Positions 1 to 64,000 of a stretch of 64,000 nt of DNA are shown here, piece by piece; positions within the stretch are counted from its first letter, which is position 1; each line of letters opens with the position of its first letter. The stretch comes from Escherichia phage Ptacy1496. The stretch is taken from sequence record PQ863253.1; one strand, written 5' to 3'. The position numbers and the translations under genes were made by a program. Below the pieces are notes generated by a model. That model did no database searches. It worked only from the letters and a program-made list of their open reading frames with translations, and was not told the origin of the DNA.

Positions 1-555
<555 letters not shown>

Positions 556-583
556 TATTAAAGCATATTAAAGAGGATTAAAA

Positions 584-2563
584 ATGACTTTATTATCTCC
601 GGGCATTGAGCTCAAAGAAACTACGGTTCAAAGCACCGTGGTTAATAACTCTACTGGTACAGCAGCTTTGGCCGGTAAATTCCAGTGGGGTCCTGCTTTT
701 CAGATTAAACAGGTTACAAACGAAGTAGATTTAGTTAATACTTTTGGTCAACCTACAGCTGAAACTGCTGACTATTTTATGTCTGCAATGAATTTCTTAC
801 AATATGGAAATGATTTGCGAGTTGTGCGCGCTGTCGATAGAGATACCGCTAAAAACTCATCTCCGATTGCTGGTAATATTGAATACACAATTTCTACCCC
901 AGGTAGTAACTACGCGGTTGGAGATAAAATCACGGTCAAATATGTTTCAGAAGATGTTGAAACAGAAGGTAAAATTACCGAAGTAGATGCTGATGGAAAA
1001 ATTAAGAAAATTAATATTCCTACTGCAAAAATTATTGCTAAAGCTAAAGAAGTTGGCGAATACCCAACATTAGGTTCTAACTGGACTGCAGAAATTTCTT
1101 CATCTTCTTCCGGTTTAGCTGCAGTAATAACTCTTGGAAAAATTATTACTGATTCTGGTATTTTATTAGCTGAAATTGAAAATGCTGAAGCTGCTATGAC
1201 AGCGGTTGACTTTCAAGCAAATCTCGAAAAATACGGAATTCCAGGAGTAGTAGCTCTTTATCCAGGCGAATTAGGCGATAAAATTGAAATTGAAATCGTA
1301 TCTAAAGCTGACTATGCAAAAGGAGCTTCTGCATTACTCCCAATTTATCCGGGCGGTGGTACTCGCGCATCTACTGCTAAAGCAGTGTTTGGATATGGAC
1401 CACAAACTGATTCACAGTACGCTATTATAGTTCGTCGAAATGATGCTATTGTTCAAAGCGTTGTTCTTTCAACTAAGCGTGGTGAAAAAGATATTTACGA
1501 TAGTAACATCTATATCGATGACTTTTTCGCAAAAGGTGGTTCAGAATATATTTTTGCAACTGCACAAAACTGGCCAGAAGGATTCTCTGGAATTTTAACT
1601 CTGTCTGGTGGATTATCATCAAATGCTGAAGTAACAGCAGGAGATTTGATGGAAGCTTGGGACTTCTTTGCTGACCGTGAATCTGTTGACGTTCAGTTGT
1701 TTATTGCGGGTTCTTGTGCCGGTGAATCTTTAGAAACAGCATCTACTGTCCAAAAACACGTCGTTTCAATTGGAGATGCTCGCCAAGATTGCTTAGTATT
1801 GTGCTCACCACCGCGTGAAACTGTTGTTGGAATTCCTGTAACTCGTGCTGTTGATAACTTAGTCAATTGGAGAACCGCATCAGGTTCATACACTGATAAT
1901 AACTTTAATATCAGTTCAACCTATGCAGCAATTGATGGTAACTACAAGTATCAGTATGACAAATATAATGATGTGAATCGTTGGGTTCCATTAGCAGCTG
2001 ATATTGCTGGTTTGTGTGCAAGAACTGATAACGTTTCTCAGACTTGGATGTCTCCAGCTGGTTATAATCGTGGTCAGATTCTTAACGTTATTAAACTTGC
2101 TATTGAAACTCGCCAGGCGCAGCGCGACCGTTTATACCAAGAAGCTATCAACCCGGTAACCGGTACAGGTGGTGATGGTTACGTATTGTATGGTGATAAA
2201 ACAGCTACTTCTGTTCCTTCTCCATTTGATCGTATTAACGTTCGTCGTCTGTTTAATATGTTGAAAACGAATATCGGACGTAGTTCAAAATATCGTTTAT
2301 TCGAATTAAACAACGCGTTTACTCGTTCATCATTCCGCACAGAAACTGCCCAATACTTACAGGGAATTAAAGCTCTCGGTGGAATTTATGAATATCGTGT
2401 AGTTTGCGATACAACAAATAACACTCCGTCAGTAATTGATAGAAATGAGTTTGTTGCAACATTCTACATCCAACCGGCTCGTAGTATAAATTATATCCAA
2501 CTTAATTTCGTCGCAACTGCTACCGGTGCAGATTTCGATGAGTTAACTGGTCTTGCAGGTTAA
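584..2563 (+). CDS. 18: Tail sheath protein gp18
   Basis: 659 aa, same length as T4 gp18; ATG 584 preceded by AAGAGGA; late promoter TATAAATA upstream. Confidence 0.95.
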   Translation: MTLLSPGIELKETTVQSTVVNNSTGTAALAGKFQWGPAFQIKQVTNEVDLVNTFGQPTAETADYFMSAMNFLQYGNDLRVVRAVDRDTAKNSSPIAGNIEYTISTPGSNYAVGDKITVKYVSEDVETEGKITEVDADGKIKKINIPTAKIIAKAKEVGEYPTLGSNWTAEISSSSSGLAAVITLGKIITDSGILLAEIENAEAAMTAVDFQANLEKYGIPGVVALYPGELGDKIEIEIVSKADYAKGASALLPIYPGGGTRASTAKAVFGYGPQTDSQYAIIVRRNDAIVQSVVLSTKRGEKDIYDSNIYIDDFFAKGGSEYIFATAQNWPEGFSGILTLSGGLSSNAEVTAGDLMEAWDFFADRESVDVQLFIAGSCAGESLETASTVQKHVVSIGDARQDCLVLCSPPRETVVGIPVTRAVDNLVNWRTASGSYTDNNFNISSTYAAIDGNYKYQYDKYNDVNRWVPLAADIAGLCARTDNVSQTWMSPAGYNRGQILNVIKLAIETRQAQRDRLYQEAINPVTGTGGDGYVLYGDKTATSVPSPFDRINVRRLFNMLKTNIGRSSKYRLFELNNAFTRSSFRTETAQYLQGIKALGGIYEYRVVCDTTNNTPSVIDRNEFVATFYIQPARSINYIQLNFVATATGADFDELTGLAG

Positions 2564-2575
2564 TTGATTGATTGT

Positions 2576-2589
2576 GGGGCTTCGGCCCC
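2576..2589 (+). terminator. Stable UUCG-tetraloop hairpin after gene 18
   Basis: GGGGC-TTCG-GCCCC followed by TATTCTC. Confidence 0.6.
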
Positions 2590-2654
2590 TATTCTCGAGG
2601 AAACAAGTGATTATTTCTAAGTTTGTTACAATAAAACCAAGAAATCATTCAAAA

Positions 2655-3212
2655 ATGTGGTCGACAATTCTGGGATATAAAGTATCATATCATGATACAA
2701 TATCTGTTCCAATAGAATTAATGCCAAAGAATAGTAATAAAATAGTTGACGCTAAATGTGATTTGTGTGGTATTAAATTTAGTAGAAGCATTCAGCTTTT
2801 AAATAGAACACCCACGCATGCATGTAGAAAATGTAGCATTAAACAAGTTGCTATTAAAAATTCGGAAGTCCAATCTGGAATAAGTAGACCATGGCAAAGA
2901 GGCGATAAACATCCTCGATGGACTGGTAAAAGAAAAGAGTTTGCATTATATGCTAGTAGAGTTCATTCTATAACTAAGTCAGCTAAAATAAGAAAAATCT
3001 GGTCAAAATGGCCAAATGCTGATAAAATAGGAGTGTGTGGTGTAGAAGGTGCTTACCAACTTGATCATAAAGTATCTATCAAATATGGATTTGATAATTT
3101 AATTCCGCCAGAAATTATAGCAAGCGTAAAAAATTTAGAAATAATCACTTGGGAATCTAACCGAGAAAAGTCAAAAAGAAATAGCGTAGATCTTTGGGAT
3201 TTACTAGAATGA
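2655..3212 (+). CDS. Putative zinc-finger HNH homing endonuclease (free-standing, between 18 and 19)
   Basis: Two CxxC pairs (CDLCGIK, CRKCSIK) and HNH-like motif LDHKVSIKYGFDN...NLEIITWESNREKSK. Start uncertain: ORF opens at TTG 2568 inside the gene 18 terminator hairpin; GTG 2607 or ATG 2655 more plausible. Confidence 0.7.
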   Translation: MWSTILGYKVSYHDTISVPIELMPKNSNKIVDAKCDLCGIKFSRSIQLLNRTPTHACRKCSIKQVAIKNSEVQSGISRPWQRGDKHPRWTGKRKEFALYASRVHSITKSAKIRKIWSKWPNADKIGVCGVEGAYQLDHKVSIKYGFDNLIPPEIIASVKNLEIITWESNREKSKRNSVDLWDLLE

Positions 3213-3219
3213 TTCTAAA

Positions 3220-3237
3220 GGCCTGTTTCGACAGGCC
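3220..3237 (+). terminator. Hairpin after HNH gene
   Basis: GGCCTGT-TTCG-ACAGGCC. Confidence 0.55.
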
Positions 3238-3297
3238 ATATAAATACACTATATCCTTAATTCTTTAATTCTATATGCCCTAGGTTAAACATAGGGA

Positions 3298-3305
3298 TAT
3301 AAATA
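3298..3305 (+). promoter_or_regulatory. Late promoter TATAAATA upstream of gene 19
   Basis: Exact consensus 15 nt before ATG. Confidence 0.7.
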
Positions 3306-3319
3306 CTACAGAGGCTAAT

Positions 3320-3811
3320 ATGTTTGTAGATGATGTAACACGAGCGTTTGAATCTGGTGATTTTGCTCGACCTAACTTATTCCAAGTAGAAATTTCTTAT
3401 CTTGGACAAAATTTTACGTTTCAATGTAAAGCCACTGCTTTACCAGCTGGTATTGTAGAAAAAATTCCAGTCGGATTTATGAACCGTAAAATTAACGTAG
3501 CAGGCGATCGTACATTCGATGACTGGACTGTTACAGTAATGAACGATGAAGCTCATGATGCTCGCCAGAAGTTTGTTGATTGGCAAAGCATTGCTGCTGG
3601 TCAAGGAAACGAAATTACTGGTGGAAAACCTGCAGAGTATAAAAAGAGCGCTATTGTTCGTCAATATGCTCGTGATGCTAAAACAGTAACAAAAGAAATT
3701 GAAATTAAAGGTCTGTGGCCTACTAACGTGGGTGAACTTCAATTAGATTGGGATTCAAACAATGAAATCCAAACCTTTGAAGTAACTCTTGCTCTCGATT
3801 ATTGGGAATAA
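3320..3811 (+). CDS. 19: Tail tube protein gp19
   Basis: 163 aa, T4 gp19 length; late promoter TATAAATA at 3298-3305. Confidence 0.95.
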   Translation: MFVDDVTRAFESGDFARPNLFQVEISYLGQNFTFQCKATALPAGIVEKIPVGFMNRKINVAGDRTFDDWTVTVMNDEAHDARQKFVDWQSIAAGQGNEITGGKPAEYKKSAIVRQYARDAKTVTKEIEIKGLWPTNVGELQLDWDSNNEIQTFEVTLALDYWE

Positions 3812-3816
3812 AATGA

Positions 3817-3834
3817 ATGGGGAGAAATCCCCAT
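3817..3834 (+). terminator. GNRA-tetraloop hairpin after gene 19 (RNA stability element or weak terminator)
   Basis: ATGGGGA-GAAA-TCCCCAT, no strong U-run. Confidence 0.45.
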
Positions 3835-3843
3835 CCTGCTTAA

Positions 3844-5458
<1,615 letters not shown>

Positions 5459-5459
<1 letters not shown>

Positions 5460-5698
5460 TGGAAGGTTTAATTGAAGCTATTAAATCAAACGACCTCGTA
5501 GCCGCTCGTAAATTATTTGCTGAAGCCATGGCTGCAAGAACGACTGATTTAATTAAAGAAGAAAAAATCGCTATCGCTCGTAATTTCTTAATCGAAGGTG
5601 AAGAACCTGATGACGAGGATGATGACGAAGACGAAGATAGTGATGATAAAGACGACAAAAAAGACAAAGACTCTGACGAAGACGAGGATGATGAATAA
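5459..5698 (+). CDS. 67: Prohead core protein gp67 (acidic C-terminus)
   Basis: 79 aa, D/E-rich tail, position between 20 and 68. Confidence 0.9.
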
Positions 5699-6123
5699 TG
5701 CTTCTGATCCCTGAAACTCATGAATTAGTTCTCGAGAATGTCGAAGCACTTATTCCTGAAGCACAGGGTCGCTTTGACGAATTGTCTTCTGCTTTAAATA
5801 AAGACGATATAAATACAATTGTCGAGAATATGCTTGATGATGAAACTGATTTAGCGGTTGCATTAGCTTCTATTAATGAAAATATGCCGTTAAATGAATT
5901 TATCGTTAAACATGTTTCTGCCCGTGGTGAAATTACTCGCACTAAAGATCGCAAAACCCGCGAACGTAATGCATTTCAAACTACCGGGTTGTCTAAAGCA
6001 AAACGTAGACAAATTGCTCGTAAAGCTACCAAAACGAAGATTGCCAATCCAGCAGGTCAATCTCGTGCTCAGCGTAAGCGTAAAAAAGCTCTTAAACGCC
6101 GTAAAGCATTAGGATTAAGCTAA
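5698..6123 (+). CDS. 68: Prohead core protein gp68
   Basis: 141 aa, T4 gp68 length and position. Confidence 0.9.
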
Positions 6124-6761
6124 TGAATGAACCCCAATTACTAATTGAAACTTGGGGTCAACCTGGCGAAATTATTGATGGCGTACCAATGCTTGAATCT
6201 CATGATGGAAAAGACTTAGGTTTAAAACCGGGTTTATACATCGAAGGAATATTCATGCAAGCGGAAGTCGTCAATAGAAATAAACGTCTTTATCCAAAAC
6301 GTATATTAGAAAAAGCGGTAAAAGACTATATTAATGAGCAAGTTTTAACTAAACAAGCTCTCGGAGAATTAAATCATCCTCCACGCGCTAATGTTGACCC
6401 GATGCAAGCCGCTATCATTATAGAAGATATGTGGTGGAAAGGAAATGACGTATACGGACGAGCTCGTGTTATTGAAGGTGACCACGGTCCTGGAGATAAA
6501 TTAGCAGCTAATATTCGTGCCGGATGGATTCCAGGAGTTTCTTCTCGTGGATTAGGTTCATTGACTGACACAAATAAAGGTTATCGTATCGTAAACGAAG
6601 GATTCAAATTAACTGTAGGTGTTGATGCAGTATGGGGTCCAAGTGCTCCAGATGCATGGGTAACTCCTAAGGAAATTACCGAATCACAGACGGCGGAAGC
6701 CGATACAAGTGCCGATGACGCCTATATGGCTCTCGCAGAGGCCATGAAAAAAGCGTTATAA
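6123..6761 (+). CDS. 21: Prohead core protease gp21
   Basis: 212 aa, T4 gp21 length; position between 68 and 22. Confidence 0.93.
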   Translation: MNEPQLLIETWGQPGEIIDGVPMLESHDGKDLGLKPGLYIEGIFMQAEVVNRNKRLYPKRILEKAVKDYINEQVLTKQALGELNHPPRANVDPMQAAIIIEDMWWKGNDVYGRARVIEGDHGPGDKLAANIRAGWIPGVSSRGLGSLTDTNKGYRIVNEGFKLTVGVDAVWGPSAPDAWVTPKEITESQTAEADTSADDAYMALAEAMKKAL

Positions 6762-6764
6762 ATA
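6757..6764 (+). promoter_or_regulatory. Late promoter TATAAATA upstream of gene 22
   Basis: Exact consensus about 28 nt before ATG. Confidence 0.7.
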
Positions 6765-6791
6765 TTATTATCTAAACAACAGGACTACAAA

Positions 6792-7601
6792 ATGCTTAAA
6801 GAACAACTGATTGCCGAAGCGCAGAAAATTGATGCTTCCGTTGCTCTTGATAGTATTTTCGAATCAGTTAATATTTCTCCGGAAGCAAAAGAAACTTTCG
6901 GCACTGTATTCGAAGCTACCGTCAAGCAGCACGCCGTTAAATTAGCTGAATCTCATATCGCTAAAATTGCTGAAAAAGCAGAAGAAGAAGTAGAAAAAAA
7001 TAAAGAAGAAGCAGAAGAAAAAGCTGAGAAGAAAATCGCTGAGCAAGCTTCTAAATTCCTTGACCATCTTGCAAAAGAATGGCTCACTGAAAATAAATTA
7101 GCAGTAGATAAAGGTATCAAAGCCGAACTGTTTGAATCCATGCTTGGTGGATTGAAAGAGCTCTTCGTTGAACACAACGTTGTTGTTCCAGAAGAATCAG
7201 TTGATGTTGTAGCTGAAATGGAAGAAGAACTGCAAGAACATAAAGAAGAATCAGCTCGTCTGTTCGAAGAACTCAATAAGCGTGACGCATATATCAATTA
7301 TGTGCAGCGTGAAGTGGCATTGAGCGAAAGTACTAAAGATCTGACTGAGTCTCAAAAAGAAAAAGTCTCTGCTCTGGTCGAAGGTATGGATTATTCAGAT
7401 GCATTCTCAAGTAAATTGAGTGCAATCGTAGAAATGGTGAAGAAATCTAATAAAGATGAAAGCACTATTACTGAGAGTATAAATACTCCTGATACTGAAG
7501 CAGCCGGACTGAATTTCGTCACTGAAGCTGTAGAAGATAAATCTGCACAAGGTGCAGAAGATATTGTAAGTGTATATGCGAAAGTCGCATCTCGTTTCTA
7601 A
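6792..7601 (+). CDS. 22: Prohead scaffold protein gp22
   Basis: 269 aa, highly charged coiled-coil protein; late promoter at 6757-6764. Confidence 0.93.
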   Translation: MLKEQLIAEAQKIDASVALDSIFESVNISPEAKETFGTVFEATVKQHAVKLAESHIAKIAEKAEEEVEKNKEEAEEKAEKKIAEQASKFLDHLAKEWLTENKLAVDKGIKAELFESMLGGLKELFVEHNVVVPEESVDVVAEMEEELQEHKEESARLFEELNKRDAYINYVQREVALSESTKDLTESQKEKVSALVEGMDYSDAFSSKLSAIVEMVKKSNKDESTITESINTPDTEAAGLNFVTEAVEDKSAQGAEDIVSVYAKVASRF

Positions 7602-7619
7602 TTTTAAAGGTTAACACAA

Positions 7620-9185
7620 ATGACTATCAAAACTAAAGCTGAACTTTTGAACAAATGGAAGCCATTACTGGAAGGTGAAGGTTTACCGGAAATTGCTAAT
7701 AGCAAACAAGCGATTATCGCTAAAATCTTTGAAAACCAGGAAAAAGATTTCCAGACAGCTCCGGAATATAAAGACGAAAAAATTGCTCAGGCATTCGGTT
7801 CTTTCTTAACAGAAGCTGAAATCGGTGGTGACCACGGTTACAATGCTACCAACATCGCCGCAGGTCAGACTTCTGGCGCAGTAACTCAGATTGGCCCAGC
7901 TGTTATGGGTATGGTACGTCGTGCTATTCCTAACCTGATTGCTTTCGATATTTGTGGTGTTCAGCCAATGAACAGCCCGACTGGCCAGGTATTCGCGCTG
8001 CGCGCAGTATATGGTAAAGATCCAATCGCTTCCGGCGCTAAAGAAGCATTCCACCCAATGTATGGTCCAGATGCAATGTTCTCTGGTCAGGGTGCTGCTA
8101 AGAAATTCGCTGCTTTGAAAGCAAGTGATACTCTTGAAGTCGGAACTATTTACACTCACTTCTTCCAGGAAACTGGTACAGTATATCTGCAAGCTACAGC
8201 AGCTAAACAAATTGATTCAGGCGCATCTGACGCAGACAAATTAGATGCTGAAATTAAGAAACAAATGGAAGCTGGTGTACTGGTAGAAATCGCTGAAGGT
8301 ATGGCTACTTCTATCGCTGAACTTCAGGAAGGTTTCAACGGTTCTACCGATAACCCATGGAATGAAATGGGCTTCCGTATCGATAAACAAGTTATCGAAG
8401 CTAAATCTCGTCAGCTGAAAGCTGCTTACTCTATTGAATTAGCACAAGACCTTCGCGCTGTTCACGGTATGGATGCTGATGCTGAACTGTCTGGTATTCT
8501 GGCTACCGAAATTATGCTGGAAATCAACCGTGAAGTTGTTGATTGGATTAACTACTCAGCTCAGGTTGGTAAATCTGGTATGACCCTGACTCCGGGTTCT
8601 AAAGCTGGTGTATTTGACTTCCAGGACCCAATCGATATTCGTGGTGCTCGCTGGGCAGGTGAATCCTTTAAAGCTCTGTTGTTCCAGATTGACAAAGAAG
8701 CAGTTGAAATTGCTCGTCAGACTGGTCGCGGCGAAGGTAACTTCATTATCGCTTCCCGTAACGTAGTTAACGTTCTGGCTTCAGTTGATACCGGCATTTC
8801 TTATGCTGCACAAGGTCTGGCTACTGGCTTTAACACTGATACTACCAAGTCAGTATTTGCTGGTGTTCTGGGTGGTAAATACCGTGTATATATCGACCAG
8901 TATGCTAAACAGGATTATTTCACTGTAGGTTATAAAGGTCCGAACGAAATGGATGCTGGTATTTACTACGCTCCATATGTAGCTCTGACTCCGCTGCGTG
9001 GTTCCGATCCGAAGAACTTCCAACCAGTAATGGGATTCAAAACTCGTTACGGTATCGGTATCAACCCATTTGCAGAATCCGCTGCTCAGGCTCCGGCTTC
9101 TCGCATCCAGAGCGGTATGCCTTCTATTCTGAATAGCCTTGGTAAAAACGCTTACTTCCGCCGTGTATATGTTAAAGGTATCTAA
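7620..9185 (+). CDS. 23: Major capsid protein gp23
   Basis: 521 aa, T4 gp23 length; followed by strong terminator hairpin. Confidence 0.97.
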   Translation: MTIKTKAELLNKWKPLLEGEGLPEIANSKQAIIAKIFENQEKDFQTAPEYKDEKIAQAFGSFLTEAEIGGDHGYNATNIAAGQTSGAVTQIGPAVMGMVRRAIPNLIAFDICGVQPMNSPTGQVFALRAVYGKDPIASGAKEAFHPMYGPDAMFSGQGAAKKFAALKASDTLEVGTIYTHFFQETGTVYLQATAAKQIDSGASDADKLDAEIKKQMEAGVLVEIAEGMATSIAELQEGFNGSTDNPWNEMGFRIDKQVIEAKSRQLKAAYSIELAQDLRAVHGMDADAELSGILATEIMLEINREVVDWINYSAQVGKSGMTLTPGSKAGVFDFQDPIDIRGARWAGESFKALLFQIDKEAVEIARQTGRGEGNFIIASRNVVNVLASVDTGISYAAQGLATGFNTDTTKSVFAGVLGGKYRVYIDQYAKQDYFTVGYKGPNEMDAGIYYAPYVALTPLRGSDPKNFQPVMGFKTRYGIGINPFAESAAQAPASRIQSGMPSILNSLGKNAYFRRVYVKGI

Positions 9186-9200
9186 TCTTTGACGATTTAA

Positions 9201-9229
9201 GGGACCTTCGGGTCCCTTTAGTTGTTTTT
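9201..9229 (+). terminator. Rho-independent terminator after gene 23
   Basis: GGGACC-TTCG-GGTCCC followed by TTTAGTTGTTTTT. Confidence 0.8.
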
Positions 9230-9233
9230 ATGG

Positions 9234-9241
9234 TATAAATA
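9234..9241 (+). promoter_or_regulatory. Late promoter TATAAATA upstream of gene 24
   Basis: Exact consensus just after gene 23 terminator. Confidence 0.7.
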
Positions 9242-9268
9242 AATCATATAAACTGAAAGGAAAGCGCA

Positions 9269-10552
9269 ATGGCTAAAATCAACGAACTTCTGCGCGAATC
9301 AACCACAACGAATAGCAACTCAATCGGTCGCCCAAATCTCGTTGCTTTGACTCGCGCTACCACTAAATTAATATATTCTGACATTGTAGCAACGCAAAGA
9401 ACTAATCAACCTGTTGCTGCTTTTTATGGTATCAAATACCTTAACCCAGACAATGAATTTACATTTAAAACTGGTGCTACTTATGCTGGCGAAGCTGGAT
9501 ATGTAGACCGAGAACAAATCACAGAATTAACAGAAGAGTCTAAATTAACTCTCAATAAGGGCGATTTATTCAAATATAATAATATCGTTTATAAAGTATT
9601 AGAAGATACACCATTTGCTGATATTGAAGAAAGCGATTTAGAATTAGCTCTTCAGATTGCAATTGTTCTTTTAAAGGTTCGTCTATTTTCTGACGCAGCG
9701 TCAACAAGCAAATTTGAAAGCTCTGATAGTGAAATTGCGGATGCTAGATTCCAGATTAATAAATGGCAAACCGCAGTTAAATCTCGTAAACTTAAAACTG
9801 GTATCACAGTTGAATTAGCACAAGATTTAGAAGCAAATGGATTCGATGCTCCTAATTTCTTGGAAGATTTGCTTGCAACTGAAATGGCAGATGAAATCAA
9901 TAAAGATATTCTGCAGTCTTTGATTACAGTGTCAAAACGCTATAAAGTTACAGGAATTACTGATACTGGATTCATCGATTTGAGTTATGCATCTGCACCT
10001 GAAGCTGGTCGTTCATTATACCGAATGGTATGTGAAATGGTTTCGCATATCCAAAAAGAATCAACTTATACAGCAACGTTCTGTGTTGCTTCAGCTCGTG
10101 CTGCTGCGATTCTTGCTGCATCAGGTTGGTTAAAACATAAACCAGAAGATGACAAATATCTTTCACAAAATGCCTACGGGTTCTTAGCTAATGGTTTACC
10201 GCTTTATTGCGATACCAACAGTCCATTAGATTATGTAATCGTTGGCGTAGTAGAAAATATTGGTGAAAAAGAAATTGTTGGATCAATTTTCTATGCTCCG
10301 TATACAGAAGGTCTTGACTTAGATGACCCTGAACATGTAGGTGCATTTAAAGTTGTAGTTGATCCAGAAAGTTTGCAGCCATCTATCGGTTTATTAGTTA
10401 GATATGCTTTATCTGCAAATCCTTACACTGTAGCAAAAGATGAAAAAGAAGCAAGAGTAATTGATGGTGGAGATATGGATAAAATGGCGGGTCGTTCAGA
10501 TTTGTCTGTTTTATTAGGTGTTAAGCTACCAAAAATTATCATTGATGAATAA
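9269..10552 (+). CDS. 24: Capsid vertex protein gp24
   Basis: 427 aa, gp23 paralog-like; late promoter at 9234-9241. Confidence 0.95.
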   Translation: MAKINELLRESTTTNSNSIGRPNLVALTRATTKLIYSDIVATQRTNQPVAAFYGIKYLNPDNEFTFKTGATYAGEAGYVDREQITELTEESKLTLNKGDLFKYNNIVYKVLEDTPFADIEESDLELALQIAIVLLKVRLFSDAASTSKFESSDSEIADARFQINKWQTAVKSRKLKTGITVELAQDLEANGFDAPNFLEDLLATEMADEINKDILQSLITVSKRYKVTGITDTGFIDLSYASAPEAGRSLYRMVCEMVSHIQKESTYTATFCVASARAAAILAASGWLKHKPEDDKYLSQNAYGFLANGLPLYCDTNSPLDYVIVGVVENIGEKEIVGSIFYAPYTEGLDLDDPEHVGAFKVVVDPESLQPSIGLLVRYALSANPYTVAKDEKEARVIDGGDMDKMAGRSDLSVLLGVKLPKIIIDE

Positions 10553-10558
10553 AACAAA

Positions 10559-10580
10559 GGGACCGAAAGGTCCCTTTTTA
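10559..10580. terminator. Bidirectional terminator between convergent genes 24 and rnlB
   Basis: GGGACC-GAAA-GGTCCC followed by TTTTTA; A-run on the other side. Confidence 0.75.
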
Positions 10581-10581
10581 T

Positions 10582-11586
10582 TTAACTTACCAATTCAATC
10601 CAAGCCGGACGAAGTACATCTTGTACCATTTTAACTAATTCCTTCTTAATCAAAGAAGGATTATCCGCTTGAGTTAGAGTAATACCTTCACGAGAAGTTT
10701 CTTCCAAAATATCTTGAACAGTTAGCCCCATCACCTTTCCAAAATCTTTTGGACCAATTTCACCAATTTTAGAAATAACGTTATTTACTCGGTTCAGTGT
10801 AACGTAACAAGCTAAAATTCCAACCAATTTGTTATCAGCTTCTGACAGTTCAACTTTAGCTTTAATAGGCTTATCAGACTTTTTCTTTTCACTAAATTTA
10901 GAGTTCTTGCATTTGATAGCTACGCGATTGCCATTAGGCATCCAAGAAGGATAACAAGGTTTCAATACATATCCTTCAGCGGTAAATACTTCGCCTTTTA
11001 CTTCAGCATTCCAAACGCATTTATTTGCATCAACTAATCCAGCATGGTCTACCGTAAAATTATAATCCTGGACGACAGAATCTAAATCATTTGGCAATTT
11101 AATAAGTTCTTCAAATTTACCACGACCTAAAAGTGGAGCCATTTTAAATTTAAATGTATTACAAAATGATTCCATCATATAATCATCGACATAAGTCACA
11201 TCACCACTTTCTGTAGTGACAATAATGTCAAATACATAAAAATCTTTATCGCCATAATCGACATTCTTCTGAATGCCAGGTCCAGCGAATTCACCAAAGA
11301 CTTGATAAGATACAACCGCTGAGGTTTCCATAATATCTTGTACTGCTTTAATAGAATCTTCGTAATTCTTTAGAATAATTTCATACCCAAAGAAATCTTC
11401 AGCAGGAAGAATCGGTCCAGTACGTTTAGCGCAAGTTACTTTATCACGCTCAATAATCAATGAGAAATTTGTGCCGTGAATCTTTTCACGAGCTACCCAC
11501 TCCCCACCAGTCAATCCCAAGCTATAAAGTTTTTCAATAAATTTAGAGTTGTAATGATTTTCAAGACTGCTATACTTTTTAAACAT
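10582..11586 (-). CDS. rnlB: RNA ligase 2 (RnlB)
   Basis: 334 aa, nucleotidyltransferase lysine motif EKIHGTN; T4 Rnl2 length. Confidence 0.92.
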
Positions 11587-11595
11587 AATTAATCC

Positions 11596-11874
11596 TCAAA
11601 ATGTAATTTCTAACCAATCACCATCACGCTGATCACTATTGACTTTAAAGCTGAATCCTTCTTTTCTCAGCCAATCACCAATTTCTTCAGTAATCAATTT
11701 ATCACGAGCAATACAATAATAACTAAAATGTGTTTTACCTTGTTCAGCTGCTTTATTAGCAAGTTCCGAAAAATCTTTAATAAAACACTCTAGCTTAAAC
11801 TGTTTACTTTTAAGTGCTTTTTCGCGCAATTGATTAGCAAAAGATTCATTTTCATAAAGATCATACTGTTCCAT
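11596..11874 (-). CDS. Hypothetical protein (T4 24.2 position)
   Basis: 92 aa ORF, compact spacing with neighbours. Confidence 0.65.
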   Translation of the reverse strand: MEQYDLYENESFANQLREKALKSKQFKLECFIKDFSELANKAAEQGKTHFSYYCIARDKLITEEIGDWLRKEGFSFKVNSDQRDGDWLEITF

Positions 11875-12076
11875 TTTTCACCTTTTTATTGATATGTCTT
11901 TTTCTATAGACGACTTTTTCTCGAGTTTCAAATTTATTTTTAGCAGTCATAGCTCGAGCCCATAATACAGCCACTTCTTTTGCCTGTAAGTTTAATTCAC
12001 GAGCAATTTCAATGAATGACTTTCCAGACTCATGAAGAGTAAACACCACAACCTCAGTTCTCATAATCAATCTCAT
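11861..12076 (-). CDS. Small putative helix-turn-helix protein (T4 24.3 position)
   Basis: 71 aa; HTH-like segment SGKSFIEIARELNLQAKEVAVLW; basic C-terminus. Confidence 0.6.
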   Translation of the reverse strand: MRLIMRTEVVVFTLHESGKSFIEIARELNLQAKEVAVLWARAMTAKNKFETREKVVYRKRHINKKVKNGTV

Positions 12077-12135
12077 GTTATCGAGTTGGTGCCATTATAT
12101 ACATCATTTTCTGATTGTGTTTTGTGTGCTTTCAA

Positions 12136-12159
12136 AATGAAGAAAGGGGCCGAAGCCCC
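12136..12159 (-). terminator. Terminator after hoc (minus strand)
   Basis: GGGGC-CGAA-GCCCC with U-rich tract on minus strand. Confidence 0.65.
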
Positions 12160-12165
12160 TTATGA

Positions 12166-13584
12166 TTATGGATAGGTATAGATGATACCAGTTTCTAAAG
12201 CAGTTTTATGAATGATGTATCCATTACGCGATTCTTGAACATCAACTTCTGGATAGTCTTTCATCATCTTCTGAAGAGTGTAACGATGTAGGTAATATTT
12301 ACTATCTGGGTCGTCAGTTTTCCAATCTTTACCTTCTTCGGTCATTTTTTGGATTTCATCCATAACCCACCAACCGCACCAGATATAAGCTGAAGTACGA
12401 TGTGGAAGAGGATGAACATAAGGTAGTTCACCTTCTGGTTCTGGAGCAACTTTATCAGTTACCTGAACTTGACCTTCTGCTGTAATAGTTTTGCTATCGT
12501 AATCAGTTGCAGTAACGACAGCAGTAACTTCAATAGTTTGACTTCCAACAGATGAGGTATCGACAGTATATACGTTAGTTGACCCTTCTACAGGAGAAGA
12601 ATCTTTCTTCCATGAGTAAGTAATTTGTGCTTCTTCTGGAGCACCCGTAACATTAGCCGTAAATGTAGCCGGAGCATCTTGCTGAACATTAATAGAAGGA
12701 GGAGTCAATGTAACCTGTGGATTCATTGTCTTCTTATTAACTGTCAATGATACTTCATTAGAAGTAACTTCCTTTTCATTGTAATTTTCAGCAGTTACTT
12801 GGGCTACGCATTTAATTCTTTTTACTCCACTTGTAGTTGGAGTATAGCTAAATGTAGAGTTAGTTTCTCCACCAACTTGTGAATCATCTACATACCACTG
12901 ATACGTAGCAGACGCTCCATCAGGTTGAGAAGCTAAGGCAGCAGTAAATTGAACTGGGGTTCCGATTACTCCCGCTGGAGGACTATCAGGAGTTACTGCC
13001 AAAGTAGTTGTCTGCGTCTTTTTATTAACAGTCAGTGACACTTCATTGGAAGTAACTTCCTTTGTATCATAATCTGTCGCGGTTACTTGAGCTACGCACT
13101 TAATTGTTTTAACTCCGCTTGCGTCAGGAGTGTAATTGAATGTAGTGCTAGTTGCTTCGCCCACAGGAGAACCGTCAACGTACCATTGATACGTAGCGTT
13201 TGCACCTGATGGCTGTGAAGCTAAGGCAGCGGTAAATTCAATTGGAGTTCCAATCACTCCAGCATCAGGGCTACCAGGAGTTACTGCCAAAGTAGTTGTT
13301 TGTGTCTTATTTTGAACTGTGATAGTTGTACTAATTTCAGCTGTTTCAGGTTCAGATTCTGCAACTTGATTGGTTGCAACTACTTTAATAGTCTTTTGAC
13401 CGGCAGGTCCTTTTAGTACATAACTAAAAGTTGCTGACGTTTCTTCCTGTGGAGCGTCGTCTACAGTCCAAGCATATGTAATAGTTCCGCCTCCAGTTTC
13501 ACCACTGGGTGTAGCAGTAAACTGCTTAGTTTCATCAATAACCCCTGTCGGTGTTTTAGGAGTTATATCAACTGTAAAAGTCAT
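12166..13584 (-). CDS. hoc: Highly immunogenic outer capsid protein Hoc with an additional Ig-like domain
   Basis: 472 aa versus 376 aa in T4; two consecutive ~96 aa Ig-like domains (aa 93-188 and 189-284) are clear paralogs; conserved C-terminal capsid-binding region. Confidence 0.9.
   Translation of the reverse strand: MTFTVDITPKTPTGVIDETKQFTATPSGETGGGTITYAWTVDDAPQEETSATFSYVLKGPAGQKTIKVVATNQVAESEPETAEISTTITVQNKTQTTTLAVTPGSPDAGVIGTPIEFTAALASQPSGANATYQWYVDGSPVGEATSTTFNYTPDASGVKTIKCVAQVTATDYDTKEVTSNEVSLTVNKKTQTTTLAVTPDSPPAGVIGTPVQFTAALASQPDGASATYQWYVDDSQVGGETNSTFSYTPTTSGVKRIKCVAQVTAENYNEKEVTSNEVSLTVNKKTMNPQVTLTPPSINVQQDAPATFTANVTGAPEEAQITYSWKKDSSPVEGSTNVYTVDTSSVGSQTIEVTAVVTATDYDSKTITAEGQVQVTDKVAPEPEGELPYVHPLPHRTSAYIWCGWWVMDEIQKMTEEGKDWKTDDPDSKYYLHRYTLQKMMKDYPEVDVQESRNGYIIHKTALETGIIYTYP
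12733..13308 (-). repeat. Diverged tandem duplication encoding two ~96 aa Ig-like domains within hoc
   Basis: Two adjacent ~288-nt segments show extended nucleotide and protein similarity (KTQTTTLAVTP...EVSLTVNK twice). Confidence 0.8.
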
Positions 13585-13593
13585 AAGTTATCC

Positions 13594-14274
13594 TTATTTT
13601 AATGTTACGAAAGAAGAGTTGCGTGTTTCACGAATTAGAACTGATCCGTCACGGTTAATGTAATAAATTAAGCTAAATAAAGTTTGGTGTGCTGACGCAT
13701 GTTCAAAACTAGTTGGGTGAGATTTCCAATCAGGAGTTTCAGCAATCCATTGATAAATCCACCAAGGAACAGTACAGAATCCTGGATTTTTTCCAATCAA
13801 CTGAAGATTCGGGCTAAAGTTTTCCGGAAGAGTAAATACAGACGGCTTTTCAGATTCAATAATCTCAGCTACAGCCTGTTCAAATTTTTCTTCAACAAAT
13901 GGAGTATCTTCAATCAAAACATCGGTATTTTCAGGAATTTTATCTGTTTCTACTACTTCAATTTTAATGTCAGATTTAACCGGAGAATCAATCAAAAGTG
14001 CTGCTTCTGGATTGACTTCTTCATCGTCATATTTTAACCCCTCTGCAGCATCAGCAGCATCAATTAAGTCTTTAATAGATAACCCATCAGTCTCCGGCAT
14101 AGGTTCACTAGCGAGCTTCTGGAGAGCTTCTTCAATATCATTAACGATATTATCAAAAGATTTATTCTTTTTGACCTTTATACCAAACTGTTCAGCATAT
14201 TCAGCTAATTTAGCTTTAGCTTCTTTATTATCATCAAGAGCCTTCAGCTCTGCAATATAATCTTTATCTATCAT
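13594..14274 (-). CDS. inh: Prohead protease inhibitor Inh
   Basis: 226 aa, T4 Inh length and position. Confidence 0.85.
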   Translation of the reverse strand: MIDKDYIAELKALDDNKEAKAKLAEYAEQFGIKVKKNKSFDNIVNDIEEALQKLASEPMPETDGLSIKDLIDAADAAEGLKYDDEEVNPEAALLIDSPVKSDIKIEVVETDKIPENTDVLIEDTPFVEEKFEQAVAEIIESEKPSVFTLPENFSPNLQLIGKNPGFCTVPWWIYQWIAETPDWKSHPTSFEHASAHQTLFSLIYYINRDGSVLIRETRNSSFVTLK

Positions 14275-14287
14275 AATATTTCCTCAG

Positions 14288-14295
14288 TATAAATA
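14288..14295 (+). promoter_or_regulatory. Late promoter TATAAATA upstream of uvsW
   Basis: Exact consensus in inh/uvsW divergent intergenic region. Confidence 0.65.
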
Positions 14296-14324
14296 TAGAT
14301 ATATTTATTACATGGTATTTAGAC

Positions 14325-15836
14325 ATGACTGACATTAAAGTACATTTTTATGATTTTAGTCACGTGAGAATTGATTGCGAAGAAAGTACATTTCATGAAC
14401 TCCGTGATTTCTTTAGCTTTGAAGCTGATGGGTATCGTTTTAATCCGAAGTACAAATATGGCCACTGGGATGGACGAATTCGTCTTTTAGATTATAATCG
14501 CCTTCTTCCATTCGGTTTAGTCGGGCAAATTAAAAAGTTCTGCGATAACTTTGGCTATAAAGCCTGGATTGACCCACAGATTAACGAAAAAGAAGAATTA
14601 TCAAGAAAAGATTTTGATGAATGGCTTTCTAAATTAGAAATCTATTCAGGAAATAAAAGAATTGAACCGCATTGGTATCAAAAAGATGCAGTGTTCGAAG
14701 GATTAGTTAATCGTCGTAGAATTCTTAATCTTCCAACATCCGCTGGTAAATCGTTAATTCAAGCTTTGCTTGCGCGATATTATTTGGAAAATTATGAAGG
14801 TAAAATTCTTATCATTGTTCCAACAACTGCTCTAACAACTCAGATGGCTGATGACTTCGTTGACTATCGTTTATTCAGTCATGCAATGATAAAGAAAATT
14901 GGTGGCGGAGCATCAAAAGATGATAAATATAAAAATGATGCACCAGTCGTTGTTGGTACATGGCAAACTGTAGTAAAACAACCGAAAGAATGGTTCTCAC
15001 AGTTTGGAATGATGATGAATGATGAATGCCATCTTGCTACAGGAAAAAGTATTTCATCTATCATATCAGGTTTAAATAACTGCATGTTCAAATTTGGTCT
15101 ATCTGGTTCATTACGTGATGGCAAAGCCAATATCATGCAGTATGTTGGAATGTTTGGTGAAATATTTAAGCCAGTAACGACTTCTAAGTTAATGGAAGAT
15201 GGACAAGTAACTGAGCTAAAAATTAATAGTATTTTTCTTCGCTATCCCGATGAGTTCACTACTAAATTAAAGGGAAAAACTTATCAAGAAGAAATAAAAA
15301 TTATTACGGGGCTTAGTAAAAGAAATAAATGGATCGCTAAATTGGCTATTAAGCTTGCACAAAAAGATGAAAACGCTTTTGTCATGTTTAAACATGTATC
15401 ACATGGTAAAGCTATTTTCGATTTAATTAAAAATGAATACGATAAAGTTTATTACGTATCAGGGGAAGTTGATACCGAAACCCGCAATATAATGAAAACC
15501 TTAGCTGAAAATGGTAAAGGAATAATTATAGTAGCTAGTTATGGTGTATTTTCTACTGGTATTTCAGTTAAAAATCTGCATCACGTTGTTTTAGCGCACG
15601 GTGTTAAATCAAAAATCATTGTATTACAAACAATCGGTCGTGTATTACGTAAGCATGGTTCTAAAACAATCGCAACAGTCTGGGACCTCATAGATGACTG
15701 TGGTGTCAAGCCAAAATCTGCTAATACTAAAAAGAAATATGTTCACTTGAACTATCTTTTAAAACACGGCATTGATCGTATTCAGCGCTACGCAGATGAA
15801 AAATTTAATTACGTAATGAAAACAGTTAATTTATAA
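14325..15836 (+). CDS. uvsW: UvsW DNA/RNA helicase (SF2)
   Basis: 503 aa; Walker A LPTSAGKS, DECH box; late promoter upstream. Confidence 0.93.
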   Translation: MTDIKVHFYDFSHVRIDCEESTFHELRDFFSFEADGYRFNPKYKYGHWDGRIRLLDYNRLLPFGLVGQIKKFCDNFGYKAWIDPQINEKEELSRKDFDEWLSKLEIYSGNKRIEPHWYQKDAVFEGLVNRRRILNLPTSAGKSLIQALLARYYLENYEGKILIIVPTTALTTQMADDFVDYRLFSHAMIKKIGGGASKDDKYKNDAPVVVGTWQTVVKQPKEWFSQFGMMMNDECHLATGKSISSIISGLNNCMFKFGLSGSLRDGKANIMQYVGMFGEIFKPVTTSKLMEDGQVTELKINSIFLRYPDEFTTKLKGKTYQEEIKIITGLSKRNKWIAKLAIKLAQKDENAFVMFKHVSHGKAIFDLIKNEYDKVYYVSGEVDTETRNIMKTLAENGKGIIIVASYGVFSTGISVKNLHHVVLAHGVKSKIIVLQTIGRVLRKHGSKTIATVWDLIDDCGVKPKSANTKKKYVHLNYLLKHGIDRIQRYADEKFNYVMKTVNL

Positions 15837-15861
15837 GGGCTTCGGCCCTTTGGAGAAAAAG

Positions 15862-16092
15862 ATGTTACTAGAATTTAAACAATTTCTTTATGAAGCTTCT
15901 ATTGATGAATTTATGGGTAAAATTGCCTCTTGTCAAACATTAGAAGGTTTAGAAGAACTTGAAGCTTATTATAAGAAAAGAGTTAAAGAAACTGAATTAA
16001 AAGATACTGATGACATCTCAGTCAGAGATGCTTTGGCAGGAAAAAGAGCTGAATTAGAAGATTCAGACGATGAAGTAGAAGAAAGCTTTTAA
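15862..16092 (+). CDS. uvsW.1: UvsW.1 small acidic protein
   Basis: 76 aa from ATG 15862 with GGAG 6 nt upstream (ORF track begins at TTG 15850). Confidence 0.8.
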   Translation: MLLEFKQFLYEASIDEFMGKIASCQTLEGLEELEAYYKKRVKETELKDTDDISVRDALAGKRAELEDSDDEVEESF

Positions 16093-16147
16093 ATTAAAAA
16101 AGGCCCAACCAAAAAGGAAGGGCCAAAACTATAGACTAAAGGTCACA

Positions 16148-16315
16148 CTATAGCAAAAGTTGCGTTTCATTTAATTGTTCTTCCGAACTTTCTGAAACTG
16201 GTAGTTCTTTAATGTAATTATAGCAAGGCCCAGGATGTACAGGACCTTTGTCTGTTTCAACAACCAATGCAGAATCGATTGGAGTTTTACAGACAACACA
16301 AATCTTATCTGACAT
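16148..16315 (-). CDS. Small Cys-containing protein, 55 aa (T4 uvsY.-2 position); absent from ORF track
   Basis: Manually translated: MSDKICVVCKTPIDSALVVETDKGPVHPGPCYNYIKELPVSESSEEQLNETQLLL; ATG preceded by GAGGAG at 6 nt. Confidence 0.55.
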   Translation of the reverse strand: MSDKICVVCKTPIDSALVVETDKGPVHPGPCYNYIKELPVSESSEEQLNETQLLL

Positions 16316-16343
16316 GATTGTCTCCTCTGAATTATATATCTAT

Positions 16344-16568
16344 TTATACAACTCTCATATGCATATCAATGCCCATATCTTTAGAATAAAAATATTCATC
16401 AAGATATCCGGCAAATTTTCCTTTAATATAAAGAACATCTTCACCGCACGGGTGGTCGGCCAGGATACGAATATCCTGACGCTTAAGATTATGCTTTTTC
16501 ATTAAGAATTGAATTTCCGTTTCAAATTCTTCTTCATAATTAAAAGCATCATCAATGTTATATCTCAT
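16344..16568 (-). CDS. Hypothetical protein (T4 uvsY.-1 position)
   Basis: 74 aa ORF, stop adjacent to uvsY. Confidence 0.65.
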   Translation of the reverse strand: MRYNIDDAFNYEEEFETEIQFLMKKHNLKRQDIRILADHPCGEDVLYIKGKFAGYLDEYFYSKDMGIDMHMRVV

Positions 16569-16981
16569 TATTTTCCAGCCTCAAATGCTCGCATGTCTTG
16601 AATATGCTTAATAGCAAATCCACGTGATTTAATAGCATCAAGAGCTCCGCTACAGAAATCTAATAAAATCCCCCAATACTGTAACGAGGTATCAACCTTT
16701 AAAACATCCTTATCAGCTGATAGAACTGTCTTCATTTCTGATTTCTCGTAACGATCCATACTAAATTCATCACCATCTCCTCGTCCCGAGTAGTAGTCTA
16801 ATTTAGCTTTAAGAGCAACTTTTTTCTGTGCTTCAATTCTAAGCATTTCCTTTTTAATACTTGAATGCTTATTAAGCCATTTACTATATAACATCACATT
16901 ATTAGCTGCTTCATACTGTAATTTAGTCGAATCTATAAACACATCTTTCTTCAATTCTTCTTGAAGATCTTCTAATCTCAT
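16568..16981 (-). CDS. uvsY: UvsY recombination mediator
   Basis: 137 aa, T4 UvsY length; MotA-type promoter upstream. Confidence 0.93.
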   Translation of the reverse strand: MRLEDLQEELKKDVFIDSTKLQYEAANNVMLYSKWLNKHSSIKKEMLRIEAQKKVALKAKLDYYSGRGDGDEFSMDRYEKSEMKTVLSADKDVLKVDTSLQYWGILLDFCSGALDAIKSRGFAIKHIQDMRAFEAGK

Positions 16982-17021
16982 ATTGTTCTCTATTCAATTG
17001 TTATTGGATGGACTTAGATTC

Positions 17022-17048
17022 ATTATACCACGTTTATACGTGAAGCAT
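17022..17048 (-). promoter_or_regulatory. Putative MotA-dependent middle promoter of uvsY
   Basis: Minus strand ATGCTTCA (MotA box-like) followed 13 nt later by TATAAT. Confidence 0.55.
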
Positions 17049-17446
17049 TATACTCTATTACTGGAAGCCAGTTGTAGTTTTATCTGCTCAATATCATCAG
17101 GGTTATCGATGACTGAAAAGCGTATTTCTACTATCAAAGTATAATCATCATAAACCGGTATTACATTAACTGCTAATTTATCAATACGTGGCTCATAGTT
17201 TCTTACTGCGCTTTCGATATTACGCTCAACCGTGTCAGCAGTAAGAGGAGTCATATTCTCAAAAAGTTGGTCAGATAAATCGCATCCAAATTCAGGGTCA
17301 AACGGTCTTGAACCTTTTCTTGTTGTAATAATTCCTAAAAGACTATTTTTAATTGACCTTAATCCAAGTGATCTTGAAACGTCTTTGTTCCAATCCATTT
17401 TCATCTCTGGGTCAATATCAGAATAAAGCTTATTAATATTTGCCAT
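17048..17446 (-). CDS. 25: Baseplate wedge protein gp25
   Basis: 132 aa, T4 gp25 length. Confidence 0.92.
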   Translation of the reverse strand: MANINKLYSDIDPEMKMDWNKDVSRSLGLRSIKNSLLGIITTRKGSRPFDPEFGCDLSDQLFENMTPLTADTVERNIESAVRNYEPRIDKLAVNVIPVYDDYTLIVEIRFSVIDNPDDIEQIKLQLASSNRV

Positions 17447-18072
17447 TACAATAGCTCAAAGAATTCTTTGAGTCCTCTTATTACATGAGCGTGAGTTTTT
17501 CCACACTCTGGACATTTAATTGGAACAGCCAAATAAACAGTAGGCTTTAAAAGCATATCTTTTATAGCTACAATATCTGACTCTGTGATGATAGAATATA
17601 AATCTTCTAGTTCCTTTTCATTTAAGTTTTCAACTGGAATGCTTTCCCCGTTAGCATGAATCGTTTCTATACATGATACTATCATGTGGGCTATATTTTT
17701 ATCATCAAAAATTTTAGGGTATCGGAATTTAATTTTAATGTCACCCAGTGTATACCAAAGGTCTTCTGGTGCATCTATTTGTGTATGTAATAGATTTATA
17801 TGGGTTGGTATTTTAGTTCCGCAGGTGCACTTCCAGGAGTTTTCGTGATTAACTTCTCCAAGAGAATGCGCCCATAAATGAATCAACAATAGTTCTGATT
17901 CTTGGCGATTTAAATCTTTTGCATTTGTGCAGTCTTTGATTAGCTTTTTAACAATTACTTCTACAGAACCATTATTTTTGGCAGTAATAAGTTCTAGATA
18001 TTCTTTAAGAGTAAATGCGCGACAGTTGATTATTTTAGAACCAACTCTCACATCAAATTTGTATTCATACAT
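17446..18072 (-). CDS. 26: Baseplate hub protein gp26
   Basis: 208 aa, T4 gp26 length; divergent late promoter with gene 51. Confidence 0.9.
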
Positions 18073-18093
18073 ATTTAGCTCCTTTATTTATCA

Positions 18094-18105
18094 TATTTAT
18101 AAATA
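18094..18105. promoter_or_regulatory. Overlapping divergent late promoters for gene 26 (minus) and gene 51 (plus)
   Basis: TATTTATAAATA contains TATAAATA on both strands. Confidence 0.65.
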
Positions 18106-18122
18106 GAATAAAAGGAGCATCT

Positions 18123-18872
18123 ATGGCAAACATTATTCGTTGTAAATTACCAGATGGTGTTCATCGTTTTAAACCATTTACGGTAGAAGATTATCGAGAT
18201 TTTTTGTTAGTTCGAAACGATATAGAGCATCGGTCACCACAAGAACAAAAAGAAATAATTACTGATTTAATTGATGATTATTTTGGAGACTATCCGAAGA
18301 CTTGGCAACCATTTATATTTTTGCAGGTATTTGTAGGTTCAATAGGTAAAACTAAAGTACCAGTCACATTTGTATGTCCAAAATGTAAAAAAGAAAAGAC
18401 AGTTCCATTTGAAATATATCAAAAAGAATTAAAGGAACCTATTTTTGATGTAGCTAATGTTAAAATTAAATTAAATTTTCCTTCTGAGTTTTATGAAAAT
18501 AAAGCAAAGATGATTACTGAAAATATTCATTCTGTTCAAGTAGATGAAATGTGGTATGATTGGAAGGAAATTAGTGAATCGAGTCAAATAGAACTTGTTG
18601 ACGCCATCGAGATAGAAACATTAGAAAAAATTCTCGATGCAATGAATCCTATTAATTTAACATTGCACATGTCGTGTTGTGATAAGTACATTAAAAAATA
18701 CACTGATATAGTAGATGTGTTTAAGCTATTAGTTAATCCAGATGAGATATTTACTTTTTATCAAATTAATCACACGCTTGTAAAAAGTAATTATAGCTTA
18801 AATTCAATAATGAAAATGATTCCTGCCGAGCGCGGATTCGTATTAAAACTGATTGAGAAGGATAAACAATAA
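18123..18872 (+). CDS. 51: Baseplate hub assembly catalyst gp51
   Basis: 249 aa, T4 gp51 length; SD AAGGAG. Confidence 0.9.
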
Positions 18873-20044
18873 TGAGTATGTTGCAACGCCCCGGATATCC
18901 AAATCTCAGCGTTAAATTATTTGAGAGTTATGACGCTTGGAGTAATAATAGATTTGTTGAATTAGCTGCTACTATTACCACATTAACTATGCGGGATTCT
19001 CTTTATGGTCGAAATGAAGGAATGCTACAATTTTATGATTCTAAAAATATCCATACAAAAATGGATGGAAATGAAATAATTCAGATTTCTGTAGCTAATG
19101 CAAACGATATTAATAATGTTAAAACAAGAATTTATGGATGTAAGCATTTTTCTGTATCTGTAGATTCAAAAGGTGATAACATCATTGCTATTGAATTGGG
19201 AACTATTCATTCTATAGAAAATCTTAAATTTGGTAGACCATTTTTCCCTGATGCAGGTGAATCTATAAAAGAAATGCTTGGTGTCATTTATCAAGACCGC
19301 ACATTATTAACTCCAGCAATAAATGCTATAAATGCTTATGTTCCTGATATTCCATGGACTAGCACATTTGAAAACTATTTGTCATATGTAAGAGAAGTTG
19401 CTCTAGCGGTAGGAAGCGATAAGTTCGTATTTGTATGGCAAGACATCATGGGAGTTAACATGATGGACTATGATATGATGATAAATCAAGAACCATATCC
19501 AATGATTGTAGGTGAGCCAACTTTAATAGGTCAATTCGTCCAAGAATTGAAATATCCATTAGCATATGATTTTGTTTGGTTGACTAAATCAAACCCGCAT
19601 AAACGTGATCCAATGAAAAATGCTACTATCTATGCTCATTCGTTTTTAGATTCTTCACTGCCAATGATTACTACAGGAAAGGGTGAAAACTCTATTGTAG
19701 TGTCAAGGTCAGGTGCTTATTCTGAAATGACTTATAGAAATGGATATGAAGAAGCTATTCGTCTTCAGACTATGGCGCAATATGATGGCTATGCTAAATG
19801 TTCTACTGTCGGTAATTTTAACTTGACTCCTGGTGTTAAAATTATTTTTAATGATAGTAAAAACCAATTTAAAACAGAATTTTACGTTGATGAAGTTATT
19901 CACGAATTATCAAATAATAATTCCGTAACTCATCTTTACATGTTCACTAATGCAACGAAACTGGAAACAATCGACCCAGTTAAGGTTAAAAATGAATTTA
20001 AAACTGATACTACCACTGAAGAAAGTAGTTCTTCCGATAAGTAA
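18872..20044 (+). CDS. 27: Baseplate hub protein gp27
   Basis: 390 aa, T4 gp27 position. Confidence 0.92.
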
Positions 20045-20525
20045 TAAAGAAGTTTCTATTCCTAAGATGGGTCTTAAACATTATAACATTTTAAAAGATG
20101 TTAAAGGTCCTGATGAAAATTTAAAGCTTCTTATTGATTCTATTTGTCCAAATTTATCACCGGCAGAAGTTGATTTCGTTTCTATTCATTTGCTAGAATT
20201 TAATGGAAAGATTAAATCTCGTAAAGAAATAGATGGTTATACTTATGATATTAATGACGTTTATGTATGCCAAAGATTGGAATTTCAATACCAAGGAAAT
20301 ACATTTTATTTTAGACCTCCTGGAAAATTTGAACAATTTTTAACTGTAAGCGATATGTTATCCAAATGCTTGCTTAAGATCAATGATGAAGTTAAAGAAA
20401 TTAATTTTCTTGAGATGCCAGCATTTGTTTTAAAATGGGCAAATGATATTTCTACAACTTTAGCAATTCCTGGCCCTAATGGTCCAATAACCGGAATTGG
20501 CAATATTATTGGATTATTTGAATGA
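19992..20525 (+). CDS. 28: Baseplate hub distal subunit gp28
   Basis: 177 aa from ATG 19992 (ORF track extends upstream to 19950, overlapping gp27). Confidence 0.85.
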
Positions 20526-22294
20526 AAAAGCCACAAGAAATGCAAACGATGCGTAGAAAAGTTATTTCAGATAATAAACCAACACAGGAAGCGGCTAAAT
20601 CCGCTTCTAATACTTTATCTGGTCTTAATAACATTTCTACAAAATTAGATGATGCTCAAGCTGCTTCTGAATTAATAGCTCAGACTGTTGAAGAAAAATC
20701 AAATGAAATAGTTGGAGCAATTGATAACGTTGAAAGCGCAGTAAGTGATACTACTGCCGGTTCTGAGTTAATTGCCGAGACTGTTGAAATTGGCAATAAT
20801 ATCAATAAAGAAATAGGCGAATCACTCGGAAGCAAATTAGATAAATTAACGAGTTTATTAGAACAAAAAATTCAAACAGCTGGAATTCAACAGACTGGAA
20901 CGAGTTTAGCAGTAGTCGAAAATGCTATTCCTGTTAAAGTTGTTGAGGACGATACAGCTGAATCCGTGGGTCCTTTATTACCAGCTCCTGAAGCAGTTAA
21001 TAATGATCCTGACGCTGATTTTTTCCCTGCCCCTCAACCAGTTGAACCTAAGCGAGAGTCACCGGAAGAAAAACAGAAAAAAGAAGCATTTAATTTAAAA
21101 TTATCTCAAGCTTTAGATAAATTAACAAAGACTGTTGATTTTGGATTTAAAAAATCCATTTCAATTACTGATAAAATATCAAGCATGCTATTTAAGTATA
21201 CTGTCAGTGCTGCTATTGAAGCTGCTAAAATGGTTGCATTAATAATGGCTGTTGTTATTGGAATAGACCTACTGATGGTTCATTTTAAATATTGGTCAGA
21301 TAAATTTTCAAAAGCCTGGGATTTGTTTAGCACTGATTTTAAAACTTTTTCAAGCGAAACCGGAACTTGGGGTCCTTTATTACAGAGCATCTTTGAATCT
21401 ATTGATGAAATTAAAAAGTTCTGGGAAGCGGGAGATTGGGGCGGTTTGACGGTAGCTATTGTAGAAGGGCTTGGAAAGGTTCTTTATAATTTAGGAGAAC
21501 TTATTCAGCTTGGAATGGCTAAATTATCAGCAGCAATTCTTCGAGTTATTCCTGGTATGAAAGATACTGCTGACGAAGTAGAAGGAAGAGCACTGGAAAA
21601 TTTCCAAAATTCTACTGGAGCATCTCTCAATAAAGAAGACCAGGAAAAAGTTGCGAATTATCAAGATAAACGAATGAATGGAGACCTTGGTCCGATAGCA
21701 GAAGGACTAGACAAAATTGCGAACTGGAAAACTCGTGCATCTAACTGGATTCGTGGTGTTGATAATAAAGAAGCATTGACAACTGATGAAGAACGCGCAG
21801 CAGAAGAAGAAAAATTAAAGCAGCTTTCACCAGAAGAAAGAAAAAATGCTTTAATGAAGGCTAATGAAGCCCGTGCCGCGATGATTCGTTTTGAAAAATA
21901 TGCTGATTCAGCTGATATGAGTAAAGACTCAACGGTTAAATCAGTTGAAGCTGCCTATGAAGACCTTAAAAAACGAATGGATGACCCGGATTTAAATAAT
22001 TCACCGGCAGTTAAAAAAGAACTTGCTGCTAGATTTTCTAAAATTGATGCTACTTATCAAGAGCTCAAGAAAAATCAGCCTAATGCCAAACCTCAAACTT
22101 CTGCTAAATCGCCAGAAGCAAAACAAGTCCAGGTAATAGAAAAGAACAAAGCACAGCAAGCTCCTATTCAACAAGCATCTCCTTCAATCAATAATACTAA
22201 TAATGTTATTAAGAAAAATACTGTCGTTCATAATATGACACCCGTAACGAGCACGACTGCTCCTGGTGTATTTGATGCGACTGGAGTTAATTAA
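20522..22294 (+). CDS. 29: Baseplate hub / tail length determinator gp29
   Basis: 590 aa, T4 gp29 length. Confidence 0.92.
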   Translation: MKKPQEMQTMRRKVISDNKPTQEAAKSASNTLSGLNNISTKLDDAQAASELIAQTVEEKSNEIVGAIDNVESAVSDTTAGSELIAETVEIGNNINKEIGESLGSKLDKLTSLLEQKIQTAGIQQTGTSLAVVENAIPVKVVEDDTAESVGPLLPAPEAVNNDPDADFFPAPQPVEPKRESPEEKQKKEAFNLKLSQALDKLTKTVDFGFKKSISITDKISSMLFKYTVSAAIEAAKMVALIMAVVIGIDLLMVHFKYWSDKFSKAWDLFSTDFKTFSSETGTWGPLLQSIFESIDEIKKFWEAGDWGGLTVAIVEGLGKVLYNLGELIQLGMAKLSAAILRVIPGMKDTADEVEGRALENFQNSTGASLNKEDQEKVANYQDKRMNGDLGPIAEGLDKIANWKTRASNWIRGVDNKEALTTDEERAAEEEKLKQLSPEERKNALMKANEARAAMIRFEKYADSADMSKDSTVKSVEAAYEDLKKRMDDPDLNNSPAVKKELAARFSKIDATYQELKKNQPNAKPQTSAKSPEAKQVQVIEKNKAQQAPIQQASPSINNTNNVIKKNTVVHNMTPVTSTTAPGVFDATGVN

Positions 22295-22302
22295 GGAATA
22301 AT

Positions 22303-23397
22303 ATGGCAATTGTTAAAGAAATAACTGCTGATTTAATTAAAAAGTCCGGTGAGAAAATTTCAGCCGGACAGAGTACTAAATCAGAAGTAGCAACTAAAAC
22401 ATACACTGCCCAGTTTCCAACTGGGCGTGCTAGTGGTAATGACACTACAGGGGACTTCCAGGTAACAGATCTATATAAGAATGGATTATTATTTACTGCA
22501 TACAATATGTCATCTAGGGATTCTGGAAGTCTTAGAACGATGAGATCTAACTACTCTTCTTCATCTTCGAGTATTTTACGTACAGCCAGAAACACTATCA
22601 GTAATACAGTATCAAAACTATCAAATGGACTAATATCAGATAATAATTCAGGAACAATAAGTAAAGTTCCTGTTGCAAATATTCTTTTACCTAGATCTAA
22701 ATCTGACGTCGATACGTCATCACATAGATTTAATGATGTTCAAGATAGTCTTATTACAAAAGGTGGAGGTACTGCTACTGGTGTGCTAAGCAATATGGCT
22801 TCAACCGCAGTATTTGGAGCGCTGGAAAGTATAACACAAGGTATAATGGCTGATAATAATGAACAGATTTATACGACAGCCAGAAGCATGTACGGCGGTG
22901 CTGAAAATAGAACTAAAGTGTTCACTTGGGATTTGACTCCGCGCTCAACAGAAGATTTAATGGCTATTATTAATATCTATCAGTATTTTAACTATTTTTC
23001 TTACGGTGAAACTGGTAAATCTCAATATGCTGCTGAAATAAAAGGATATCTAGATGAGTGGTACCGTTCTACTTTTATTGAGCCGTTAACTCCAGAAGAT
23101 GCAGTTAAAAATAAGACGTTATTTGAGAAAATGACATCGAGTTTAACTAACGTTCTTGTAGTTTCAAACCCGACAATTTGGATGGTGAAAAACTTTGGTG
23201 CAACATCTAAGTTTGATGGAAAAACGGAAATATTCGGTCCATGTCAAATCCAGAGTATCAGATTTGATAAAACACCTAATGGTAACTTTAACGGATTAGC
23301 TATTGCTCCAAATCTCCCTAGTACATTTACTCTCGAGATTACTATGAGAGAAATTATCACGTTAAACCGTGCTTCTTTATATGCGGGGACTTTTTAA
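22303..23397 (+). CDS. 48: Baseplate tail tube cap gp48
   Basis: 364 aa, T4 gp48 length. Confidence 0.92.
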   Translation: MAIVKEITADLIKKSGEKISAGQSTKSEVATKTYTAQFPTGRASGNDTTGDFQVTDLYKNGLLFTAYNMSSRDSGSLRTMRSNYSSSSSSILRTARNTISNTVSKLSNGLISDNNSGTISKVPVANILLPRSKSDVDTSSHRFNDVQDSLITKGGGTATGVLSNMASTAVFGALESITQGIMADNNEQIYTTARSMYGGAENRTKVFTWDLTPRSTEDLMAIINIYQYFNYFSYGETGKSQYAAEIKGYLDEWYRSTFIEPLTPEDAVKNKTLFEKMTSSLTNVLVVSNPTIWMVKNFGATSKFDGKTEIFGPCQIQSIRFDKTPNGNFNGLAIAPNLPSTFTLEITMREIITLNRASLYAGTF

Positions 23398-24362
23398 TGT
23401 ATTCTTTAGAGGAATTTAATAATCAAGCAATAAACGCAGATTTCCAACGTAATAATATGTTCAGCTGTGTTTTTGCTACAACTCCATCAACTAAAAGCTC
23501 TTCGTTGATAAGTTCAATTAGCAACTTTTCTTATAATAACTTGGGCCTAAATTCAGATTGGTTAGGATTAACTCAAGGCGATATTAATCAGGGAATTACT
23601 ACGCTAATTACAGCTGGCACACAAAAACTGATAAGAAAATCAGGGGTTAGTAAATATCTTATTGGTGCCATGAGTCAACGTACAGTTCAAAGTTTATTAG
23701 GCTCATTTACAGTTGGTACATATTTAATTGACTTCTTTAACATGGCATATAACTCATCTGGATTGATGATATACTCTGTAAAAATGCCAGAGAATAGATT
23801 ATCCTATGAAACTGACTGGAACTATAATTCTCCTAATATTCGTATAACTGGGAGAGAATTAGACCCTTTGGTTATTTCATTCAGAATGGATTCAGAAGCT
23901 TGTAACTATCGTGCAATGCAAGACTGGGTTAACGCTGTTCAAGACCCAGTAACTGGATTGCGTGCTTTGCCGCAAGATGTCGAGGCTGATATTCAGGTTA
24001 ATCTTCATTCTCGCAATGGATTACCACATACTGCGGTGATGTTCACTGGATGCATTCCAGTGTCCGTAAGCGCTCCTGAGTTATCATATGATGGAGATAA
24101 CCAAATAACTACATTTGATGTTACTTTTGCGTATAGAGTCATGCAGGCTGGAGCAGTTGATAGACAAGCTGCGCTTGAATGGCTTGAATCTGCTGCTATA
24201 AATGGTATTCAAAGCGTTCTCGGAAATAGTGGAGGTGTCACTGGACTATCTAATTCGCTTTCACGACTTAGTAGATTAGGGGGAACTGCAGGAAGCATTT
24301 CAAATATTAACACTATGACAGGAATTGTCAATTCGCAAAGTAAAATATTAGGAGCAATATAA
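23397..24362 (+). CDS. 54: Baseplate tail tube initiator gp54
   Basis: 321 aa; followed by terminator hairpin. Confidence 0.92.
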   Translation: MYSLEEFNNQAINADFQRNNMFSCVFATTPSTKSSSLISSISNFSYNNLGLNSDWLGLTQGDINQGITTLITAGTQKLIRKSGVSKYLIGAMSQRTVQSLLGSFTVGTYLIDFFNMAYNSSGLMIYSVKMPENRLSYETDWNYNSPNIRITGRELDPLVISFRMDSEACNYRAMQDWVNAVQDPVTGLRALPQDVEADIQVNLHSRNGLPHTAVMFTGCIPVSVSAPELSYDGDNQITTFDVTFAYRVMQAGAVDRQAALEWLESAAINGIQSVLGNSGGVTGLSNSLSRLSRLGGTAGSISNINTMTGIVNSQSKILGAI

Positions 24363-24364
24363 CA

Positions 24365-24396
24365 ATGGGGACCTTTCGGTCCCCATATTTTTATTT
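24365..24396 (+). terminator. Rho-independent terminator after gene 54
   Basis: ATGGGGACC-TTTC-GGTCCCCAT followed by ATTTTTATTT. Confidence 0.8.
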
Positions 24397-24681
24397 ACGG
24401 AATGAAATGAAAGCAGCAACTGAAGCAACTAAACTGTCTTCAATATAAACTTCAATTTTTACCGGAGCTTCTGACTCAAATTTACCTGTTACTACACCCT
24501 GAAAAATACTTTCAGTCTGTTCTGGCTTTGAAAAATTTTCAGAAGGAAAAATTCCGAACTTTTTATCTGTTCCAAAAATTTTGATAAATTCATCGTAAAC
24601 TGCTTCATTAAAAGCATTATCAGCAGGAATAACGCCTTCAACTACAAGTTCTTGACCTAAAAAGCGCAAAGAAGATTTCAT
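24391..24681 (-). CDS. Hypothetical protein (T4 alt.-3 position)
   Basis: 96 aa; SD GAGGA; conserved early promoter upstream. Confidence 0.7.
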   Translation of the reverse strand: MKSSLRFLGQELVVEGVIPADNAFNEAVYDEFIKIFGTDKKFGIFPSENFSKPEQTESIFQGVVTGKFESEAPVKIEVYIEDSLVASVAAFISFRK

Positions 24682-24712
24682 TTTGTGTTCCTCATGTTAT
24701 GTCAGTAAGACT

Positions 24713-24742
24713 ACTATAACACAACACGAGGGACTTGTAAAC
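24713..24742 (-). promoter_or_regulatory. T4-type early promoter (GTTTAC -35, TGn-TATAGT -10) upstream of the alt.-3-position ORF
   Basis: Minus strand reads GTTTAC-17/18 nt-TATAGT; part of a 53-bp block duplicated at 39948-40000. Confidence 0.7.
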
Positions 24743-26799
24743 TACATCTTGAACTTTTTAGACATTCCGTTGATGTTAACCAAAGAAGCTAAGATTTGAG
24801 AAACTTCGTTTTCCTCTTCTTTTGATTCTTCTACAAGGAATTGATTAAATCCAGCCATTGGACGAACTTCACCAGTTTCCATTAGATGGTCGCCATCATA
24901 TACTGATTCTTCTAATTGTTCAGAAGGAGGAACGATTGTACCTTCGATTAGATACTTGTTATAAGCAGTTTCTTTCATAAAGTAAGTACTTACTTTATTA
25001 ATCTTCAGTAAAATTCCACGTGGTAGAATAACTTCAGCTTCTGACGGAAATCCTGATAAATGACCCGGAACGATAACTTTGATTCGCTCAGCTCCTTTAA
25101 TTACCATACCCACGCTAGTTTCAGCATCTTCATTAGCATATGTAGAATGACTACCCATATGCATCAAATCTTCTGCATCAACGGAACCTTCTCCTTCACC
25201 AGAAAATACTGCGCCGGAATCATCTAGAGCCATATAGTTTTTACCATGCTCACCGAAGATATTTGGTTTAAGCGATGTGGATACGAAGTTCTTGAAATAG
25301 AACATTTTATTTTCAATGTTATGACGCAAAGTTTTAAAGGTAACTTCTTGTCCACGGTAAAGTGTAGTTCCTGGAGGAAGAACTGAACCTTTAGCGAATG
25401 CAGAATCAAGCGTCTCAATATGTTTAATAGCTCGTTCCATATATTCTTCACGGGTAGAATCTGGTTTACCCAAAAGGAACGAGTTCATTTCAACATATGA
25501 ATCTGCACAATAATCTTCAATTACATCAGATTCAGCTTGAGTTAATCCTTTTGGAGTTACTTCAGTGCTTGCGTATTCATATGCCTGAGCAGCAGATTCA
25601 TTAATCAATTTATAAATGCCATTCATGACAAATTGAATAATAGCTGTCTTTTCATCTGGCGTAGCTTTAGAACCTTTAACCAAATCATTGATAATTTTCT
25701 TAATAACATCAAAGCTATTAGAAATATTAATATCAGCAAGATCGCTTAAAATTTTATCAGTCTTATAATCAAAGAATTCTTTATTCTTTAAATATTCTTG
25801 AGAACCTTGATATGTTATATCGCTCTGTAACTTGATAAATGGATCACGTAAACGTGCATGGGCTAATGCAATATGATTTCGGAAGCTTTCGAGTTCATAA
25901 TCACTAGATTTAAAACGAGAAGCGCTTCTCATACCGCCTATAGCTCCTTTGCTGAAGTTTGAACCAATTTGAATAACGCCAGAGTTCATTGGTCCTTCTG
26001 CTTTATACACCGGAACTTTAGATTCAAACTCTTGATATTTCTTAGCAGCGAAGCTATCACCCTGAAGTGAAGCATCAACAGTAGAATATTGAGCTTGTGC
26101 TGCTAATCGACGACTAATTTTAGTTTTCTGAATAACAGCTTGGTCCGTGCGCTTATCATTTTCTAAAGCAATAGAAGCAGCAACAGCGACAGCTTTAGGA
26201 ACAGCATTTCCTGTTTTAACGTCTACATAAACATCACCGACCTTTGATTCAACTTTTGTGAATAACTCAGTTGAAATAGGAGGTACACCTGGAATGTCTT
26301 CTAAATTGGCATTTTTACGATAAACCATAATATATGCGTACTTTTTATCATAATCCCAGATTTCCTTTAAAAGAACATATCGACCTGCTCCTTTAGTACG
26401 TACTAAACGGTCAGCAATAACTTGCATTTGACGAGCAGCGCCATTTGTTTTACTCTTTAGTACGCGGAATAAGCATGCATCAATTTTATACTGTTTCATT
26501 GTTTGAAGAGCAGTATCAAAAACAGCGTTAATGACGCCAATTGGATTTCCACCCAAGTTTCTAAGTTTAACCAGTGATAATTTCTCGTTGACACCTATCA
26601 TTACGATATGCATCATTTTATCGCCCGGCTTAACGTTTTTATTTGTATCACCTCCAGAGGTGTATGTACAAAATCTAAATCCAGGAAGCACGCTTTCTTC
26701 GCCGGCTTGAATAGCAAAAATTTGAGGTATTTTATGCTTAGGATTTAAGTTAACAACCGGCGCCGAAGCGCCGTCAAATAATTCTGTAATAAGTTCCAT
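24742..26799 (-). CDS. Alt-like ADP-ribosyltransferase paralog (intact, 685 aa)
   Basis: N-terminal ~230 aa closely related to Alt (MELITELFD...); ART signature R (TLYRGQ), STS (FVSTSL), ExE (EAEVILPRG). Confidence 0.85.
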   Translation of the reverse strand: MELITELFDGASAPVVNLNPKHKIPQIFAIQAGEESVLPGFRFCTYTSGGDTNKNVKPGDKMMHIVMIGVNEKLSLVKLRNLGGNPIGVINAVFDTALQTMKQYKIDACLFRVLKSKTNGAARQMQVIADRLVRTKGAGRYVLLKEIWDYDKKYAYIMVYRKNANLEDIPGVPPISTELFTKVESKVGDVYVDVKTGNAVPKAVAVAASIALENDKRTDQAVIQKTKISRRLAAQAQYSTVDASLQGDSFAAKKYQEFESKVPVYKAEGPMNSGVIQIGSNFSKGAIGGMRSASRFKSSDYELESFRNHIALAHARLRDPFIKLQSDITYQGSQEYLKNKEFFDYKTDKILSDLADINISNSFDVIKKIINDLVKGSKATPDEKTAIIQFVMNGIYKLINESAAQAYEYASTEVTPKGLTQAESDVIEDYCADSYVEMNSFLLGKPDSTREEYMERAIKHIETLDSAFAKGSVLPPGTTLYRGQEVTFKTLRHNIENKMFYFKNFVSTSLKPNIFGEHGKNYMALDDSGAVFSGEGEGSVDAEDLMHMGSHSTYANEDAETSVGMVIKGAERIKVIVPGHLSGFPSEAEVILPRGILLKINKVSTYFMKETAYNKYLIEGTIVPPSEQLEESVYDGDHLMETGEVRPMAGFNQFLVEESKEEENEVSQILASLVNINGMSKKFKM

Positions 26800-26802
26800 G
26801 AT

Positions 26803-28851
26803 TTATCCTTGAACGAACTTGTAAGGCATGTTTGTAATATCTATGCAAGACGCAATAATTCCAAGAGATGATTCTACTTTCTGTTTAACATTTGATGAAA
26901 CAAATGATGCAAAGTCAACTCTATCTTCTATATCACCTGTCATTGTAACTACTTCGCCGGTTTCCATTAAACGGTCACCGTCATAAATTACTGATTCGGT
27001 GAGTTCTTCGGTGGTCATAACTTCAGCTTGAATAAGCTTGTTGTTAGTTTTGACTGTTCCATCATTGTAAGATGCATCAGTTATTTTATTAACTTTGACC
27101 ATTAATCCACGTGGCAAAATGACTTCCATTTCATTTGAAGGCGCTAAACTTCCACCGGGTAAAACAACATTGACTTTATCAGCCCCAGTAATAACCCATC
27201 CAATTCCGACTAAATTATCGCTAGAATTAACAAGCCCTTCATCATTTTTATCGATAGAAATGTTTAGACGCTTTTCATCTGGTAAAACACCAACAGCTGA
27301 ATCAGTCATCCAAGTACCAAAAATGTTTGGATATAATGATGTTGATACAAAATTTCTAAAATAAAAAACTCGATTTTTTACCATTGCTTCGTATATTGAA
27401 GGTAACATTCGTTGTGAACGATACAAAGTAATACCTTTTGGTAATCGTTCACCATTTTTAAAGGCTGAATCTAAATTATCAATAGCTTTTTCTATGTCAG
27501 ATGCTGTCAAAATACTTGTACGCTCATCTGGATTATATAATCCCAAAAGAGCATTATTTATGTCTACATATCCTGAACCTACGTATTCACGAATTCCGCG
27601 TTTTTGTGCTGGTGTGTATTTAGATGAATCTTTATTTTCGACTATAGGATGTAATGACCATCCAGCTGTAAGAGCATATCCACGTAATTCTCTTCGAATA
27701 ATCTTTGTTTTTATTGCATTCCAAGAATTTTGTACTAACTCATTTGCAGCATCTTGGTTTAAATGCGAATGTTTGTTAATATTTCTTTCAAACCAAGCAC
27801 CTTTATATTTTTCTAAAGTATCATCGACGATAGAAGCAATAGTTTCTAAAGTTTTTATTGAAGTAATAGATTCTTTTCGTAATTTTTCTAAAGCTTTATT
27901 TTTTATTTCTGCATTAATAATGGATTCTTTATCTTCAGGAATTATAGAAGCTTCTCTGAATGCCATCCCAGCTGTAACATTGCTAAGAGCATTCTCTAGT
28001 GCAAATCCTGAAGTAGAAATTACCGTTAATTCATTAGAATCAGAAATTAAAGGCGCATCAGCGGGTTTATTTAATTCTGCTGCTGAAGCCTCAAATTTTT
28101 GAAACATCGGTGTTTCAAATCTAGAAGATTCCAATGACTGACTTTGTGCAATTGCTCTACGGGAAATTTTAACTTTAACGATTACAGCTTGGTCAGAACG
28201 TTTATCATTTTCTTGTGCAATAGATGCTGCAATTGCCTCATTTTTGGTTACTTGAGCTCCGGTATCTTTATTGATATAAACATCACCGACCTTCGATTCA
28301 ACTTTAGTAAAGAGCTCGGTACTAATTTCCGGAACTCCTGGAATGTCTTCTAGTGATACATTTTTGCGATGTATAAGAATATATGCATACTTTTTATCAT
28401 AATCCCAGAGTTCCTTAAGAAGGACGTATCTGCCACCTGAACGACTACGGATAAGTCTATCAGCAATAACTTGAATTTGTCGAGCTTGACCAGCGGTTTT
28501 AGACTTAAGAATACGAAGCATACAAGCATCAATTTTATACTGACGCATTGTTTGCATTGCAACAGTAAAAACTGAATTGATATAATTAATTGGGCTTGGA
28601 CCAAGACCTTTTAATTTAGCAATTGAACCTTTAGCGGTTAATGTAAAAGGAACAATATGCATCATTTTATCGCCCATTTTTAAATCGCGATTAGTATCAC
28701 CTCCAGATGTATAGGTACATAAACGAAAGCCTGGTTGTTCAATTGCATCATCAACATGAACTGAAAAAATTTGCGGTATTTTCTTCTTTGGATTTAAGTT
28801 TGTAATCGGAAGAGTAGTATCTTCGTCAAATAATTCTGTAATAAGTTCCAT
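26803..28851 (-). CDS. alt: Alt ADP-ribosyltransferase (packaged, modifies host RNA polymerase)
   Basis: 682 aa from second Met, T4 Alt length; R (TLYRSQ), STS, ExE (EMEVILPRG); late promoter on minus strand upstream. Confidence 0.92.
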   Translation of the reverse strand: MELITELFDEDTTLPITNLNPKKKIPQIFSVHVDDAIEQPGFRLCTYTSGGDTNRDLKMGDKMMHIVPFTLTAKGSIAKLKGLGPSPINYINSVFTVAMQTMRQYKIDACMLRILKSKTAGQARQIQVIADRLIRSRSGGRYVLLKELWDYDKKYAYILIHRKNVSLEDIPGVPEISTELFTKVESKVGDVYINKDTGAQVTKNEAIAASIAQENDKRSDQAVIVKVKISRRAIAQSQSLESSRFETPMFQKFEASAAELNKPADAPLISDSNELTVISTSGFALENALSNVTAGMAFREASIIPEDKESIINAEIKNKALEKLRKESITSIKTLETIASIVDDTLEKYKGAWFERNINKHSHLNQDAANELVQNSWNAIKTKIIRRELRGYALTAGWSLHPIVENKDSSKYTPAQKRGIREYVGSGYVDINNALLGLYNPDERTSILTASDIEKAIDNLDSAFKNGERLPKGITLYRSQRMLPSIYEAMVKNRVFYFRNFVSTSLYPNIFGTWMTDSAVGVLPDEKRLNISIDKNDEGLVNSSDNLVGIGWVITGADKVNVVLPGGSLAPSNEMEVILPRGLMVKVNKITDASYNDGTVKTNNKLIQAEVMTTEELTESVIYDGDRLMETGEVVTMTGDIEDRVDFASFVSSNVKQKVESSLGIIASCIDITNMPYKFVQG

Positions 28852-28874
28852 CATAGCCTCTCTAGTGTTTATTC

Positions 28875-28882
28875 TATTTATA
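28875..28882 (-). promoter_or_regulatory. Late promoter TATAAATA (minus strand) upstream of alt
   Basis: Exact consensus on minus strand about 20 nt upstream of alt start. Confidence 0.6.
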
Positions 28883-28887
28883 AAATT

Positions 28888-28905
28888 AAAGGCCCGAAGG
28901 CCTTT
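28888..28905. terminator. Hairpin between gene 30 cluster and alt
   Basis: AAAGGCC-CGAA-GGCCTTT. Confidence 0.5.
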
Positions 28906-29092
28906 AGTAATCTAGTGGTAAGAGAGTACGATATATTTCAAACTTTGGTCCTTTTTCATAGGCATCAAATGTTTCTGTAAATTTATTATAAGCGTATGCA
29001 TCTACAAATTCGAGAATGACTTGTGATACAGAAGTAGAAACATCTCCACCTTCTTTTTGAGCAATGACAATTGTTTCTAAGTAAGCTTTCAT
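28904..29092 (-). CDS. Hypothetical small protein
   Basis: 62 aa ORF between gene 30 and alt, 4-nt overlap with gene 30 stop. Confidence 0.6.
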   Translation of the reverse strand: MKAYLETIVIAQKEGGDVSTSVSQVILEFVDAYAYNKFTETFDAYEKGPKFEIYRTLLPLDY

Positions 29093-30552
29093 AAACCAGT
29101 TACCTCATGAAAATCACCAAATACATCCTCGAATGTATTAGCTTTAGTTTTATCTTCACGTAAACGAATCGCAATCGGAAGAAATAATTTAACGTAATCA
29201 GTGCGGCCGTCAGATTTTAACCAACCGTTGCATTCGCACTCTAGAATTTTTCCAATATAATAATTTTGGTTTTCCATAATGCGAGTACGGTCAAGTTCAT
29301 GCGATTTTACACCGGCTTTATCTTTTAAGCCTGAACCAGCATTTACCTTAATTTTTCCACACTCTGATTCAAGAATAAATCCACCCGCTTTAGTAGGGTC
29401 TTTACGGTGAGGATAAATTCCTACAATTTTTAAATCAACATCAATTACTTCTTTAAATTTATAGAGATTTTTTGAACGAGCATTTTCCCACAATCCATCG
29501 GTATTTTTGAGAATAATACCTTCAAGACCTTGGTCAATATACTTTTTATAAATTACCTTAGCTTCATCTAGGTTATTTACTACCTGGTTTTCAATTAAAA
29601 TTACTTTATCATAACCTGATGTCATTTGTTCTAGTTTAGAAAAACGTACATCATATTTCAAACGAAATGCAGGAAGACCGTATATTTCTACCAACGGGAC
29701 ATAATCCCAGACCTGAAACTTCATGCATTGAGCTTCTTTTTCAGAAATGGTTCCCTTTAAAGATTTATTGGCGATGCCATTAGATGCAGTACGTGATTCA
29801 GCTACTTCGGCGAATTCTTTAGCTTTACTAATTTCAGGATAAGCATCAAAAAGAAAATCTAGGCCTTCTGGCTCCTTTTCAACTTGCTCATGGTATACCA
29901 ATTCGCCATCAATTAACACACCTTCTGGATGAATCTGGCGAGCTTCTGCAGTCATTTTGATTAACTCTTCCTTAAGAAGATCTAATCCTAGATATTCATT
30001 ACCAGCTCGTGATAAAAGACGAACATCATCTAATTCATCACCTCTGACTTCAGCAAAACACCGAGCTCCATCAGCTTTTAACTGGGCAAAGGCTGGAAAT
30101 TTGATATTCTTATTAATGCCTTTTTCATCATAAGAACTTGCAAGCATTTGAGGTTGTTCAGGAATTAAACCTGGCCAAACTTTGTTTGCAATAGATACTG
30201 AAGCACCGCATTCAAGGTCTCGCATCATCACCCGACGCAAAACTTCAACATCATCTTTTTTACCGTCAGTAATATATCCAGTTAATTCCTCAATTGCCGC
30301 ATTTCCAGTCAATTTCCGAGTAGCTAACGTGAATTCAATGAAGTCAAGCATATCGGTAAGAGTCAACATTCCAAAACTCTGGGTAGCAATACCCGGTTTA
30401 GGCCATTTCTTGATATAATACTGTAACCCACGAGAATAAGTCAGACGATATACTCGTTTAAGCAATTCATTATCTTTATTCTTTTCAAGAATTGCTTGCT
30501 TCTGCTTAGTTGAACCAATAGATGCTATTTCGTTCAGAATTTTAAGAATCAT
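29089..30552 (-). CDS. 30: ATP-dependent DNA ligase gp30
   Basis: 487 aa, T4 DNA ligase length; adenylation lysine motif. Confidence 0.95.
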   Translation of the reverse strand: MILKILNEIASIGSTKQKQAILEKNKDNELLKRVYRLTYSRGLQYYIKKWPKPGIATQSFGMLTLTDMLDFIEFTLATRKLTGNAAIEELTGYITDGKKDDVEVLRRVMMRDLECGASVSIANKVWPGLIPEQPQMLASSYDEKGINKNIKFPAFAQLKADGARCFAEVRGDELDDVRLLSRAGNEYLGLDLLKEELIKMTAEARQIHPEGVLIDGELVYHEQVEKEPEGLDFLFDAYPEISKAKEFAEVAESRTASNGIANKSLKGTISEKEAQCMKFQVWDYVPLVEIYGLPAFRLKYDVRFSKLEQMTSGYDKVILIENQVVNNLDEAKVIYKKYIDQGLEGIILKNTDGLWENARSKNLYKFKEVIDVDLKIVGIYPHRKDPTKAGGFILESECGKIKVNAGSGLKDKAGVKSHELDRTRIMENQNYYIGKILECECNGWLKSDGRTDYVKLFLPIAIRLREDKTKANTFEDVFGDFHEVTGL

Positions 30553-30818
30553 TGTTCATCCTTTAGAGTTTGGTTTACAGCTCTATTATAAATCAATTCA
30601 TCATTAAGCTCAGTCAAAGACCTGTGGTACGTGGTTCTAACTTTATTTCCTTGCATCCAGTGCTTGACATAAATGAAACCTTGCTCTACACATTTTTTAA
30701 AAATTCGTTCGTCTTTTTGAGCTCGGAATTCTGGATTGCATCTAAAAAATTGATTTACGTGACCGTAATCACGTGTAGTATTACCTTCATTTTCATAAAT
30801 AGTATGAACAACAAACAT
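30549..30818 (-). CDS. Hypothetical protein (30.1-type)
   Basis: 89 aa ORF, overlapping stops/starts with neighbours. Confidence 0.7.
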   Translation of the reverse strand: MFVVHTIYENEGNTTRDYGHVNQFFRCNPEFRAQKDERIFKKCVEQGFIYVKHWMQGNKVRTTYHRSLTELNDELIYNRAVNQTLKDEQ

Positions 30819-31657
30819 TAGAATGCTCCTTGGAAAATATTATCACCACTAGTAGGTCTATTATACAAATACTCTATGCCACCAGGTTTAATATAGTTCC
30901 ATGTCTGAAACGGATGTGTCTGATATGGATGATATAGATGATTATAAGGATTAAATCCAGGAGTTCTCCAGGTAGTGTTCCAAGGAAAAGAATCGTTTTT
31001 GATCATCTTCTCAATTACATCTTTTATAGCTTTTTCACTATCAAAACTTTCTTTATTTTCCTTTGGTGAAAAAAGCTTATTTTCTACATCATTCCATGTA
31101 TAAACTCGCTGTGCAGTTTTTGGAATATTGTCACGCTCTCCTCGAGCCATCCAATAAACAGGAACATTTAATATTTCACTCGCGTGATCGCAGTGGTGAG
31201 CGAGATCGTCAATATAACAAATTACGTTATATTTCTCTTTTGCCTTTTTGAACAACTCTTCTTTTGAAGAATCATGACCACACATCAATACTTCTGAGAA
31301 GGCACCAGGAAAAAGAGCATTCAAATTAAATTGACGATTCAGCAGAGCGTCAATAGAATCACCCAATGCTGTAACAGCTACAAAATTATAATCTTCTTTT
31401 AATTTGTTAATTACACACAGGGCATCTTTATATGGAGACAAGTAACGAATAAAATCTGAACGATTGTATTTTTCAATTAACTTGACGCCAAGTTCTTCAT
31501 CACAATTAAAGAGTTTACCAGGAGAAATAAATTTCTCATCTTGGATCATTTTTAAAATATGTTCTAACGGAAGATTATATTTCTGAGCAAAATAAGGAAG
31601 GCCTGATTGCCAGCTTAAACATACTCCATCAATATCAGTTAAAATAGTAGGCTTCAT
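30818..31657 (-). CDS. HAD-superfamily phosphatase / nucleotidase-like protein with aromatic Pro-rich C-terminal tail
   Basis: 279 aa; N-terminal HAD motif I ILTDIDGV. Confidence 0.7.
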   Translation of the reverse strand: MKPTILTDIDGVCLSWQSGLPYFAQKYNLPLEHILKMIQDEKFISPGKLFNCDEELGVKLIEKYNRSDFIRYLSPYKDALCVINKLKEDYNFVAVTALGDSIDALLNRQFNLNALFPGAFSEVLMCGHDSSKEELFKKAKEKYNVICYIDDLAHHCDHASEILNVPVYWMARGERDNIPKTAQRVYTWNDVENKLFSPKENKESFDSEKAIKDVIEKMIKNDSFPWNTTWRTPGFNPYNHLYHPYQTHPFQTWNYIKPGGIEYLYNRPTSGDNIFQGAF

Positions 31658-32118
31658 AGAGAGTCTCTTAATAGGTTTAACACATCAATAAATTCAGCTT
31701 CGGTTAATATTGTATCATCTTTTGTTAGACCACTAGCCATGCTGTGCTTCAAAACTTTTCCTTTCGAGGCGTGTAATGCATCACGAAAGCCCTTGTTTTG
31801 GATCGCTGCTTCAAAATATGCATTTGTGTATAATTCTTTCCATGCTGGGGAGTATCTTGAAAACGGAACTCCAAGCCAGAAGAGGGTCCCACGGTCCTGA
31901 GCTCTAGCATAAGACCTTCCAGCTTGTTGGGCGGCAAGCCCGGATAACCCAAATATACGACGTTGTTGTTCAGCATTTTTCACCTTGCATCCTTGGAGGA
32001 ATCCTTCAAGACCTCCGAATTGAATACCATCCATGACGAAAGGCCATTGGGCGAAATTACTTAATGCACACGATGGCCATCTAAAATTGCTTCTAATCTC
32101 TAACTCAGACATTTTCAA
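31654..32118 (-). CDS. NADAR (YbiA/DUF1768)-like putative N-glycosidase / ADP-ribosyl hydrolase
   Basis: 154 aa; segment LSNFAQWPFVMDGIQFGGLEGFLQGCKV resembles the YbiA core FSNFAAWPIKVDGKTWPTSEHYFQAQKF. Confidence 0.6.
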   Translation of the reverse strand: MKMSELEIRSNFRWPSCALSNFAQWPFVMDGIQFGGLEGFLQGCKVKNAEQQRRIFGLSGLAAQQAGRSYARAQDRGTLFWLGVPFSRYSPAWKELYTNAYFEAAIQNKGFRDALHASKGKVLKHSMASGLTKDDTILTEAEFIDVLNLLRDSL

Positions 32119-32311
32119 TACTTATAATTTCAACATCAGCCCAATGACCATAGCAAGGAAGACGAAATTCAACTGGCCAGTTAGGGTCCTTTTCTAATAT
32201 AATAGACTTAACTTGTGGTTCTTCATGTTCATCAGTATATGGATTTTTATCTGTTACTTTATATGTGACCTTAATGTACTGAATTCCAAAAATCTTATTA
32301 ATTATATTCAT
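32105..32311 (-). CDS. Hypothetical protein
   Basis: 68 aa ORF in 30.x cluster. Confidence 0.6.
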   Translation of the reverse strand: MNIINKIFGIQYIKVTYKVTDKNPYTDEHEEPQVKSIILEKDPNWPVEFRLPCYGHWADVEIISIENV

Positions 32312-32505
32312 ACTAATTCCTTTAATCCGTAAATAGGAGATAATTCATCACCCATACGAAGGTCTTCATTTCCATCTACCCAGGAAACAATATAAGCCTC
32401 TTTTATTTGAACACCACTCCATTTAAATGGAGGTAGAACCTTAGAAATTAATCCAGGTATACCAACTCCCTTTAATTCAACAGTTTGACCTAAAAAGAAT
32501 TTCAT
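32308..32505 (-). CDS. Hypothetical protein
   Basis: 65 aa ORF in 30.x cluster. Confidence 0.6.
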   Translation of the reverse strand: MKFFLGQTVELKGVGIPGLISKVLPPFKWSGVQIKEAYIVSWVDGNEDLRMGDELSPIYGLKELV

Positions 32506-32843
32506 CAGAACCTCATCTGAAAGCCGTGTGATTTAACATTACCGCCGCCAATATCAGAAATATTAATTTCACGCGCAATTGAAGGGTCAATGTCAATTTC
32601 ACGATTAAGTTTAGCGATAGCTAAAGTATCACGCCCATTTACTGTACGGAATTCTAAAGGACAAACCACATCAACATAATTTTTAATCGATTCACTGGTA
32701 GGTTGCAAATGAGCAGGAAGGTCTTTAGGCGCCTTAGAGAAAACAACTTCACAGAAATTTTTGCGGGTATCAAAATAAGTAGTCATAAACATAGTATTTT
32801 CCTCAGTAAGGGGCCGAAGCCCCTGTTTTATTTTAAATATCAA
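32505..32843 (-). CDS. Hypothetical protein
   Basis: 112 aa ORF; start may be internal Met. Confidence 0.6.
   Translation of the reverse strand: MIFKIKQGLRPLTEENTMFMTTYFDTRKNFCEVVFSKAPKDLPAHLQPTSESIKNYVDVVCPLEFRTVNGRDTLAIAKLNREIDIDPSIAREINISDIGGGNVKSHGFQMRF
32810..32823. terminator. Stable GNRA-type hairpin inside 30.x cluster
   Basis: GGGGC-CGAA-GCCCC; T-run on plus strand side. Confidence 0.45.
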
Positions 32844-33198
32844 ATTCGTTAAGAACTACATCAAAGATTGCTTCAAGATGCTCAGGTTTAGCTCTGTTAC
32901 TCAAAATATGACGAATCCAAGTTTTAACCAGAAGCTTACGATTAGCGCCATTCCAGCAAGGATGGGTCCCTAAATCGCGTTGACGAAAATCATCATCCAG
33001 AGCGATTTTGAAGTTTGAACCTTCCATTGTGATTGAAACCGTGATGCCATTTTCAAATCGCATATAAACGTAGTTAGGAGTCATATACTGTTCAATTTCG
33101 CATACTGATCCATTTTGATGTTTCCAAAGGCAAATAGTATCAATAGAACCTGCAATACCATTAGAAACATATTTACGTTCAAAGTTGATGTAGTTCAT
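32833..33198 (-). CDS. Hypothetical protein
   Basis: 121 aa ORF in 30.x cluster. Confidence 0.65.
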   Translation of the reverse strand: MNYINFERKYVSNGIAGSIDTICLWKHQNGSVCEIEQYMTPNYVYMRFENGITVSITMEGSNFKIALDDDFRQRDLGTHPCWNGANRKLLVKTWIRHILSNRAKPEHLEAIFDVVLNEFDI

Positions 33199-33266
33199 TT
33201 TTATTCTCCAAGATGTTTAATTGCGGTACAGGTATATAATATCATATCCTGTACCAAAGTAAACAA

Positions 33267-33599
33267 TTATTTTACTACTTTCCAATGCTGCATGTCAAGT
33301 TTACCAACTTTTTTCATCTTCTCAATTAAGCGTTCGGCACGTTGGCGAGCTGTAACATAATACCATTCACCTAATTCATTTTGTTCAATTTTTCCAACGA
33401 TTACTGTATTCAATTCATAAATCCAACCAGTAAAGAAATTATGAACTTGAATTGTAAAGGTGAAATCTGTTCCCATACCTTCTGTTGTTTCTACTTCAAT
33501 AATATCACCTTCAACTGCCATTAAGAACCACATAGTTTCATCATATTTACCATTGAAGCATTTAGTTTTAACTGCAGCGTTCAGATTAATCGTTTTCAT
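33267..33599 (-). CDS. Hypothetical protein
   Basis: 110 aa ORF in 30.x cluster. Confidence 0.65.
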   Translation of the reverse strand: MKTINLNAAVKTKCFNGKYDETMWFLMAVEGDIIEVETTEGMGTDFTFTIQVHNFFTGWIYELNTVIVGKIEQNELGEWYYVTARQRAERLIEKMKKVGKLDMQHWKVVK

Positions 33600-33671
33600 T
33601 TTATTCTCCTTTGTTTGTGTAAGATAATACTATCACAAAGGAACCATACTGTAAACAACTTTATGCAATCT

Positions 33672-33705
33672 TTGGAAAATAAAAAAGGACTCCCGAAGGA
33701 GTCCT
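33672..33705 (-). terminator. Terminator after 30.9-type ORF (minus strand)
   Basis: AGGACTCC-CGAA-GGAGTCCT followed on minus strand by UUUUUUAUUUU. Confidence 0.7.
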
Positions 33706-33709
33706 CAAC

Positions 33710-33886
33710 TTATGCTTTCTGCTTACCAAAACGAGAAGCATCATCTCGAAGAACCGCACGTGCTCGGCGCATGATCTTCTCAACAGTTTGATTGATACGA
33801 GAGTTCGACCCACGCTTGTAGCCAGCGCGTTTAGAATCACCAACTTTCTTTTCAACTGCTTTCTTTGCTTTAGCTTGTTTTGCCAT
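33710..33886 (-). CDS. Small basic protein (30.9-type)
   Basis: 58 aa from ATG (MAKQAKAKK...), Lys/Arg-rich; terminator immediately downstream. Confidence 0.65.
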   Translation of the reverse strand: MAKQAKAKKAVEKKVGDSKRAGYKRGSNSRINQTVEKIMRRARAVLRDDASRFGKQKA

Positions 33887-34130
33887 TATAAATTCTCTTT
33901 TAAATGAAAATGCAGGACTTATTGGCATTGCCTGCGCAAGCCCTCAAGGGGAACATAGGTTTTTGGATATTTAACGACCAGGATAACCATAAACCCGTCA
34001 TCATTCACATTCAAGAGGTACACCGTAAAACTGCCGGGGTCTTAAAACTATAATGATTCGCAAATCATTAATCAGACAGTTCGACGGCTCCTCGATTTAG
34101 CTCACACTAAGGCAGTGAATCTCCAATAAA

Positions 34131-34379
34131 TTACTTCAATGTTACCACAAAGTGACGAACTGCTTTTCGCGCAGCAGAAGCCAAAGGCTTAGCATATTTA
34201 AGTTCATCTTTTTCCTGAAGCTCAGCAGCTAATGCAGTTTGAGCAGGATTCAGATGTTTGAAATAACGCAGGATTTCAAGAGCTTCGGCTTCAACATCAA
34301 TAGATGCGCCATAGTTTTCGTGACCATTATTCCATGCGTTTCGTTGCAGTTCAAGAGCGTGTTGTAATTGTTTAATCAT
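34131..34379 (-). CDS. rIII: rIII lysis inhibition accessory protein
   Basis: 82 aa, T4 RIII length and position next to gene 31. Confidence 0.88.
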   Translation of the reverse strand: MIKQLQHALELQRNAWNNGHENYGASIDVEAEALEILRYFKHLNPAQTALAAELQEKDELKYAKPLASAARKAVRHFVVTLK

Positions 34380-34526
34380 TTAAAAATTCTCGTTAGAGAT
34401 TAAAACTCGGTAGTCACGTTCTTCTGAATTTCATCTTCTTTCGACAGATCTCTCAGTTGTAGACTACCACATAGAATTGTTCGGTTAACTTATTATTCCG
34501 ACACCCAATTCATATTATTATTTATA

Positions 34527-34862
34527 TCACTTATAAAGACACGGAATAGCTTTATAGTGACAAGTAACGAATTTTTGTTTAATTTCTTTTGGCTGCTTAA
34601 GACCCAGAGCTACAAAAGGATGCGGAACATTTCGAATTTGACCAACTGGAAGAGAAGTCAAATCACCAACTTCGCAGAAACCTTCAGGAACATCAGGACC
34701 GACAGAGTGAACTACACACAGTTCAGGAACTTCACCTTGAACACGTTTACCGATAATAAGTCCTGATTCTGTAACTTCTTCATCACCGGCTTGTGCAGGT
34801 TCAGAAACTAAAATAACATATTCACCGACAGCACGAATTGGTAGCTGTTGTACTTCAGACAT
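34527..34862 (-). CDS. 31: Co-chaperonin gp31 (GroES analogue for capsid folding)
   Basis: 111 aa, T4 gp31 length. Confidence 0.92.
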
Positions 34863-34918
34863 CGTTTTTCCTTTTTGTTAACAGATGAATTAATAATAAC
34901 AAATAATTCTTAAAGCAT

Positions 34919-35227
34919 TTATTTACCAATAAATTGGAGCAAATGCTCAACTTTCATACCATTAACGGAAATCAATTTGTCAATAGAAAAACCTCGCCAT
35001 GCACCAAGTTCAACATCAAATACTGGAATCATGTCAGTAGATTCTTTCCGAGTAGATTCAGTCAATTTACCAGTTTGCATGGTTGGCATAAAGTCTGCAT
35101 CACGAGTACCTTTCATAGTACGAATAGTACCATCAGACTTTTCAAAAACTACGTTTGAAACACCCATGGACAATTTGGTTTTCAAAATTTCGCGAATTGC
35201 TACTTTCTGCTCAGTTGTCAGTTTCAT
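34919..35227 (-). CDS. Hypothetical protein (31.1 position)
   Basis: 102 aa ORF. Confidence 0.7.
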   Translation of the reverse strand: MKLTTEQKVAIREILKTKLSMGVSNVVFEKSDGTIRTMKGTRDADFMPTMQTGKLTESTRKESTDMIPVFDVELGAWRGFSIDKLISVNGMKVEHLLQFIGK

Positions 35228-35464
35228 TTATTTACCTATTACAGTTTTAATATGAGTTGTTCCACGTTCTTTAAGGGTGGAAAGTAATTTTTGGCATTTT
35301 TCTAAATCAGATTTCCAACTATATGGTCTATCAATACTAGTCCAATCAGTTTTATAATACTGTTTCCATTTAGAGAAAAAATATTTCTTATACTCTACAG
35401 CAAACGAGATGTTCTCGTTAGAATAAGAACTAATTGCTGTAAGCTTTACCAAACGAAATTTCAT
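35228..35464 (-). CDS. Hypothetical protein (31.2 position)
   Basis: 78 aa ORF. Confidence 0.65.
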   Translation of the reverse strand: MKFRLVKLTAISSYSNENISFAVEYKKYFFSKWKQYYKTDWTSIDRPYSWKSDLEKCQKLLSTLKERGTTHIKTVIGK

Positions 35465-36045
35465 TATTCACCACAGAATTCGTTGATATTTTCCCAGTTT
35501 AACTTATTCAAGTTTTTCTTAGGAACATTAAACACTTCAATACCTGCATTTCGCAGAATATCATCCCAGCCAGGTTTATTTTTATCGTATGTTTCACAAT
35601 AAACCAACTTTTTAATTCCAGATTGAGCTATTGCTTTTGCACAATCTGGGCAAGGAGAAAGTGTTACATACATAGTAGCACCTTCAATTGAAGAACCATT
35701 TCGTGCAGCAAACAAAATCGCATTTAGTTCAGCATGAATTTCATTTTTAGACGACCATTCAGAGTGAGCGCTACGATGTTCTTTCGCCAATACAAAACGA
35801 TCAGTTGAACCAAATGATACACATTCGGGTTTATGACCTTGGATAATAGTATGTTTAGGTTTATTCAGCAACCAACCTTGCTCGGCAGCATAATCACAGC
35901 AGTTCACACCACCAGCAGGTGAACCATTATATCCGGTAGAAATAATACGTCCATTCTTTTCAATTACTGCTCCTACCTTCCAGGAGCAACATTTTGATTC
36001 TTGTGATACTAAATATGCAATTTGAAGTACTGTACTCGCTTTCAT
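35464..36045 (-). CDS. cd: dCMP deaminase
   Basis: 193 aa; zinc-binding HAELNA and PCPDC motifs. Confidence 0.95.
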   Translation of the reverse strand: MKASTVLQIAYLVSQESKCCSWKVGAVIEKNGRIISTGYNGSPAGGVNCCDYAAEQGWLLNKPKHTIIQGHKPECVSFGSTDRFVLAKEHRSAHSEWSSKNEIHAELNAILFAARNGSSIEGATMYVTLSPCPDCAKAIAQSGIKKLVYCETYDKNKPGWDDILRNAGIEVFNVPKKNLNKLNWENINEFCGE

Positions 36046-36380
36046 TTCATAATCACCAGATAAGCAGATTTAGCAGTTTCAACACGATAAATTTCATGAC
36101 GAAGTTTAGTTATACTTTTAATAACAGAACTAATTATATTCTGCCCATCTTTAAAGCGGTTTTTCTTGTCAATAAAAATTGCGCCAACCATCTTTTTGTG
36201 AAGCTCAACTGGATACTTCGTCACAATAATAGCATCATATACAGAAGGATGAATACTATTTACTAGAGTGTCATTCATTAAAGTTATTCTAATGAACTGT
36301 GCTGTTTCAGAGTCAAGCGCTCTATGATCGCCAGTATCATTTTCAAGACAATTATCAATTATATCAGTTAAATTCATCAT
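36042..36380 (-). CDS. Hypothetical protein (cd.1 position)
   Basis: 112 aa ORF. Confidence 0.65.
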   Translation of the reverse strand: MMNLTDIIDNCLENDTGDHRALDSETAQFIRITLMNDTLVNSIHPSVYDAIIVTKYPVELHKKMVGAIFIDKKNRFKDGQNIISSVIKSITKLRHEIYRVETAKSAYLVIMK

Positions 36381-36616
36381 AGTACGCCATACACCCTTTG
36401 TGCTTCAACTAATCCATCAAAATCCAGTTTAAGATGCGATATTTGATCGCCATCACCTGGATTCACAATTACTAATACTGAACGAGGAGTTTCGGTAATA
36501 ACACGAACCGATGTTTCAGGAAATCGTTCAGAAACCTTATTTACCAATTCCTGAGCAAATAGTTTAACTTTTTCTTGGAATTCTTTAACAGTAATTGATT
36601 TTTCACTTAGCAGCAT
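36377..36616 (-). CDS. Hypothetical protein (cd.2 position)
   Basis: 79 aa from internal ATG with SD TGAGGAAAA (ORF track extends to 36712, overlapping upstream gene). Confidence 0.6.
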   Translation of the reverse strand: MLLSEKSITVKEFQEKVKLFAQELVNKVSERFPETSVRVITETPRSVLVIVNPGDGDQISHLKLDFDGLVEAQRVYGVL

Positions 36617-36677
36617 TTTGTTTTCCTCATTTGTTTGGTAGAGCCATAATATCACAACTCTACCGTAAAGTAAACTA

Positions 36678-36953
36678 TTAAATCGCTTTGAATTCCGCAG
36701 TTTGAGATTCAAAGCGAATGTCGCCTTTGATAACTAACTCAACATCAAGACCGAATACGACAATGATATGCGCGGAACCTGGATACAGCGTAATGGCAAC
36801 AGAATCCACCTGGTCTGGAAGCAAAGTGTTCAATACATGAGTCACTTGAGCATGGATTCGAAGTTCAGATGCGTTATCAAGCTTTTCAAACATATTATTA
36901 GCGATAATTTGACTAAACACTACTTCTACGATTTTAGAATAAGTCGGAAACAT
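36678..36953 (-). CDS. Hypothetical protein (cd.3 position)
   Basis: 91 aa; SD GAGGT 5 nt before ATG. Confidence 0.65.
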   Translation of the reverse strand: MFPTYSKIVEVVFSQIIANNMFEKLDNASELRIHAQVTHVLNTLLPDQVDSVAITLYPGSAHIIVVFGLDVELVIKGDIRFESQTAEFKAI

Positions 36954-36955
36954 AT

Positions 36956-37156
36956 TTACCTCACATAATTTTCTTCAAGCCAATCAATAACATCCAACGC
37001 ATTATCAAAAGTTGAACCATCTACTTTGTCTTCTGTTTCATAATCAAGAACATCTAAACCTACTCTTCCATTAACAATAGGCCATAAACAAAACAGGTAT
37101 TTCTTTTCTTTTTCAATTTTATCGCAAAGATGATAAATTTTTTCTATGTTATTCAT
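36956..37156 (-). CDS. Hypothetical protein (cd.4 position)
   Basis: 66 aa ORF. Confidence 0.6.
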   Translation of the reverse strand: MNNIEKIYHLCDKIEKEKKYLFCLWPIVNGRVGLDVLDYETEDKVDGSTFDNALDVIDWLEENYVR

Positions 37157-37345
37157 AAGTTTTCCATGGTAAAGGCAGTTTAGTTTTCTTTACTGTTAGT
37201 TCAACATCAGGATTCTTTTCTCTTAATTTAAGGCATTCCTCCCAAGCTCTGATTTCACTAGTGAATACACAAAATTGCCCATTACTAGTACCGACTAAAC
37301 CACTATTTACAATAATAATAGCCCAAGTTTCATGATGCCACGCCA

Positions 37346-37346
<1 letters not shown>
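37149..37346 (-). CDS. Hypothetical protein (cd.5 position)
   Basis: 65 aa ORF. Confidence 0.6.
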
Positions 37347-38571
<1,225 letters not shown>

Positions 38572-38805
38572 TTATTTTTTCTCAACTAATGATTGAATAT
38601 AATCATGCAGATCTTTAGATGCTTTGCCCCACTTATTTTGGTATTCATTTTTAAGATTAGCACGTGATTGAGCCAATAAAACATCATTAGTTGGAGGTAA
38701 AGATTCTAATCGCTGAATCTGGCGTCCATAAATCATTGCAGCCATCTCGGATTCATAAATCAATCCTTTAAGATGTTCAAATTGATGCCATGAAATCATT
38801 TGCAT
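38572..38805 (-). CDS. Hypothetical protein
   Basis: 77 aa ORF. Confidence 0.6.
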   Translation of the reverse strand: MQMISWHQFEHLKGLIYESEMAAMIYGRQIQRLESLPPTNDVLLAQSRANLKNEYQNKWGKASKDLHDYIQSLVEKK

Positions 38806-39095
38806 TTATCCTCTTTTAACTCTTGACGATAATAACATATCATAGTTTTCTGGTCATGTACATATCGTTTTACATCATTAAGCCAAATACGGAATTCCTG
38901 AGAATCTTCAAATGGCATACCGACCCAAGCTTTACCATCGATAACTTTAACTTGCCAAGATAGTTTAGCTTCGTCATATGACTTTATTTGTACAGGCCAA
39001 TTAGGATGAACTGTTTCTTTCTTTACTTCTAGAGGCTTTGTCGAACAACCAACTAGAAGACCAATAGATAATATTACTGCTGATAGTTTAATCAT
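38796..39095 (-). CDS. Putative outer-membrane spanin (o-spanin, Rz1 equivalent) lipoprotein
   Basis: 99 aa; signal peptide with lipobox LLVGC-S; immediately downstream of i-spanin candidate. Confidence 0.65.
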   Translation of the reverse strand: MIKLSAVILSIGLLVGCSTKPLEVKKETVHPNWPVQIKSYDEAKLSWQVKVIDGKAWVGMPFEDSQEFRIWLNDVKRYVHDQKTMICYYRQELKEDKCK

Positions 39096-39445
39096 TTAGA
39101 AAGGTCCTGGATGTCTTCTGCGAACTTGTTGAAGGAGTTGTTGATTTGTTTTTCAACCAATCCTGGCTTATGAGCCACCACATCCGCCTTCTTTGCGTCT
39201 TTGCGCAGTTTTTCATTTTCACGCTCAATAGCAGCAATTGCCTCACGATTTTTATTATTCATCGCATCAATATAATTATACTGAATTCGCAAATTATTTA
39301 ATGCTAAGGCGTTTTCATTGGCCGTTTTTGTAATTTCAGTAACTGATGTTTCTAATCTTTCTACCTTATTTTTTAAAATTAAAGAAGTTCCGCCCAATGC
39401 AATTACAATTAATAACAAGCCTGCTGTAAAATTACTTACATGCAT
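39092..39445 (-). CDS. Putative inner-membrane spanin (i-spanin, Rz equivalent)
   Basis: 117 aa; N-terminal TM helix (AGLLLIVIALGG) followed by coiled-coil-like periplasmic region. Confidence 0.6.
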   Translation of the reverse strand: MHVSNFTAGLLLIVIALGGTSLILKNKVERLETSVTEITKTANENALALNNLRIQYNYIDAMNNKNREAIAAIERENEKLRKDAKKADVVAHKPGLVEKQINNSFNKFAEDIQDLSK

Positions 39446-39939
39446 AAAGTTTTAATAACCTCTATAATATCGTCTTGAGAAAGACCGTTAATTAAAATAT
39501 GATGTTCAGCTGGAGATTTAGAAATTTTAAAGCATGCCTCAACATCTTCTGCCATATCCGATGCACTACGATTTGGATTACTAATCCCAAGGCGATGTTT
39601 TCCCGTCAAAGGATTAACGATGATATAGCATTTGCAGCTATTGATATGAACATTGGGTTGAGTCTGATTAATGAACACATCGCAATCATATTTCGCAAGC
39701 TGATTTTCTAAAAAGACTTTCATCTCCTCAACCGCATCAGGAAGCATATCACGGGCTTGCTCAAGACGACGATTTCGATATTCTTTAATGGTCGTTTTCC
39801 GCTTGACTTGCTTAGCTAAATCTTTCTTAAGATCGGTGATATATCCAACTCGACGGTTTCCTTTAAATACAGAAATCCCATCTGTAGTATCACCGTATGC
39901 TTCAACGACCATTTCAGTAGTAATGAGCTGCAAATCCAT
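39436..39939 (-). CDS. alc: Alc, inhibitor of host transcription on cytosine-containing DNA
   Basis: 167 aa from second Met, T4 Alc length; early promoter upstream. Confidence 0.9.
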   Translation of the reverse strand: MDLQLITTEMVVEAYGDTTDGISVFKGNRRVGYITDLKKDLAKQVKRKTTIKEYRNRRLEQARDMLPDAVEEMKVFLENQLAKYDCDVFINQTQPNVHINSCKCYIIVNPLTGKHRLGISNPNRSASDMAEDVEACFKISKSPAEHHILINGLSQDDIIEVIKTLCM

Positions 39940-39970
39940 CATAAAGTCCTCATGTTATGTCAGTAAGACT

Positions 39971-40000
39971 ACTGTAACACAACACGAGGGACTTGTAAAC
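39971..40000 (-). promoter_or_regulatory. T4-type early promoter upstream of alc
   Basis: Minus strand GTTTAC ... TACAGT, near-identical copy of the block at 24690-24742. Confidence 0.7.
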
Positions 40001-40003
40001 AGC

Positions 40004-41588
<1,585 letters not shown>

Positions 41589-41591
<3 letters not shown>

Positions 41592-41613
41592 AATAAAATG
41601 GGCCTTGCGGCCC
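41589..41613 (-). terminator. Hairpin between nrdB and denA
   Basis: TGGGCC-TTGC-GGCCCA with A/U-rich flank. Confidence 0.5.
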
Positions 41614-41618
41614 ACTCC

Positions 41619-42797
41619 TTAAAAGTATTTTTTAAAACTCATCATAACTTTATCATCAACGTCATTATCAATCTGTGCTACAAGATAAGATGACAGTTCT
41701 ACTTCTTGTGGCGCGGATTGAACATTATCAGAATTAAGATATTCACGAATCCAAGGATACGGATGTTTAACCGGAGCATCGGTAATTGGGCATGGAAGAC
41801 CACACTGTTTCATACGAGATACAGTTAAGTAATCAATAAAGCTCCACATGCTATTTGTATTTAATCCAGGAACATCGCCATCTTTAAATAAATGAACCGC
41901 CCAATCTTTTTCTTGGCGGTTAACTTCCATGAAAATATCAACTGCTTCTTGTTCACACTCTTGGGCAATTTTAACCCATTCATCGCCATCAGTGCCAAGT
42001 TGAAGTTGACGAATAATATATTGAGTACCTTTAAGGTGAAGTTGCTCATCGCGCGCAATGAACTTCATAATCTTGGCATTACCTTCCATGATTTCCATGT
42101 TCTTATGGAAGTTAAAGGTACATGCGAAAGATACATAAAAACGAATAGCTTCCAATGCGTTGATTACGTGCAGGCAGAGGTAAAGAGATTTCATTAGCTC
42201 ACGCTTCCAATATGTCTCATGCTCAATAGCATCTTCAATAACGTCTTCGTCTGCATTAATTTCTTTTTGGTATTCGATATCAGCTTTAGCGTTTTCCCAA
42301 TAACGAGTTTTAATTAGAACATCATCATAATAACGTCCAATTGATTCAGCACGTTTCATAATAGCTTCATCTAGTACAATCTCATCAAATACCTTCGATG
42401 GATCAGTATAAAGATTTCGCATGATATGAGTATATGAACGGCTGTGAATAGTTTCACTAAAAGTCCATGTAGCAACCCATGTATCAAGACTTGGGTCTGA
42501 AATTAATGACATAAGTACAGCAGATGGCGCACGACCCTGAATGCTATCCAAAAGTGATTGATACTTCAAGTTATTAGTAAAAATATTCTGCTGATACTGA
42601 GGAAGTTTATTAAATTGTGCAGCATCCATCATTAAGTTTACTTCTTCCGGGCGCCAGAAGAATGATAAAGACTTCTCAGTAAGTTCTTCAAATACTCTAT
42701 GTCGTTGAATATCATAACGCGCAATACCAAGACCTGAACCAAAAAACATAGGTTCTTTTAAAACATCAACTGGATTTGTATTAAAAACTGTAGACAT
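41619..42797 (-). CDS. nrdB: Ribonucleotide reductase small subunit NrdB (uninterrupted, no intron)
   Basis: about 392 aa continuous ORF with diiron ligand motifs; start overlaps stop of upstream HNH gene. Confidence 0.92.
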   Translation of the reverse strand: MSTVFNTNPVDVLKEPMFFGSGLGIARYDIQRHRVFEELTEKSLSFFWRPEEVNLMMDAAQFNKLPQYQQNIFTNNLKYQSLLDSIQGRAPSAVLMSLISDPSLDTWVATWTFSETIHSRSYTHIMRNLYTDPSKVFDEIVLDEAIMKRAESIGRYYDDVLIKTRYWENAKADIEYQKEINADEDVIEDAIEHETYWKRELMKSLYLCLHVINALEAIRFYVSFACTFNFHKNMEIMEGNAKIMKFIARDEQLHLKGTQYIIRQLQLGTDGDEWVKIAQECEQEAVDIFMEVNRQEKDWAVHLFKDGDVPGLNTNSMWSFIDYLTVSRMKQCGLPCPITDAPVKHPYPWIREYLNSDNVQSAPQEVELSSYLVAQIDNDVDDKVMMSFKKYF

Positions 42798-43528
42798 TAA
42801 TTTTTCCTCTTTAAAATTCTGCCGTGTTTCCAACCTGGCGGTATAATATCATCTTTACCTATAAGCGTGCATTCACTTCCGTTATTAATCCATTTCTTAC
42901 CGCGGATTCCTTTATAATCTCTTGGTTTTATTTTGTCAAACTTTGCATCAAGTTGATATGACCATCTAAATCCATAAGCATATTGAAATTTACCCTCGGC
43001 ACAATATTTGATATTTGACCCGTTTCCATTAACTGACCGGGACGCTGCCGCAATAGAGTGAAAGGTTTCTATGAAATCCCCATCTAATGAGAATTTATGT
43101 ATTTCTACAGATGGGCACGCATATCTATTCACGTTAGATACATGCTGTTTAGTTTCGTTTTTATGATGCTTGCCTAGCATCCCTTTAGGATGAGGATTAT
43201 TTTTCCAATATTTCTTAAAGAACTCAGAATTAGCTTTAGCAAATAATTTTCTGTGTAAGCTGTACAATCTGTTATTAATTCTATTGCCAGCTTTATCTGT
43301 TGCCATTAACGTTAACGCAGAGGCAAGACCAAAATGACCTTCATTTATCTTACATAGTAATAGATGAGCTATAAAATGTTCTCTGGCTGTTAATTCAACT
43401 AAATTTTCCTTATCATCAGAACCTCCCATACATTTAGGGATTATATGATGTGTCTCTTTATATTCTAGTAAAGATTCCCGAGCCTGAGCTCGGGAAATTA
43501 GGTCGTTATAGATTTTTTGATAATTCAT
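42797..43528 (-). CDS. mobE: HNH homing endonuclease, mobE-like (between nrdA and nrdB)
   Basis: 243 aa; HNH motif THHIIPKCMGGSDDKENLVELTAREHFIAH; same intergenic position as T4 mobE. Confidence 0.8.
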   Translation of the reverse strand: MNYQKIYNDLISRAQARESLLEYKETHHIIPKCMGGSDDKENLVELTAREHFIAHLLLCKINEGHFGLASALTLMATDKAGNRINNRLYSLHRKLFAKANSEFFKKYWKNNPHPKGMLGKHHKNETKQHVSNVNRYACPSVEIHKFSLDGDFIETFHSIAAASRSVNGNGSNIKYCAEGKFQYAYGFRWSYQLDAKFDKIKPRDYKGIRGKKWINNGSECTLIGKDDIIPPGWKHGRILKRKN

Positions 43529-45792
43529 TACAATTTACACGCTGCACAATCATCGGCTTTTGGAGTTTCTATTTCATAATCATCAGTACCGGAACCATCA
43601 CGAGTATTATGATAATAGAAGTTTTTAATGCCATAATACCATCCGTATAGCATGTCATCAATCATTACAGACATTGGAACCTTTCCTTTTGGAAAAATCT
43701 GCGGGTCATAGTATGTATTTGCTGAAGCTGATTGACATACCCATTTCAGCATAATAGCTACCTGCGTAAGATAAGGTTTATTACCTTTCTTAGCTAATTT
43801 CCATGTATAATCATAGAGGTCTATGTTATGCTCAATATTGGGCACGACTTGATTAAAGGAGCCCTCTTTTGATTCTTTAACAGAGACTGGTCCACGTGGA
43901 GGCTCGATACCGTTTGTACTGTTAGAAACTTGGGAAGATGACTCACATGGCATAAGTGCTGATAATGTGCTATTACGGATGCCAAAGAGCTTAAGGTCTT
44001 CCCGCAGCGACGACCAGTCACAAACGTATTTTGGAGCTGCGATTTGGTCAATCTTTTTATTGTACCAGTCGATAGGTAATTCGCCTCGAGACCAACGAGT
44101 GTCTGAATAATATTCACAAGGTCCTTTTTCTTTGGCGAGTTTAATGGATGCTTTAATGAGTCCATACTGTAATCTCTCAAATAGTTCATGTGTTAAATCG
44201 TTAGCATCTTCATAAGAAGCAAAGTTACTTGCCAACCAAGCTGCATAGTTAGTAACACCTACACCGAGGTTACGACGCTTTTTAGCTTTTTCTGCTTCAG
44301 GAACTGGATATCCTTGGTAATCCAAAAGATTATCAAGAGCACGAACCTGGACTTCTGCCAATTCATTAATTTTATCTTGGTCTTGCCAGTCAAAATTATC
44401 CAGTACGAATGCAGAGAGAGTACACAATCCAATTTCAGCATCAGGACTATTCACATCATTTGTTGGAATAGCAATTTCACAACACAAGTTGCTCTGACGA
44501 ATAGGTGCCTTTTCACGAATAAACGGAGTATAGTTATTCGTATTATCTATGAACTGTACATAAATCCTTGCTGTTCCTGAGCGTTCAGTCATGAGTAATT
44601 CAAACAGTTCACGGGCTTTAATACGCTTTTTACGAATATTAGGGTCTTTTTCTGCGGCTTCGTATAATTCACGGAAACGGTCTTGGTCTTTAAAATAAGA
44701 ATAATAAAGCTCGCCACCCATTTCATGCGGACTGAACAAAGTAATGTAATCGTTCTTTCCAAAACGTTCCATCATCAAATCATTCAGCTGAACACCATAA
44801 TCCATATGACGAATGCGGTTTTCTTCTACGCCTTTGTTATTTTTCAAAACGAGAAGATTTTCAACTTCCAAATGCCAAATAGGATAATAAGCAGTAGCAG
44901 CGCCGCCACGAATTCCGCCCTGTGAACATGATTTAACAGCAGTCTGAAAATGTTTCCAAAAAGGAATAACACCAGTATGGCGTACTTCACCCATGCCAAT
45001 CTTAGAACCTTCAGCACGAATCATACCAACGTTAATACCAATTCCAGCACGTTTGGAGATATATTCAACAATTGAAGCAGAAGCCTTATTAATAGACTTT
45101 AATGAATCACCTGCCTCAATAACAACGCATGAACTAAACTGCCGAGTTGGAGTACGACAACCAGCCATAATAGGAGTTGGTAATGAAATCTGTCGAGTAG
45201 ATACTGCTTCATAAAAACGAATAACATGTTTTAATCTATCAACAGGTTCATCTTGATGCAATGCCATTCCAATAGTCATAAATGCAAACTGCGGAGTTTC
45301 ATAAATTTGACCAGTGGTTTTATCTTTAACTAAATATTTTTCTTTTAATTGCATCGCCCCGGAATAAGTAAATTCCATATCCCGCTCGTGCTTAATTTTT
45401 GATTCTAAAAATGTAATTTCTTCTGCTGAATATTTTGACAACAATTCAGGGTCATATTTACCTGCATTTACACAGTAAGAAATATGGTCAATAAATGAAC
45501 GTGGTTCATACTGCCCATAAACATGCTTACGAAGAGCAAACATTAAACAGCGTGCAGCTACATATTGATAATCAGGTTCTTCAACCGAAATAGAATTCGC
45601 AGCAGCCTTAATGACAATAGTCTGAATATCATCAGTTGTCATTCCATCACGGAGATAAGATTTAATATTTTCATATAATTCATAAGGATCTACTGATGTT
45701 CCTTCAGCTGCCCAAGATAAAACTTTAATAATTTTTTGTGGGTCAAAGCTCTGAGAAACACCACTACTTTTGATAACATTAATTAATTGCAT
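43528..45792 (-). CDS. nrdA: Ribonucleotide reductase large subunit NrdA
   Basis: 754 aa, T4 NrdA length; ATP-cone N-terminus, C-terminal Cys pair. Confidence 0.95.
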   Translation of the reverse strand: MQLINVIKSSGVSQSFDPQKIIKVLSWAAEGTSVDPYELYENIKSYLRDGMTTDDIQTIVIKAAANSISVEEPDYQYVAARCLMFALRKHVYGQYEPRSFIDHISYCVNAGKYDPELLSKYSAEEITFLESKIKHERDMEFTYSGAMQLKEKYLVKDKTTGQIYETPQFAFMTIGMALHQDEPVDRLKHVIRFYEAVSTRQISLPTPIMAGCRTPTRQFSSCVVIEAGDSLKSINKASASIVEYISKRAGIGINVGMIRAEGSKIGMGEVRHTGVIPFWKHFQTAVKSCSQGGIRGGAATAYYPIWHLEVENLLVLKNNKGVEENRIRHMDYGVQLNDLMMERFGKNDYITLFSPHEMGGELYYSYFKDQDRFRELYEAAEKDPNIRKKRIKARELFELLMTERSGTARIYVQFIDNTNNYTPFIREKAPIRQSNLCCEIAIPTNDVNSPDAEIGLCTLSAFVLDNFDWQDQDKINELAEVQVRALDNLLDYQGYPVPEAEKAKKRRNLGVGVTNYAAWLASNFASYEDANDLTHELFERLQYGLIKASIKLAKEKGPCEYYSDTRWSRGELPIDWYNKKIDQIAAPKYVCDWSSLREDLKLFGIRNSTLSALMPCESSSQVSNSTNGIEPPRGPVSVKESKEGSFNQVVPNIEHNIDLYDYTWKLAKKGNKPYLTQVAIMLKWVCQSASANTYYDPQIFPKGKVPMSVMIDDMLYGWYYGIKNFYYHNTRDGSGTDDYEIETPKADDCAACKL

Positions 45793-46109
45793 AAGTCCTC
45801 AACTTGAAAATCGTCTTTAAACAATCGGTTAACTATATGAGCTATTATATCACCATGACACGGCTTTGGTTTACATGTGCATCCTAGCCTCATTCCACGT
45901 AAAGGCTCTAAATGTGCTTTAGTTATTTCTCCGGATTTAATTCGACGTATAAAATCTTTTTTGAATAATTCAATGGCAGCCTCCCGGCTGCCAGCATCTT
46001 TACCGACGTAATTTCCCCAAAATGTACCACGGTGAATATTAACATCAAAGTCGGATTTATATTTATTCACTACCCGACATAGACGGCCCGCGCGGTGATA
46101 ATTCGGCAT
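45783..46109 (-). CDS. Hypothetical protein, possible DUF4326-like fold (T4 nrdA.1 position)
   Basis: 108 aa; C-terminal [15 protein letters not shown] pattern; 47-nt overlap with upstream ORF. Confidence 0.6.
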
Positions 46110-46338
46110 ATTGTTTTTCCGTTAAAACAGTAATATCATAATAACAGTCAGAAGAAATTTTAATGGTGGAAACTTTATTATCAAAATACTCACGGGTCAT
46201 TTTATGAGTATAATATTTTTTGCCATAAATGATAATAGGCTGATTTGGTCCTGGAACTTCTAACTCGCTTGGGTTAGGAAGTGTAAAAAGAACAACGTCA
46301 GAAGTATCTTTAAATCGTAAAATCATAAATCCTCGCAA
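46063..46338 (-). CDS. Hypothetical protein (T4 nrdA.2 position)
   Basis: 91 aa ORF. Confidence 0.6.
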
Positions 46339-46346
46339 TAATAAAA

Positions 46347-47207
46347 TTATACCGCCATCTTTCCTTTAATTGGCGGGTGAGATACATAGTCGTTAAGAAC
46401 AAAATTATGCGGCTTTGCGAATTGACTCAACCAAAATACCTGTGATTCTGTGTCCCATTCATCAAATTCATCTGGGAATTTTAATTGTAATTCGCATAAA
46501 TCCATAGGTTCACGACGCAAAATTTCTTTACATTGTTCTACGTGATTCATATAGATATGAGTATTACCGCCAGAAAATATCAAATCTCCCGGAATAAGAT
46601 TACATATCTTAGCTACAATATGAACTAACGCAGCATATGATGCAATATTAAATGGAAGACCGAGGAAAACATCTACTGATCGTTGATACCACTGAAGGTC
46701 AAGGTATCCATTACGAACATTAAATTGATAGAACATATGACAAGGTGGTAATGCCATCTGCTTGAGTTCAGCTGGATTCCATGCTGAAACAATTTGACGC
46801 CTATCATTTGGCAGTTTTTTAATACGATCAATAACTTCTATAATTTGGTCTACACCACCAAAATCACGCCACTGTTTTCCATAAATTGGACCAAGTTCAC
46901 CGCTATGGTATCCTAAATCTTTTGCTTGATTTTCGTAATTTTCATCCCAAACTGTTTTGCCTTGGATTAACGAATCATGTTGAATTAATCGCAAATCATT
47001 GACATTTGTGCTTCCCGATAAAAACCATATTAGCTCAGCAATGCAAGCTTTCCAGGCGAGCTTCTTAGTTGTTACTGCAGGAAAACCTTTAGTTAAATCC
47101 CAGCGTAATTTAGTACCGAACAAAGCAATTGTTCCTGTGCCCGTTCGGTCATCGGTTTCATAGCCATTTTCAAAAATGTCTTTAATTAAATCTTGGTATT
47201 GTTTCAT
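46347..47207 (-). CDS. td: Thymidylate synthase (uninterrupted, no intron)
   Basis: 286 aa continuous ORF, T4 td mature length. Confidence 0.95.
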
Positions 47208-47252
47208 TTAGTACCTTATATAAATTATAATACATTTTATGAAGCTAAATAA

Positions 47253-47612
47253 TCAATACGGTTTAGCATCAAATTTTCTCTCAATTTCAGGCGTGAAATA
47301 TAATTCTTTACCGCGTTTGGAAAAGCGACCAATAATATGATAATTATTCTCATCAAACGTGATATTACCAATATCCATAGCTTTCAACCAAATATCGATA
47401 TTTCTATCCAGCTTTATGTCAAAATTCCAATACGGAGAACTATTACCGAAAATACTGCAAGCGGATTCAGTGAAACAACTGCTATAAATCTTGTCTTTAG
47501 GAACTACTAATTGATAGACACCTTTAATAAACTGAGGACCCTGCCACTTTGGCTGTTTCGCGTCTTTTTCTAATAAAATAGGGTAATAATTAAAATTCAT
47601 ATTTTCCGCCAC
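47253..47612 (-). CDS. Hypothetical protein inserted between frd and td
   Basis: 119 aa ORF occupying a gap that is an frd/td overlap in T4. Confidence 0.65.
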   Translation of the reverse strand: MAENMNFNYYPILLEKDAKQPKWQGPQFIKGVYQLVVPKDKIYSSCFTESACSIFGNSSPYWNFDIKLDRNIDIWLKAMDIGNITFDENNYHIIGRFSKRGKELYFTPEIERKFDAKPY

Positions 47613-47620
47613 GCGTTATT

Positions 47621-48447
<827 letters not shown>

Positions 48448-48458
48448 TTTATCTCCTA

Positions 48459-48791
48459 TTAAAAAGGATCAGGAACATATCCACTAGCTTTAATCATTTT
48501 AATTAACGTTAACATTCCTTTATTAACTGCTAGTGAAATTTCATCAAAAACTTCATCACTAAAAAGTTCTAACACGCCCTTTTGAACTTTTAGTTTACAG
48601 CCAACAATTTCGTCATCGCCTATAGTAAATTCGTTTCCGCCAATTCCACCGAAAAACTTAATTACACCAGTTAACTGTCTTCCACGAGAATATGGGTCGT
48701 GTGATAAAGTAATGTGAGTCACCCCAGATACAGTTTTAAATTGGCAGCGGATGTTTACTTGAGCAATTCCAGTTACATGAATGTCAGACAT
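48459..48791 (-). CDS. Hypothetical protein (frd.2 position)
   Basis: 110 aa ORF. Confidence 0.65.
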   Translation of the reverse strand: MSDIHVTGIAQVNIRCQFKTVSGVTHITLSHDPYSRGRQLTGVIKFFGGIGGNEFTIGDDEIVGCKLKVQKGVLELFSDEVFDEISLAVNKGMLTLIKMIKASGYVPDPF

Positions 48792-48801
48792 AATATTTTC
48801 C

Positions 48802-49101
48802 TCAAACAGACTTTTTCACAATTTTCCAATCAGCTTTAAACTGATCAACGTCAGAATGGTAAATCCAGAATCCTGCGCTTTCTCCATCCTCATAAAGAGG
48901 GCATCCATCACATTCATCTTCCCATCCCATGTCACGCAAAAGACGTTCAGCTTTTTCAACAAGTTCAGAATCTTTACCGATGATATTAAAATACCATTTA
49001 CCTCTAACTTCTGAATCTTTGATGCTCTGGCGTTGTAATCTCATTTTATTCTCCTTAGTTGATAAGGCTATAGTATCACTACCATAGCCTGTTGTAAACA
49101 A
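48802..49101 (-). CDS. Hypothetical protein (frd.3 position)
   Basis: 99 aa ORF; start may be internal Met. Confidence 0.6.
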   Translation of the reverse strand: MFTTGYGSDTIALSTKENKMRLQRQSIKDSEVRGKWYFNIIGKDSELVEKAERLLRDMGWEDECDGCPLYEDGESAGFWIYHSDVDQFKADWKIVKKSV

Positions 49102-49404
49102 TTATTTTTGAATTTTATCGAGCCACTTACCAAGCTTAATCATTTCTTTAGTAGCCTTTTCCATACTTCTGAACTTAACCAATAGAGGATAGGTATCGAC
49201 ACCCATAACTAAACTGGTTACAAGACTGTGTTCACCCACAAGCCATAACGAATACGTTTGAATATCGAGCCCGTAATTTCTGTCTTTATGGACCCGTACA
49301 CCCATCACTTCAAATTTCTCACTAGCTTTTTCTACCGCATCCAGGAAATCATCTTTAGTCATATTAGGCCTTAAAAGTTTTTCGCAAAAGTTCAATGATT
49401 TCAT
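49102..49404 (-). CDS. Hypothetical protein
   Basis: 100 aa ORF. Confidence 0.6.
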   Translation of the reverse strand: MKSLNFCEKLLRPNMTKDDFLDAVEKASEKFEVMGVRVHKDRNYGLDIQTYSLWLVGEHSLVTSLVMGVDTYPLLVKFRSMEKATKEMIKLGKWLDKIQK

Positions 49405-49765
49405 CTACATTGTTTTCGTCAACAATGCAGTGAATTTTTGTTACGCCAGAAACCTTGTCTTTAACTTCATCCTCTTCAGAAGTCGGTTCTTTATATTCGC
49501 GGAAACAATAAAACTCTTCTTCACTAAGTTCAAAATAATCATCACCCATACCATCATCATTATAGATTTCACCATTAGCACAAATGATTTCGGTTACATA
49601 ATCAAAGCCATCTAAACTTGATATTGATTTAACTTCAAACCAACCACCATTTTCTTGAATGATGCCGACCATACTAGCATTTGATGAACTAATATCAATG
49701 AAAGATTTAATACGATGTGGATTTAACTCGTATTTTTTGCCGATTTCCATTTTGATTTTCCTCAT
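49364..49765 (-). CDS. Hypothetical acidic protein
   Basis: 133 aa ORF; start may be internal Met. Confidence 0.6.
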   Translation of the reverse strand: MRKIKMEIGKKYELNPHRIKSFIDISSSNASMVGIIQENGGWFEVKSISSLDGFDYVTEIICANGEIYNDDGMGDDYFELSEEEFYCFREYKEPTSEEDEVKDKVSGVTKIHCIVDENNVDEIIELLRKTFKA

Positions 49766-49795
49766 TTTAATAGGGGCTTGATAGCCCCTTGATAA

Positions 49796-50026
49796 TTATT
49801 GTTCAATCAGTCCCATGTAAAATTCTGCGTCTTCAGAATCCATGCCATCACAATATTCATTAGCCATAAAGCGGGTGAGGTCTTCAAGAGGACCTTCAAT
49901 GACAATAGAAAAATTGCAATAATTGGGATCATCGTGAATACTTGTGATACTAAGTTCAGGATAACGATTACGAATAATTTCTTCAATATATTCAAAATCA
50001 ACGATGTCAATATCAACTTTAGCCAT
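49796..50026 (-). CDS. Hypothetical small acidic protein
   Basis: 76 aa from ATG with SD AAAGAGGAAA (ORF track extends to 50089); early promoter upstream. Confidence 0.6.
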
Positions 50027-50069
50027 ATTATTTTCCTCTTTAATTATCAGCAGTATTGCCGATAGTTGT

Positions 50070-50099
50070 ATAGTACAATGGAATGACAAGGATGTAAAC
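50070..50099 (-). promoter_or_regulatory. Putative early promoter upstream of small ORF 49796-50026
   Basis: Minus strand GTTTAC, 18-nt spacer, TACTAT. Confidence 0.5.
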
Positions 50100-50119
50100 C
50101 GTTTTGTGAAAAAATTTTT

Positions 50120-50149
50120 GAAATAAAAAAGGGGACCTCTAGGGTCCCC
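50120..50149 (-). terminator. Terminator after gene 32 (minus strand)
   Basis: GGGGACC-loop-GGTCCCC followed on minus strand by UUUUUUAUUU. Confidence 0.75.
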
Positions 50150-50171
50150 AATTAATTAGTAATATAATCTA

Positions 50172-51077
50172 TTAAAGGTCATTCAAAAGGTCATCTAGGT
50201 CCGTGTCATCAGCACTAGATGAACTGCCAGAGCTTGAGCTCATAAAATCATCTTCAGTTTTTGTATTGAAGTCATCAACATTGAATGCATCCAAATCATC
50301 AGCAACTTTATCAGCTTTCTTAGCAGCAGTTGCAGCAGCACCGCCCATCACAGCAGTTCCCATAACTTGACCGAATTTAGTATTCAGTTCTTCAAATGAT
50401 TTGAATTTATCTTTAGAAGTCATTTCAGAAAGGTCAACCATTTGTTCGAACAGTTCTTTCTGGAAAGATTCATCATCAATGTTTGGAATCGCAGATTGAT
50501 TCAGGAATTTAGATTCATCGTAGTTACTAAATCCGGAAACTTGTTTAACTTTCAGTACAAAGTTAGCACCTTCCCACGGACAAGTTACATCAACCGGAGT
50601 TTCACCCATTTCAACATCAACCGCAATCATTGCATTGATTTTATCCCAGATTTTCTTACCGAAACGATATTTAAATACTTTACCTTCATTTTCTGGAGCA
50701 GCTGGGTCTTTTACAACAAGAATATTAGCCCAGTAAGAAGTTTTACGTTTAACAAGACTGTACTCTTTATTGTCAGTGTTGTACAGATCATTTTTACTGA
50801 TGTACTGACATACTGGGCAAGAATCGTAATCACCATGGGTAGATGAACATGTTTCAATATACCATTTACCATTTTTCTTGAAACCGTGATTTACAAGAAT
50901 TGCGAATGGTGCTTGTTCATCATTTTTAGACGGAAGAAAACGAATTACTGCTTGACCGTTACCCGCATTATCGAGTTTCAGTTTCCACTCGCCTTTATCT
51001 TCAGAAGAAAAACCTTTATTGCCATTCAGTTTAGCCATTTGTGCAGCAAGTTCAGCAGTAGATTTACGTTTAAACAT
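50172..51077 (-). CDS. 32: Single-stranded DNA-binding protein gp32
   Basis: 301 aa; Zn site C/H residues, acidic C-terminus; translational operator in leader. Confidence 0.97.
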
Positions 51078-51141
51078 TTTATTTCCTTTTTAATTTAATT
51101 TAATTTAATTTAATTAACAGTTGGTGCTATGACACTTTACC
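51078..51141 (-). promoter_or_regulatory. Gene 32 translational operator: pseudoknot-forming segment plus (UUAAA)-type repeats in 5' leader
   Basis: Leader (minus strand) contains five tandem 5-nt A/U repeats before AAGGAAA SD; upstream GC-containing segment matches recalled T4 gene 32 pseudoknot sequence. Confidence 0.7.
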
Positions 51142-51774
51142 TCATAGCTGGCATAATTCGCAATACTCTGGGTCTTCGAGAGGTATCCAACCTAAGTTGA
51201 AATACTTTACCATCGATTTAGCAGTTGTATCAGTTATATTTATATTACCTTTAACTCTTCGCCATCCAGGAGTTTTACCGTACAGATTAGAGGATAATAA
51301 TAACACATAATTCTCGTAAGCAATATGAGATAATTTCCAAGACTCTATATTAGCTCGTGATGTTTTCCAAGGTCTAAAATCGTCACGGTTCATATAATTA
51401 GCCAATCTCATATGCTCTCTAACTTCCGGGTCTTTGGCTGGATGAGTTTCACCACTCACACCAAATCCACCACCAGCATATACCAGATTAAAATAGTCTG
51501 GATTATCTCTTGCATTTACTTCAAGTTGGTATTTTCGTTCTGCTTCAATAACATCCAAGTCATCATCAATTTGAATTATTTTAACGCTCGGTTTTTGAAG
51601 CATTAGCGCATTCAAAAATCTTTTTTGTTTACATGAGCTCCAGTATTCCTTTCCGGAAGAGTCATATATTATTCCGTTCTCAAATGAGCAATTTAATTTA
51701 CTACCGATATAATAGTATGGCGGAGTCTTATTTTTGACACGGTCTTCAAATGTAAACCAATATACTATATTCAT
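51142..51774 (-). CDS. segG: GIY-YIG homing endonuclease, segG-like (between 32 and 59)
   Basis: 210 aa; N-terminal IVYWFTF...YYYIGSK GIY-YIG motif. Confidence 0.8.
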   Translation of the reverse strand: MNIVYWFTFEDRVKNKTPPYYYIGSKLNCSFENGIIYDSSGKEYWSSCKQKRFLNALMLQKPSVKIIQIDDDLDVIEAERKYQLEVNARDNPDYFNLVYAGGGFGVSGETHPAKDPEVREHMRLANYMNRDDFRPWKTSRANIESWKLSHIAYENYVLLLSSNLYGKTPGWRRVKGNINITDTTAKSMVKYFNLGWIPLEDPEYCELCQL

Positions 51775-51775
51775 A

Positions 51776-52429
51776 TCAATACTTGCAAGATTTCACAGTT
51801 TCAATGAAAACACTTTTAGCTTTCTGTGAATCAATATTTAAAATTTTTCTATAAGCCTTTAACTTTATAGAATAATTATTCCAGACTAAATTATCAGTCT
51901 GTTCATCATGTTTATCAATTATATTTAAAAACGAATCAAGCAAGATAAACGTCTCAAACGAAATTATGTTCGATTGAAGTAGTTTAAAAATATAACTTGA
52001 TTGAACTTTTGGATTATATTCAAAAATTTCTTTAAAAGCAGAAACTTCAACTTTTTTACTGAAATAGTAAATGTTGCGAATATCTTCTTCAAACTTAAAT
52101 TTAATTTGCTTCAAGCGTCCGATATATTCACGATAAAACACAAGTGCATCAGCGTCAGAGATGTCACCAATCCAAGCATCTTGGTTAGCTACAAGATTGC
52201 TAATAAAAATTAAAGTTAATTCTTTTAATTTATACTTTTCTGATAGCTTTTGGAAAAAATACTTATCCCTTCGCTTTTGATAAGCGGCATCAGACACCCG
52301 CATGCACCAATTATACTTAATTACATCATACTTTCCATTCATATGTTGTTTTATCATTAAGTATAATTTATAAACTGATTTACCATCAATGTATCTTTCA
52401 CCACCAGCAGGCATGCGGAGTTTAATCAT
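51776..52429 (-). CDS. 59: Helicase loader gp59
   Basis: 217 aa, T4 gp59 length. Confidence 0.92.
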   Translation of the reverse strand: MIKLRMPAGGERYIDGKSVYKLYLMIKQHMNGKYDVIKYNWCMRVSDAAYQKRRDKYFFQKLSEKYKLKELTLIFISNLVANQDAWIGDISDADALVFYREYIGRLKQIKFKFEEDIRNIYYFSKKVEVSAFKEIFEYNPKVQSSYIFKLLQSNIISFETFILLDSFLNIIDKHDEQTDNLVWNNYSIKLKAYRKILNIDSQKAKSVFIETVKSCKY

Positions 52430-52764
52430 AGTAGAAAATCTAATGTATTAGTTTTTTCACAACGAACAACAGAAGGACGCAAAAGATTTTCGTCGATAGC
52501 TTCTGACTGAATTTTTTCAATTATACCCGAAGGAATAAATTTAGCAAATTGAGTTTCAGGAATAGAGTTTTCTTCTAAGAATGCTGTTGTAGCTTCAAGA
52601 TAACTCATTCCAAACTCTTCTACCATTTTTTCAATAATAAATCCATTTTCTTGACGATCAAGAAGCTTTGCTATTTCATCCTTTTCTTTCTTGATTGAAA
52701 GTTCTTTTTCTGAAAGACCGGTCTCATCGACCGGACGAATGTCATTTAGAGAAAACTGTGTCAT
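52426..52764 (-). CDS. 33: Late transcription co-activator gp33
   Basis: 112 aa from ATG 52764 (ORF track starts at TTG 52773). Confidence 0.85.
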   Translation of the reverse strand: MTQFSLNDIRPVDETGLSEKELSIKKEKDEIAKLLDRQENGFIIEKMVEEFGMSYLEATTAFLEENSIPETQFAKFIPSGIIEKIQSEAIDENLLRPSVVRCEKTNTLDFLL

Positions 52765-53011
52765 AAAGTTCAACTACCTCTTCAGTTTCAGCTTCAAACA
52801 CATCACGGTTATCTTTATGATACAAAGCTAATAGACGATTAAACATCTTACCATCAACGCCAAGTTCATCTTTGGCACGAATTCGAATATCTTTAATCAA
52901 TTCATTATAACCGGAAATTTTCAGTTTATGATCAGATGCTTCTTTAATAAATTTAGCCAAGTCTTCGCCATGGATAGCTTCATCAAATTCAACCATTTCT
53001 TTTTTAGCCAT
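52742..53011 (-). CDS. dsbA: Double-stranded DNA-binding protein DsbA
   Basis: 89 aa, T4 DsbA length. Confidence 0.85.
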   Translation of the reverse strand: MAKKEMVEFDEAIHGEDLAKFIKEASDHKLKISGYNELIKDIRIRAKDELGVDGKMFNRLLALYHKDNRDVFEAETEEVVELYDTVFSK

Positions 53012-53019
53012 TATTCACC

Positions 53020-53937
53020 TCAAAATTCATTAATGCTATTAGTTAATTTAGAAAGACCCGCTTTTACAAAATATGAATAAATTTTGCCACGCGGTGGTAA
53101 TTTATATGAATTATAGTAATTCACAATGTTTGAAGCAATATTATCAGGAATATAATCAAAATCAATTAGAACTAAATTTTCTTTATAACGATTATATTCA
53201 GATTCTGTGAGAAGCACCTTAGCTTGCTCACGGTCATTAGCAATAGCTTCAACGATTGAAGTTTTCATTGAAGGGGTTCGTTCACCTTCAACTCTGGTAA
53301 ACCAAAAGTCAGATCGTACTTTAACTGAAGCAACGTTATCCTTTTTGTCGCCTTTAAGGATTTTAGTCATACAGTCAATTTCAGCAGAACCGCTTTTAAT
53401 TTTAACCCATTTCTTATGCATCGGTGACCATTGCTTAACATTTGGATATTTGTGAAGCTGTGTAAAGTCACCGTCCGATGAAATGATTAAAATCTTATGT
53501 CCTTCTAAAGAGAACTTTTTAACAAGAACAGCAATGTGGTCATCTGCTTCATACTTATCAATATCCATAACAATGTATGGCATATAAGCTTTCAATTCAT
53601 CTATAACTTTATGACTGGATTCAAAATAACCTTCCCAGTCCCAAGTAGATTCTTCTCGTGCTTTTCCACGGTTTTTCTTGTAATAGTAAGCGAAATCACG
53701 ACGCCAGTATCCAGATTTCGCGTTATCAATACATAGTACAATTTTAGTGTATCCAAGCGTTTTTGCTTTTTTGACATTAAACTTAATTGAGTTCAATATC
53801 AAATGACGAACCATTGATAAATTAATTTTTTCTTTATCTGGGAAGTTTACCAGAGCAGTTGAAAGAGCAATTTGACTAAAGTCAATAAAGCAAATTCCTT
53901 CTTTGTAATCTTCATCCAGCATCATTTCTAAATCCAT
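53020..53937 (-). CDS. rnh: RNase H (5'-3' exonuclease / flap endonuclease)
   Basis: 305 aa from ATG 53937 with GAGG upstream; early promoter at 53967-53996. Confidence 0.92.
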   Translation of the reverse strand: MDLEMMLDEDYKEGICFIDFSQIALSTALVNFPDKEKINLSMVRHLILNSIKFNVKKAKTLGYTKIVLCIDNAKSGYWRRDFAYYYKKNRGKAREESTWDWEGYFESSHKVIDELKAYMPYIVMDIDKYEADDHIAVLVKKFSLEGHKILIISSDGDFTQLHKYPNVKQWSPMHKKWVKIKSGSAEIDCMTKILKGDKKDNVASVKVRSDFWFTRVEGERTPSMKTSIVEAIANDREQAKVLLTESEYNRYKENLVLIDFDYIPDNIASNIVNYYNSYKLPPRGKIYSYFVKAGLSKLTNSINEF

Positions 53938-53966
53938 ATGAACCTCGTTCAATTAGTGAGATTTCT

Positions 53967-53996
53967 ATTATATACTATCTAAATCTTAAAGTAAAC
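53967..53996 (-). promoter_or_regulatory. Putative early promoter upstream of rnh
   Basis: Minus strand GTTTAC, 18-nt spacer, TATAAT. Confidence 0.6.
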
Positions 53997-53999
53997 AGG

Positions 54000-54007
54000 T
54001 ATAAATA
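54000..54007 (+). promoter_or_regulatory. Late promoter TATAAATA upstream of gene 34
   Basis: Exact consensus about 35 nt before ATG. Confidence 0.7.
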
Positions 54008-54041
54008 CTTATTATTGAAAACACAATAGGAGCCCGGGAGA

Positions 54042-57000
54042 ATGGCCGAGATTAAAAGAAAGTTCAGAGCAGAAGATGGTCTGGACGCAGGTGGCGATAA
54101 AATAATCAACGTAGCTTTAGCTGACCGTACCGTAGGAACTGACGGTGTTAACGTTGATTACTTAATTCAAGAAAACACAGTTCAGCAATATGATCCAACT
54201 CGTGGATATTTAAAAGATTTTGTAATCATTTATAATAATCGTTTTTGGGCAGCAACGGATAATATTCCAAAACCTGCTGGAAATTTTAATAGAATTCGTT
54301 GGAAAGCATTACGTACTGATGCCGTATATACAACCGTATCATCTGGACCATATCAATTAAAATCCGGAGAAGCAATTTCAGTAGATACATCAGTTGGCAA
54401 TGACATTGAGTTTACTTTACCACCTTCTCCGCTTGATGGAGAAACCGTAATAATTCAAGATATCGGTGGAAAACCTGGCATAAATCAGGTTAAAATAAAT
54501 TCTTCAAATCAGAGTATTGTCAATTTTAGAGGTGAACAGGTACGTTCAGTTTTAATGACTCATCCAAAGTCACAGATGATATTCATTTTTAATAATCGTT
54601 TGTGGCAAATGTATGTTGCTGATTATAGCAGAGAAGCTGCGATTGTTACTCCATCGACTGCGTATCAAGCACAATCTAATGATTTTATCGTACGTAGATT
54701 TACTTCTGCTGCACCAATTAATGTTAAACTTCCGAGATTTGCTAATCATGGCGATATTATTAATTTCGTTGATTTAGATAAACTGAATCCACTTTATCAT
54801 ACAATTGTTACTACATACGATGAAACGACTTCAGTACAAGAAGTTGGAACTCATTCCATTGAAGGCCGTACATCGATTGACGGTTTCTTGATGTTTGACG
54901 ATAATGAGAAATTGTGGAGATTGTTTGACGGGGATAGTAAAGCACGTTTACGCATTATAACAACTAATTCAAATATTCGTCCAAATGAAGAAGTCATGGT
55001 ATTTGGCGCGAATAATGGAACAACCCAAACAATTGAACTTCAGCTTCCGACTGATATTTCTGTTGGTGATACTGTTAAAATTTCCATGAATTACATGAGA
55101 AAAGGACAAACAGTTAAAATCAAAGCTGCTGGTGAAGATAAAATTGCTTCTTCAGTTCAATTGCTGCAATTCCCAAAACGTTCAGAATATCCGCCTGAAG
55201 CTGAATGGGTAACAGTTCAAGAATTAGTTTTTAATGGTGAAACTAATTATGTACCAGTTTTGCAACTTGCTTATATAGAAGATTCTGATGGAAAATACTG
55301 GGTTGTACAGCAAAACGTTCCAACAGTTGAAAGAGTCGATTCTTTAAATAATTCTACTAGAGCAAGATTAGGCGTAATTGCTTTAGCTACACAAGCTCAA
55401 GCAAATGCTGATTTAGAAAATTCTCCACAAAAAGAATTAGCAATTACTCCAGAAACGTTAGCTAATCGTACTGCTACTGAAACTCGCAGAGGTATTGCAA
55501 GAATAGCAACTACTGCTCAAGTAAATCAGAACACTACATTCTCTTTTGCAGATGACCTTATCATCACTCCTAAAAAGCTGAATGAAAGAACTGCTACAGA
55601 AACTCGCAGAGGTGTTGCTGAAATTGCTACGCAGCAGGAAACTAATACAGGTATCGATGATACTACAATCATCACTCCTAAAAAGCTTCAAGCTCGTCAA
55701 GGTTCTGAATCATTATCTGGTATTGTAACTTTTGTATCTACCGCAGGAGCTACTCCAGCTTCTAGTCGTGAATTAAATGGTACGAATGTTTATAATAAAA
55801 ACACTAATAATTTAGTTGTTTCACCTAAAGCTTTGGATCAGTATAAAGCTACTCCAACGCAACAAGGCGCAGTAATTTTAGCAGTTGAAAGTGAAGTAAT
55901 TGCTGGACAAAGCCAAGAAGGATGGGCAAATGCGGTTGTAACGCCAGAAACGTTACATAAAAAGACATCAACTGATGCAAGAATTGGTTTAATTGAAATT
56001 GCTACACAAAGTGAAGTTAATACAGGAACTGATTATACTCGTGCAGTCACTCCTAAAACTTTAAATGACCGTAGAGCAACTGAAAGTTTAAGTGGTATAG
56101 CTGAAATTGCTACACAGGTTGAATTCGACGCAGGCGTCGACGATACTCGTATCTCTACACCATTAAAAATTAAAACCAGATTTAATAGTACTGATCGTAC
56201 TTCTGTTGTTGCTCTATCTGGATTAGTTGAATCAGGAACTCTCTGGGACCATTATACCCTTAATATTCTTGAAGCAAATGAGACACAGCGTGGTACACTT
56301 CGTGTAGCTACACAAGTTGAAGCTGCTGCAGGAACATTAGATAATGTTTTAATAACTCCTAAAAAGCTTTTAGGTACTAAATCTACCGAATCGCAAGAAG
56401 GTGTTATTAAAGTTGCAACTCAGTCTGAAACTGTGACTGGAACGTCAGCAAATACTGCTGTATCTCCAAAAAATTTAAAATGGATTGTGCAGAGTGAACC
56501 AACTTGGGCAGCAACTACTCTGATAAGAGGGTTTGTTAAAACTTCTTCTGGTTCATTAACGTTTGTTGGTAATGATACGGTAGGTTCAACACAGCCATTA
56601 GAATCATATGAGAAAAATGGTTATGCAGTATCACCATATGAATTAAATCGCGTATTAGCAAATTATTTGCCATTAAAAGCAAAAGCTGTAGATAGTAATT
56701 TATTAGATGGTCTAGATTCGCTCCAGTTCATTCGTAGGGACATTGCACAAACAGTTAATGGTTCACTAACCTTAACCCAACAAACGAATCTGGGTGCCCC
56801 TCTTGTATCATCTAGTACTGCTACATTCGGTGGATCAGTTTCAGCAAATAGTACATTAACTATTTCTAATACTGGAACGGCAACTCGTCTGATTTTTGAG
56901 AAAGGACCTCAAACTGGAACAAACCCGGCTCAAACGATGACAGTCAGAGTGTGGGGAAATCAATTTAGCGGGGAATCAGACACAACACGTTCTACCGTAT

Positions 57001-57911
57001 TTGAAGTTAGTGATGAAACGTCTAGTCATTTTTATTCTCAGCGTAATAAAGCTGGAAATATAACATTTAATATCAACGGTACAGTAACACCGATAAATGT
57101 TAATGCTTCAGGAACATTGAATGCAAATGGTGTAGCAACATTTGGTAATTCAGTCACTGCAACTGGTGAAATTATTTCTCGAAGCGCAAATGCTTTCCGT
57201 GCTATTAACGGAAATTATGGTTTCATTGTTCGCAATGATGGATCAGTAACGAATTTTATGCTTACTGCATCGGGTGATCAGACTGGTGGATTTAATGGAT
57301 TACGTCCTTTAGCTATTAATAATGCATCTGGCCAAGTAACGATTGGTGAAAGCTTAATCATTGCCAAAGGTGCTACTATAAATTCAGGCGGTTTGACTGT
57401 TAACTCGAGAATTCGTTCTCAGGGCACTAAAACATCTGATTTATACACCCGCGCGCCAACATCTGATACAGTAGGATTCTGGTCAATCGATATTAATGAT
57501 TCAGCCACTTATAACCAGTTCCCGGGTTATTTTAAAATGGTTGAAAAAACTAATGAAGTTACTGGACTTCCATACTTAGAACGTGGTGAAGAAGTTAAAT
57601 CTCCTGGTACATTGACTCAGTTTGGTAACACACTTGATTCACTTTACCAAGATTGGATTACTTATCCAACGACCCCAGAAGCACGTACCACTCGCTGGAC
57701 ACGTACATGGCAGAAAACCAAAAACTCTTGGTCAAGTTTTGTTCAGGTATTTGACGGAGGTAACCCTCCTCAACCTTCAGATATAGGAGCGATCCCATCT
57801 GATAATGGAATAATAGGTAATCTTACTATTCGTGATTTCTTACGAATTGGTAATGTTCGCATTATTCCTGACCCAGTGAATAAAACTGTTAAATTTGAAT
57901 GGGTTGAATAA
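54042..57911 (+). CDS. 34: Long tail fibre proximal subunit gp34
   Basis: 1289 aa, T4 gp34 length; internal TPKKL/ATE-RG repeats; late promoter at 54000-54007. Confidence 0.95.
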   Translation: MAEIKRKFRAEDGLDAGGDKIINVALADRTVGTDGVNVDYLIQENTVQQYDPTRGYLKDFVIIYNNRFWAATDNIPKPAGNFNRIRWKALRTDAVYTTVSSGPYQLKSGEAISVDTSVGNDIEFTLPPSPLDGETVIIQDIGGKPGINQVKINSSNQSIVNFRGEQVRSVLMTHPKSQMIFIFNNRLWQMYVADYSREAAIVTPSTAYQAQSNDFIVRRFTSAAPINVKLPRFANHGDIINFVDLDKLNPLYHTIVTTYDETTSVQEVGTHSIEGRTSIDGFLMFDDNEKLWRLFDGDSKARLRIITTNSNIRPNEEVMVFGANNGTTQTIELQLPTDISVGDTVKISMNYMRKGQTVKIKAAGEDKIASSVQLLQFPKRSEYPPEAEWVTVQELVFNGETNYVPVLQLAYIEDSDGKYWVVQQNVPTVERVDSLNNSTRARLGVIALATQAQANADLENSPQKELAITPETLANRTATETRRGIARIATTAQVNQNTTFSFADDLIITPKKLNERTATETRRGVAEIATQQETNTGIDDTTIITPKKLQARQGSESLSGIVTFVSTAGATPASSRELNGTNVYNKNTNNLVVSPKALDQYKATPTQQGAVILAVESEVIAGQSQEGWANAVVTPETLHKKTSTDARIGLIEIATQSEVNTGTDYTRAVTPKTLNDRRATESLSGIAEIATQVEFDAGVDDTRISTPLKIKTRFNSTDRTSVVALSGLVESGTLWDHYTLNILEANETQRGTLRVATQVEAAAGTLDNVLITPKKLLGTKSTESQEGVIKVATQSETVTGTSANTAVSPKNLKWIVQSEPTWAATTLIRGFVKTSSGSLTFVGNDTVGSTQPLESYEKNGYAVSPYELNRVLANYLPLKAKAVDSNLLDGLDSLQFIRRDIAQTVNGSLTLTQQTNLGAPLVSSSTATFGGSVSANSTLTISNTGTATRLIFEKGPQTGTNPAQTMTVRVWGNQFSGESDTTRSTVFEVSDETSSHFYSQRNKAGNITFNINGTVTPINVNASGTLNANGVATFGNSVTATGEIISRSANAFRAINGNYGFIVRNDGSVTNFMLTASGDQTGGFNGLRPLAINNASGQVTIGESLIIAKGATINSGGLTVNSRIRSQGTKTSDLYTRAPTSDTVGFWSIDINDSATYNQFPGYFKMVEKTNEVTGLPYLERGEEVKSPGTLTQFGNTLDSLYQDWITYPTTPEARTTRWTRTWQKTKNSWSSFVQVFDGGNPPQPSDIGAIPSDNGIIGNLTIRDFLRIGNVRIIPDPVNKTVKFEWVE

Positions 57912-57919
57912 GAGGTATT

Positions 57920-59035
57920 ATGGAAAAATTTATGGCAGAGTTTGGACAAGGATATGTCCAAACGCCATTTTTATCGGAAAGCAATTCAGTAAGATATAAA
58001 ATAAGCATAGCGGGTTCTTGCCCGCTTTCTACTGCGGGGCCATATGTTAAATTTCAGGATAATCCCGTTGGAAATCAAACATTTAGTGCAGGTCTTCATT
58101 TAAGAGTTTTTGACCCTTCTACGGGAGCATTAGTTGATAGCAAGTCATATGCTTTTTCTGCTTCAAACAATACAACATCTGCCGCTTTTGTCAGTTTCAT
58201 GAATTCTTTGTCAAACAATAGACTTGTTGCTATATTAACTAGCGGAAAGGTTAATTTTCCTCCTGAAGTGGTATCTTGGTTAAGGGGAGCAGGAACTTCA
58301 GTTTTTCCATCAGATTCAGTATTGTCAAGATTTGACGTATCATATGCTGCTTTTTATACTTCTTCTAAAAGAGCTATTGCATTAGAGCATGTTAAACTAA
58401 GTAATAGAAAAAGCACAGATGATTATCAAACTATTTTAGATGTTGTATTTGATAGTTTAGAAGACGTCGGAGCGACAGGATTTCCAAAAAGAACTTATGA
58501 AAGTGTCGAGCAATTCATGTCAGCAGTTGGTGGAACTAATAACGAAATTGCGCGATTGCCAACTTCAGCTGCTATAAGTAAACTTTCTGACTATAATTTA
58601 ATTCCTGGTGATGTTCTTTATCTTAAAGCACAGTTATATGCTGATGCTGATTTACTTGATCTTGGAACTACAAACATATCCATTCGTTTTTATGATGCAT
58701 CAAATGGATATATTTCCTCTACCCAAGCTGAGTTTACTGGGCAAGCTGGGTCTTGGGAATTAAAAGAAGACTATGTAGTTGTTCCAGAAAACGCCGTAGG
58801 ATTTACGATATATGCACAAAGAACTGCTCAAGCAGGTCAAGGCGGCATGAGAAATTTAAGCTTTTCTGAAGTATCAAGAAATGGCGGCATTTCAAAACCT
58901 GCCGAATTTGGCGTCAACGGTATTCGCGTTAATTATGTCTGCGAATCGGCTTCACCTCCAGATATAATGGTACTTCCTACACAAGCCTCTTCTAAAACTG
59001 GCAAAGTGTTTGGGCAAGAATTTAGAGAAGTTTAA
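57920..59035 (+). CDS. 35: Long tail fibre hinge protein gp35
   Basis: 371 aa; position between 34 and 36. Confidence 0.9.
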   Translation: MEKFMAEFGQGYVQTPFLSESNSVRYKISIAGSCPLSTAGPYVKFQDNPVGNQTFSAGLHLRVFDPSTGALVDSKSYAFSASNNTTSAAFVSFMNSLSNNRLVAILTSGKVNFPPEVVSWLRGAGTSVFPSDSVLSRFDVSYAAFYTSSKRAIALEHVKLSNRKSTDDYQTILDVVFDSLEDVGATGFPKRTYESVEQFMSAVGGTNNEIARLPTSAAISKLSDYNLIPGDVLYLKAQLYADADLLDLGTTNISIRFYDASNGYISSTQAEFTGQAGSWELKEDYVVVPENAVGFTIYAQRTAQAGQGGMRNLSFSEVSRNGGISKPAEFGVNGIRVNYVCESASPPDIMVLPTQASSKTGKVFGQEFREV

Positions 59036-59040
59036 ACTGA

Positions 59041-59067
59041 GGGAGCCTTCGGGTTCCCTTTTTTTTA
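59041..59067 (+). terminator. Rho-independent terminator after gene 35
   Basis: GGGAGCC-TTCG-GGTTCCC followed by TTTTTTTT. Confidence 0.8.
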
Positions 59068-59097
59068 ATAAATAATATTAAAATAAAGGGGCATATA

Positions 59098-59748
59098 ATG
59101 GCTGATTTAAAAGTAGGTTCAACTGTAGGTGGATCTGTCATTTGGCATCAAGGAAATTTTCCATTGAATTCAGCCGGTGACGATGTACTCTACAAATCAT
59201 TTAAAATATATTCAGAATATAATAAACCGCAGGCAGCTGATAACGATTTCGTTTCTAAAGCTAATGGTGGTACTTACACCGGTCCAATTACTATTAATTA
59301 CGGGGTAAATAGTTATCTTCAATTAAGTAATAATGAAACCCCCATCCGAATTCGTTCTGGTGGCGGCACTGGTAATACTCTTGTAGTTGGTGGCTCTTCT
59401 GGCGGTATTAGTTTTAGACCAGCAGGTAGTGAAATCACTACTGGACAAATTACTATTACGCCAGAAGGTTTGACAACATTTACCAAAGCTGTAACGGCTC
59501 CATCTGTAACTGTTACATCTACTCCTTCCGCAGCATCTGATGTTACTCGCAAAGATTATGTTGATGGAGCAATAAATACTGTTACAGCAAATGCAAACTC
59601 TAGGGTATTACGCTCTGGAGACACTATGACAGGAAATTTAACTGCGCCAAACCTTTTTTCACAGAATCCTGCATCTCAACCTTCACACGTTCCACGATTT
59701 GACCAAATCGTAATTAAGGATTCTGTTCAAGATTTCGGCTATTATTAA
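59098..59748 (+). CDS. 36: Long tail fibre distal connector gp36
   Basis: 216 aa; position upstream of 37. Confidence 0.9.
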
Positions 59749-59756
59749 GAGGACTT

Positions 59757-62723
59757 ATGGCTACTTTAAAACAAATACAATTTAAAAGAAGCAAAACTGC
59801 GGGTCAACGTCCTGCTGCTTCAGTATTAGCCGAAGGTGAATTGGCTATAAACTTAAAAGATAAAACAATTTTCACAAAAGATGACTCAGGTAGTGTTATA
59901 GAATTAGGTTTAAAATATGGAGGAACAATTGATGGTTCTTTAACTGTTAATGGAAATATAATTGGAAATTTAACAGGTAACGCTGCAACTGCAACGAAAT
60001 TAAAAACAGCACGAAAAATTAATGGTATATCCTTTGATGGGTCAAAAGATATCACGCTAACTCCATCTGACATAAATGTCAATAGCACAACGTTTATAAA
60101 AAATAATGGCGAATTACCTGTTGATGCTAATTTAGATACGTATGGGCCTGTTGAAGAATATCTTGGAGTTTGGTCGAAAGCAACTTCAACCAACGCTCAA
60201 CCAGCAAATAAATTTCCAGAAGAAAATGCTGTAGGTGTGCTAGAAGTATTTGTGGCCGGTCAATTTGCTGGTACTCAGAGATATACAACTAGATACGGAA
60301 ATGTTTATATTCGTTCCTTGACTGCTACATGGAACGGAGTAAATGGTCCGTGGAGTGTGTGGCGAAATATTCAATCCGGTACTCGTCCACTGTCAACAAC
60401 AATTGATCTTAATGATCTAGGAGGTGCTGAACACTTTGGCTTGTGGAGGAATAGTTCAAATTCCATTGCTACCTTTGACAGAAATTTCCCAGAAGAGGGG
60501 TCGTCCGCTCAAGGTCTTTTGGAAGTATATGAAGGTGGAAACTATTCTCGCACACAGAGATATACAACCAGATTTGGTGTTGTTTATACTCGTTGTCTTG
60601 CTGCCGCGTGGGATGCTTCTGCTCCTAAATGGGGACCGTGGCAACAAGTCGGTAATGTCACACCGGCGACTTTCTATGACGGAGACCTGAATGATTTTAA
60701 AACTCCTGGGTTATATAATATTTTAGGTACTGATGCCGTTATTAACTGTCCTACAGGTGAAGGTTTGCCGACTGTTATTGTTGGTTTGCTGGAAGTTAAA
60801 CAGCGTGCTTCTGGCGGTGCTATTTTCCAAAAATTTACTACTGCCGGAACGGGTGCAACTACTCGCGATCGTATTTTTGAGCGTGCATATACCGGTGGCG
60901 CGTGGGGTACATGGAACGAAGTATATACATCTTACTCTTTGCCAATTACTTTGGGTATGGGTGGTATTAAAACTCAATTAGCGGAGCTAGATTGGCAAAC
61001 ATTTGATTTTGTTCCTGGTAGTATGTTTAGCGTTCCTTTGAACAAAATAAAGAACATGCCAGCAAATATGAATTGGGGTACAATTGACGGAAACTTAGTT
61101 ATGTTTTCTGTCGGTCCTAGCGAACACACCAGCACAGGACGTACTGTTCAGGTTTGGCGTGGTACTGTATCCCAGACAAACTACCGTTATTTTGTCGTTC
61201 GTGTGTTCGGTAATTCTGGAAATAGAACTTGCACAGTTCGCCGTGTTGTTCTTGAAGACGGATCACATACTTGGACTGCTCAACAAGATTTTAATGGTGC
61301 TGTTAACTTTGGTAGTTCAACAACGTTTAAATCAACTACAACATTTAATACAGAAGTTAAATTTCGCTCATTGAATGCATTCCGTATGTATGGCGGAAAA
61401 TTTGGTACATTTTTACGTAATGATGGAGAGAGTCTTTATATTCTTTCCACCGACGAAGATGATCAAGATGGAAACTTTAATACAAATAGACCTTTCCGTT
61501 ATGAATTAAGAACTGGTGATGTTACTTTGGGTGGTGCTAGTGGTGCTAACGTTTTAAAATTAAAACGTGATTCTCTCACCGCATTTTTTGGCGGTGATAT
61601 TAACATTAAAGGCACGATGACTTTTGACGCCGGACGTTTAGGATCACGAGATTATTTTAAATTTAACCATTGGGGTGATAGTAATAATGCGCGTGATAAC
61701 ATTATTCAGTTAGAAGACAGCAAAGGCGCTCATTTTTCAACTGAACGTACTTTAGCGACTGGTGCAATTAAGACTAAATTTTTTGGTGAAATTGAATCCG
61801 ATGGTAAATTGGTTATTAAACGTCCGGGTGATTCTATTGTATTATCAACGACTGCTAGTAATTCTTTGCATATTCGTGGTGACATAGACGGGACTGGTAA
61901 CTGGTATATTGGTAAGGGTGGTGCTGATAATTCGCTAGCATTTTATAGCTATGCTTCTCAGGCGGCAGTACATATCACAAACAATGGTGAGATTGCGTTA
62001 AACCCGCAAAATACCGCAATGGTTAACGTTAACCGTGACCGTGTACACATTAACGGTTCTGGATGGATTGCTAGACAACCGGGTGATTGGGGCAACCAAT
62101 GGCGAGTAGAAGCTCCATTATTCGTTGATCATGGTTATGTTTCACAGGATTGTTATTATCCTATTCTTAAAGCAAGAAGCGTTATAACCAATCAAGGATA
62201 TAGCACCGCTGTTGACTTTGGTATGCGTCGTATTCCATCACAGTGGGGGCAAGCAATCATTCGTGTCGGATCCACGGAGGCTTCTCCTGATGCTGGACAC
62301 CCACAAGCTGTGTTTGAATTCCATCATGATGGATTCTTTTATACACCAGGAAATGGTAGCTTTAGCGATGTGTATATTCGTTCTGACTCCCGTCTCAAGA
62401 TTAATAAAGAAGAATTAGAATATGGAGCGGTCGAAAAAGTTTGCCGACTGAAAGTTTATATTTACGATAAAGTTAAGTCTATTAAAGACCGTAGTGTTAT
62501 TAAACGTGAAGTTGGTATTATTGCTCAGGACCTTGAAAAGGAATTACCGGAAGCTGTATCTAAAGTTGAAGTTGATGGATCTGATGTTCTGACAATTTCT
62601 AACTCTGCTGTGAATGCTCTTTTAATTAAGGCTATTCAGGAAATGAGTGAAGAAATTAAAGAATTGAAAACGCCTCTCTTTACTAAAATTGCTCGCAAAA
62701 TTAGTAAATATTTTAAATTCTAA
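59757..62723 (+). CDS. 37: Long tail fibre distal subunit gp37 (T2/T6 type, C-terminal chaperone-like domain)
   Basis: 988 aa; N-terminus conserved with T4 gp37; C-terminal ~110 aa resemble an intramolecular chaperone / S74-type domain. Confidence 0.9.
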
Positions 62724-62729
62724 CAACAA

Positions 62730-62747
62730 GGGGGAAATGCCCCCTTT
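62730..62747 (+). terminator. Hairpin after gene 37
   Basis: GGGGG-AAATG-CCCCC followed by TTTGG. Confidence 0.6.
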
Positions 62748-62759
62748 GGAGTATAAATT

Positions 62760-63542
62760 ATGGCAGTAGTTGGTGTTCCTGGTTGGATTGGAAGTTCAGC
62801 CGCAAATGAAACAGGACAACGCTGGATGAGTCAAGCGGCTGGTCAATTAAGATTGGGTGTTCCTTGCTGGATGAGTCAATTTGCAGGTCGCTCACGAGAA
62901 ATTATTCACACGCTTGGAGCAGACCATAACTTCAATGGTCAATGGTTCCGAGATAGATGTTTTGAGGCAGGTAGTGCACCTATAGTGTTTAATATTACAG
63001 GTGATTTAGTATCATATTCTAAAGATGTTCCTTTATTCTTCATGTACGGAGATACACCAAATGAATATGTTCAGTTAAATATACATGGCGTAACGATGTA
63101 TGGTCGTGGAGGTAATGGTGGTAGCAATAGTCCTGGCTCAGCTGGGGGTCATTGTATTCAAAACGATATTGGTGGGAGACTAAGAATTAATAATGGCGGA
63201 GCTATTGCAGGCGGTGGCGGTGGCGGTGGCGGCGGATATTATTCTCCTTTTTCACAAATGAGATTGACCTTTGGCGGCGGTGGCGGTCGTCCTTTTGGTG
63301 CGCCAGGCGGATCTATTGATATGCAATCAGGCGCGACTGGTGGTACTATTTCTGCACCTGGCTCAGGATCCGTGAATGGTATCTATAATGGCGGAAACGG
63401 TGGTGAAGTAGGTTCCGCGGGAGGTAGATGCAATATTCGCGGTCAAGGATCTGAATATGATGGCGGTGCTGCTGGTTATGCTGTCATAGGGTCCGCTCCA
63501 ACATGGCAAAATGTTGGAGCAATATATGGTCCAAGAGTATAA
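62760..63542 (+). CDS. 38: gp38 receptor-recognising adhesin (T2/T6 type) with glycine-rich motifs
   Basis: 260 aa with several poly-Gly blocks ([28 protein letters not shown] etc.); unlike the 183 aa chaperone-type T4 gp38. Confidence 0.88.
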
Positions 63543-63572
63543 TGTGAATAAATACCCTTAAAAGGAGGGTCT

Positions 63573-64000
63573 ATGGCAGCACCTAGAATATCATTTTCGC
63601 CCTCTGATATTCTATTTGGTGTTCTAGATCGCTTGTTCAAAGATAATGCTACCGGGAAAGTTCTTGCTTCCCGGGTAGCTGTCGTAATTCTTTTGTTTAT
63701 AATGGCGATTGTTTGGTATAGGGGAGATAGTTTCTTTGAGTACTATAAGCAATCAAAGTATGAAACATACAGCGAAATTATTGAAAAGGAAAGAAATGCA
63801 CGCTTTGAATCTGTCGCCCTGGAACAACTCCAGATAGTTCATATATCATCTGAGGCAGACTTTAGTGCGGTATATTCTTTCCGCCCTAAAAACTTAAACT
63901 ATTTTGTTGATATTATAGCATACGAAGGAAAATTACCTTCAACAATAAGCGAAAAATCACTTGGAGGATATCCTGTTGATAAAACTATGGATGAATATGC
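63573..64000 (+). CDS. t: Holin t, N-terminal part (continues beyond window)
   Basis: ATG 63573 preceded by AAGGAGG; N-terminal TM segment VAVVILLFIMAIVWY. Confidence 0.9.
   Translation, partial: MAAPRISFSPSDILFGVLDRLFKDNATGKVLASRVAVVILLFIMAIVWYRGDSFFEYYKQSKYETYSEIIEKERNARFESVALEQLQIVHISSEADFSAVYSFRPKNLNYFVDIIAYEGKLPSTISEKSLGGYPVDKTMDEY

Follow-up and report, generated by a model that had tools for sequence, protein, structure and literature searches.

The open reading frame at positions 2607..3212 (+ strand) of Escherichia phage Ptacy1496 probably encodes a free-standing homing endonuclease from an HNH-like (His-Me finger, 'HNN') family that is not curated. It lies in a 648-bp cassette directly behind the stop codon of gene 18, which encodes the tail sheath. 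The window analysed comprises 64,000 nucleotides of sequence record PQ863253.1 and belongs to a Tequatrovirus (T4-like phage), in which the extra gene is located in the gap between the sheath and tail tube genes. The nuclease activity itself, nicking as against a double-strand break, the target site, the timing of expression and the homing of the element are all inferred. The family is unnamed; the kind of element is already well known in T4-like phages, and the gene is a further case of it which leaves the understanding of how homing elements work unchanged.

Gene 18, encoding the tail sheath (584..2563, + strand, 659 amino acids), was recognised by the Pfam domains Gp18_dom_I, Phage_sheath_1 and Phage_sheath_1C with E-values from 1e-39 to 1e-15, and gene 19, encoding the tail tube (3320..3811, + strand, 163 amino acids), by Phage_T4_gp19 (E 3e-16). 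T4 has a gap of 116 bp between these two genes with no gene inside, in line with a preliminary description of the sequence. The boundaries of the insert were obtained from alignments with the empty sites of T4, SH7, T2 and Ac3 and the occupied sites of T6 and RB7, and they are exact, the junctions of T6, RB7 and Ptacy1496 being identical. The cassette covers 2564..3211 (+ strand), consists of a hairpin, a Shine-Dalgarno sequence and the open reading frame, and stands in place of 8 bp (TACGGTGC) of the 18-19 spacer in T4. Its G+C content is 0.32-0.33 compared to 0.39-0.42 in gene 18. No paralogue of the nuclease gene was found elsewhere in the 64-kb window.

Two hairpins flank the reading frame, and the alignments of empty and occupied sites reverse the roles they had been given earlier, when the upstream one was taken as the gene 18 terminator and the downstream one as part of the inserted gene. 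The GGCCTGT-TTCG-ACAGGCC hairpin at 3220..3237 (+ strand; fold energy -13.6 kcal/mol, z -4.8) lies outside the insert and is the ancestral post-gene-18 hairpin of T4, found at the empty sites of T4, T2, SH7 and Ac3 with no difference except one loop base. The GGGGC-TTCG-GCCCC hairpin at 2576..2589 (+ strand), identified in the centroid fold between the gene 18 stop codon and the reading frame, is part of the cassette. A hairpin of this kind comes after the sheath stop codon in all 12 occupied loci examined, the Gelderlandvirus version having another stem sequence (GGGCC-TTCG-GGCCC). The terminator scan did not report the hairpin at 2576..2589 because no T-run follows it.

The reading frame is a real gene and not a chance open reading frame. 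Its product matches phrog_5104 with an E-value of 7e-83 and its best homologues with an E-value of 1e-120, and the family holds 6035 cluster representatives (clusters at 50% identity) at E <= 0.001. All of the 119 diverse relatives that were tested fall in phrog_5104. The counterpart in T6, ORF19.1 or T6ORF160 (AXN58201.1), is found at the same site with 98.9% protein identity. The two copies differ synonymously at 9 codons and non-synonymously at 2, which gives a dN/dS of 0.055; the gene is therefore under purifying selection and functional.

Three start codons had been considered (TTG 2568, GTG 2607 and ATG 2655), and the choice is now settled in favour of GTG 2607, as homologues open with MIISKxV at that codon. 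This start is also backed by the T6 record, which has the 201-amino acid form, and by a GAGG Shine-Dalgarno sequence read at 2597..2600 (+ strand), 6 nt before the GTG and kept in T6 and RB7. Residues 1-20 from this start have a pLDDT of 91-92 in the AlphaFold model. The protein ending at the TGA stop codon is accordingly 201 amino acids long instead of the roughly 190 first estimated. A hairpin sequestering the ribosome binding site at the start codon is not supported, since 2556-2625 folds no more stably than shuffled sequences (z 0.11).

T6 ORF19.1 carries the label 'hypothetical protein' in nearly all records, and phrog_5104 is listed as 'unknown function' in PHROGs. Table 5 of Petrov et al. 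2010 (PMC2993671) lists for T6 a single putative homing endonuclease gene in the class 'other HNH'; the table names no gene, and the entry may refer to ORF19.1. In the searchable literature we found no characterisation of the gene, be it as ORF19.1, as a sheath/tube homing endonuclease or in papers on T6, and no experiments on any member of the family.

The comparison across T-even genomes confirmed that the gene is optional at the 18-19 junction. Among about 500 Tequatrovirus records, 69 carry a T6-type and 48 an RB3-type copy, and approximately three quarters of the genomes do without it, T4 and T2 among them. The gene is therefore not one that is conserved in all T-even phages. Outside the genus, the sampled contexts cover several phage subfamilies: in addition to Tequatrovirus they span Dhakavirus, Gelderlandvirus and Winklervirus, a Klebsiella phage, phages of Acinetobacter, Aeromonas and Sinorhizobium, and a metagenomic contig. 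In 13 of 14 of them the gene is directly 3' of the sheath gene, gene 18 being the neighbour that the element constantly has on its upstream side.

Such deep conservation of position would also be compatible with an old resident gene which has been lost many times. According to this alternative, which we consider unlikely, the gene is an accessory nuclease of the T4 superfamily, beneficial and mostly vertically inherited, often lost and occasionally exchanged by recombination of structural modules; the benefit could be the exclusion of competitors, the degradation of foreign DNA or the countering of defence. The position is indeed unchanged even in the distant phages Sinorhizobium phiM7 and Aeromonas AS-zj, and the alleles of CHI14, Bp7 and Eco005 are immediately preceded by a TATAAATA late promoter of their own, like ordinary late genes. 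Furthermore, each of the 14 copies examined is intact and none is decayed, which together with the strong purifying selection fits a resident gene and counts against homing, as a lack of decay is unusual for purely selfish elements. (A seemingly decayed copy in Salmonella phage S16, annotated as a fragment of 106 amino acids, was rejected: the full 206-amino acid reading frame with a GTG start is intact and does not differ from the one in STP4-a.) However, phage benefit and mobility can coexist in T-even homing genes. The exact cassette boundaries and the many Tequatrovirus genomes that manage without the gene also speak against a resident nuclease, and so does the history of the alleles.

The relationships of the gene disagree with those of its neighbours. 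Between Ptacy1496 and RB7 the reading frames are only 57% identical, compared to 99% protein identity for gp18 and 100% for gp19, and between the two Dhakaviruses UP19 and Bp7 the corresponding values are 35%, 96% and 100%. Across genera, the Ptacy1496 reading frame shares 66% identity with that of UP19, where the flanks share 72%. Alleles 35-57% identical thus lie between flanks 96-100% identical within one genus, which speaks against a mostly vertical resident gene. The two Tequatrovirus alleles have ends and nuclease domains of about 87-91% nucleotide identity and N-terminal halves of about 55%; this pattern of alike and divergent parts indicates that the alleles have exchanged modules.

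A relative of the gene was found to interrupt another gene altogether, again at odds with a resident nuclease of the sheath region. Acj133p227 of Acinetobacter phage 133 shares the nuclease domain (probability 99.1 and E 9e-19 in hhalign) and splits the RNA ligase gene rnlA into two reading frames that jointly cover Pfam RNA_lig_T4_1 and T4_Rnl1_C. The free-standing HNH gene mobE similarly splits nrdA in Aeromonas phage Aeh1 (PMC3045599), with an HNH domain of another family and another target gene; unlike both, the Ptacy1496 copy is intergenic and splits nothing. With an optional fixed site that has sharp boundaries and a history decoupled from its flanks, the gene resembles a free-standing homing gene in these respects. 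The mobility claimed for it from the sequence is supported by the exact 648-bp boundaries, the divergent alleles at one site, the discordant history and the rnlA-splitting relative.

The protein is composed of two domains. Residues 1 to about 90 make up the N-terminal domain, which contains a Cys4 zinc finger formed by C51, C54, C73 and C76 (2757..2834, + strand), which correspond to the two CxxC pairs reported previously and are nearly invariant among the 119 relatives. This region weakly matched the DUF4379 treble-clef zinc finger as well as PDB zinc fingers, and the domain is presumed to be a DNA-binding module. The C-terminal domain (residues about 109-195; 2931..3191, + strand) is the putative nuclease. 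The HNH-like motif noticed at the outset is present at 3063-3170 as D153-H154, N176 and N185-R-x-K188; the spacing between N176 and N185 is exactly 9, the canonical HNH spacing, with R-x-K directly following. D153, H154, N176 and N185 are the only fully invariant columns among the 119 relatives, and they reproduce the catalytic motif of His-Me finger nucleases (a general-base His, mostly as D-H or H-H, where strand 1 ends, a structural Asn ahead of strand 2, and a metal-binding His or Asn about 9 positions on in the helix).

In the AlphaFold model (mean pLDDT 84) a strand-strand-helix unit is predicted at the motif, i.e. the beta-beta-alpha fold of the HNH / His-Me finger superfamily. A beta strand carries D153-H154, N176 precedes the second strand, and N185-R-x-K188 belong to the helix. 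The fold matches of the model are active HNH nucleases, and in a Foldseek search against PDB no match had an E-value below 0.78. Assignment of the product as an HNH-like nuclease rests on the invariant motif residues together with this predicted fold.

Profile libraries gave a divided answer to the expectation that an HNH endonuclease should be hit by an HNH profile. Neither Pfam nor NCBIfam returned an HNH match for the Ptacy1496 protein, because neither library models a nuclease family of the phrog_5104 type. Pfam HNH_4 was reached by 2 of the 119 relatives, with E-values of about 1e-3 and below the gathering score. PHROG profiles did respond to the relatives, endonuclease VII being reached by 26 of 119 (best E 9e-9) and an HNH endonuclease PHROG by 10 of 119 (4e-7). 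Searching sequence profiles of the family against PDB gave zinc fingers only and no solved HNH structure. The motif aligns in register with the HNH segment of SpCas9, which is a weak match (E 0.005, probability 7%) to an approximate query and was given low weight; hhalign against T4 endonuclease VII, likewise an approximate query, gave no match. A leucine-rich-repeat match of the isolated C-terminal domain in PDB profiles, caused by the 'IPPEIIGxIxNLQxLxWxxN' stretch, was discounted as spurious.

We regard it as very unlikely that the HNH-like region has no catalytic activity and that the product is a zinc-finger protein binding DNA or RNA, which might regulate late gene expression at the 18/19 junction or have a structural accessory role there. 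This alternative would account for the zinc-finger modules being the only database-significant sequence matches, for the HNH libraries missing the protein, and for the last metal-binding position being Asn and not His. On the other hand, the H-N-N form is a known active variant of HNH, the fold matches are active nucleases, the weak Cas9 alignment is in register, and D-H, N and N are the sole fully invariant columns, as expected in an active site and not in a degenerate one.

Of the known free-standing homing genes, the Mob family (T4 MobA-E) is one of the closest systems: these genes are optional, occupy intergenic spacers of T-even phages and combine an HNH-type nuclease with a zinc finger. 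They are thought to nick or cut the co-infecting genome that has no cassette, followed by recombinational repair (PMC2988022, PMC2790892, PMC13096335). In Mob proteins, however, HNH_3 is N-terminal and the zinc finger or DNA-binding region C-terminal, whereas here the zinc finger comes first (residues 51-76) and the nuclease follows (about 109-195), the last motif residue is Asn, and no Pfam HNH_3 match was found in the protein. I-HmuI and the small phage HNH nicking endonucleases Gme HNH (4h9d), GVE2 HNH (5h0o) and T5 SciA (9qgx) are also among the closest known systems.

The Hef family, experimentally proven homing endonucleases of T4-related phages (U5 Hef, for example) which are also reported beside tail tube genes, was considered too. 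The Hef-like gene F-LimVIII of Dickeya phage LIMEstone1 occupies the same spacer between sheath and tube genes (PMC3296691), and DUF7487, a module present in F-LimVII and F-LimVIII, was found in 6 of the 119 relatives. This DNA-binding module, in some members, is all that is common. F-LimVIII lies on the opposite strand and is three times longer, the nuclease part of both LIMEstone1 proteins matches Vsr / DUF559 / MTES_1575-type models and not HNH, and hhalign of the family against either of them gave a probability below 1%. With these two as representatives there is no profile relationship, and membership in the Hef family was rejected as highly improbable.

For the preferred reading, a mobile HNH-like gene, the following course of events is proposed. 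Late transcripts of gene 18 would read through the upstream hairpin of the cassette, and translation from the GTG start would take place at a low level. The Cys4 domain would then bind a specific DNA site, most likely the conserved 3' end of the sheath gene in a co-infecting phage lacking the cassette, and the beta-beta-alpha-metal domain would nick or cut close by, with H154 acting as general base and D153, N176 and N185 positioning the metal and the loop. Recombination-dependent repair of the T4 type would finally copy the donor's cassette, along with adjacent markers, into the cut genome.

A wider proposal, which we put forward as no more than tentative, is that the family is a large unnamed HNH-like homing group, with the Ptacy1496 gene as its type example, that tracks the ultra-conserved 3' end of the sheath gene across the T4 superfamily, swapping zinc-finger modules as targets drift. 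The nuclease would also pay its way, e.g. by keeping competitors out of the tail-gene module, which would fit with the absence of decayed copies. If true, the 18/19 junction would be a natural system for studying the co-evolution of homing endonucleases and their targets.

Free-standing homing endonuclease genes shape the survival of markers in T-even co-infections and are a source of site-specific nucleases. The gene described here is found in the classic phage T6 and in roughly one quarter of the sequenced Tequatrovirus genomes, mostly labelled 'hypothetical', and its recognition gives thousands of phage proteins an annotation that they lacked. Biased inheritance of the sheath/tube region would be predicted in crosses and in therapeutic phage cocktails. 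Additionally, the protein offers a compact putative enzyme of 201 amino acids with zinc finger and HNH domain, the target of which is probably long and conserved.

The 3' end of gene 18 carries a cluster of mostly synonymous substitutions at 2479..2524 (+ strand), in the codons for PARSINYI(T/Q)LNFVA (PARSINYITLNF). In the last 81 nt of the gene 14 positions differ from T4, compared to 0-5% in neighbouring bins, and the C-terminal sheath peptide beside the site is conserved across the sampled contexts, out to Sinorhizobium phage phiM7. The patch may be where the putative nuclease recognises or cuts its target, or else a scar of co-conversion. Its haplotypes are not strictly tied to the gene, as the empty-site phages T2 and Ac3 carry RB7-like and Ptacy1496-like patches; since the patch does not follow whether the gene is there, it does not allow a target site to be deduced.

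Within the same patch a possible late promoter is TATAAATT at 2485..2492 (+ strand), found by pattern scan 122 nt upstream of the start of the reading frame and having one mismatch to the T4 late promoter box TATAAATA. This box is missing in T4 and SH7 and found in T2 and Ac3 despite their empty sites, which shows that it is not tied to the insert, and box and patch were both rejected as cassette-specific markers. Terminator and promoter pattern scans gave no evident promoter belonging to the cassette itself in the Ptacy1496 allele. Two TATAAATA late promoter boxes at 3239-3246 and 3298-3305 (+ strand), common to T4 and located outside the insert, serve gene 19.

The first 24 kb of the window matched Tequatrovirus (T4-like) genomes end to end, with Escherichia phage vB_EcoM_G4507 as the closest (98.3%). 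Gene 18 (tail sheath, 584-2563) and gene 19 (tail tube, 3320-3811) were both identified by Pfam, and their proteins are 99% and 100% identical to the phage RB7 counterparts, respectively. The space between the two genes is 756 bp and is occupied by an ORF ending at 3212; the T4 space is 116 bp and free of genes, as the preliminary description had it. Also found were both CxxC pairs that it described in the product and the HNH-like motif, which reads 'DH ... N ... N'. The ORF observed between genes 18 and 19 is a real finding, and its interpretation as an HNH homing endonuclease gene was essentially right, save for the start codon, the length of the product and the way the hairpins were assigned.

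The start had been left ambiguous among TTG 2568, GTG 2607 and ATG 2655, with a product of ~190 aa. We settled it as GTG 2607, giving 201 aa, because the first residues of thirty homologues (MIISKxV) align to this codon, the 201-aa form is annotated in the T6 record, a GAGG precedes this GTG by 6 nt, the first 20 residues fall within the confidently modelled fold of the predicted structure, and GTG starts recur in T6, RB7, UP19, Roth78, STP4-a and S16. The residues encoded between 2607 and ATG 2655 are conserved in the homologue alignment. Window and T6 copies of the ORF differ by 9 synonymous and 2 non-synonymous codons (dN/dS 0.055), a ratio which clearly points to a functional gene.

A Pfam scan of the 201-aa protein gave sub-threshold zinc-finger noise only, and an NCBIfam scan gave no match. 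Among the PHROGs it falls in phrog_5104, 'unknown function' (E 7e-83), and the named homologues in a large protein collection are all 'hypothetical'. The family amounts to 6035 representatives at 50% identity (E <= 0.001). When 119 diverse members were aligned, full invariance was confined to D153, H154, N176 and N185, while C51, C54, C73, C76 and K188 were nearly invariant. The canonical HNH motif is 'N-L-x-x-L-C-x-x-C-H-x-x-K', and we take N176-x8-N185-R-x-K188 to have the canonical spacing, with Asn at the last metal-binding position. The PHROG 'endonuclease VII' was matched by 26/119 members (best 9e-9), an 'HNH endonuclease' PHROG by 10/119 (4e-7) and, weakly, Pfam HNH_4 by 2/119; one short homologue carries the JGI name McrA. 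Neither Foldseek against the PDB nor any sequence-profile search of the PDB found an HNH protein. The conserved motif and the family-level matches speak for the proposed HNH endonuclease, and the negative Pfam and NCBIfam scans of the window protein and the PDB searches against it. In its C-terminal half the protein very probably has a nuclease domain of the HNH type (His-Me finger) that has diverged beyond the reach of current profiles; its N-terminal half forms a Cys4 zinc-finger domain resembling a treble clef, which presumably binds DNA.

A stretch of the nuclease domain, 'IPPEIIGxIxNLQxLPWxxN' (query positions 38-59 in A6, the alignment of the C-terminal domain), resembles a leucine-rich-repeat unit. 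The hit to Leptospira leucine-rich-repeat proteins in the PDB profile search (E 1e-10) was rejected as mimicry by this stretch, which is liable to mislead automated annotation. The gene is unannotated in the records of RB7 (L003 2348-2998) and RB10, and is cut to 106 aa in that of S16 (L018 3601-4221) by the choice of a downstream ATG; other records mislabel it as 'putative head morphogenesis protein', 'holin' or 'type II restriction endonuclease'.

The window was aligned with T4, SH7, T2 and Ac3, where the site is empty, and with T6 and RB7, where it is occupied. The insert is a cassette of 648 bp (2564-3211) in place of 8 bp of the T4 spacer. On the left it starts with the base that follows the stop codon of gene 18, and its right edge lies immediately upstream of the hairpin GGCCTGT-TTCG-ACAGGCC (3220-3237), which is therefore the native post-gene-18 hairpin, common to T4; the two TATAAATA late promoters of gene 19 that come after it are also common to T4. 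The cassette brings its own hairpin, GGGGC-TTCG-GCCCC (2576-2589), so that the earlier assignment of the first hairpin to gene 18 and of the second to the ORF has to be reversed. A hairpin between sheath stop and ORF was present at 12/12 occupied loci examined; the Gelderlandvirus version has a different stem sequence and the same UUCG loop. The G+C content of the cassette is below that of its flanks (0.32 versus 0.38-0.39), with a GC3 of 0.18 versus 0.21-0.24.

Between the hairpin and GTG the window allele has no TATAAATA box. Gene 18 contains a late promoter box with one mismatch, TATAAATT, at 2485 and has its own late promoter at 548, and the CHI14, Bp7 and Eco005 alleles carry a TATAAATA box directly upstream of their ATG. 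From this promoter-box picture we infer that expression of the window gene is most likely late, by read-through of the cassette hairpin and with weak translation from GTG. Fold analysis gave no support for a hairpin that would mask the start codon.

Presence and absence were counted in ~500 Tequatrovirus records with flanks at >= 95% identity: the T6-type allele, to which the window belongs, is found in 69 and the RB3-type allele in 48, all three numbers being somewhat inflated by RefSeq and GenBank duplicates, and the remaining records, T4 and T2 among them, have an empty site. The RB3-type gene has the same junction, hairpin, Shine-Dalgarno, first codons and last ~75 codons as the window gene, with only ~55% DNA identity in the N-terminal half; the two proteins are 57% identical overall, versus 99-100% for the flanks. 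Given this divergence between shared ends, it is evidently the putative DNA-binding half that was exchanged, and the putative nuclease half that was kept, between the two Tequatrovirus alleles. The Dhakaviruses UP19 and Bp7 are 96% identical in gp18 and 100% in gp19, and their ORFs only 35%. Identity is 66% between the window and UP19 ORFs, 64% between those of RB7 and a Klebsiella phage, and 68% between those of Eco005 and a Winklervirus; at least three allele lineages cross genus boundaries.

Acinetobacter phage 133 encodes a 273-aa protein that shares the nuclease domain (hhalign probability 99.1, E 9e-19). This relative splits rnlA into two ORFs, together covering RNA ligase 1 models, and the three ORFs overlap slightly (L010 2070-4147), a case of 'genes in pieces' like mobE in Aeh1 nrdA. 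The depositors noted for it 'some similarity to ORF19.1 of Enterobacteria phage T6', ORF19.1 being the only earlier name of the window gene. Presence/absence, allelic replacement, incongruence with the flanks and invasion of rnlA by a relative are four lines of comparative evidence that argue for a mobile element, as had been proposed.

The gene lies directly downstream of the tail sheath gene in 13/14 contexts examined (T6, RB7, UP19, Bp7, Eco005, Roth78, STP4-a, S16, CHI14, Mokit, AS-zj, Sinorhizobium phiM7 and a 112-kb metagenomic contig). In phiM7 the gene downstream of the element is not the tube gene, and the constant neighbour is therefore the 3' end of the sheath gene. Conservation of the C-terminal ~45 residues of the sheath protein (…VIDRNEFVA..YIKPARSINYITLNFVA…) extends to all of these phages, and targets in conserved sequence of this kind are typical for homing endonucleases. 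The PARSINYI(T/Q)LNFVA codons (2479-2524) hold a dense cluster of mostly synonymous changes in Tequatrovirus, where 14/81 positions differ from T4, against 0-5% nearby; this would fit target-site variation or repeated co-conversion. Because the patch haplotypes do not follow the state of the site (empty T2 has the RB7 patch and empty Ac3 nearly shares that of the window), the sheath 3' end is put forward only as a candidate target. Inside the cluster, at 2497-2502 (gene 18 residue ~639), window, T6 and Ac3 have Gln (…INYIQLNF…), and T4, T2, RB7 and most other genera have Thr (…INYITLNF…), a change of two or three bases in one codon.

By the proposed mechanism, the zinc finger would guide binding near the sheath gene end of a cassette-less co-infecting genome, which the single HNH active site would then nick or cut; recombination-dependent repair from the carrier genome would bring in the cassette along with neighbouring markers. 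A nick appears somewhat more likely than a double-strand break, because the best structural matches are nicking enzymes and the T4 Mob enzymes have been described as nicking (PMC13096335). We regard a homing endonuclease as the likely identity of the window gene. The element, with its putative nuclease, is a new member of a well-known kind; its interest lies in a family of thousands without annotation, in the unusual constancy of its site throughout an entire phage superfamily, and in the apparent exchange of the DNA-binding module between alleles.

The free-standing HNH genes mobA-E of T4 have the same lifestyle (PMC2988022, PMC2790892). A Mob protein was rejected, the domain order of the window protein being reversed and an HNH_3 match missing. 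In Dickeya phage LIMEstone1 the 596-aa Hef-like homing endonuclease F-LimVIII is encoded between sheath and tube genes on the other strand (L014 8129-9919; PMC3296691). A Hef-like protein was likewise rejected: the window family has no profile similarity to F-LimVIII, whose nuclease is of the Vsr/DUF559 type. As the two are unrelated and use the same spacer, this spacer is a landing site for at least two unrelated nuclease families. In Hef-like proteins the Vsr/DUF559-type nuclease is paired with DUF7487, a module that also occurs in a few relatives of the window protein; such shuffling of modules is to be expected among homing endonucleases. Table 5 of Petrov et al. counts, among the putative homing endonuclease genes of T6, a single 'other HNH' gene (PMC2993671), which may be the T6 copy of the window gene.

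Further downstream, the essential gene 20 (portal protein) is broken at about 4148-4160 by a 10-bp deletion and ~6 neighbouring substitutions relative to T4 and T2 (T4 'AATAACTATGAAGTAGATAATGCAGTT', window 'AATACTGTTGAA----------TGCTTT'). Instead of one 524-aa gene there are two overlapping ORFs, 3883-4212 and 4155-5459 (109 and 434 aa). The lesion is shared by 0/515 phage records (best identity 92.7%) and therefore probably stems from an error in sequencing or assembly, or else from a private mutation. In the Dhakaviruses Bp7 (L015 3706-4287) and vB_EcoM_005 (L016 3684-4265), the space between genes 19 and 20 holds another HNH endonuclease gene, unrelated to the first. The portal gene of Bp7 (L015 4345-5567) is annotated in two pieces, 107 aa and the rest, and is broken roughly where the window has its lesion.

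Follow-up and report, generated by a model that had tools for sequence, protein, structure and literature searches.

The window analyzed here is a stretch of 64,000 nucleotides of Escherichia phage Ptacy1496 DNA (sequence record PQ863253.1), the first 25 kb of which show 98.4% identity to Escherichia phage vB_EcoM_G4507, a Tequatrovirus. An open reading frame (ORF) on the minus strand at 12166-13584 is flanked on one side by an inh-like ORF (13594-14274) and on the other by small ORFs and, past these, an RNA ligase 2-like ORF (10582-11586), with a uvsW-like helicase ORF beyond this neighborhood. Comparison of the window ORFs with the T4 annotation (NC_000866) places it between inh and 24.3/24.2/rnlB, matching the T4 order. 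When the 472-aa product was searched against the sequences of solved structures with phmmer, T4 Hoc was the sole match (E = 8.9e-222), the best stretch aligning query residues 189-472 with T4 Hoc residues 93-376. On the basis of the T4 gene order, the sole solved-structure match and a C-terminal domain nearly identical to that of T4 Hoc, we assign this ORF to hoc, the gene of the highly immunogenic outer capsid protein.

Some further differences from T4 were observed around the gene. The gap between inh and uvsW is only 50 nt (window 14275-14324), while T4 carries the homing endonuclease gene segE at this place. The ORFs of 521 and 427 aa, taken as genes 23 and 24, are separated by 83 nt (window 9186-9268); in T4, part of segD is annotated just past gene 24, at the edge of the T4 stretch compared. 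These gaps leave no space for segE between inh and uvsW or for an endonuclease gene between the capsid genes. The small ORF at window 11861-12076, in the position of T4 gene 24.3, encodes 71 aa as opposed to 56 aa (171 nt) in T4, and its counterpart in Sfk20 is also 216 nt long.

The features of hoc are given below, with the unit types A and B as defined in a later section:

12166..13584, minus strand: hoc coding sequence, 472 aa plus stop codon (ORF listing, T4 Hoc match, T4-like gene order)
13309..13584, minus strand: predicted Ig-like domain 1 (D1), residues 1-92 (HMM match 1-93; pLDDT 84-94; aligns with T4 residues 1-92)
13021..13308, minus strand: repeat copy a, residues 93-188, type-A Ig/PKD-like unit (Pfam PKD and Ig_2; tandem repeat)
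12733..13020, minus strand: repeat copy b, residues 189-284, type-B unit (best Pfam PKD stretch 195-267)
12445..12732, minus strand: predicted Ig-like domain 3 (D3), residues 285-380 (Pfam Ig_3/I-set 289-373; HMM 285-378)
12169..12444, minus strand: putative C-terminal capsid-binding domain, residues 381-472 (near-identity to T4 residues 285-376)

Several lines of evidence suggest that the protein comprises four Ig-like domains and a conserved capsid-binding domain. Pfam returned PKD in two stretches, Ig_2, and Ig_3/I-set at 289-373, while a domain HMM built from the four putative domains of this Hoc gave four consecutive envelopes (1-93, 93-188, 189-284 and 285-378). An AlphaFold2 model made from 37 aligned homologs consists of four all-beta domains with a pLDDT of 83-95 in each 10-residue block up to residue 370; its low confidence in the C-terminal domain was attributed to the shallow alignment. 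In a Foldseek search against the PDB, the top matches were four-Ig-domain fragments of Dscam1, Sidekick and ICAM-5. The domain prediction recommended in a preliminary description of this DNA was made with Pfam, HMM, AlphaFold2 and Foldseek. D1, the repeat units and D3 share 28-34% mutual identity. D3 aligns with T4 Hoc residues 189-284 and adjoins the capsid-binding domain, which differs from T4 residues 285-376 by one non-synonymous change (dN 0.005, dS 0.14) and carries the same tryptophan-rich motif, AYIWCGWWVMDE, as T4 Hoc.

The tandem repeat and its T4 counterpart

Hoc residues 93-284 correspond exactly to window positions 12733-13308, and Tandem Repeats Finder reported 12728-13308 (period 288, 2.0 copies, 78% matches, score 708). 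The interval consists of two adjacent, in-frame copies of 288 nt (96 aa), equal in length and free of gaps, as expected of an intragenic tandem duplication. The copies are identical at 221 of 288 bases (77%) and, in an ungapped and in-register alignment, at 76 of 96 residues (79%), so that residues 93-188 and 189-284 are indeed the clear paralogs described initially. This similarity is far beyond chance; the identity of the two units to D1 and D3 is only 28-34%, and to any domain of other genera at most 37%. The repeat boundaries coincide with the domain HMM envelopes 93-188 and 189-284 as well as with breaks in the predicted strand pattern.

The divergence of the copies is considerable. Third codon positions are identical in 56 of 96 cases, and the codon differences comprise 35 synonymous and 20 non-synonymous changes. 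The Nei-Gojobori estimates between copies a and b were dS = 1.03, dN = 0.137 and dN/dS = 0.13. Given a dS of about 1.0 and a dN/dS of 0.13, the copies are old and both under purifying selection. The earlier argument that the duplication is not recent since the DNA copies have diverged is supported by this dS value.

T4 Hoc (solved chains 5vf3_Z, 8t1x and 8t9r) is encoded by the same gene at the same genomic position, but it has one domain-2 unit, whereas Ptacy1496 has two, A followed by B. The length of 376 aa given for T4 Hoc in the preliminary description was confirmed by NC_000866 and the solved chains; T4 Hoc is therefore not a protein of about 472 aa with four Ig domains. When the two proteins are aligned, the gap falls inside the repeat. 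At the DNA level the T4 unit is 90% identical to copy b, with 96-100% identity in every 24-nt window over unit nt 73-216, and 78% identical to copy a. Over nt 217-240, it is 96% identical to copy a and 75% to copy b, and it can be described as a mosaic of a type-B core and an A-like 3' tail. Copy a (residues 93-188) is therefore the unit absent from T4, and copy b the counterpart of T4 domain 2.

Between the hoc genes of Ptacy1496 and T4, dS amounts to 0.215 for D1, 0.267 for unit b, 0.216 for D3 and 0.143 for the C-terminal domain. The split between copies a and b is hence several times older than the divergence of the two genes, and the contrast of about 1.0 with 0.14-0.27 argues against a gain in the recent Ptacy1496 lineage. 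The proposal that this Hoc carries an extra domain from an old duplication can thus be retained in part: the protein exceeds its T4 homolog by one Ig-like domain and the repeat is old, but it is not a departure from the norm. The implied gain does not stand in the same way, as loss of a unit in the T4 lineage is at least as well supported by the a/b dS of about 1.0 and the type-B core of the T4 unit. From the sequence comparison, the T4 three-Ig form seems at least as likely to be a reduced state as an ancestral one.

Copy number and unit types in Tequatrovirus hoc

A megablast search with the hoc gene matched 678 phage records, eight of which are at least 99% identical across the full gene length. 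In vB_EcoM_G4498, Yersinia phage PYps5T and Salmonella phage UAB_60, the whole gene is 99.9% identical at the nucleotide level and of the four-Ig form; with essentially no difference among them, these genes are the same allele as that of Ptacy1496. The near-identical deposited genes are annotated as Hoc, PKD-domain or capsid proteins. Among 60 evenly spaced megablast records, about 22 had a span of 1419 nt and about 28 the T4-type span of 1131 nt, with the two-copy form accounting for approximately 44% of the full-length matches. A rough estimate from the number of places in the phage collection matching a 90-nt junction probe gave approximately 30%; the coverage count of the same probe was unusable, as half-matches were joined in single-copy genes. 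By these figures, the 472-aa length accounts for roughly a third to two-fifths of the hoc genes sequenced in Tequatrovirus, a frequency close to that of the T4 form. The A-B architecture recurs across numerous independent isolates, whose hosts are Escherichia, Shigella, Yersinia and Salmonella.

Longer forms were also found. Protein searches of public genomes and metagenomes revealed Hoc clusters of 376, 472 and 568 aa, and tblastn with the 568-aa form identified about 20 phage records with three copies. The hoc genes of slur03, vB_EcoM_FJ1 and Sfk20 are 1995 nt long and encode 664 aa with four units and six Ig-like domains. They are the largest arrays seen, at the following loci:

slur03 (L029), 67-2061: four-copy hoc
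vB_EcoM_FJ1 (L030), 110-2104: four-copy hoc
Sfk20 (L031), 116-2110: four-copy hoc

The 568-aa (UGKSEcP1, YUEEL01) and 664-aa proteins share D1, D3, the C-terminal domain and the family of 96-aa units with Ptacy1496 Hoc; in place of A-B, the former have three units (A-C-D, A-B-D or A-B-C) and the latter four (A-B-C-D). Sequence parsing gave a unit of exactly 96 aa at every copy number from one to four, i.e., in proteins of 376, 472, 568 and 664 aa. No array of more than four copies was found in a protein search queried with the 664-aa form, which did not list the 664-aa proteins themselves and returned one further multi-copy cluster only, the divergent 567-aa P0123.

A number of records deserve mention in their own right. 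In Shigella phage KNP5, only a 588-nt CDS is annotated within a hoc span of 2072 nt, and this record was left out of the analysis. In phages T2 (PV958097, L026) and T6 (AP018814, L027), hoc is annotated as two or three CDS fragments, which suggests frameshifts or a disrupted hoc in laboratory stocks. A 93% identical hoc was found in a 32-kb record that bears the name Staphylococcus phage SAJK-IND (MG010123), one Hoc cluster carries the label "endonuclease [Shigella sonnei]", and several others appear as part of assemblies of E. coli, Shigella or Salmonella. These oddly named records look like mislabeled entries or phage sequence within bacterial assemblies.

When 37 unit DNA sequences taken from 18 genes were placed in a neighbor-joining tree, the units grouped by their position in the array and not by phage, with copy a clustering with the first units of two-, three- and four-copy genes. 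Four paralog types, A, B, C and D, could be distinguished, and the four-copy genes are ordered A-B-C-D. Synonymous divergence is 0.6-1.2 between types and 0.1-0.3 within them, and dN/dS within types is about 0.07-0.2 across phages. Based on the difference in dS, the types diverged well before the present alleles.

The types were subsequently used in a census in which the central segment of every unit was typed in 191 non-identical proteins, with the four-copy genes as references. The set consisted of representatives of 90%-identity clusters and a handful of named phages, which are mutually related and hence not independent. Clearly typed multi-copy arrays numbered 26, namely AB (7), AC (3), AD (3), BC (1), BD (1), ABC (2), ABD (3), ACD (3) and ABCD (3). 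Neither a violation of this order nor a repeated type was encountered in these 26 arrays of related sequences. All four types also occur in single-copy genes, and 13 of the 15 possible non-empty subsets of A-B-C-D are represented in the sample, C-D and B-C-D being unseen. Another 21 multi-copy arrays hold an ambiguous unit (A/C or B/C intermediates or mosaics), and one tie-break reads four of these 21 as C-B or C-C. The second unit of Ptacy1496 is itself borderline between B and C in protein typing, but the DNA tree places it with B. Under strict criteria, no diagnostic site is private to type B; the painting of single-copy units with diagnostic sites failed for this type, and the results from segment identity were kept instead. 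Owing to this relatedness among the cluster representatives, the fixed-order pattern is no more than suggestive.

Units outside the four types were observed in P0049 (472 aa) and P0123 (567 aa), which have D1 and C-terminal domains of the Tequatrovirus type and middle units approximately 55% identical to A-D. An identity this low suggests that further module types circulate.

Recombination and the origin of the array

Strong mosaicism is seen at 22 hypervariable positions of the units. Sixteen of these 22 most variable positions lie outside predicted strands; strands make up half of the residues. The single unit of RB32 combines a type-A core (90-92%, nt 73-216) with a type-B tail (97%, nt 217-288) and is what a crossover between an A unit and the B unit next to it should produce; the T4 unit, with its B core and A-like tail, has the reverse pattern. 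Units a and b of Ptacy1496 hoc share identical runs of 25, 14 and 15 nt, and such runs could support in-frame deletions of 288 nt. Near-identical genome backbones were also found to carry different forms of hoc. CHD2BS1 (L032; A-B, 472 aa) and fFiEco06 (L037; single D, 376 aa) are assigned to the same species, Tequatrovirus ecombl75.

From these data we infer that the ancestral gene carried a multi-copy array, whose units were recurrently lost and exchanged in register. This array would have arisen by intragenic tandem duplication, and the present copy numbers would mostly result from in-register homologous recombination between units, leading to deletions, unequal crossovers and gene conversion. 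Inference of the direction of copy-number change from trees is weak, as the units are strongly mosaic.

A different history has also been considered, in which a single-unit, T4-like gene is ancestral and divergent domain-2 alleles evolved in separate phage lineages, to be brought into tandem only later, when unequal or illegitimate recombination took place between co-infecting phages. In that case the divergence of a and b would reflect the age of alleles and not that of an intragenic duplication. The abundance of single-copy genes of each of the four types, the pervasive mosaicism and exchange at hoc, and the different hoc configurations on closely related genome backbones all speak for tandem joining. 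However, all clearly typed arrays keep the order A, B, C, D with no type repeated, and this fits tandem joining less well, as repeated independent events should give other orders as well. Furthermore, all unit junctions are in the same phase and the units are exactly 96 aa long. Joining would also require a crossover between a unit end and the end of D1, where LTVNKKT and ITVQNKT share few residues, while loss from an existing array has longer homology available within units. We thus regard tandem joining as rather unlikely, at perhaps one chance in a few.

Two simpler readings concern Ptacy1496 itself and were rejected. A recent duplication private to this phage finds its only argument in the absence of the extra domain from the reference phage T4, and it is highly improbable in view of the age of the copies (dS of about 1.0, compared to 0.14-0.27 for the gene against T4 hoc), the wide occurrence of the same A-B form in independent isolates and the grouping of the copies by position across phages. 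That the repeat is an artefact of assembly, i.e., a collapsed or expanded repeat, has nothing specific in its favor beyond the general proneness of tandem repeats to misassembly. Its probability is practically negligible: with 67 of the 288 bases distinguishing the copies, reads can be placed unambiguously, the frame is open, and the whole gene is matched at 99% or more by eight database records.

Taken together, Ptacy1496 hoc very probably belongs to a family of genes with one to four old paralogous units of 96 aa, in this case A-B, encoding a T4-like fibre and probably derived from an ancestral array. The more specific proposal that Tequatrovirus hoc is an old, ordered A-B-C-D array of Ig modules, of which the three-Ig Hoc of T4 is a reduced derivative, has in our view an even chance of being correct. 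If true, recurrent in-register recombination would produce combinatorial adhesin fibres on the capsid surface that vary in length and loop content.

Hoc fibres in T4 and other phages

Hoc is a capsid fibre which has been proposed to stick T4-like phages to mucus, and it is a standard display platform on T4 heads. The T4 protein forms a fibre of 180 Å in which three Ig-like domains are carried by a C-terminal domain, the latter binding each of the six subunits of a gp23* hexamer; one monomer is located at the center of each hexamer, giving 155 per head, and the protein is dispensable for growth (PMC10385173). Binding of Hoc domains to MUC2 fucose takes place at different sites in different phages (PMC11150434, PMC11853027), and mucosal persistence was improved by Hoc mutations (PMC9271167). 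By analogy, Ptacy1496 Hoc would be anchored by its C-terminal domain at the centers of the major capsid protein hexamers, and the projecting Ig fibre could let the phage adhere weakly to mucin glycans and to the surface of bacteria. A fourth Ig domain would make the fibre roughly a quarter longer, that is, by one Ig domain, and would add one more set of variable loops; altered adhesion or display is plausible.

Several natural alleles of hoc are common, the copies of the middle domain ranging from one to four; the three-Ig form of T4 is only one of these alleles, and extrapolating from T4 may therefore introduce a reference bias. Hoc copy number bears on the choice of therapeutic phages, with respect to mucosal retention, and on the design of display constructs. 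Ptacy1496 hoc itself is an ordinary, already deposited allele, and variation in the number of Ig domains in Hoc has already been published. Homologs contain one to ten Ig-like domains, and this number is highly variable even among close relatives of T4 (PMC10385173). In the literature we found no description of a domain-2 duplication in Tequatrovirus or of an ordered A-B-C-D array; the ordered structure and the possibly reduced T4 form may be the sole points not reported before.

Comparable changes were observed outside Tequatrovirus. IMG/VR loci with Hoc proteins 47-51% identical to that of Ptacy1496 include forms of about 282, 377 and 472 aa. One of them, L006, is vB_EcoM_IME341, found among relatives of IME08 and SP18, a group which we take to be Dhakavirus. 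The Dhakavirus-like proteins (L006, L007, L008 and L012) have the same overall design with lengths that vary by one Ig domain, but their extra domain is a copy of D3, whereas in Tequatrovirus it is a copy of D2. The D3 copies are 59% identical in L006 and 79% in L007 and were apparently duplicated separately, while the two-Ig form of this sister group lacks D2. Given the separate D3 copies and the missing D2, Hoc seems to have gained and lost Ig domains repeatedly. The Tequatrovirus domain-2 units form their own clade, with at most 37% identity to any domain of these other phages. At L015 (31-3150), an ORF of 1039 aa ending in a Hoc-type C-terminal domain was also noted, which is very long and Muldoon-like.

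Among published variants, the Hoc of Serratia phage Muldoon has 10 Ig-like domains and that of PhiPNJ-9 has two, and the respective papers do not describe the Tequatrovirus array of domain-2 units (PMC10385173, PMC11853027). Their sequences are distant, but both proteins combine a C-terminal capsid-binding domain with a variable string of Ig domains, as does Ptacy1496 Hoc.

Follow-up and report, generated by a model that had tools for sequence, protein, structure and literature searches.

Tandem full-length alt genes in a T4-related phage: alt.-1 and alt.-2 of T4 are the remnant of a second ADP-ribosyltransferase gene

The alt locus of Escherichia phage Ptacy1496 holds two full-length genes for ADP-ribosyltransferases (ARTs) of the Alt type, here called Alt and Alt2. 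In this genus the intact pair is the rule and is already known and annotated; T4 is exceptional in that most of its second gene has been deleted, and what survives of it, frameshifted, are the small reading frames alt.-1 and alt.-2. The two proteins are probably packaged and injected together as arginine-specific ARTs with different substrate ranges; the packaging and the difference in targets we infer.

Organization of the alt locus

The window (the whole 64,000-nt stretch of sequence record PQ863253.1 that was analysed) is 99.9% identical to phage vB_EcoM_G4498 and belongs to the genus Tequatrovirus. Both alt genes lie on the leftward (minus) strand, between DNA ligase (gene 30)/alt.1 and alt.-3/gene 54 and behind a late promoter: this is the position of Alt-type genes. 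The two open reading frames that a prior, sequence-only reading had described, of 685 aa (24742..26799) and 683 aa (26803..28854), are present exactly as claimed. The upstream frame, Alt, opens with ATGATG; its second ATG, which yields 682 aa (26803..28851), is the start annotated in T4 and agrees with the published numbering of the ITE-6 cleavage, and Alt residues are counted from it below. Alt2 (685 aa) starts 3 nt beyond the Alt stop, its ribosome-binding site, AAGGA, sitting within the 3' end of the upstream gene.

A match to the T4 late promoter consensus, TATAAATA (28875..28882, minus strand), lies ~20 nt upstream of the Alt start. It is the sole occurrence of that consensus on the minus strand between 24000 and 31000, is identical in T4 and is annotated as a promoter in phage Lutter; it would serve as the single late promoter (at 28882) for both Alt and Alt2. 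Just ahead of it, and after alt.1 (62 aa, Pfam Phage_blade; 28904..29092, minus strand), the upstream neighbour of Alt, is a terminator-like hairpin, TAAAGGCCTTCGGGCCTTTA followed by a T-run (28887..28906, minus strand), with an 8-bp stem that includes 4 GC pairs; G4498 and Lutter annotate the same element as a terminator. (A terminator-like hairpin inside the pair, at 26523-26539, was judged a chance match because 5 such hairpins were found where 2.7 are expected.) Immediately after the Alt2 stop is a σ70/T4 early-like promoter, TTTACA-17-TATAGT with TG (24713..24741, minus strand), where Lutter also has a promoter annotation; it probably drives the downstream neighbour of Alt2, the 96-aa alt.-3 homologue (DUF5498; 24391..24681, minus strand).

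Two proteins of one family

Alt is 98% identical to, and orthologous with, T4 Alt. Alt and Alt2 are 41% identical overall by BLASTP, and with E = 3e-161 the resemblance is far above chance, but it is spread unevenly: 68% in the N-terminal segment (residues 1-238), 11% in the central segment (239-415), 35% in the ART segment (416-619) and 42% from residue 620 to the end. Both match PF03496 (125 bits for Alt and 72 bits for Alt2, against a cut-off of 23.4), and phrog_802 covers the two proteins at full length, over residues 1-685 of Alt2 (E = 9e-256) and residues 1-681 of Alt (E = 4e-262). PF26846 is among the precomputed Pfam assignments of the homologues; an NCBIfam search gave no family, and PADLOC gave only a noise-level ThsB match (E = 0.006), with no stretch passing. 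Each protein thus has what defines the Alt type: at the C-terminus, an R-S-E-clade ART domain in which the catalytic R, S-T-S and E-x-E are all present, and full-length similarity that includes the Alt-specific N-terminal domain.

The sequence-only reading had described a closely related N-terminal portion of ~230 aa, which the 68% identity bears out (all the motifs that it quoted were found), and an R / S-T-S / E-x-E signature kept in both copies, which is invariant in sets of 9 and 19 aligned homologues. Its claim of strong divergence stands for the central region and not uniformly for the distal C-terminus, where there is an invariant block, YDGDxLMETGE. Recent gene conversion as the source of the similar N-domains was considered and rejected because synonymous sites in that domain are saturated: dS is ~1.2 between the N-domains of the pair and ~1.6 between those of copies 2 and 3 of Dhakavirus QL01.

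The catalytic motifs of Alt, all on the minus strand, are LYR at residues 476-478 (R478; 27418..27426), which aligns with VYR of CDTa, S-T-S at 503-505 (27337..27345) and EME, the E-x-E motif, at 574-576 (27124..27132). CDTa yields only weak matches, and the only ones, in a PDB sequence search with Alt; the CDTa alignment puts the Alt R and E-x-E in the correct places. The inactive T4 Alt mutant E577A, numbered from the first ATG, alters the second Glu of E-x-E. In T4, cleavage of Alt after ITE-6 and LTE-619 yields a 68.2-kDa protein (Ali et al. 2017, PMC5694885); the predicted mature form of the Alt described here, residues 7-619, has a computed mass of 68.2 kDa, the published value. The acidic C-terminal propeptide (pI 4.2) that follows the gp21 site at LTE-619 comprises residues 620-682 (26806..26994, minus strand).

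Alt2 (minus strand throughout) can be laid out in the same order. It begins with the same propeptide, MELITE, and gp21 site, ITE-6 (26782..26799). There follows an α/β domain of residues 7-238 (26086..26781; AF2 model, pLDDT 84.6), presumed to be a module for head-core association or delivery; the domain has no convincing homologue among solved structures, and weak Foldseek matches suggest that its fold may be common to other large phage proteins with unrelated effector domains. The central helical region spans residues 239-470 (25390..26085). A search with residues 236-425 against 1.84 billion representatives returned zero matches, missing even the protein's own cluster, and so is no sign that the region is unique. 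The ART catalytic domain, assigned by PF03496, alignment and Foldseek, spans residues 471-631 (24907..25389); alignment of homologues places R482 (of LYR480-482) at 25354-25356, STS507-509 at 25273-25281 and EAE587-589 at 25033-25041. The AF2 model (overall pLDDT 74) has an acidic, low-confidence insertion in this domain at about residues 516-555, and Foldseek matches it to Vis (E = 3e-7), CDTa, C3, VIP2 and the iota toxins; a PDB sequence search with Alt2 found no matches. The predicted C-terminal propeptide, residues 632-685 (24745..24906), lies behind LEE-631, is acidic (pI 4.6) and starts, like that of Alt, with SVYDGDHLMETGE. The two proteins thus have putative gp21 motifs at homologous ends, ITE-6 and LTE-619 in Alt, ITE-6 and LEE-631 in Alt2, and the predicted mature form of Alt2 consists of residues 7-631 (69.2 kDa).

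The T4 remnant

The T4 record confirms what the sequence-only reading stated, that nothing but alt.-1 and alt.-2 stands at the corresponding position in T4. Their products (NP_049810 and NP_049809) match Alt2 residues 1-55 and 62-118 with near-identity. T4 DNA aligns at 96-97% nucleotide identity to positions 24346-24761 and 26452-29143 of the window, with nothing between: the stretch absent from T4 is 1.69 kb long (24762..26451), and its T4 flanks meet at a short CT(T/C)TTTAG microhomology. Collinear, near-identical DNA on both flanks of the deletion makes alt.-1/alt.-2 and Alt2 orthologous. A second lesion in the T4 gene, the loss of 1 nt from an A-run, shifts the frame. The T4 pair is, in short, a deleted and frameshifted Alt2, and is to be annotated as an alt2 pseudogene. 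The T4 RefSeq note speaks of the remnant of a duplication "of the first part of gene alt"; from the window it is evident that the duplicated gene was a full-length paralogue. Phages Lutter and Pu-Krd-SF5 have this junction too, and its presence in all remnants examined points to the spread of one deletion allele, not to decay of the gene in general.

Distribution and constraint

An intact Alt2 is found at ≥95% protein identity in ~400 of ~520 related phage records, about three quarters. The 1.36 kb of DNA specific to Alt2 is present in 401 records (93-100% nucleotide identity); the protein is present in 396 records at ≥95% identity, below which there is a gap down to <60%, and is 99-100% identical in about 200. 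T2, RB3, RB18, RB27, RB33, RB68 and AR1 all carry the intact second gene, so that the implication of the earlier reading that the pair is unusual does not hold. Annotations of the gene are routine: it appears under "Alt-like ... (x2)", under "alt.-2" in RB68 and under "Alt2" in the BASEL phage Bas37, and alt paralogues among T4-like phages were listed by Nolan et al. (2006). In T2 (YP_010073850), RB68 (YP_009167565) and Bas37 (bas37_0032, "ADP-ribosyltransferase Alt2", not mentioned in the HIDEN-SEQ text) it is the same gene in the same place; at 96-100% protein identity to these in all compared regions, the Alt2 of the window is an ordinary member. Alt2 orthologues have dN/dS of 0.025-0.047: the gene is under strong purifying selection. 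A literature search found no functional study of it, and nothing direct on its presence in virions, its cleavage or its enzymatic activity.

Two injected ADP-ribosyltransferases?

The locus in the window would be the ancestral, intact form: a late operon of two genes for arginine-specific mono-ADP-ribosyltransferases built to one plan. Each opens with a 6-residue N-propeptide, MELITE|, followed by the ~230-aa α/β domain common to all the copies of one genome; then come a helical central region, a C3/VIP2/CDTa-like ART with R / S-T-S / E-x-E and an acidic C-propeptide behind an L-x-E site. The packaging of both products, which had been suggested from the first, is argued for by features of their sequences: the MELITE|L propeptide, the C-terminal L-x-E and the common late promoter. 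Alt and Alt2 would then enter the cell together with the injected DNA, and host proteins could therefore be ADP-ribosylated before any phage gene is expressed. What is said here of the timing of Alt2 expression and of its packaging, processing, enzymatic activity and distinct targets we infer throughout.

Would the two enzymes modify the same proteins? The divergence of the central region means different surfaces; it does not itself mean different substrates. Nevertheless, with 11% identity in the central region and 35% in the ART, Alt and Alt2 most probably have different sets of substrates in the host. T4 Alt modifies RNA polymerase α (at R265), MazF and other proteins. It is promiscuous, and alt can be dispensed with in the laboratory; Alt2 is missing from T4, which lost it at no obvious cost, and from some natural isolates; and both proteins belong to one family of E-x-E (arginine-type) ARTs. 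Alt2 could therefore be a redundant back-up, active, packaged and directed at essentially the host proteins that Alt modifies (RNA polymerase α etc.), that serves only dose or robustness. This is unlikely: such constraint over ~400 genomes (dN/dS 0.03-0.05) is not expected of a merely redundant copy, Alt2 is maintained as a distinct orthologue in another genus (copy 3 of QL01) and Alt alleles are already known to differ in function. The last point comes from Mokosh type I, a defence that T4 Alt counters, contributing to evasion: T4-type Alt restores phage growth against it, an effect that Bas37 Alt, which is of the T2 type, lacks (preprint 10.1101/2025.11.20.689424). Alt variants, then, are not interchangeable.

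Alt has been described as both a prohead core protein and an enzyme, and Alt2 might accordingly be made late and act in the producing cell, or be mainly structural in the head core, rather than be injected as an enzyme. We think this improbable: the N-propeptide, the C-terminal L-x-E site and the YDGDxLMETGE block are those of the injected Alt, and all catalytic residues are strongly constrained, needlessly so for a purely structural role. The notion of Alt2 as a pseudoenzyme or decaying duplicate on its way to the T4 state, for which the remnants in T4, Lutter and Pu-Krd-SF5 might speak, is largely ruled out by its intact frame, invariant R, STS and ExE and low dN/dS, and runs counter to its presence in so many relatives and to the one junction in all remnants examined. 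Two co-injected ARTs with different substrates remain the preferred reading.

Mosaic alt genes

The alt genes are mosaics, among alleles and among genera: a constant N-domain and C-propeptide enclose a recombining central and catalytic part. The Alt gene of the window differs from that of T2 in a variable part covering about residues 240-600, the central helical region and most of the ART (27052..28134, minus strand; T4-type vs T2/RB68-type allele): nucleotide identity is 0.95-1.00 outside it and 0.25-0.80 within. Between T4-type and T2-type Alt, dS is 0.06 in the N-domain (residues 1-238) and 0.13 in the C-propeptide (620-end), vs 1.13 in the central segment (239-415) and 1.01 in the ART (416-619), which indicates different histories for the parts. 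The T4-type variable part is found in only 174 of 520 records at ≥80% coverage, and the ART domain of T2-type Alt has 94% identity to that of a Dhakavirus copy, against just 47% for the N-domain.

One can tentatively think of the T-even alt locus as a locus of polymorphic effectors: a constant delivery frame (N-propeptide, ~230-aa N-domain and acidic C-propeptide with its invariant YDGDxLMETGE) would carry an exchangeable payload, the central region and ART, that recombines across genera. Given these histories, each phage would inject 1-3 different ARTs, and Alt2 would be the most conserved payload of the locus. If so, Alt2 has a host or defence target of its own that is essential in nature, overlooked in T4 research since T4 itself lacks alt2 through a natural deletion. 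Knowledge of injected phage ADP-ribosyltransferases comes nearly all from T4, which lost the second enzyme; the arrangement in the window is intact, as it is in most relatives, T2 among them. The conservation of Alt2 and the allele-dependent counter-defence against Mokosh type I pose a question: what is the target of the second ART, and does it neutralise a defence as the DNA enters?

Comparison with known systems

The closest known system is T4 Alt (gpAlt, NP_049811), the head-packaged, injected NAD+:arginine ADP-ribosyltransferase: the Alt gene of the window has the same position and the same late promoter. Alt2 resembles T4 Alt in length, domain order, propeptides, catalytic motifs and operon; it differs in sequence (41% identity overall, the central region effectively unalignable at 11%) and in the acidic insertion of its own ART.

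Duplications of alt are also seen in 44RR, RB49, JS98, Bp7 and Acinetobacter phages, and in Dhakavirus and others, as in the window, tandem Alt paralogues lie between DNA ligase/alt.1 and alt.-3/gp54. Dhakavirus QL01/JS10 has a triple alt array, the window two copies, the upstream one a T4-type allele. Copy 1 of QL01 matches T2-type Alt, and copy 3 is the orthologue of Alt2, with 45% identity to it in the central region and 59% in the ART, against 11% (over the aligned part) and 35% between Alt2 and Alt.

The ADP-ribosylating R-S-E toxins (C3, VIP2, iota, CDTa and Vis; PF03496) share with the Alt proteins the ART fold and an active site of R / S-T-S / E-x-E. They are secreted, whereas Alt proteins are delivered by injection from the phage capsid and have ~470 extra N-terminal residues, together with propeptides removed by a protease. 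In this last respect Alt proteins are like IPI, IPII and IPIII, the internal proteins of T4 that have a capsid-targeting sequence: gp21 removes from these a short N-terminal propeptide after L/I-x-E, and they are likewise carried in the head and ejected as cargo. Alt proteins differ from them in their far greater size, in being trimmed at the C-terminus as well and in number, with ~40 copies instead of ~360.

The alt locus

The window phage is a Tequatrovirus; over the 4.9 kb around its alt pair it shares 99.9% identity with several phages, Escherichia phage vB_EcoM_G4498 among them. The minus-strand order is DNA ligase (gene 30), alt.1, an ORF of 682/683 aa (26803..28851/28854; here Alt), an ORF of 685 aa (24742..26799; Alt2) and alt.-3, beyond which baseplate genes 54, 48 and 29 lie on the plus strand, convergent with the alt genes. 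Both long ORFs are present precisely as the sequence-only reading gave them, and its claim of two intact Alt-type ADP-ribosyltransferases (ARTs) is borne out: the Pfam ADP-ribosyltransferase exoenzyme domain (PF03496) scores 125 and 72 bits in the two, above the gathering cut-off of 23.4 bits; the PHROG family "Alt-like RNA polymerase ADP-ribosyltransferase" matches each at full length; and the catalytic motifs are retained in both. The two proteins are 41% identical (pairwise BLASTP, E = 3e-161). The upstream ORF, 98% identical to T4 Alt, begins with ATGATG, as in T4; the second ATG is the annotated start, consistent with ribosome-binding-site spacing and with the published numbering of the ITE-6 cleavage.

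(A note on neighboring genes: alt.1, window 28904-29092 on the minus strand, matches the Pfam "Phage blade protein" PF24647, E = 2e-29; an out-of-frame minus-strand ORF inside the gene 30.3 homologue, 31749-31976, is T4's annotated 30.3'.)

Intact catalytic motifs of Alt2

The reading frame of Alt2 is intact and retains the LYR arginine (R482), S-T-S (507-509) and E-x-E (E587, E589); alignments with 9 and with 19 homologues show no variation at these positions. These catalytic assignments follow from an HMMER alignment placing VYR and EYE of CDTa opposite LYR and EME of Alt, and from the published, catalytically dead T4 Alt mutant E577A (PMC11404850), E577 being, when numbered from the first ATG, the second glutamate of E-x-E. 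In the AlphaFold2 model of Alt2 (pLDDT 74, pTM 0.67) an alpha/beta N-domain is followed by a long helical stretch and then by a C-terminal domain for which Foldseek returns CDTa, C3, VIP2, iota toxin and the Vis toxin (the last at E = 3e-7). Pairwise dN/dS among the Alt2 orthologues of the window, T2 and RB68 is 0.025-0.047. With frame and motifs intact, an ART fold in the model and dN/dS this low, the notion of a dead or decaying Alt2 is all but excluded.

A separate Foldseek search of viral predicted structures with the N-domain model (window 26080-26799, minus strand) gives weak matches (E 1e-7 to 1e-4, TM about 0.5) to uncharacterized proteins of 500-1280 aa in Dickeya, Erwinia, Vibrio and Agrobacterium phages, some of them bearing a Zeta-toxin or a deaminase domain; Alt and these proteins might have a capsid-delivery module in common.

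A probable late operon for two probably packaged enzymes

The only match to the T4 late-promoter consensus, TATAAATA, on the minus strand of the alt region lies at 28882-28875, directly following the alt.1 terminator hairpin. This single promoter, the 3-nt gap between the Alt stop and the Alt2 start, and the location of the Alt2 ribosome-binding site within the 3' end of the upstream gene give Alt and Alt2 the look of a single late operon. (An early-type promoter, TTTACA-17-TATAGT with TG, is found just past the Alt2 stop and before alt.-3, at 24713-24741 on the minus strand; a strong bidirectional terminator hairpin at 24365-24386 separates alt.-3 from gene 54.)

[quoted passage not shown] 2017; PMC5694885); the mature upstream protein, computed at 68.2 kDa, agrees. 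Alt2 has an N-terminus, MELITE|L, identical to that of Alt, and its LEE-631 is an L-x-E motif in the position homologous to LTE-619; its predicted mature mass is 69.2 kDa. The tails to be removed are acidic (pI 4.2-4.6), and in both proteins they start with SV(I)YDGDxLMETGE, a block invariant in 9/9 paralogues compared. Shared propeptide and L-x-E sites, the tail block and the late operon layout concur in indicating that Alt2, too, is probably packaged in the head, and the proposal of two packaged ARTs is, by inference, well supported.

Why should a segment that is discarded be invariant? The C-terminal propeptides (window 24745-24906 and 26806-26994), which the prohead protease gp21 would remove, hold the family's most conserved motif, YDGDxLMETGE, unchanged in 9 paralogues from two genera and with a second L-x-E within it. 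That a tail is thrown away and yet does not vary suggests that it helps to target the core, or that it holds the enzyme inactive until maturation.

Divergence and mosaicism

Identity between Alt and Alt2 is 68% in the N-domain (1-238), 11% in the central region (239-415), 35% in the ART domain (416-619) and 42% in the C-terminal tail (620-end); the alignment shows the pair differing most in the parts expected to determine specificity. Alt2 is the orthologue of copy 3 of the three tandem alt paralogues of Dhakavirus QL01 (central 45%, ART 59%, tail 67%), and the Alt/Alt2-type split therefore predates that between Tequatrovirus and Dhakavirus. Different targets for the two enzymes, as the sequence-only reading had suggested, are plausible. 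The HIDEN-SEQ preprint (10.1101/2025.11.20.689424) reports that T4 Alt aids evasion of Mokosh type I and that the T2-type Alt of Bas37 (bas37_0033) is no substitute for it: independent experimental support that sequence differences among Alt proteins matter. Its main text makes no mention of Alt2 (bas37_0032).

The upstream gene of the window is of T4 type. Its nucleotide identity to T2 alt, of T2 type, is 25-80% between about aa 240 and about aa 600 (window 27052-28134) and 95-100% on either side; dS values of 0.06 for the N-domain (aa 1-238) and 0.13 for the tail (aa 620-end) stand against 1.13 for the central region and 1.01 for the ART domain. The T4-type middle occurs in only 174/520 records, about a third. 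The gene is evidently a recombinant mosaic, its middle (central region and most of ART) a different allele from T2's. Between T2-type Alt and QL01 copy 1, identity is 94% for the ART domains (dS 0.58) and only 47% for the N-domains; by these comparisons N-domains group by genome and middles by type. Recent gene conversion as the cause is rejected, dS between paralogous N-domains being saturated (1.2-1.6). The mosaic fits a resident frame on which central-plus-ART segments are exchanged, an N-domain that co-evolves with the head core of its phage, or both.

T4 as the exception

T4 alt.-1 and alt.-2 are near-identical to Alt2 residues 1-55 and 62-118, and the PHROG families made from them match Alt2 better than Alt; Alt2 is the full-length version of the gene annotated in T4 as alt.-1 and alt.-2. 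Window 24346-24761 and 26452-29143 have counterparts in T4 DNA at 96-97% identity, and what lies between has none; T4 therefore lacks 1.69 kb (24762-26451). That T4 retains only remnants, as the sequence-only reading had it, is correct. The junction bears a short CT(T/C)TTTAG microhomology; the split between alt.-1 and alt.-2 stems from a single-base deletion in an A-run; and "QVPRVVL" at the alt.-2 C-terminus is read-through past the junction into the intergenic promoter region. The T4 RefSeq note already traces alt.-1/alt.-2 to an ancient duplication of alt's first part; the window shows their ancestor to have been a complete paralogue.

Isolates Lutter and Pu-Krd-SF5 share T4's junction, combined in Lutter with a T2-type upstream gene, which points to one deletion allele spread by recombination. 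(The Lutter remnant, locus L007, 3598-3983, adjoining T2-type alt, is further interrupted by a stop at codon 6; in Pu-Krd-SF5, L008, 1501-3937, the upstream alt is split into two ORFs, either genuinely or by sequencing error.)

The implication that the intact pair is unusual finds no support in its distribution. The part of Alt2 unlike Alt (1359 nt, coverage at least 80%) is found at 93-100% identity in 401 phage records, T2, RB3, RB18, RB27, RB33, RB68, AR1 and many Shigella and Yersinia phages included, of the about 520-533 that match the alt locus at all. By tblastn, Alt2 is encoded at protein identity of at least 95% in 396 records, the next-best class falling below 60%, and its 90% cluster in a large protein collection has 772 members. 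(Because of these close relatives, the zero phmmer matches of Alt2 aa 236-425, window 25525-26094 on the minus strand, in 1.84 billion cluster representatives of another collection, where its own cluster was also missed, are untrustworthy.)

Nor is the pair novel: in this genus two copies are standard and already annotated. RefSeq has "Alt-like RNA polymerase ADP-ribosyltransferase (x2)"; Alt2 is labeled "alt.-2" in RB68 and "ADP-ribosyltransferase Alt2" in BASEL phage Bas37. The literature searched yielded no paper characterizing, or otherwise studying, Alt2, which would, if injected as its packaging features imply, be the group's most conserved injected ART. In phage 04086 (L005, 2484-9035) three ORFs, unequal in length, are annotated as alt-type. 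Among T4-like phages, alt paralogues were described by Nolan et al. 2006 (PMC1524935), with that of 44RR a full-length duplicate, and duplications in Ac42, JS98 and Bp7 by Jin et al. 2014 (PMC4177764); QL01 has its three tandem copies at full length (L006, 1864-8124). With Alt2 so widespread, and already annotated in relatives, the intact pair is the normal condition and T4 the exception; what interest the pair retains comes from T4, the model phage, being by nature an alt2 mutant.

Follow-up and report, generated by a model that had tools for sequence, protein, structure and literature searches.

Within a 64,000-nucleotide stretch of Escherichia phage Ptacy1496 (PQ863253.1), which as a whole is referred to below as the window, a small gene on the minus strand lies close to genes for ADP-ribosyltransferases. 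The preliminary description saw in its product a core resembling YbiA and other NADAR proteins, and offered two roles for it: a counter-defence against DarTG, or an eraser of ADP-ribose marks made by the phage itself, in which case the neighbouring alt genes would supply the writer. The locus therefore raises the question of what this enzyme acts on, and of how much its neighbourhood reveals about its role. The evidence presented here makes it very probable that the gene is the ortholog of T4 gene 30.3, now adfN, and that it encodes a minimal single-domain NADAR ADP-ribosylglycohydrolase that counters DarTG1.

The list of open reading frames confirms a minus-strand frame at 31654..32118, the first possible start of which is a TTG at 32118. 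The gene had been described as spanning this whole interval and encoding 154 residues; the reading frame is real, but the likely start is further in. The annotations of T4 and of the near-identical phage G4498 both place the start at the ATG two codons 3' of the TTG (32112 in the window), and for this reason the product most likely has 152 residues and not 154. With this ATG, moreover, E36 and K43 carry the same numbers as in published work, and the upstream in-frame TTG is probably not used. The gene and its immediate neighbours are as follows.

31654..32112, minus strand: adfN (T4 gene 30.3), coding sequence of 152 codons plus a stop at 31654..31656.
32105..32311, minus strand: gene 30.4, the upstream neighbour, with a TGA stop at 32105..32107.
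30818..31657, minus strand: gene 30.2, the downstream neighbour, encoding 279 amino acids.

The stop codon of 30.4 lies 5 nt within adfN, giving an overlap of 8 nt that suggests translational coupling of the two genes, and the ATG of 30.2 overlaps the adfN stop codon by 4 nt. Given these overlapping ends and starts, 30.4, adfN and 30.2 are tightly packed on one strand. The window is a segment of a Tequatrovirus (T4-like) genome: the 12-kb stretch around adfN is 99% identical to Escherichia phage vB_EcoM_G4498, and the gene order, pseT-cd-31-rIII-30.9...30.4-30.3-30.2-30.1-30-alt.1-alt, is that of both T4 (NC_000866) and G4498. A scan of the region for promoters was uninformative on expression, since 23 sigma-70-like sites were found where 23.0 are expected in shuffled sequence. 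As in T4, a 75-codon frame, 30.3', lies inside adfN in another reading frame (31749..31976, minus strand), and the T4 annotation describes it as ‘internal translation in a different reading frame’. Its ATG is changed to ATC in phages Bp7 and MN01, and WFL6982 has an internal stop; 30.3' is thus poorly conserved and, judged by these alleles, seems not to have been kept as a coding sequence.

The adfN product aligns with T4 gp30.3 over the full 152 residues without gaps, and 149 of these are identical (98%). The two proteins differ by A47V, H114Q and M125I (window residue first), all conservative and all outside the catalytic positions, with M125 two residues from the catalytic-site histidine H123. 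High identity combined with the same place between 30.4 and 30.2 identifies the gene as the ortholog of T4 30.3. The product matches PF08010, Phage_30_3, over the entire model (1-138 of 138), with E 1.7e-69 and 232 bits where the cut-off is 36, and in PHROGs it falls in phrog_652, which carries the function label unknown. Related genes are widespread. Matching DNA was found by megablast in 655 phage records, and by tblastn homologues of gp30.3 were found in 1,510 of 50,697 phage records, with hosts that include Escherichia, Klebsiella, Aeromonas, Acinetobacter, Vibrio, Rhizobium and Ralstonia. In databases gp30.3 is often represented by truncated or fused entries of 83-126 aa with high identity (P0007, P0013, P0016, P0017, P0060); the number of such entries suggests that frameshifted or decayed alleles like that of phage RB69 are not rare in T4-like phages.

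The relationship to NADAR proteins appears at the level of the family rather than that of the single sequence. A Pfam scan of the adfN product returned only PF08010, even when E values up to 10 were allowed, and left the NADAR model PF08719 unmatched; the NCBIfam scan gave no match. In a single-sequence phmmer search of the PDB, YbiA appeared at a non-significant E of 1.3, and 8bau and 8bat were absent from the sequence-search results against the PDB both with the single sequence and with the family profile. The preliminary description had proposed a Pfam NADAR search as the check on its reading, and taken literally the single-sequence outcome speaks against that reading; family-level and structural evidence overturns it. 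With an alignment of 60 diverse full-length gp30.3 homologues, the family profile found YbiA in the PDB at E 0.0099, and when the family was compared by hhalign with YbiA of E. coli K-12 (PF08719), the probability was 93.6% at E 2.1e-7. Individually, 21 of the 60 members match PF08719, the best at E 1.5e-7. YbiA is also among the closest solved structures in a fold search with the adfN model, which has the alpha-helical core flanked by small beta-hairpins that typifies NADAR folds. The missing direct match reflects the division of these proteins in Pfam, where PF08010 and PF08719 are modelled separately. Profile links within the family, the result of the fold search and the conservation of the catalytic residues make it correct to call the adfN product a NADAR-fold enzyme, much as first described; it belongs to the Phage_30_3/AdfN family and, more broadly, to the NADAR superfamily. 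Nevertheless it stands well apart from YbiA (2b3w), the founding member of NADAR/DUF1768 (PF08719): identity is about 20%, YbiA has E125 where gp30.3 has H123, and YbiA is encoded by a chromosomal gene beside dinG and ybiB, unlike the phage-borne adfN.

The conserved catalytic residues anticipated for a NADAR enzyme are present, as is the C-terminal helix.

32005..32007, minus strand: codon GAA for E36, the catalytic glutamate, which contacts the distal ribose.
31984..31986, minus strand: codon AAG for K43, the phosphate-coordinating lysine.
31744..31746, minus strand: codon CAC for H123, the phage-NADAR histidine in the last beta-strand.
31657..31701, minus strand: C-terminal alpha-helix, residues 138-152, intact in the window.

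E36 is invariant in the 60 family members and aligns with the glutamate of the YbiA motif TSEHYFQAQK, and K43 is at least 90% conserved in the same alignment. The two are spaced as in published Glu-Lys pairs, which lie seven apart (E43/K50 in PnNADAR, E88/K95 in EcC7 NADAR). H123, likewise invariant in the family alignment, lies inside a predicted strand at residues 120-123, and an ungapped extension of the hhalign match would place it opposite E125 of YbiA (KLVEH). At the equivalent position YbiA-type NADARs have Glu, DarG1-type NADARs have Asp and phage NADARs have His (PMC12945103). In the AF2 model the C-terminal helix occupies residues 138-151 with high pLDDT. The window gene and T4 gp30.3 thus share their genomic position, E36, K43, H123 and the C-terminal helix.

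For the T-even proteins, function has been established by others. Gene 30.3 was mapped as the T-even DarTG1 resistance gene and renamed adfN, for anti-DarT factor NADAR (Johannesman et al., Nat Commun 2025; PMC11825919). T4 and T2 from which adfN has been deleted form no plaques on DarTG1 hosts, and RB69, which has a naturally frameshifted allele without the last 15 residues, regains the ability to form plaques when adfN is supplied ectopically. E36A, K43A and truncation of the C-terminus each weaken T4 AdfN. The protein does not bind DarT1; instead, purified AdfN strips ADP-ribose from DarT1-modified DNA, and it gives no protection against DarTG2, a thymidine modifier (all PMC11825919). In vitro, T4 gp30.3 hydrolyses guanosine-ADPr and not thymidine-ADPr (Cihlova et al., Toxins 2024; PMC11125620), and a 2026 study found that it leaves cytidine-ADPr intact and that the phage NADAR is the bare core domain (PMC12945103). 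In the HIDEN-SEQ transposon screen, insertions in T4 30.3/adfN were lost specifically on the DarTG1 host (bioRxiv 10.1101/2025.11.20.689424). These published experiments settle that AdfN of T4 and T2 is both necessary and sufficient for DarTG1 resistance. The fold, the catalytic residues, the in vitro activity and the role against DarTG1 were accordingly already known, from work published in 2023-2025, for a protein 98% identical to that of the window, and the checks put forward in the preliminary description are ones that published work has already carried out. Its suggestion of an anti-DarTG counter-defence holds for DarTG1 and guanine-ADPr, by way of experiments on the 98%-identical T4 protein, and fails for DarTG2.

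Could the window carry a decayed or inactive allele, as RB69 does, leaving the phage sensitive to DarTG1? The natural frameshift in RB69 (PMC11825919) and the truncated or frameshifted gp30.3 variants common in databases, such as the 109-, 107- and 91-aa entries P0007, P0016 and P0017, give this idea some precedent. In the window, however, the frame runs uninterrupted through 152 codons and aligns with T4 without gaps, none of the invariant residues is missing, and the C-terminal helix, the portion lost in the RB69 frameshift allele, is intact and predicted with high confidence. The same nucleotide sequence of adfN is moreover found in at least seven deposited phage records. We therefore give decay of this allele almost no credence. 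Since all relevant features including the C-terminal helix are kept, we assign the window allele the function of T4 AdfN, and from the 98% identity we infer with high confidence that its three substitutions leave the activity the same. The intact allele predicts that the source phage plates on E. coli carrying DarTG1.

In an infected DarTG1 host, the toxin DarT1 would ADP-ribosylate guanine in phage DNA and so block replication. AdfN, expressed from a block of non-structural genes flanked by 31 and 30, would then cleave the N-glycosidic bond between guanine and ADP-ribose by means of E36, K43 and H123, and with unmodified DNA restored, replication of the phage could proceed. The protein would in effect be an orphan, phage-borne copy of the antitoxin activity of DarG1 that operates without binding the toxin.

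DarG1 itself is the NADAR antitoxin of DarTG1, known from E. coli C7 and Geobacter lovleyi (8bat) (Schuller et al., Mol Cell 2023; PMC11543638). The window adfN is expected to work like this antitoxin, but it has no adjacent DarT1 gene: among the ten flanking products scanned there was no DarT-type match, and its neighbours are 30.4 and 30.2. AdfN consists of the core domain only, with 152 residues compared with 219 for the 8bat chain, and it has His where DarG1 has a catalytic Asp. The N-terminal extension of DarG1, reported to form an electropositive DNA channel, is absent from AdfN (PMC12945103). Unlike the DarG1 antitoxin, T4 AdfN does not rescue uninfected E. coli from DarT1 (PMC11825919, PMC11125620). 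Other phage proteins protect against DarTG in comparable or different ways. AdfN-Bas32 from a T5-like phage and AdfN-Bas60 from the Vequintavirinae are also NADARs that are specific for guanine-ADPr and act as DarTG counter-defences, but they belong to other branches of the NADAR tree and, unlike T4 AdfN, are active in uninfected cells too (PMC11825919). AdfA (T4 61.2) is an anti-DarT factor of another kind, of which the RB69 R164H variant associates with DarT1 (PMC11825919), and AdfM (T4 tk.4) is a macrodomain protein directed against DarTG2 (bioRxiv 10.1101/2025.11.20.689424). The RefSeq record of T4 and all close Tequatrovirus records among those listed label adfN ‘hypothetical protein’; the annotation that these records could carry is adfN, DNA ADP-ribosylglycohydrolase, anti-DarTG1 factor.

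The kinship with YbiA brings in a different kind of substrate. YbiA is an N-glycosidase of riboflavin intermediates, and by analogy the main substrate of the window enzyme could be a low-molecular-weight nucleotide derivative and not DNA; phage NADARs acting on soluble immune signals derived from ADP-ribose have likewise been proposed. YbiA is, as noted, among the closest solved structures, a distant homologue has a NUDIX gene about 3 kb away, phage NADARs were predicted by Iyer et al. (2022) to act on soluble ADPr derivatives (PMC9503650), and the T4 enzyme is weak outside T-even infection (PMC11825919). Against this, the purified T4 protein takes ADP-ribose directly off DNA, the phenotype is specific to DarTG1, and the family carries His where YbiA-type enzymes have the Glu that defines their subfamily. 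A small molecule as the main substrate is consequently very unlikely, and removal of ADP-ribose from guanine in DNA remains the reading that we prefer. The distant homologue just mentioned, P0044, is encoded on a jumbo-phage-like contig of about 300 kb, with NUDIX hydrolase and Thg1-like genes about 3 kb away (L004 11115..11879 and 12308..13294, both minus strand). In Acinetobacter phage ZZ1 a NUDIX gene lies about 2.3 kb upstream of 30.3 (L011 3177..3710).

We then considered the proximity of adfN to the alt genes, for which the relevant features are listed below.

26803..28854, minus strand: alt, encoding the Alt ADP-ribosyltransferase, the nearest ‘writer’; 98% identical to T4 Alt, PF03496 at E 3e-36.
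24742..26799, minus strand: second full-length alt paralogue; 42% identical to T4 Alt, PF03496 at E 6e-20.
28887..28906, minus strand: terminator-like hairpin between alt.1 and alt, GGCCTTCGGGCC core followed by a T-rich tail.

Both copies match PF03496, so that the mention of alt genes in the plural was accurate, and the nearest alt is 2.8 kb from adfN. Of the second copy T4 has, at this position, no more than the short remnants alt.-1 and alt.-2, and the window phage retains an intact tandem duplicate. Alt modifies arginine in proteins. If adfN and alt formed a writer and eraser pair, AdfN would take off ADP-ribose attached by transferases of the phage itself (Alt, its paralogue, ModA and ModB) and would tune or recycle phage-made modification of host proteins or RNA. 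Two alt-type transferase genes lie 2.8-7 kb from adfN on the same strand, the 30.3-30.2-30-alt block recurs in Acinetobacter phage ZZ1, and T4-like phages have their NADARs among the early genes, together with ADP-ribosyltransferases, as Iyer et al. (2022) noted (PMC9503650). On closer inspection the arrangement is weak evidence for such a pair. Four genes (30.2, 30.1, DNA ligase and alt.1) and the terminator-like hairpin just upstream of alt, which matches in position the annotated terminator of G4498, separate adfN from alt, and ZZ1 carries its alt genes on the other strand. RB43 has 30.3, 30.2 and 30 but no alt nearby; in phiR1-RT the 30.3 homologue lies elsewhere, among tRNA genes, without the alt linkage; and in two metagenomic lineages, represented by contigs as long as about 300 kb and 82 kb, no ADP-ribosyltransferase was found within 8 kb of the homologue. 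Linkage to alt, present in T4-like phages and ZZ1 and absent from these four, was therefore rejected as a sign of a functional pair. The proximity of adfN and alt is T4-like backbone synteny.

The chemistry points in the same direction. Alt targets arginine in proteins, and the T4 enzyme has been shown to act on base-linked ADP-ribose on guanine in nucleic acid and to leave T-ADPr and C-ADPr untouched (PMC11125620, PMC12945103); the cited literature on the T4 enzyme contains no report of an assay on arginine-linked protein ADPr. DarTG1 in addition fully explains the phenotype of the adfN deletion (PMC11825919; bioRxiv 10.1101/2025.11.20.689424). It is thus highly improbable that AdfN erases marks made by the phage's own transferases, and neither the eraser role nor the pairing with alt put forward at the outset is upheld; the role that we favour is that against DarTG1.

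The T4 enzyme nevertheless does not neutralise DarT1 in uninfected E. coli (PMC11825919, PMC11125620), rescues phages other than the T-evens only poorly, and shows full activity only in T-even infection (PMC11825919). For these reasons the simple picture of a free-standing eraser is incomplete. Since T4 AdfN is a bare NADAR core that works fully only in T-even infection, it may be asked whether T-even AdfN requires a phage-encoded partner, for example the product of 30.2, or, in a weaker variant, whether the duplicated Alt makes a second substrate for it. We consider this very unlikely. T4, Bp7, MN01, WFL6982 and Acinetobacter phage ZZ1 keep 30.2 next to 30.3; RB43, phiR1-RT and the metagenomic relatives examined have lost the adjacency, and owing to this loss the support for 30.2 as the partner is thin. 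Whether a 30.2-like gene follows distant homologues was tested in the metagenomic contig L004 and no such gene was found there, the protein downstream of the gp30.3 homologue having no similarity to gp30.2; the neighbours of the homologues in L004 and L007 have no PHROG assignment.

The product of 30.2 had no match in Pfam or among PDB sequences, and in PHROGs it falls in phrog_420, with function label unknown. It carries an N-terminal DIDGV motif reminiscent of HAD phosphatases; given the lack of Pfam and PDB matches, its HAD-like appearance is a motif-level impression only. The label HAD-like hydrolase occurs in one phage record, on a feature under the adfN match that is probably 30.2.

Follow-up and report, generated by a model that had tools for sequence, protein, structure and literature searches.

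In T-even phages, the long tail fibres first bind reversibly, and this binding licenses both the short tail fibres and contraction of the tail, functions whose genes lie outside the region described here. Phage S16 is OmpC-dependent. Its gp38 (PDB 6F45; Dunne et al. 2018, as described in PMC6851490) has three parts: an attachment domain whose tryptophan prongs enter the gp37 trimer, a beta-helix, and a polyglycine-II sandwich whose distal loops are formed by hypervariable segments (HVSs). Its gp37 is cleaved at DLNVS^SDRRIKK, with removal of 113 residues, and the same cleavage has been predicted for the fPS phages at DVYIR^SDGRLKI (PMC7917993). Trojet et al. (2011) recognize adhesins of this kind by five ordered glycine-rich motifs (GRMs), four HVSs and a conserved C-terminal end, and report Tsx as the receptor of all T6-like adhesins in their study, that of T6 being the classical Tsx-binding adhesin (PMC3157838). 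Phage T4 has a different arrangement at the same genomic position: a gp38 of 183 aa that is unrelated and serves as an assembly chaperone, and a gp37 of 1026 aa that lacks an S74 domain and bears the receptor-binding tip itself. Both lengths (NC_000866) had been quoted correctly in the first-pass annotation of the DNA considered below.

Receptors have been assigned to several relatives of T6. By RB-TnSeq, the Shigella phage CM8 uses Tsx/HepI; it is counter-selected on a tsx deletion, and its receptor was switched by a swap of gp38 (bioRxiv 10.64898/2026.04.02.716166). Tsx dependence of Bas35 has been complemented (PMC8594841), and U115 depends on Tsx (PMC8852279, PMC7414163). Specificity can also shift with small changes. 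One HVS substitution in RB68, Q206L, moves the receptor from OmpF to OmpW (bioRxiv 10.64898/2026.04.02.716166), and in PST a few changes add OmpA and Yersinia (PMC3157838). Here we compare with these systems the distal fibre module of Escherichia phage Ptacy1496, contained in a window of 64,000 nucleotides, the whole stretch of record PQ863253.1 that was analysed.

Organization of the locus

The gene order gp34-35-36-37-38-t is that annotated in T6, PST, RB14, Bas35 and CM8, and the block is that of a T6-like Tequatrovirus. The open reading frames of genes 37 and 38 lie exactly at the coordinates given at first pass (Table 1). Gene t, which runs off the window, forms a conserved boundary downstream of the module. 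The 36 nt between genes 37 and 38 hold a GC-rich hairpin followed by the ribosome-binding site of gene 38; besides this intergenic hairpin, sigma-70 promoter and terminator scans of the region returned nothing. The element TATAAATT adjoins the gene 38 ATG directly on its 5' side; the idea that it is a T4 late promoter was considered and dropped, because a transcript begun there would miss the gene start. Minus-strand open reading frames across the region are all of 129 aa or less, lie within the two long plus-strand genes and were treated as spurious.

Table 1. Features of the distal tail-fibre module of Ptacy1496 (nucleotide positions in the window; residues numbered within the respective protein).
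Feature	Nucleotides	Strand	Residues	Basis
Gene 37, long tail fibre distal subunit, precursor	59757..62723	+	988 aa	ORF
Three tandem ~87-aa repeats, gp37 shaft	60129..60941	+	aa ~125-395	self-alignment
T6/U115-type recombinant cassette, ~540 nt, gp37	61287..61826	+	aa ~505-690	90-nt window identities
Predicted last beta-strand of mature gp37, D871-V-Y-I-R875, and predicted gp38 docking tip	62367..62381	+	aa 871-875	S16 alignment
Intramolecular chaperone (IMC) of gp37, predicted to be auto-cleaved	62382..62720	+	aa 876-988 (113 aa)	PF13884
GC-rich hairpin GGGGG-AAATG-CCCCC	62730..62744	+		terminator-like scan, sequence reading
Gene 38 ribosome-binding site GGAG, after the hairpin	62748-62751	+		sequence reading
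Gene 38, monomeric tail-fibre adhesin, T6/Tsx subtype	62760..63542	+	260 aa	Pfam, phrog_2056, PDB
gp38 N-terminal attachment domain	62760..62897	+	aa 1-46	W9, W22, W37
gp38 specificity domain	63099..63491	+		segment table, 12-sequence alignment
GRM1, YGRGGNGG	63099-63122	+	aa 114-121	
HVS1	63123-63191	+		
GRM2	63192-63236	+	aa 145-159	
HVS2	63237-63269	+		
GRM3	63270-63311	+	aa 171-184	
HVS3	63312-63386	+		
GRM4	63387-63425	+	aa 210-222	
HVS4	63426-63461	+		
GRM5	63462-63491	+	aa 235-244	
Gene t (holin), start; runs off window	63573..64000	+		141/142 aa as in T4 holin

gp38 belongs to the adhesin type

Residues 1-42 of gp38 match the family Gp38_N (PF21721; 71 bits against a cut-off of 25, E=6.2e-20), and residues 47-260 match GP38 (PF05268; 241 bits against a cut-off of 25, E=1.4e-71) over profile positions 1-218 of 218; with such values the likeness to adhesins reflects homology and not chance. 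phrog_2056 covers residues 1-260 (3e-112), and the PHROG families matched by gp37 and gp38 are those of the long-tail-fibre distal subunit and of host specificity. Among solved structures, the gp38 of S16 (6F45_D) aligns with residues 5-257 (E=1e-49) and that of PP01 (9V85) with residues 38-260 (E=8e-79). Judged by these full-length matches, gp38 is of the adhesin type, as the first-pass annotation had held, and we infer a polyglycine-II sandwich fold from its homology to 6F45_D and 9V85.

In an alignment of 12 adhesins, five GRMs alternate with four HVSs, which bears out the earlier description of glycine-rich motifs separated by variable segments. Neither of the two outcomes named at first pass as refuting, a full-length alignment with T4 gp38 or a missing glycine-rich pattern, was obtained. 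Glycine makes up 24% of gp38 overall and 34% of residues 115-260, and a local GC content of up to 0.48 coincides with this Gly-rich (GGN codon) part of gene 38. The adhesins proposed at first pass for such a comparison were those of T2, T6, K3, Ox2 and S16. T2, T6 and S16 were compared; K3 and Ox2 gp38 had no record among the matches listed in the phage-collection searches, and the adhesin of the OmpA-dependent Bas45/PaulHMueller served instead as the OmpA-type representative. Against the adhesins of PaulHMueller (OmpA), T2 (FadL) and S16 (OmpC), 7-14 positions match in each GRM, none of 11 in HVS2 and 1-7 of 12 in HVS4. In the attachment domain, W9, W22 and W37 do not vary among the 12 aligned sequences, T2 and S16 included, and internal repeats in the DNA of gene 38 surround the codon of each of the three.

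The adhesin sequence points to Tsx

The gp38 of KEP10 is 100% identical to that of Ptacy1496, including all four HVSs, and 20 public contigs carry the exact sequence; since it is already public, the adhesin is not new. CM8 gp38 differs by W37L only, outside the specificity domain, and is identical from residue 38 on, its specificity domain (residues 114-260) corresponding residue for residue. Six residues differ in the gp38 of WilhelmHis/Bas35, one of them within the HVSs (D234N); two differ in U115, both in HVSs, and two in RB14, one of them in an HVS. T6 gp38 is 94% identical. Its 16 differences, including one extra Gly in T6, fall mostly in the beta-helix region; HVS1 and HVS4 are identical, and the four HVS residues that differ are S165P in HVS2 and D187N, A199S and N206I in HVS3. 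More distant are the adhesins of Bas45 (OmpA-type, 61% identity), T2 (FadL-type, 52%) and S16 (OmpC-type, 50%, with unrelated HVS2-4). The module had been described as T2/T6-type; it is T6-type, because gp38 is 94% identical to that of T6 and only 52% to that of T2, and because the IMC has 113 aa, as in the T6-type group and S16, rather than the 99 aa of T2.

As gp38 is identical or nearly identical to the adhesins of KEP10, CM8, Bas35, U115 and RB14, the predicted receptor is Tsx, and not OmpA, OmpF, FadL or OmpC. A prediction based on similarity is safe here only because a characterised phage has exactly this specificity domain. The earlier suggestion that the variable segments should predict the receptor is borne out in so far as they appear to point to Tsx.

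The C-terminal chaperone of gp37

The first-pass annotation had regarded the C-terminus of gp37, from about residue 880 to 988, as chaperone-like. A Peptidase_S74 domain (PF13884; E=6.4e-10, 39.6 bits against a cut-off of 22) matches residues 876-934 from profile position 1, and the domain extends to the C-terminus at residue 988. The chaperone assignment stands, and its start moves by four residues: the IMC is taken as 876-988 because the boundary aligned with S16 lies at R875/S876. With the C-terminus of S16 gp37 the IMC gives a BLASTP match of 4e-08; PDB 6F45_A is matched modestly (6e-04), and weaker PDB matches are to the 8JOV tail fibre and the 7DC3 MYRF domain. The number of residues in the IMC equals the number removed in S16.

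Around the boundary, DVYIR^SDSRLKI aligns with S16 DLNVS^SDRRIKK, so that S876-D-S-R-L-K881 faces S-D-R-R-I-K and DVYIR faces DLNVS, directly before the reported cleavage site; the residue preceding the cut is Arg in Ptacy1496 and Ser in S16. From work on the K1F endosialidase, a Ser and a Lys five residues later are said to form the catalytic pair. T6 gp37 has the same DVYIR^SDSRLK site, T2 and Bas45 gp37 carry NVYIR^SDIRLK, and (D/N)VYIR is kept in T2 and PaulHMueller gp37 although the sequence upstream is unrelated. The S-D-x-R-x-K motif is not present in T4 gp37. Taken with the S16 alignment, this pattern suggests that the IMC is probably cut off between R875 and S876. A single-sequence AlphaFold2 model of gp37 residues 846-988 had a mean pLDDT of 48.3, too low for comparison with solved structures.

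Mosaic structure of gp37

phrog_1699 (long tail fiber protein distal subunit) covers gp37 residues 1-983 (2e-228), and the closest gp37 protein in the phage database, that of fFiEco06, is 94% identical. The N-terminal 66 aa are conserved with T4 gp37 (79% identity); beyond them, the likeness to the T4 protein consists of weak shaft similarity. The 749-aa gp37 of S16 is unrelated in its shaft except at the N-terminus. Self-alignment of the shaft revealed three tandem repeats, the second and third with 40% and 18% identity to the first, whose invariant columns include G, L-E-V, Q, T-T, R and two W. No Pfam family matched the three repeats, and a PDB sequence search gave nothing significant (best E=0.9); phrog_4618 covers residues 106-325. 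The repeats are presumably globular shaft domains and have no part in receptor recognition.

Gene 37 DNA is 96-100% identical to that of KEP10 (AB326954) over aa 1-500 and 691-988, tip and IMC included, and the proteins are 988 and 982 aa long, respectively. Between these parts lies a cassette of T6/U115 type, in which the identity to KEP10 in 90-nt windows drops from 96-100% to 31-44%, whereas that to T6 is 92-100%, save for the first window (61287-61376) at 70%; from nt 61827, identity to KEP10 is back at 94-100%. Comparison at the protein level agrees with these limits. The cassette holds a Gp34_trimer-like domain at aa 517-581 (PF21446, 9e-13), which PDB fragments of gp34 match at about 3e-08. 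As a whole, gp37 is 91% identical to that of T6, with 98% identity in the IMC and only 60-78% at aa 200-300 and 750-800. The shafts of Bas35, U115 and RB14 differ (71-79% identity overall), U115 being different in the gp37 tip and IMC region as well, and the gene 37 DNA profile of CM8 follows that of KEP10 except for a divergent stretch at aa ~60-300. gp37 is a mosaic of known alleles. The exact sequence was absent among a collection of 15 billion proteins, and no public record contains this allele, in which a shaft cassette of T6 type sits in a KEP10 backbone.

A model for the fibre tip

The open reading frames, domain matches, motif pattern, sequence identities and mosaic structure described above are direct observations, and we consider it highly probable that they represent the distal long-tail-fibre and adhesin module of a T6-like Tequatrovirus that works as follows. 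gp37 would be made as a 988-aa precursor in which, going by family membership, the C-terminal IMC drives trimerization and folding of the beta-helical tip. By alignment with S16 (PMC7917993), the IMC would then cleave itself off at R875/S876 and depart, exposing a flat, trimeric tip with DVYIR as its last residues. One gp38 would cap this tip through its N-terminal helical bundle, with W9, W22 and W37, invariant here, entering three equivalent pockets as in the S16 crystal structure. The GRMs would pack into the polyglycine-II sandwich and display the hypervariable loops distally, where, to judge from the receptors of near-identical adhesins, they would bind Tsx, the nucleoside channel in the outer membrane of E. 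coli. Once the long fibres had bound reversibly in this way, the short tail fibres and contraction of the tail would be licensed, as in other T-even phages.

A T4-like reading, in which gp38 is a non-virion assembly chaperone and the receptor is bound by the C-terminal end of gp37, has in its favour only the gene name and position shared with T4. This reading has next to no chance of being right and, at the level of sequence, is already refuted: the best BLASTP alignment of gp38 with T4 gp38 spans 12 residues at E=1.7, the whole of gp38 matches families and structures of adhesins, and gp37 does not align with the receptor-binding tip of T4 gp37 and ends in an S74 chaperone that the T4 protein lacks. 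As to the receptor, the adhesin architecture may be right and the primary receptor still be OmpA, OmpF, FadL, OmpC, OmpW or LPS. In RB68 and PST, one or a few substitutions were enough to change or widen specificity; type-1 OmpA adhesins lie phylogenetically near the Tsx group (Lutz et al.); and fPS-65, with a gp38 that is 97% identical at the DNA level, requires LPS inner-core heptoses on Yersinia. Moreover, JK38 is a Tsx phage whose gp38 is 83% identical to an OmpA-type adhesin, and therefore subtype and receptor are not one-to-one. We nevertheless regard a primary receptor other than Tsx as improbable, since the specificity domain is that of CM8, for which a genome-wide screen and tsx-deletion counter-selection agree, three further Tsx-dependent phages (Bas35, U115 and RB14) are only one or two HVS residues away, and the positions that distinguish PST carry the T6/RB14 residues S165, Q166, M167 and G207.

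Binding of Tsx on E. coli might also be combined with recognition of a non-Tsx structure on Y. pseudotuberculosis or Y. pestis, giving a polyvalent adhesin and a cross-genus host range. The gp38 of PYps47T equals that of Ptacy1496 plus an 18-aa duplication (GRM2/HVS2), and that of PYps32T shares 98.9% identity and differs in length by the equivalent of 3 codons. Y. pseudotuberculosis was the isolation host of both phages, which lyse 41-68% of 128 strains (PMC8762354). RB14 and RB5, which have T6-like adhesins, gave low-frequency Yersinia plaques in the work of Trojet et al., according to whom Y. pseudotuberculosis has no Tsx homologue (PMC3157838). Given these near-matches in phages of Y. pseudotuberculosis and the lack of a Tsx homologue in that species, Tsx may not be the sole receptor. 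However, the efficient infection of Yersinia by PST maps to substitutions that are missing from Ptacy1496 gp38, the GRM2/HVS2 insertions of the PYps phages may themselves confer recognition of Yersinia, and host range depends as well on short tail fibres and intracellular factors that are not visible in this region. On balance, polyvalency seems to us a serious but rather unlikely prospect, and recognition of Tsx on E. coli is the preferred prediction.

Significance

The module is a well-studied receptor-binding tip, ordinary for a T6-like E. coli phage, and the finding is in this sense already known. Earlier work has established gp38 of the adhesin type with its GRM/HVS design, as well as the polyglycine sandwich and the gp37 chaperone that cleaves itself; with the exact adhesin sequence in GenBank from several phages there is little discovery value. 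The shaft cassette of gp37 is a further case of the routine mosaicism in T-even fibre genes. The practical value lies in annotation, in that Ptacy1496 can be labelled a Tsx-dependent T6-like Tequatrovirus from sequence alone. Bacteria that lose Tsx become cross-resistant to T6, U115 and the antibiotic albicidin (PMC8245764, PMC8852279), and because of this cross-resistance the Tsx label is useful in choosing phages for cocktails.

An adhesin-type gp38

The first-pass annotation had read this region as a T2/T6-type receptor-binding module with an adhesin-type gp38, and its observation and its interpretation are both supported. In Pfam, gp38 matches Gp38_N over residues 1-42 (6e-20) and GP38, 'phage tail fibre adhesin', over residues 47-260 (1.4e-71, all 218 profile positions spanned); in PHROGs it is assigned to 'tail fiber protein; host specificity' (3e-112). 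PDB sequence matches agree, with residues 5-257 aligning to the S16 gp38 crystal structure (6F45_D, 1e-49) and residues 38-260 to 9V85 (8e-79), the PP01 gp38 receptor-binding domain as an sfGFP fusion (PMC12892980). By contrast, the chaperone-type gp38 of T4 (183 aa, beside a gp37 of 1026 aa, as first noted) shows no similarity to the window protein in BLASTP (best E=1.7, 12 residues), and the adhesin reading stands.

An ORF scan places gp37 and gp38 where they were first annotated, at the end of the co-directional block gp34-gp35-gp36-gp37-gp38-t. This gene order is that annotated in T6, PST, RB14, Bas35, CM8 and T4, and the final 25 kb of the window has 95-97% DNA identity to many Tequatroviruses over ~94% of its length. 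Minus-strand ORFs in the region, short and nested within the long genes, were disregarded. A perfect hairpin (GGGGG-AAATG-CCCCC) lies in the 36-nt gp37/gp38 gap, directly 5' of the ribosome-binding site of gene 38, and might act in attenuation or affect transcript stability. In the hinge connector gp35, residues 58-112 match Pfam ILEI (interleukin-like EMT inducer domain; 33 bits, cut-off 27), an unexpected family name in a phage fibre protein.

Genes and sequence features of the gp34-t region (nt of the window unless marked aa)
Feature	Position	Orientation	Remarks
gp34	54042..57911	co-directional with gp37/gp38	1289 aa
gp35	57920..59035	co-directional with gp37/gp38	
gp36	59098..59748	co-directional with gp37/gp38	
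gp37	59757..62723	+	988 aa
gp38	62760..63542	+	260 aa
gene t (holin)	start at 63573	co-directional with gp37/gp38	141/142 identity to T4 T
gp37 shaft repeats	60129-60941		aa ~125-395
DNA repeat D1	60301-60316, 62368-62383		16 nt, 94% identical
Hairpin	62730-62744		
DNA repeats D2, D6	62772-62889		gp38 N-terminal domain
GGC/GGT runs in GRM2 and GRM3 DNA	63205-63287		
gp38 GRM1	aa 114-121		alignment
gp38 GRM2	aa 145-159		alignment
gp38 GRM3	aa 171-184		alignment
gp38 GRM4	aa 210-222		alignment
gp38 GRM5	aa 235-244		alignment

The glycine-rich motifs with intervening variable segments that had been proposed for gp38 are seen when it is aligned with 11 reference adhesins (KEP10, Bas35, U115, RB14, PST, PYps47T, Pinarejo, T6, Bas45/PaulHMueller, T2 and S16). 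As in the adhesin pattern of Trojet et al. (PMC3157838), variable segments HVS1-4 sit between the conserved motifs GRM1-5, and the C-terminal end is conserved. Against three distant adhesins, 7-14 positions match per GRM vs 0/11 in HVS2. Glycine makes up 34% of residues 115-260, a stretch that coincides with a local GC peak of 0.48. The DNA encoding GRM2 and GRM3 contains near-identical GGC/GGT runs 51-66 nt apart; gp38 of PYps47T (record L010, 4001-4837) carries an exact 18-aa tandem duplication over just this repeat interval, which looks like unequal crossing-over between glycine-codon repeats.

Three tryptophans, W9, W22 and W37, are invariant in the 12-sequence alignment; in the S16 structure, they form prongs, which the gp37 trimer receives in three equivalent pockets (PMC6851490). 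The CM8 record (L013, 4001-4783) has Leu at residue 37, where the docking Trp is otherwise invariant; either CM8 tolerates the change or its sequence is in error here. Repeats D2 and D6 encode VPGW, RWMSQAAG and PCWMSQFAG, one per docking tryptophan, which suggests that the monomeric attachment domain originated by internal triplication, fitting the threefold gp37 tip.

Predicted receptor

Because of the following gp38 comparisons, the receptor of this phage is predicted, with high confidence, to be Tsx; the variable segments, expected from the outset to foretell the receptor, indicate it by identity or near-identity to adhesins of Tsx phages. The adhesin sequence is already public: it is 100% identical to KEP10 gp38 and on record in 20 public contigs. 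CM8 gp38 differs only by W37L, so that the specificity domain is identical; CM8 was assigned to Tsx/HepI by RB-TnSeq and moved to OmpA by gp38 exchange from HVS2 onward (2026 preprint, bioRxiv 10.64898/2026.04.02.716166). Six residues differ from WilhelmHis (Bas35), only D234N within the HVSs, and the Tsx dependence of Bas35 has been complemented (PMC8594841). Two residues differ from RB14 and two from U115, which needs Tsx (PMC8852279). From T6 there are 16 differences, including one extra Gly in T6, and Trojet et al. (PMC3157838) report Tsx recognition for all T6-like adhesins. PST has an extended host range, including OmpA and Yersinia (PMC3157838); at the positions that distinguish PST from T6 and RB14, the window protein has the T6/RB14 residues. 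Identity is 61% to OmpA-type Bas45, 50% to S16 and 52% to T2, and of the original 'T2/T6-type' label only the T6 part holds.

The Tsx prediction carries the caveats that one HVS change can switch receptor (bioRxiv 10.64898/2026.04.02.716166) and that PYps47T and PYps32T, isolated on Y. pseudotuberculosis (PMC8762354), carry the window's adhesin, differing only by a short insertion. Cross-genus polyvalence of this adhesin towards Yersinia is conceivable but rather unlikely. Separately, Shigella phage JK38 is listed as Tsx/Kdo (bioRxiv 10.64898/2026.04.02.716166), although its gp38 (MK962755, 157875-158657) shares 83% identity with the adhesin of OmpA-dependent Bas45; Tsx-binding gp38 proteins thus form at least two subtypes, and going by overall similarity alone can be misleading.

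The gp37 fibre

A chaperone-like C-terminus had been proposed for gp37 at about residues 880-988. Sequence matches support this domain: Peptidase_S74 ('chaperone of endosialidase') matches residues 876-934 from profile position 1 (39.6 bits, cut-off 22), and the S16 gp37 C-terminus aligns with the last ~118 residues (4e-08 pairwise; PDB 6F45_A, 6e-04), with weaker PDB matches to 8JOV, another phage tail fibre, and to 7DC3, the MYRF domain. Its start needs revision. For S16 gp37, cleavage with release of 113 residues is reported at DLNVS^SDRRIKK, and DVYIR^SDGRLKI is the predicted site in fPS phages (PMC7917993). Window gp37 has the predicted site DVYIR875^S876DSRLKI and a 113-aa tail, which sets the boundary at 876. 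T2 and Bas45 gp37 have NVYIR^SDIRLK and a 99-aa tail, and T4 gp37 lacks an SDxRLK-type cleavage motif. The (N/D)VYIRS sequence occurs twice, at residues 871-876 and, encoded by the other D1 copy, at residues 182-187 in shaft repeat 1; the shaft copy is probably coincidence.

The shaft contains three tandem ~87-aa repeats with the common pattern G-LEV...Q..TT...R...W..W, the later copies having 40% and 18% identity to repeat 1. They have no match in Pfam or in the PDB sequence search; the sole match over them is phrog_4618, 'tail collar fiber protein' (aa 106-325).

Profiled in 90-nt windows against KEP10, T6 and U115, the gp37/gp38 module matches KEP10 at 96-100% identity everywhere but at nt ~61287-61826 (aa ~505-690), where KEP10 identity is 31-44% and that to T6/U115 is 92-100% after a first window of about 70%. 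This cassette, far from the adhesin docking site, holds a Gp34_trimer-like domain (aa 517-581; Pfam, PDB gp34 fragments). The complete gp37 protein was not found in a 15-billion-sequence collection, and its nearest relative in the phage database is that of fFiEco06 (94% identity). The module is already known, with only the recombinant gp37 shaft allele lacking a public record, and the mosaic reflects the usual exchange of modules among T-even fibre genes. KEP10, CM8, phage 107 and Bas35 share the gp37 tip (aa 816-875) and the intramolecular chaperone at 100% identity, T6 at 98%; on these identities, tip, chaperone and gp38 would fit a co-inherited unit.
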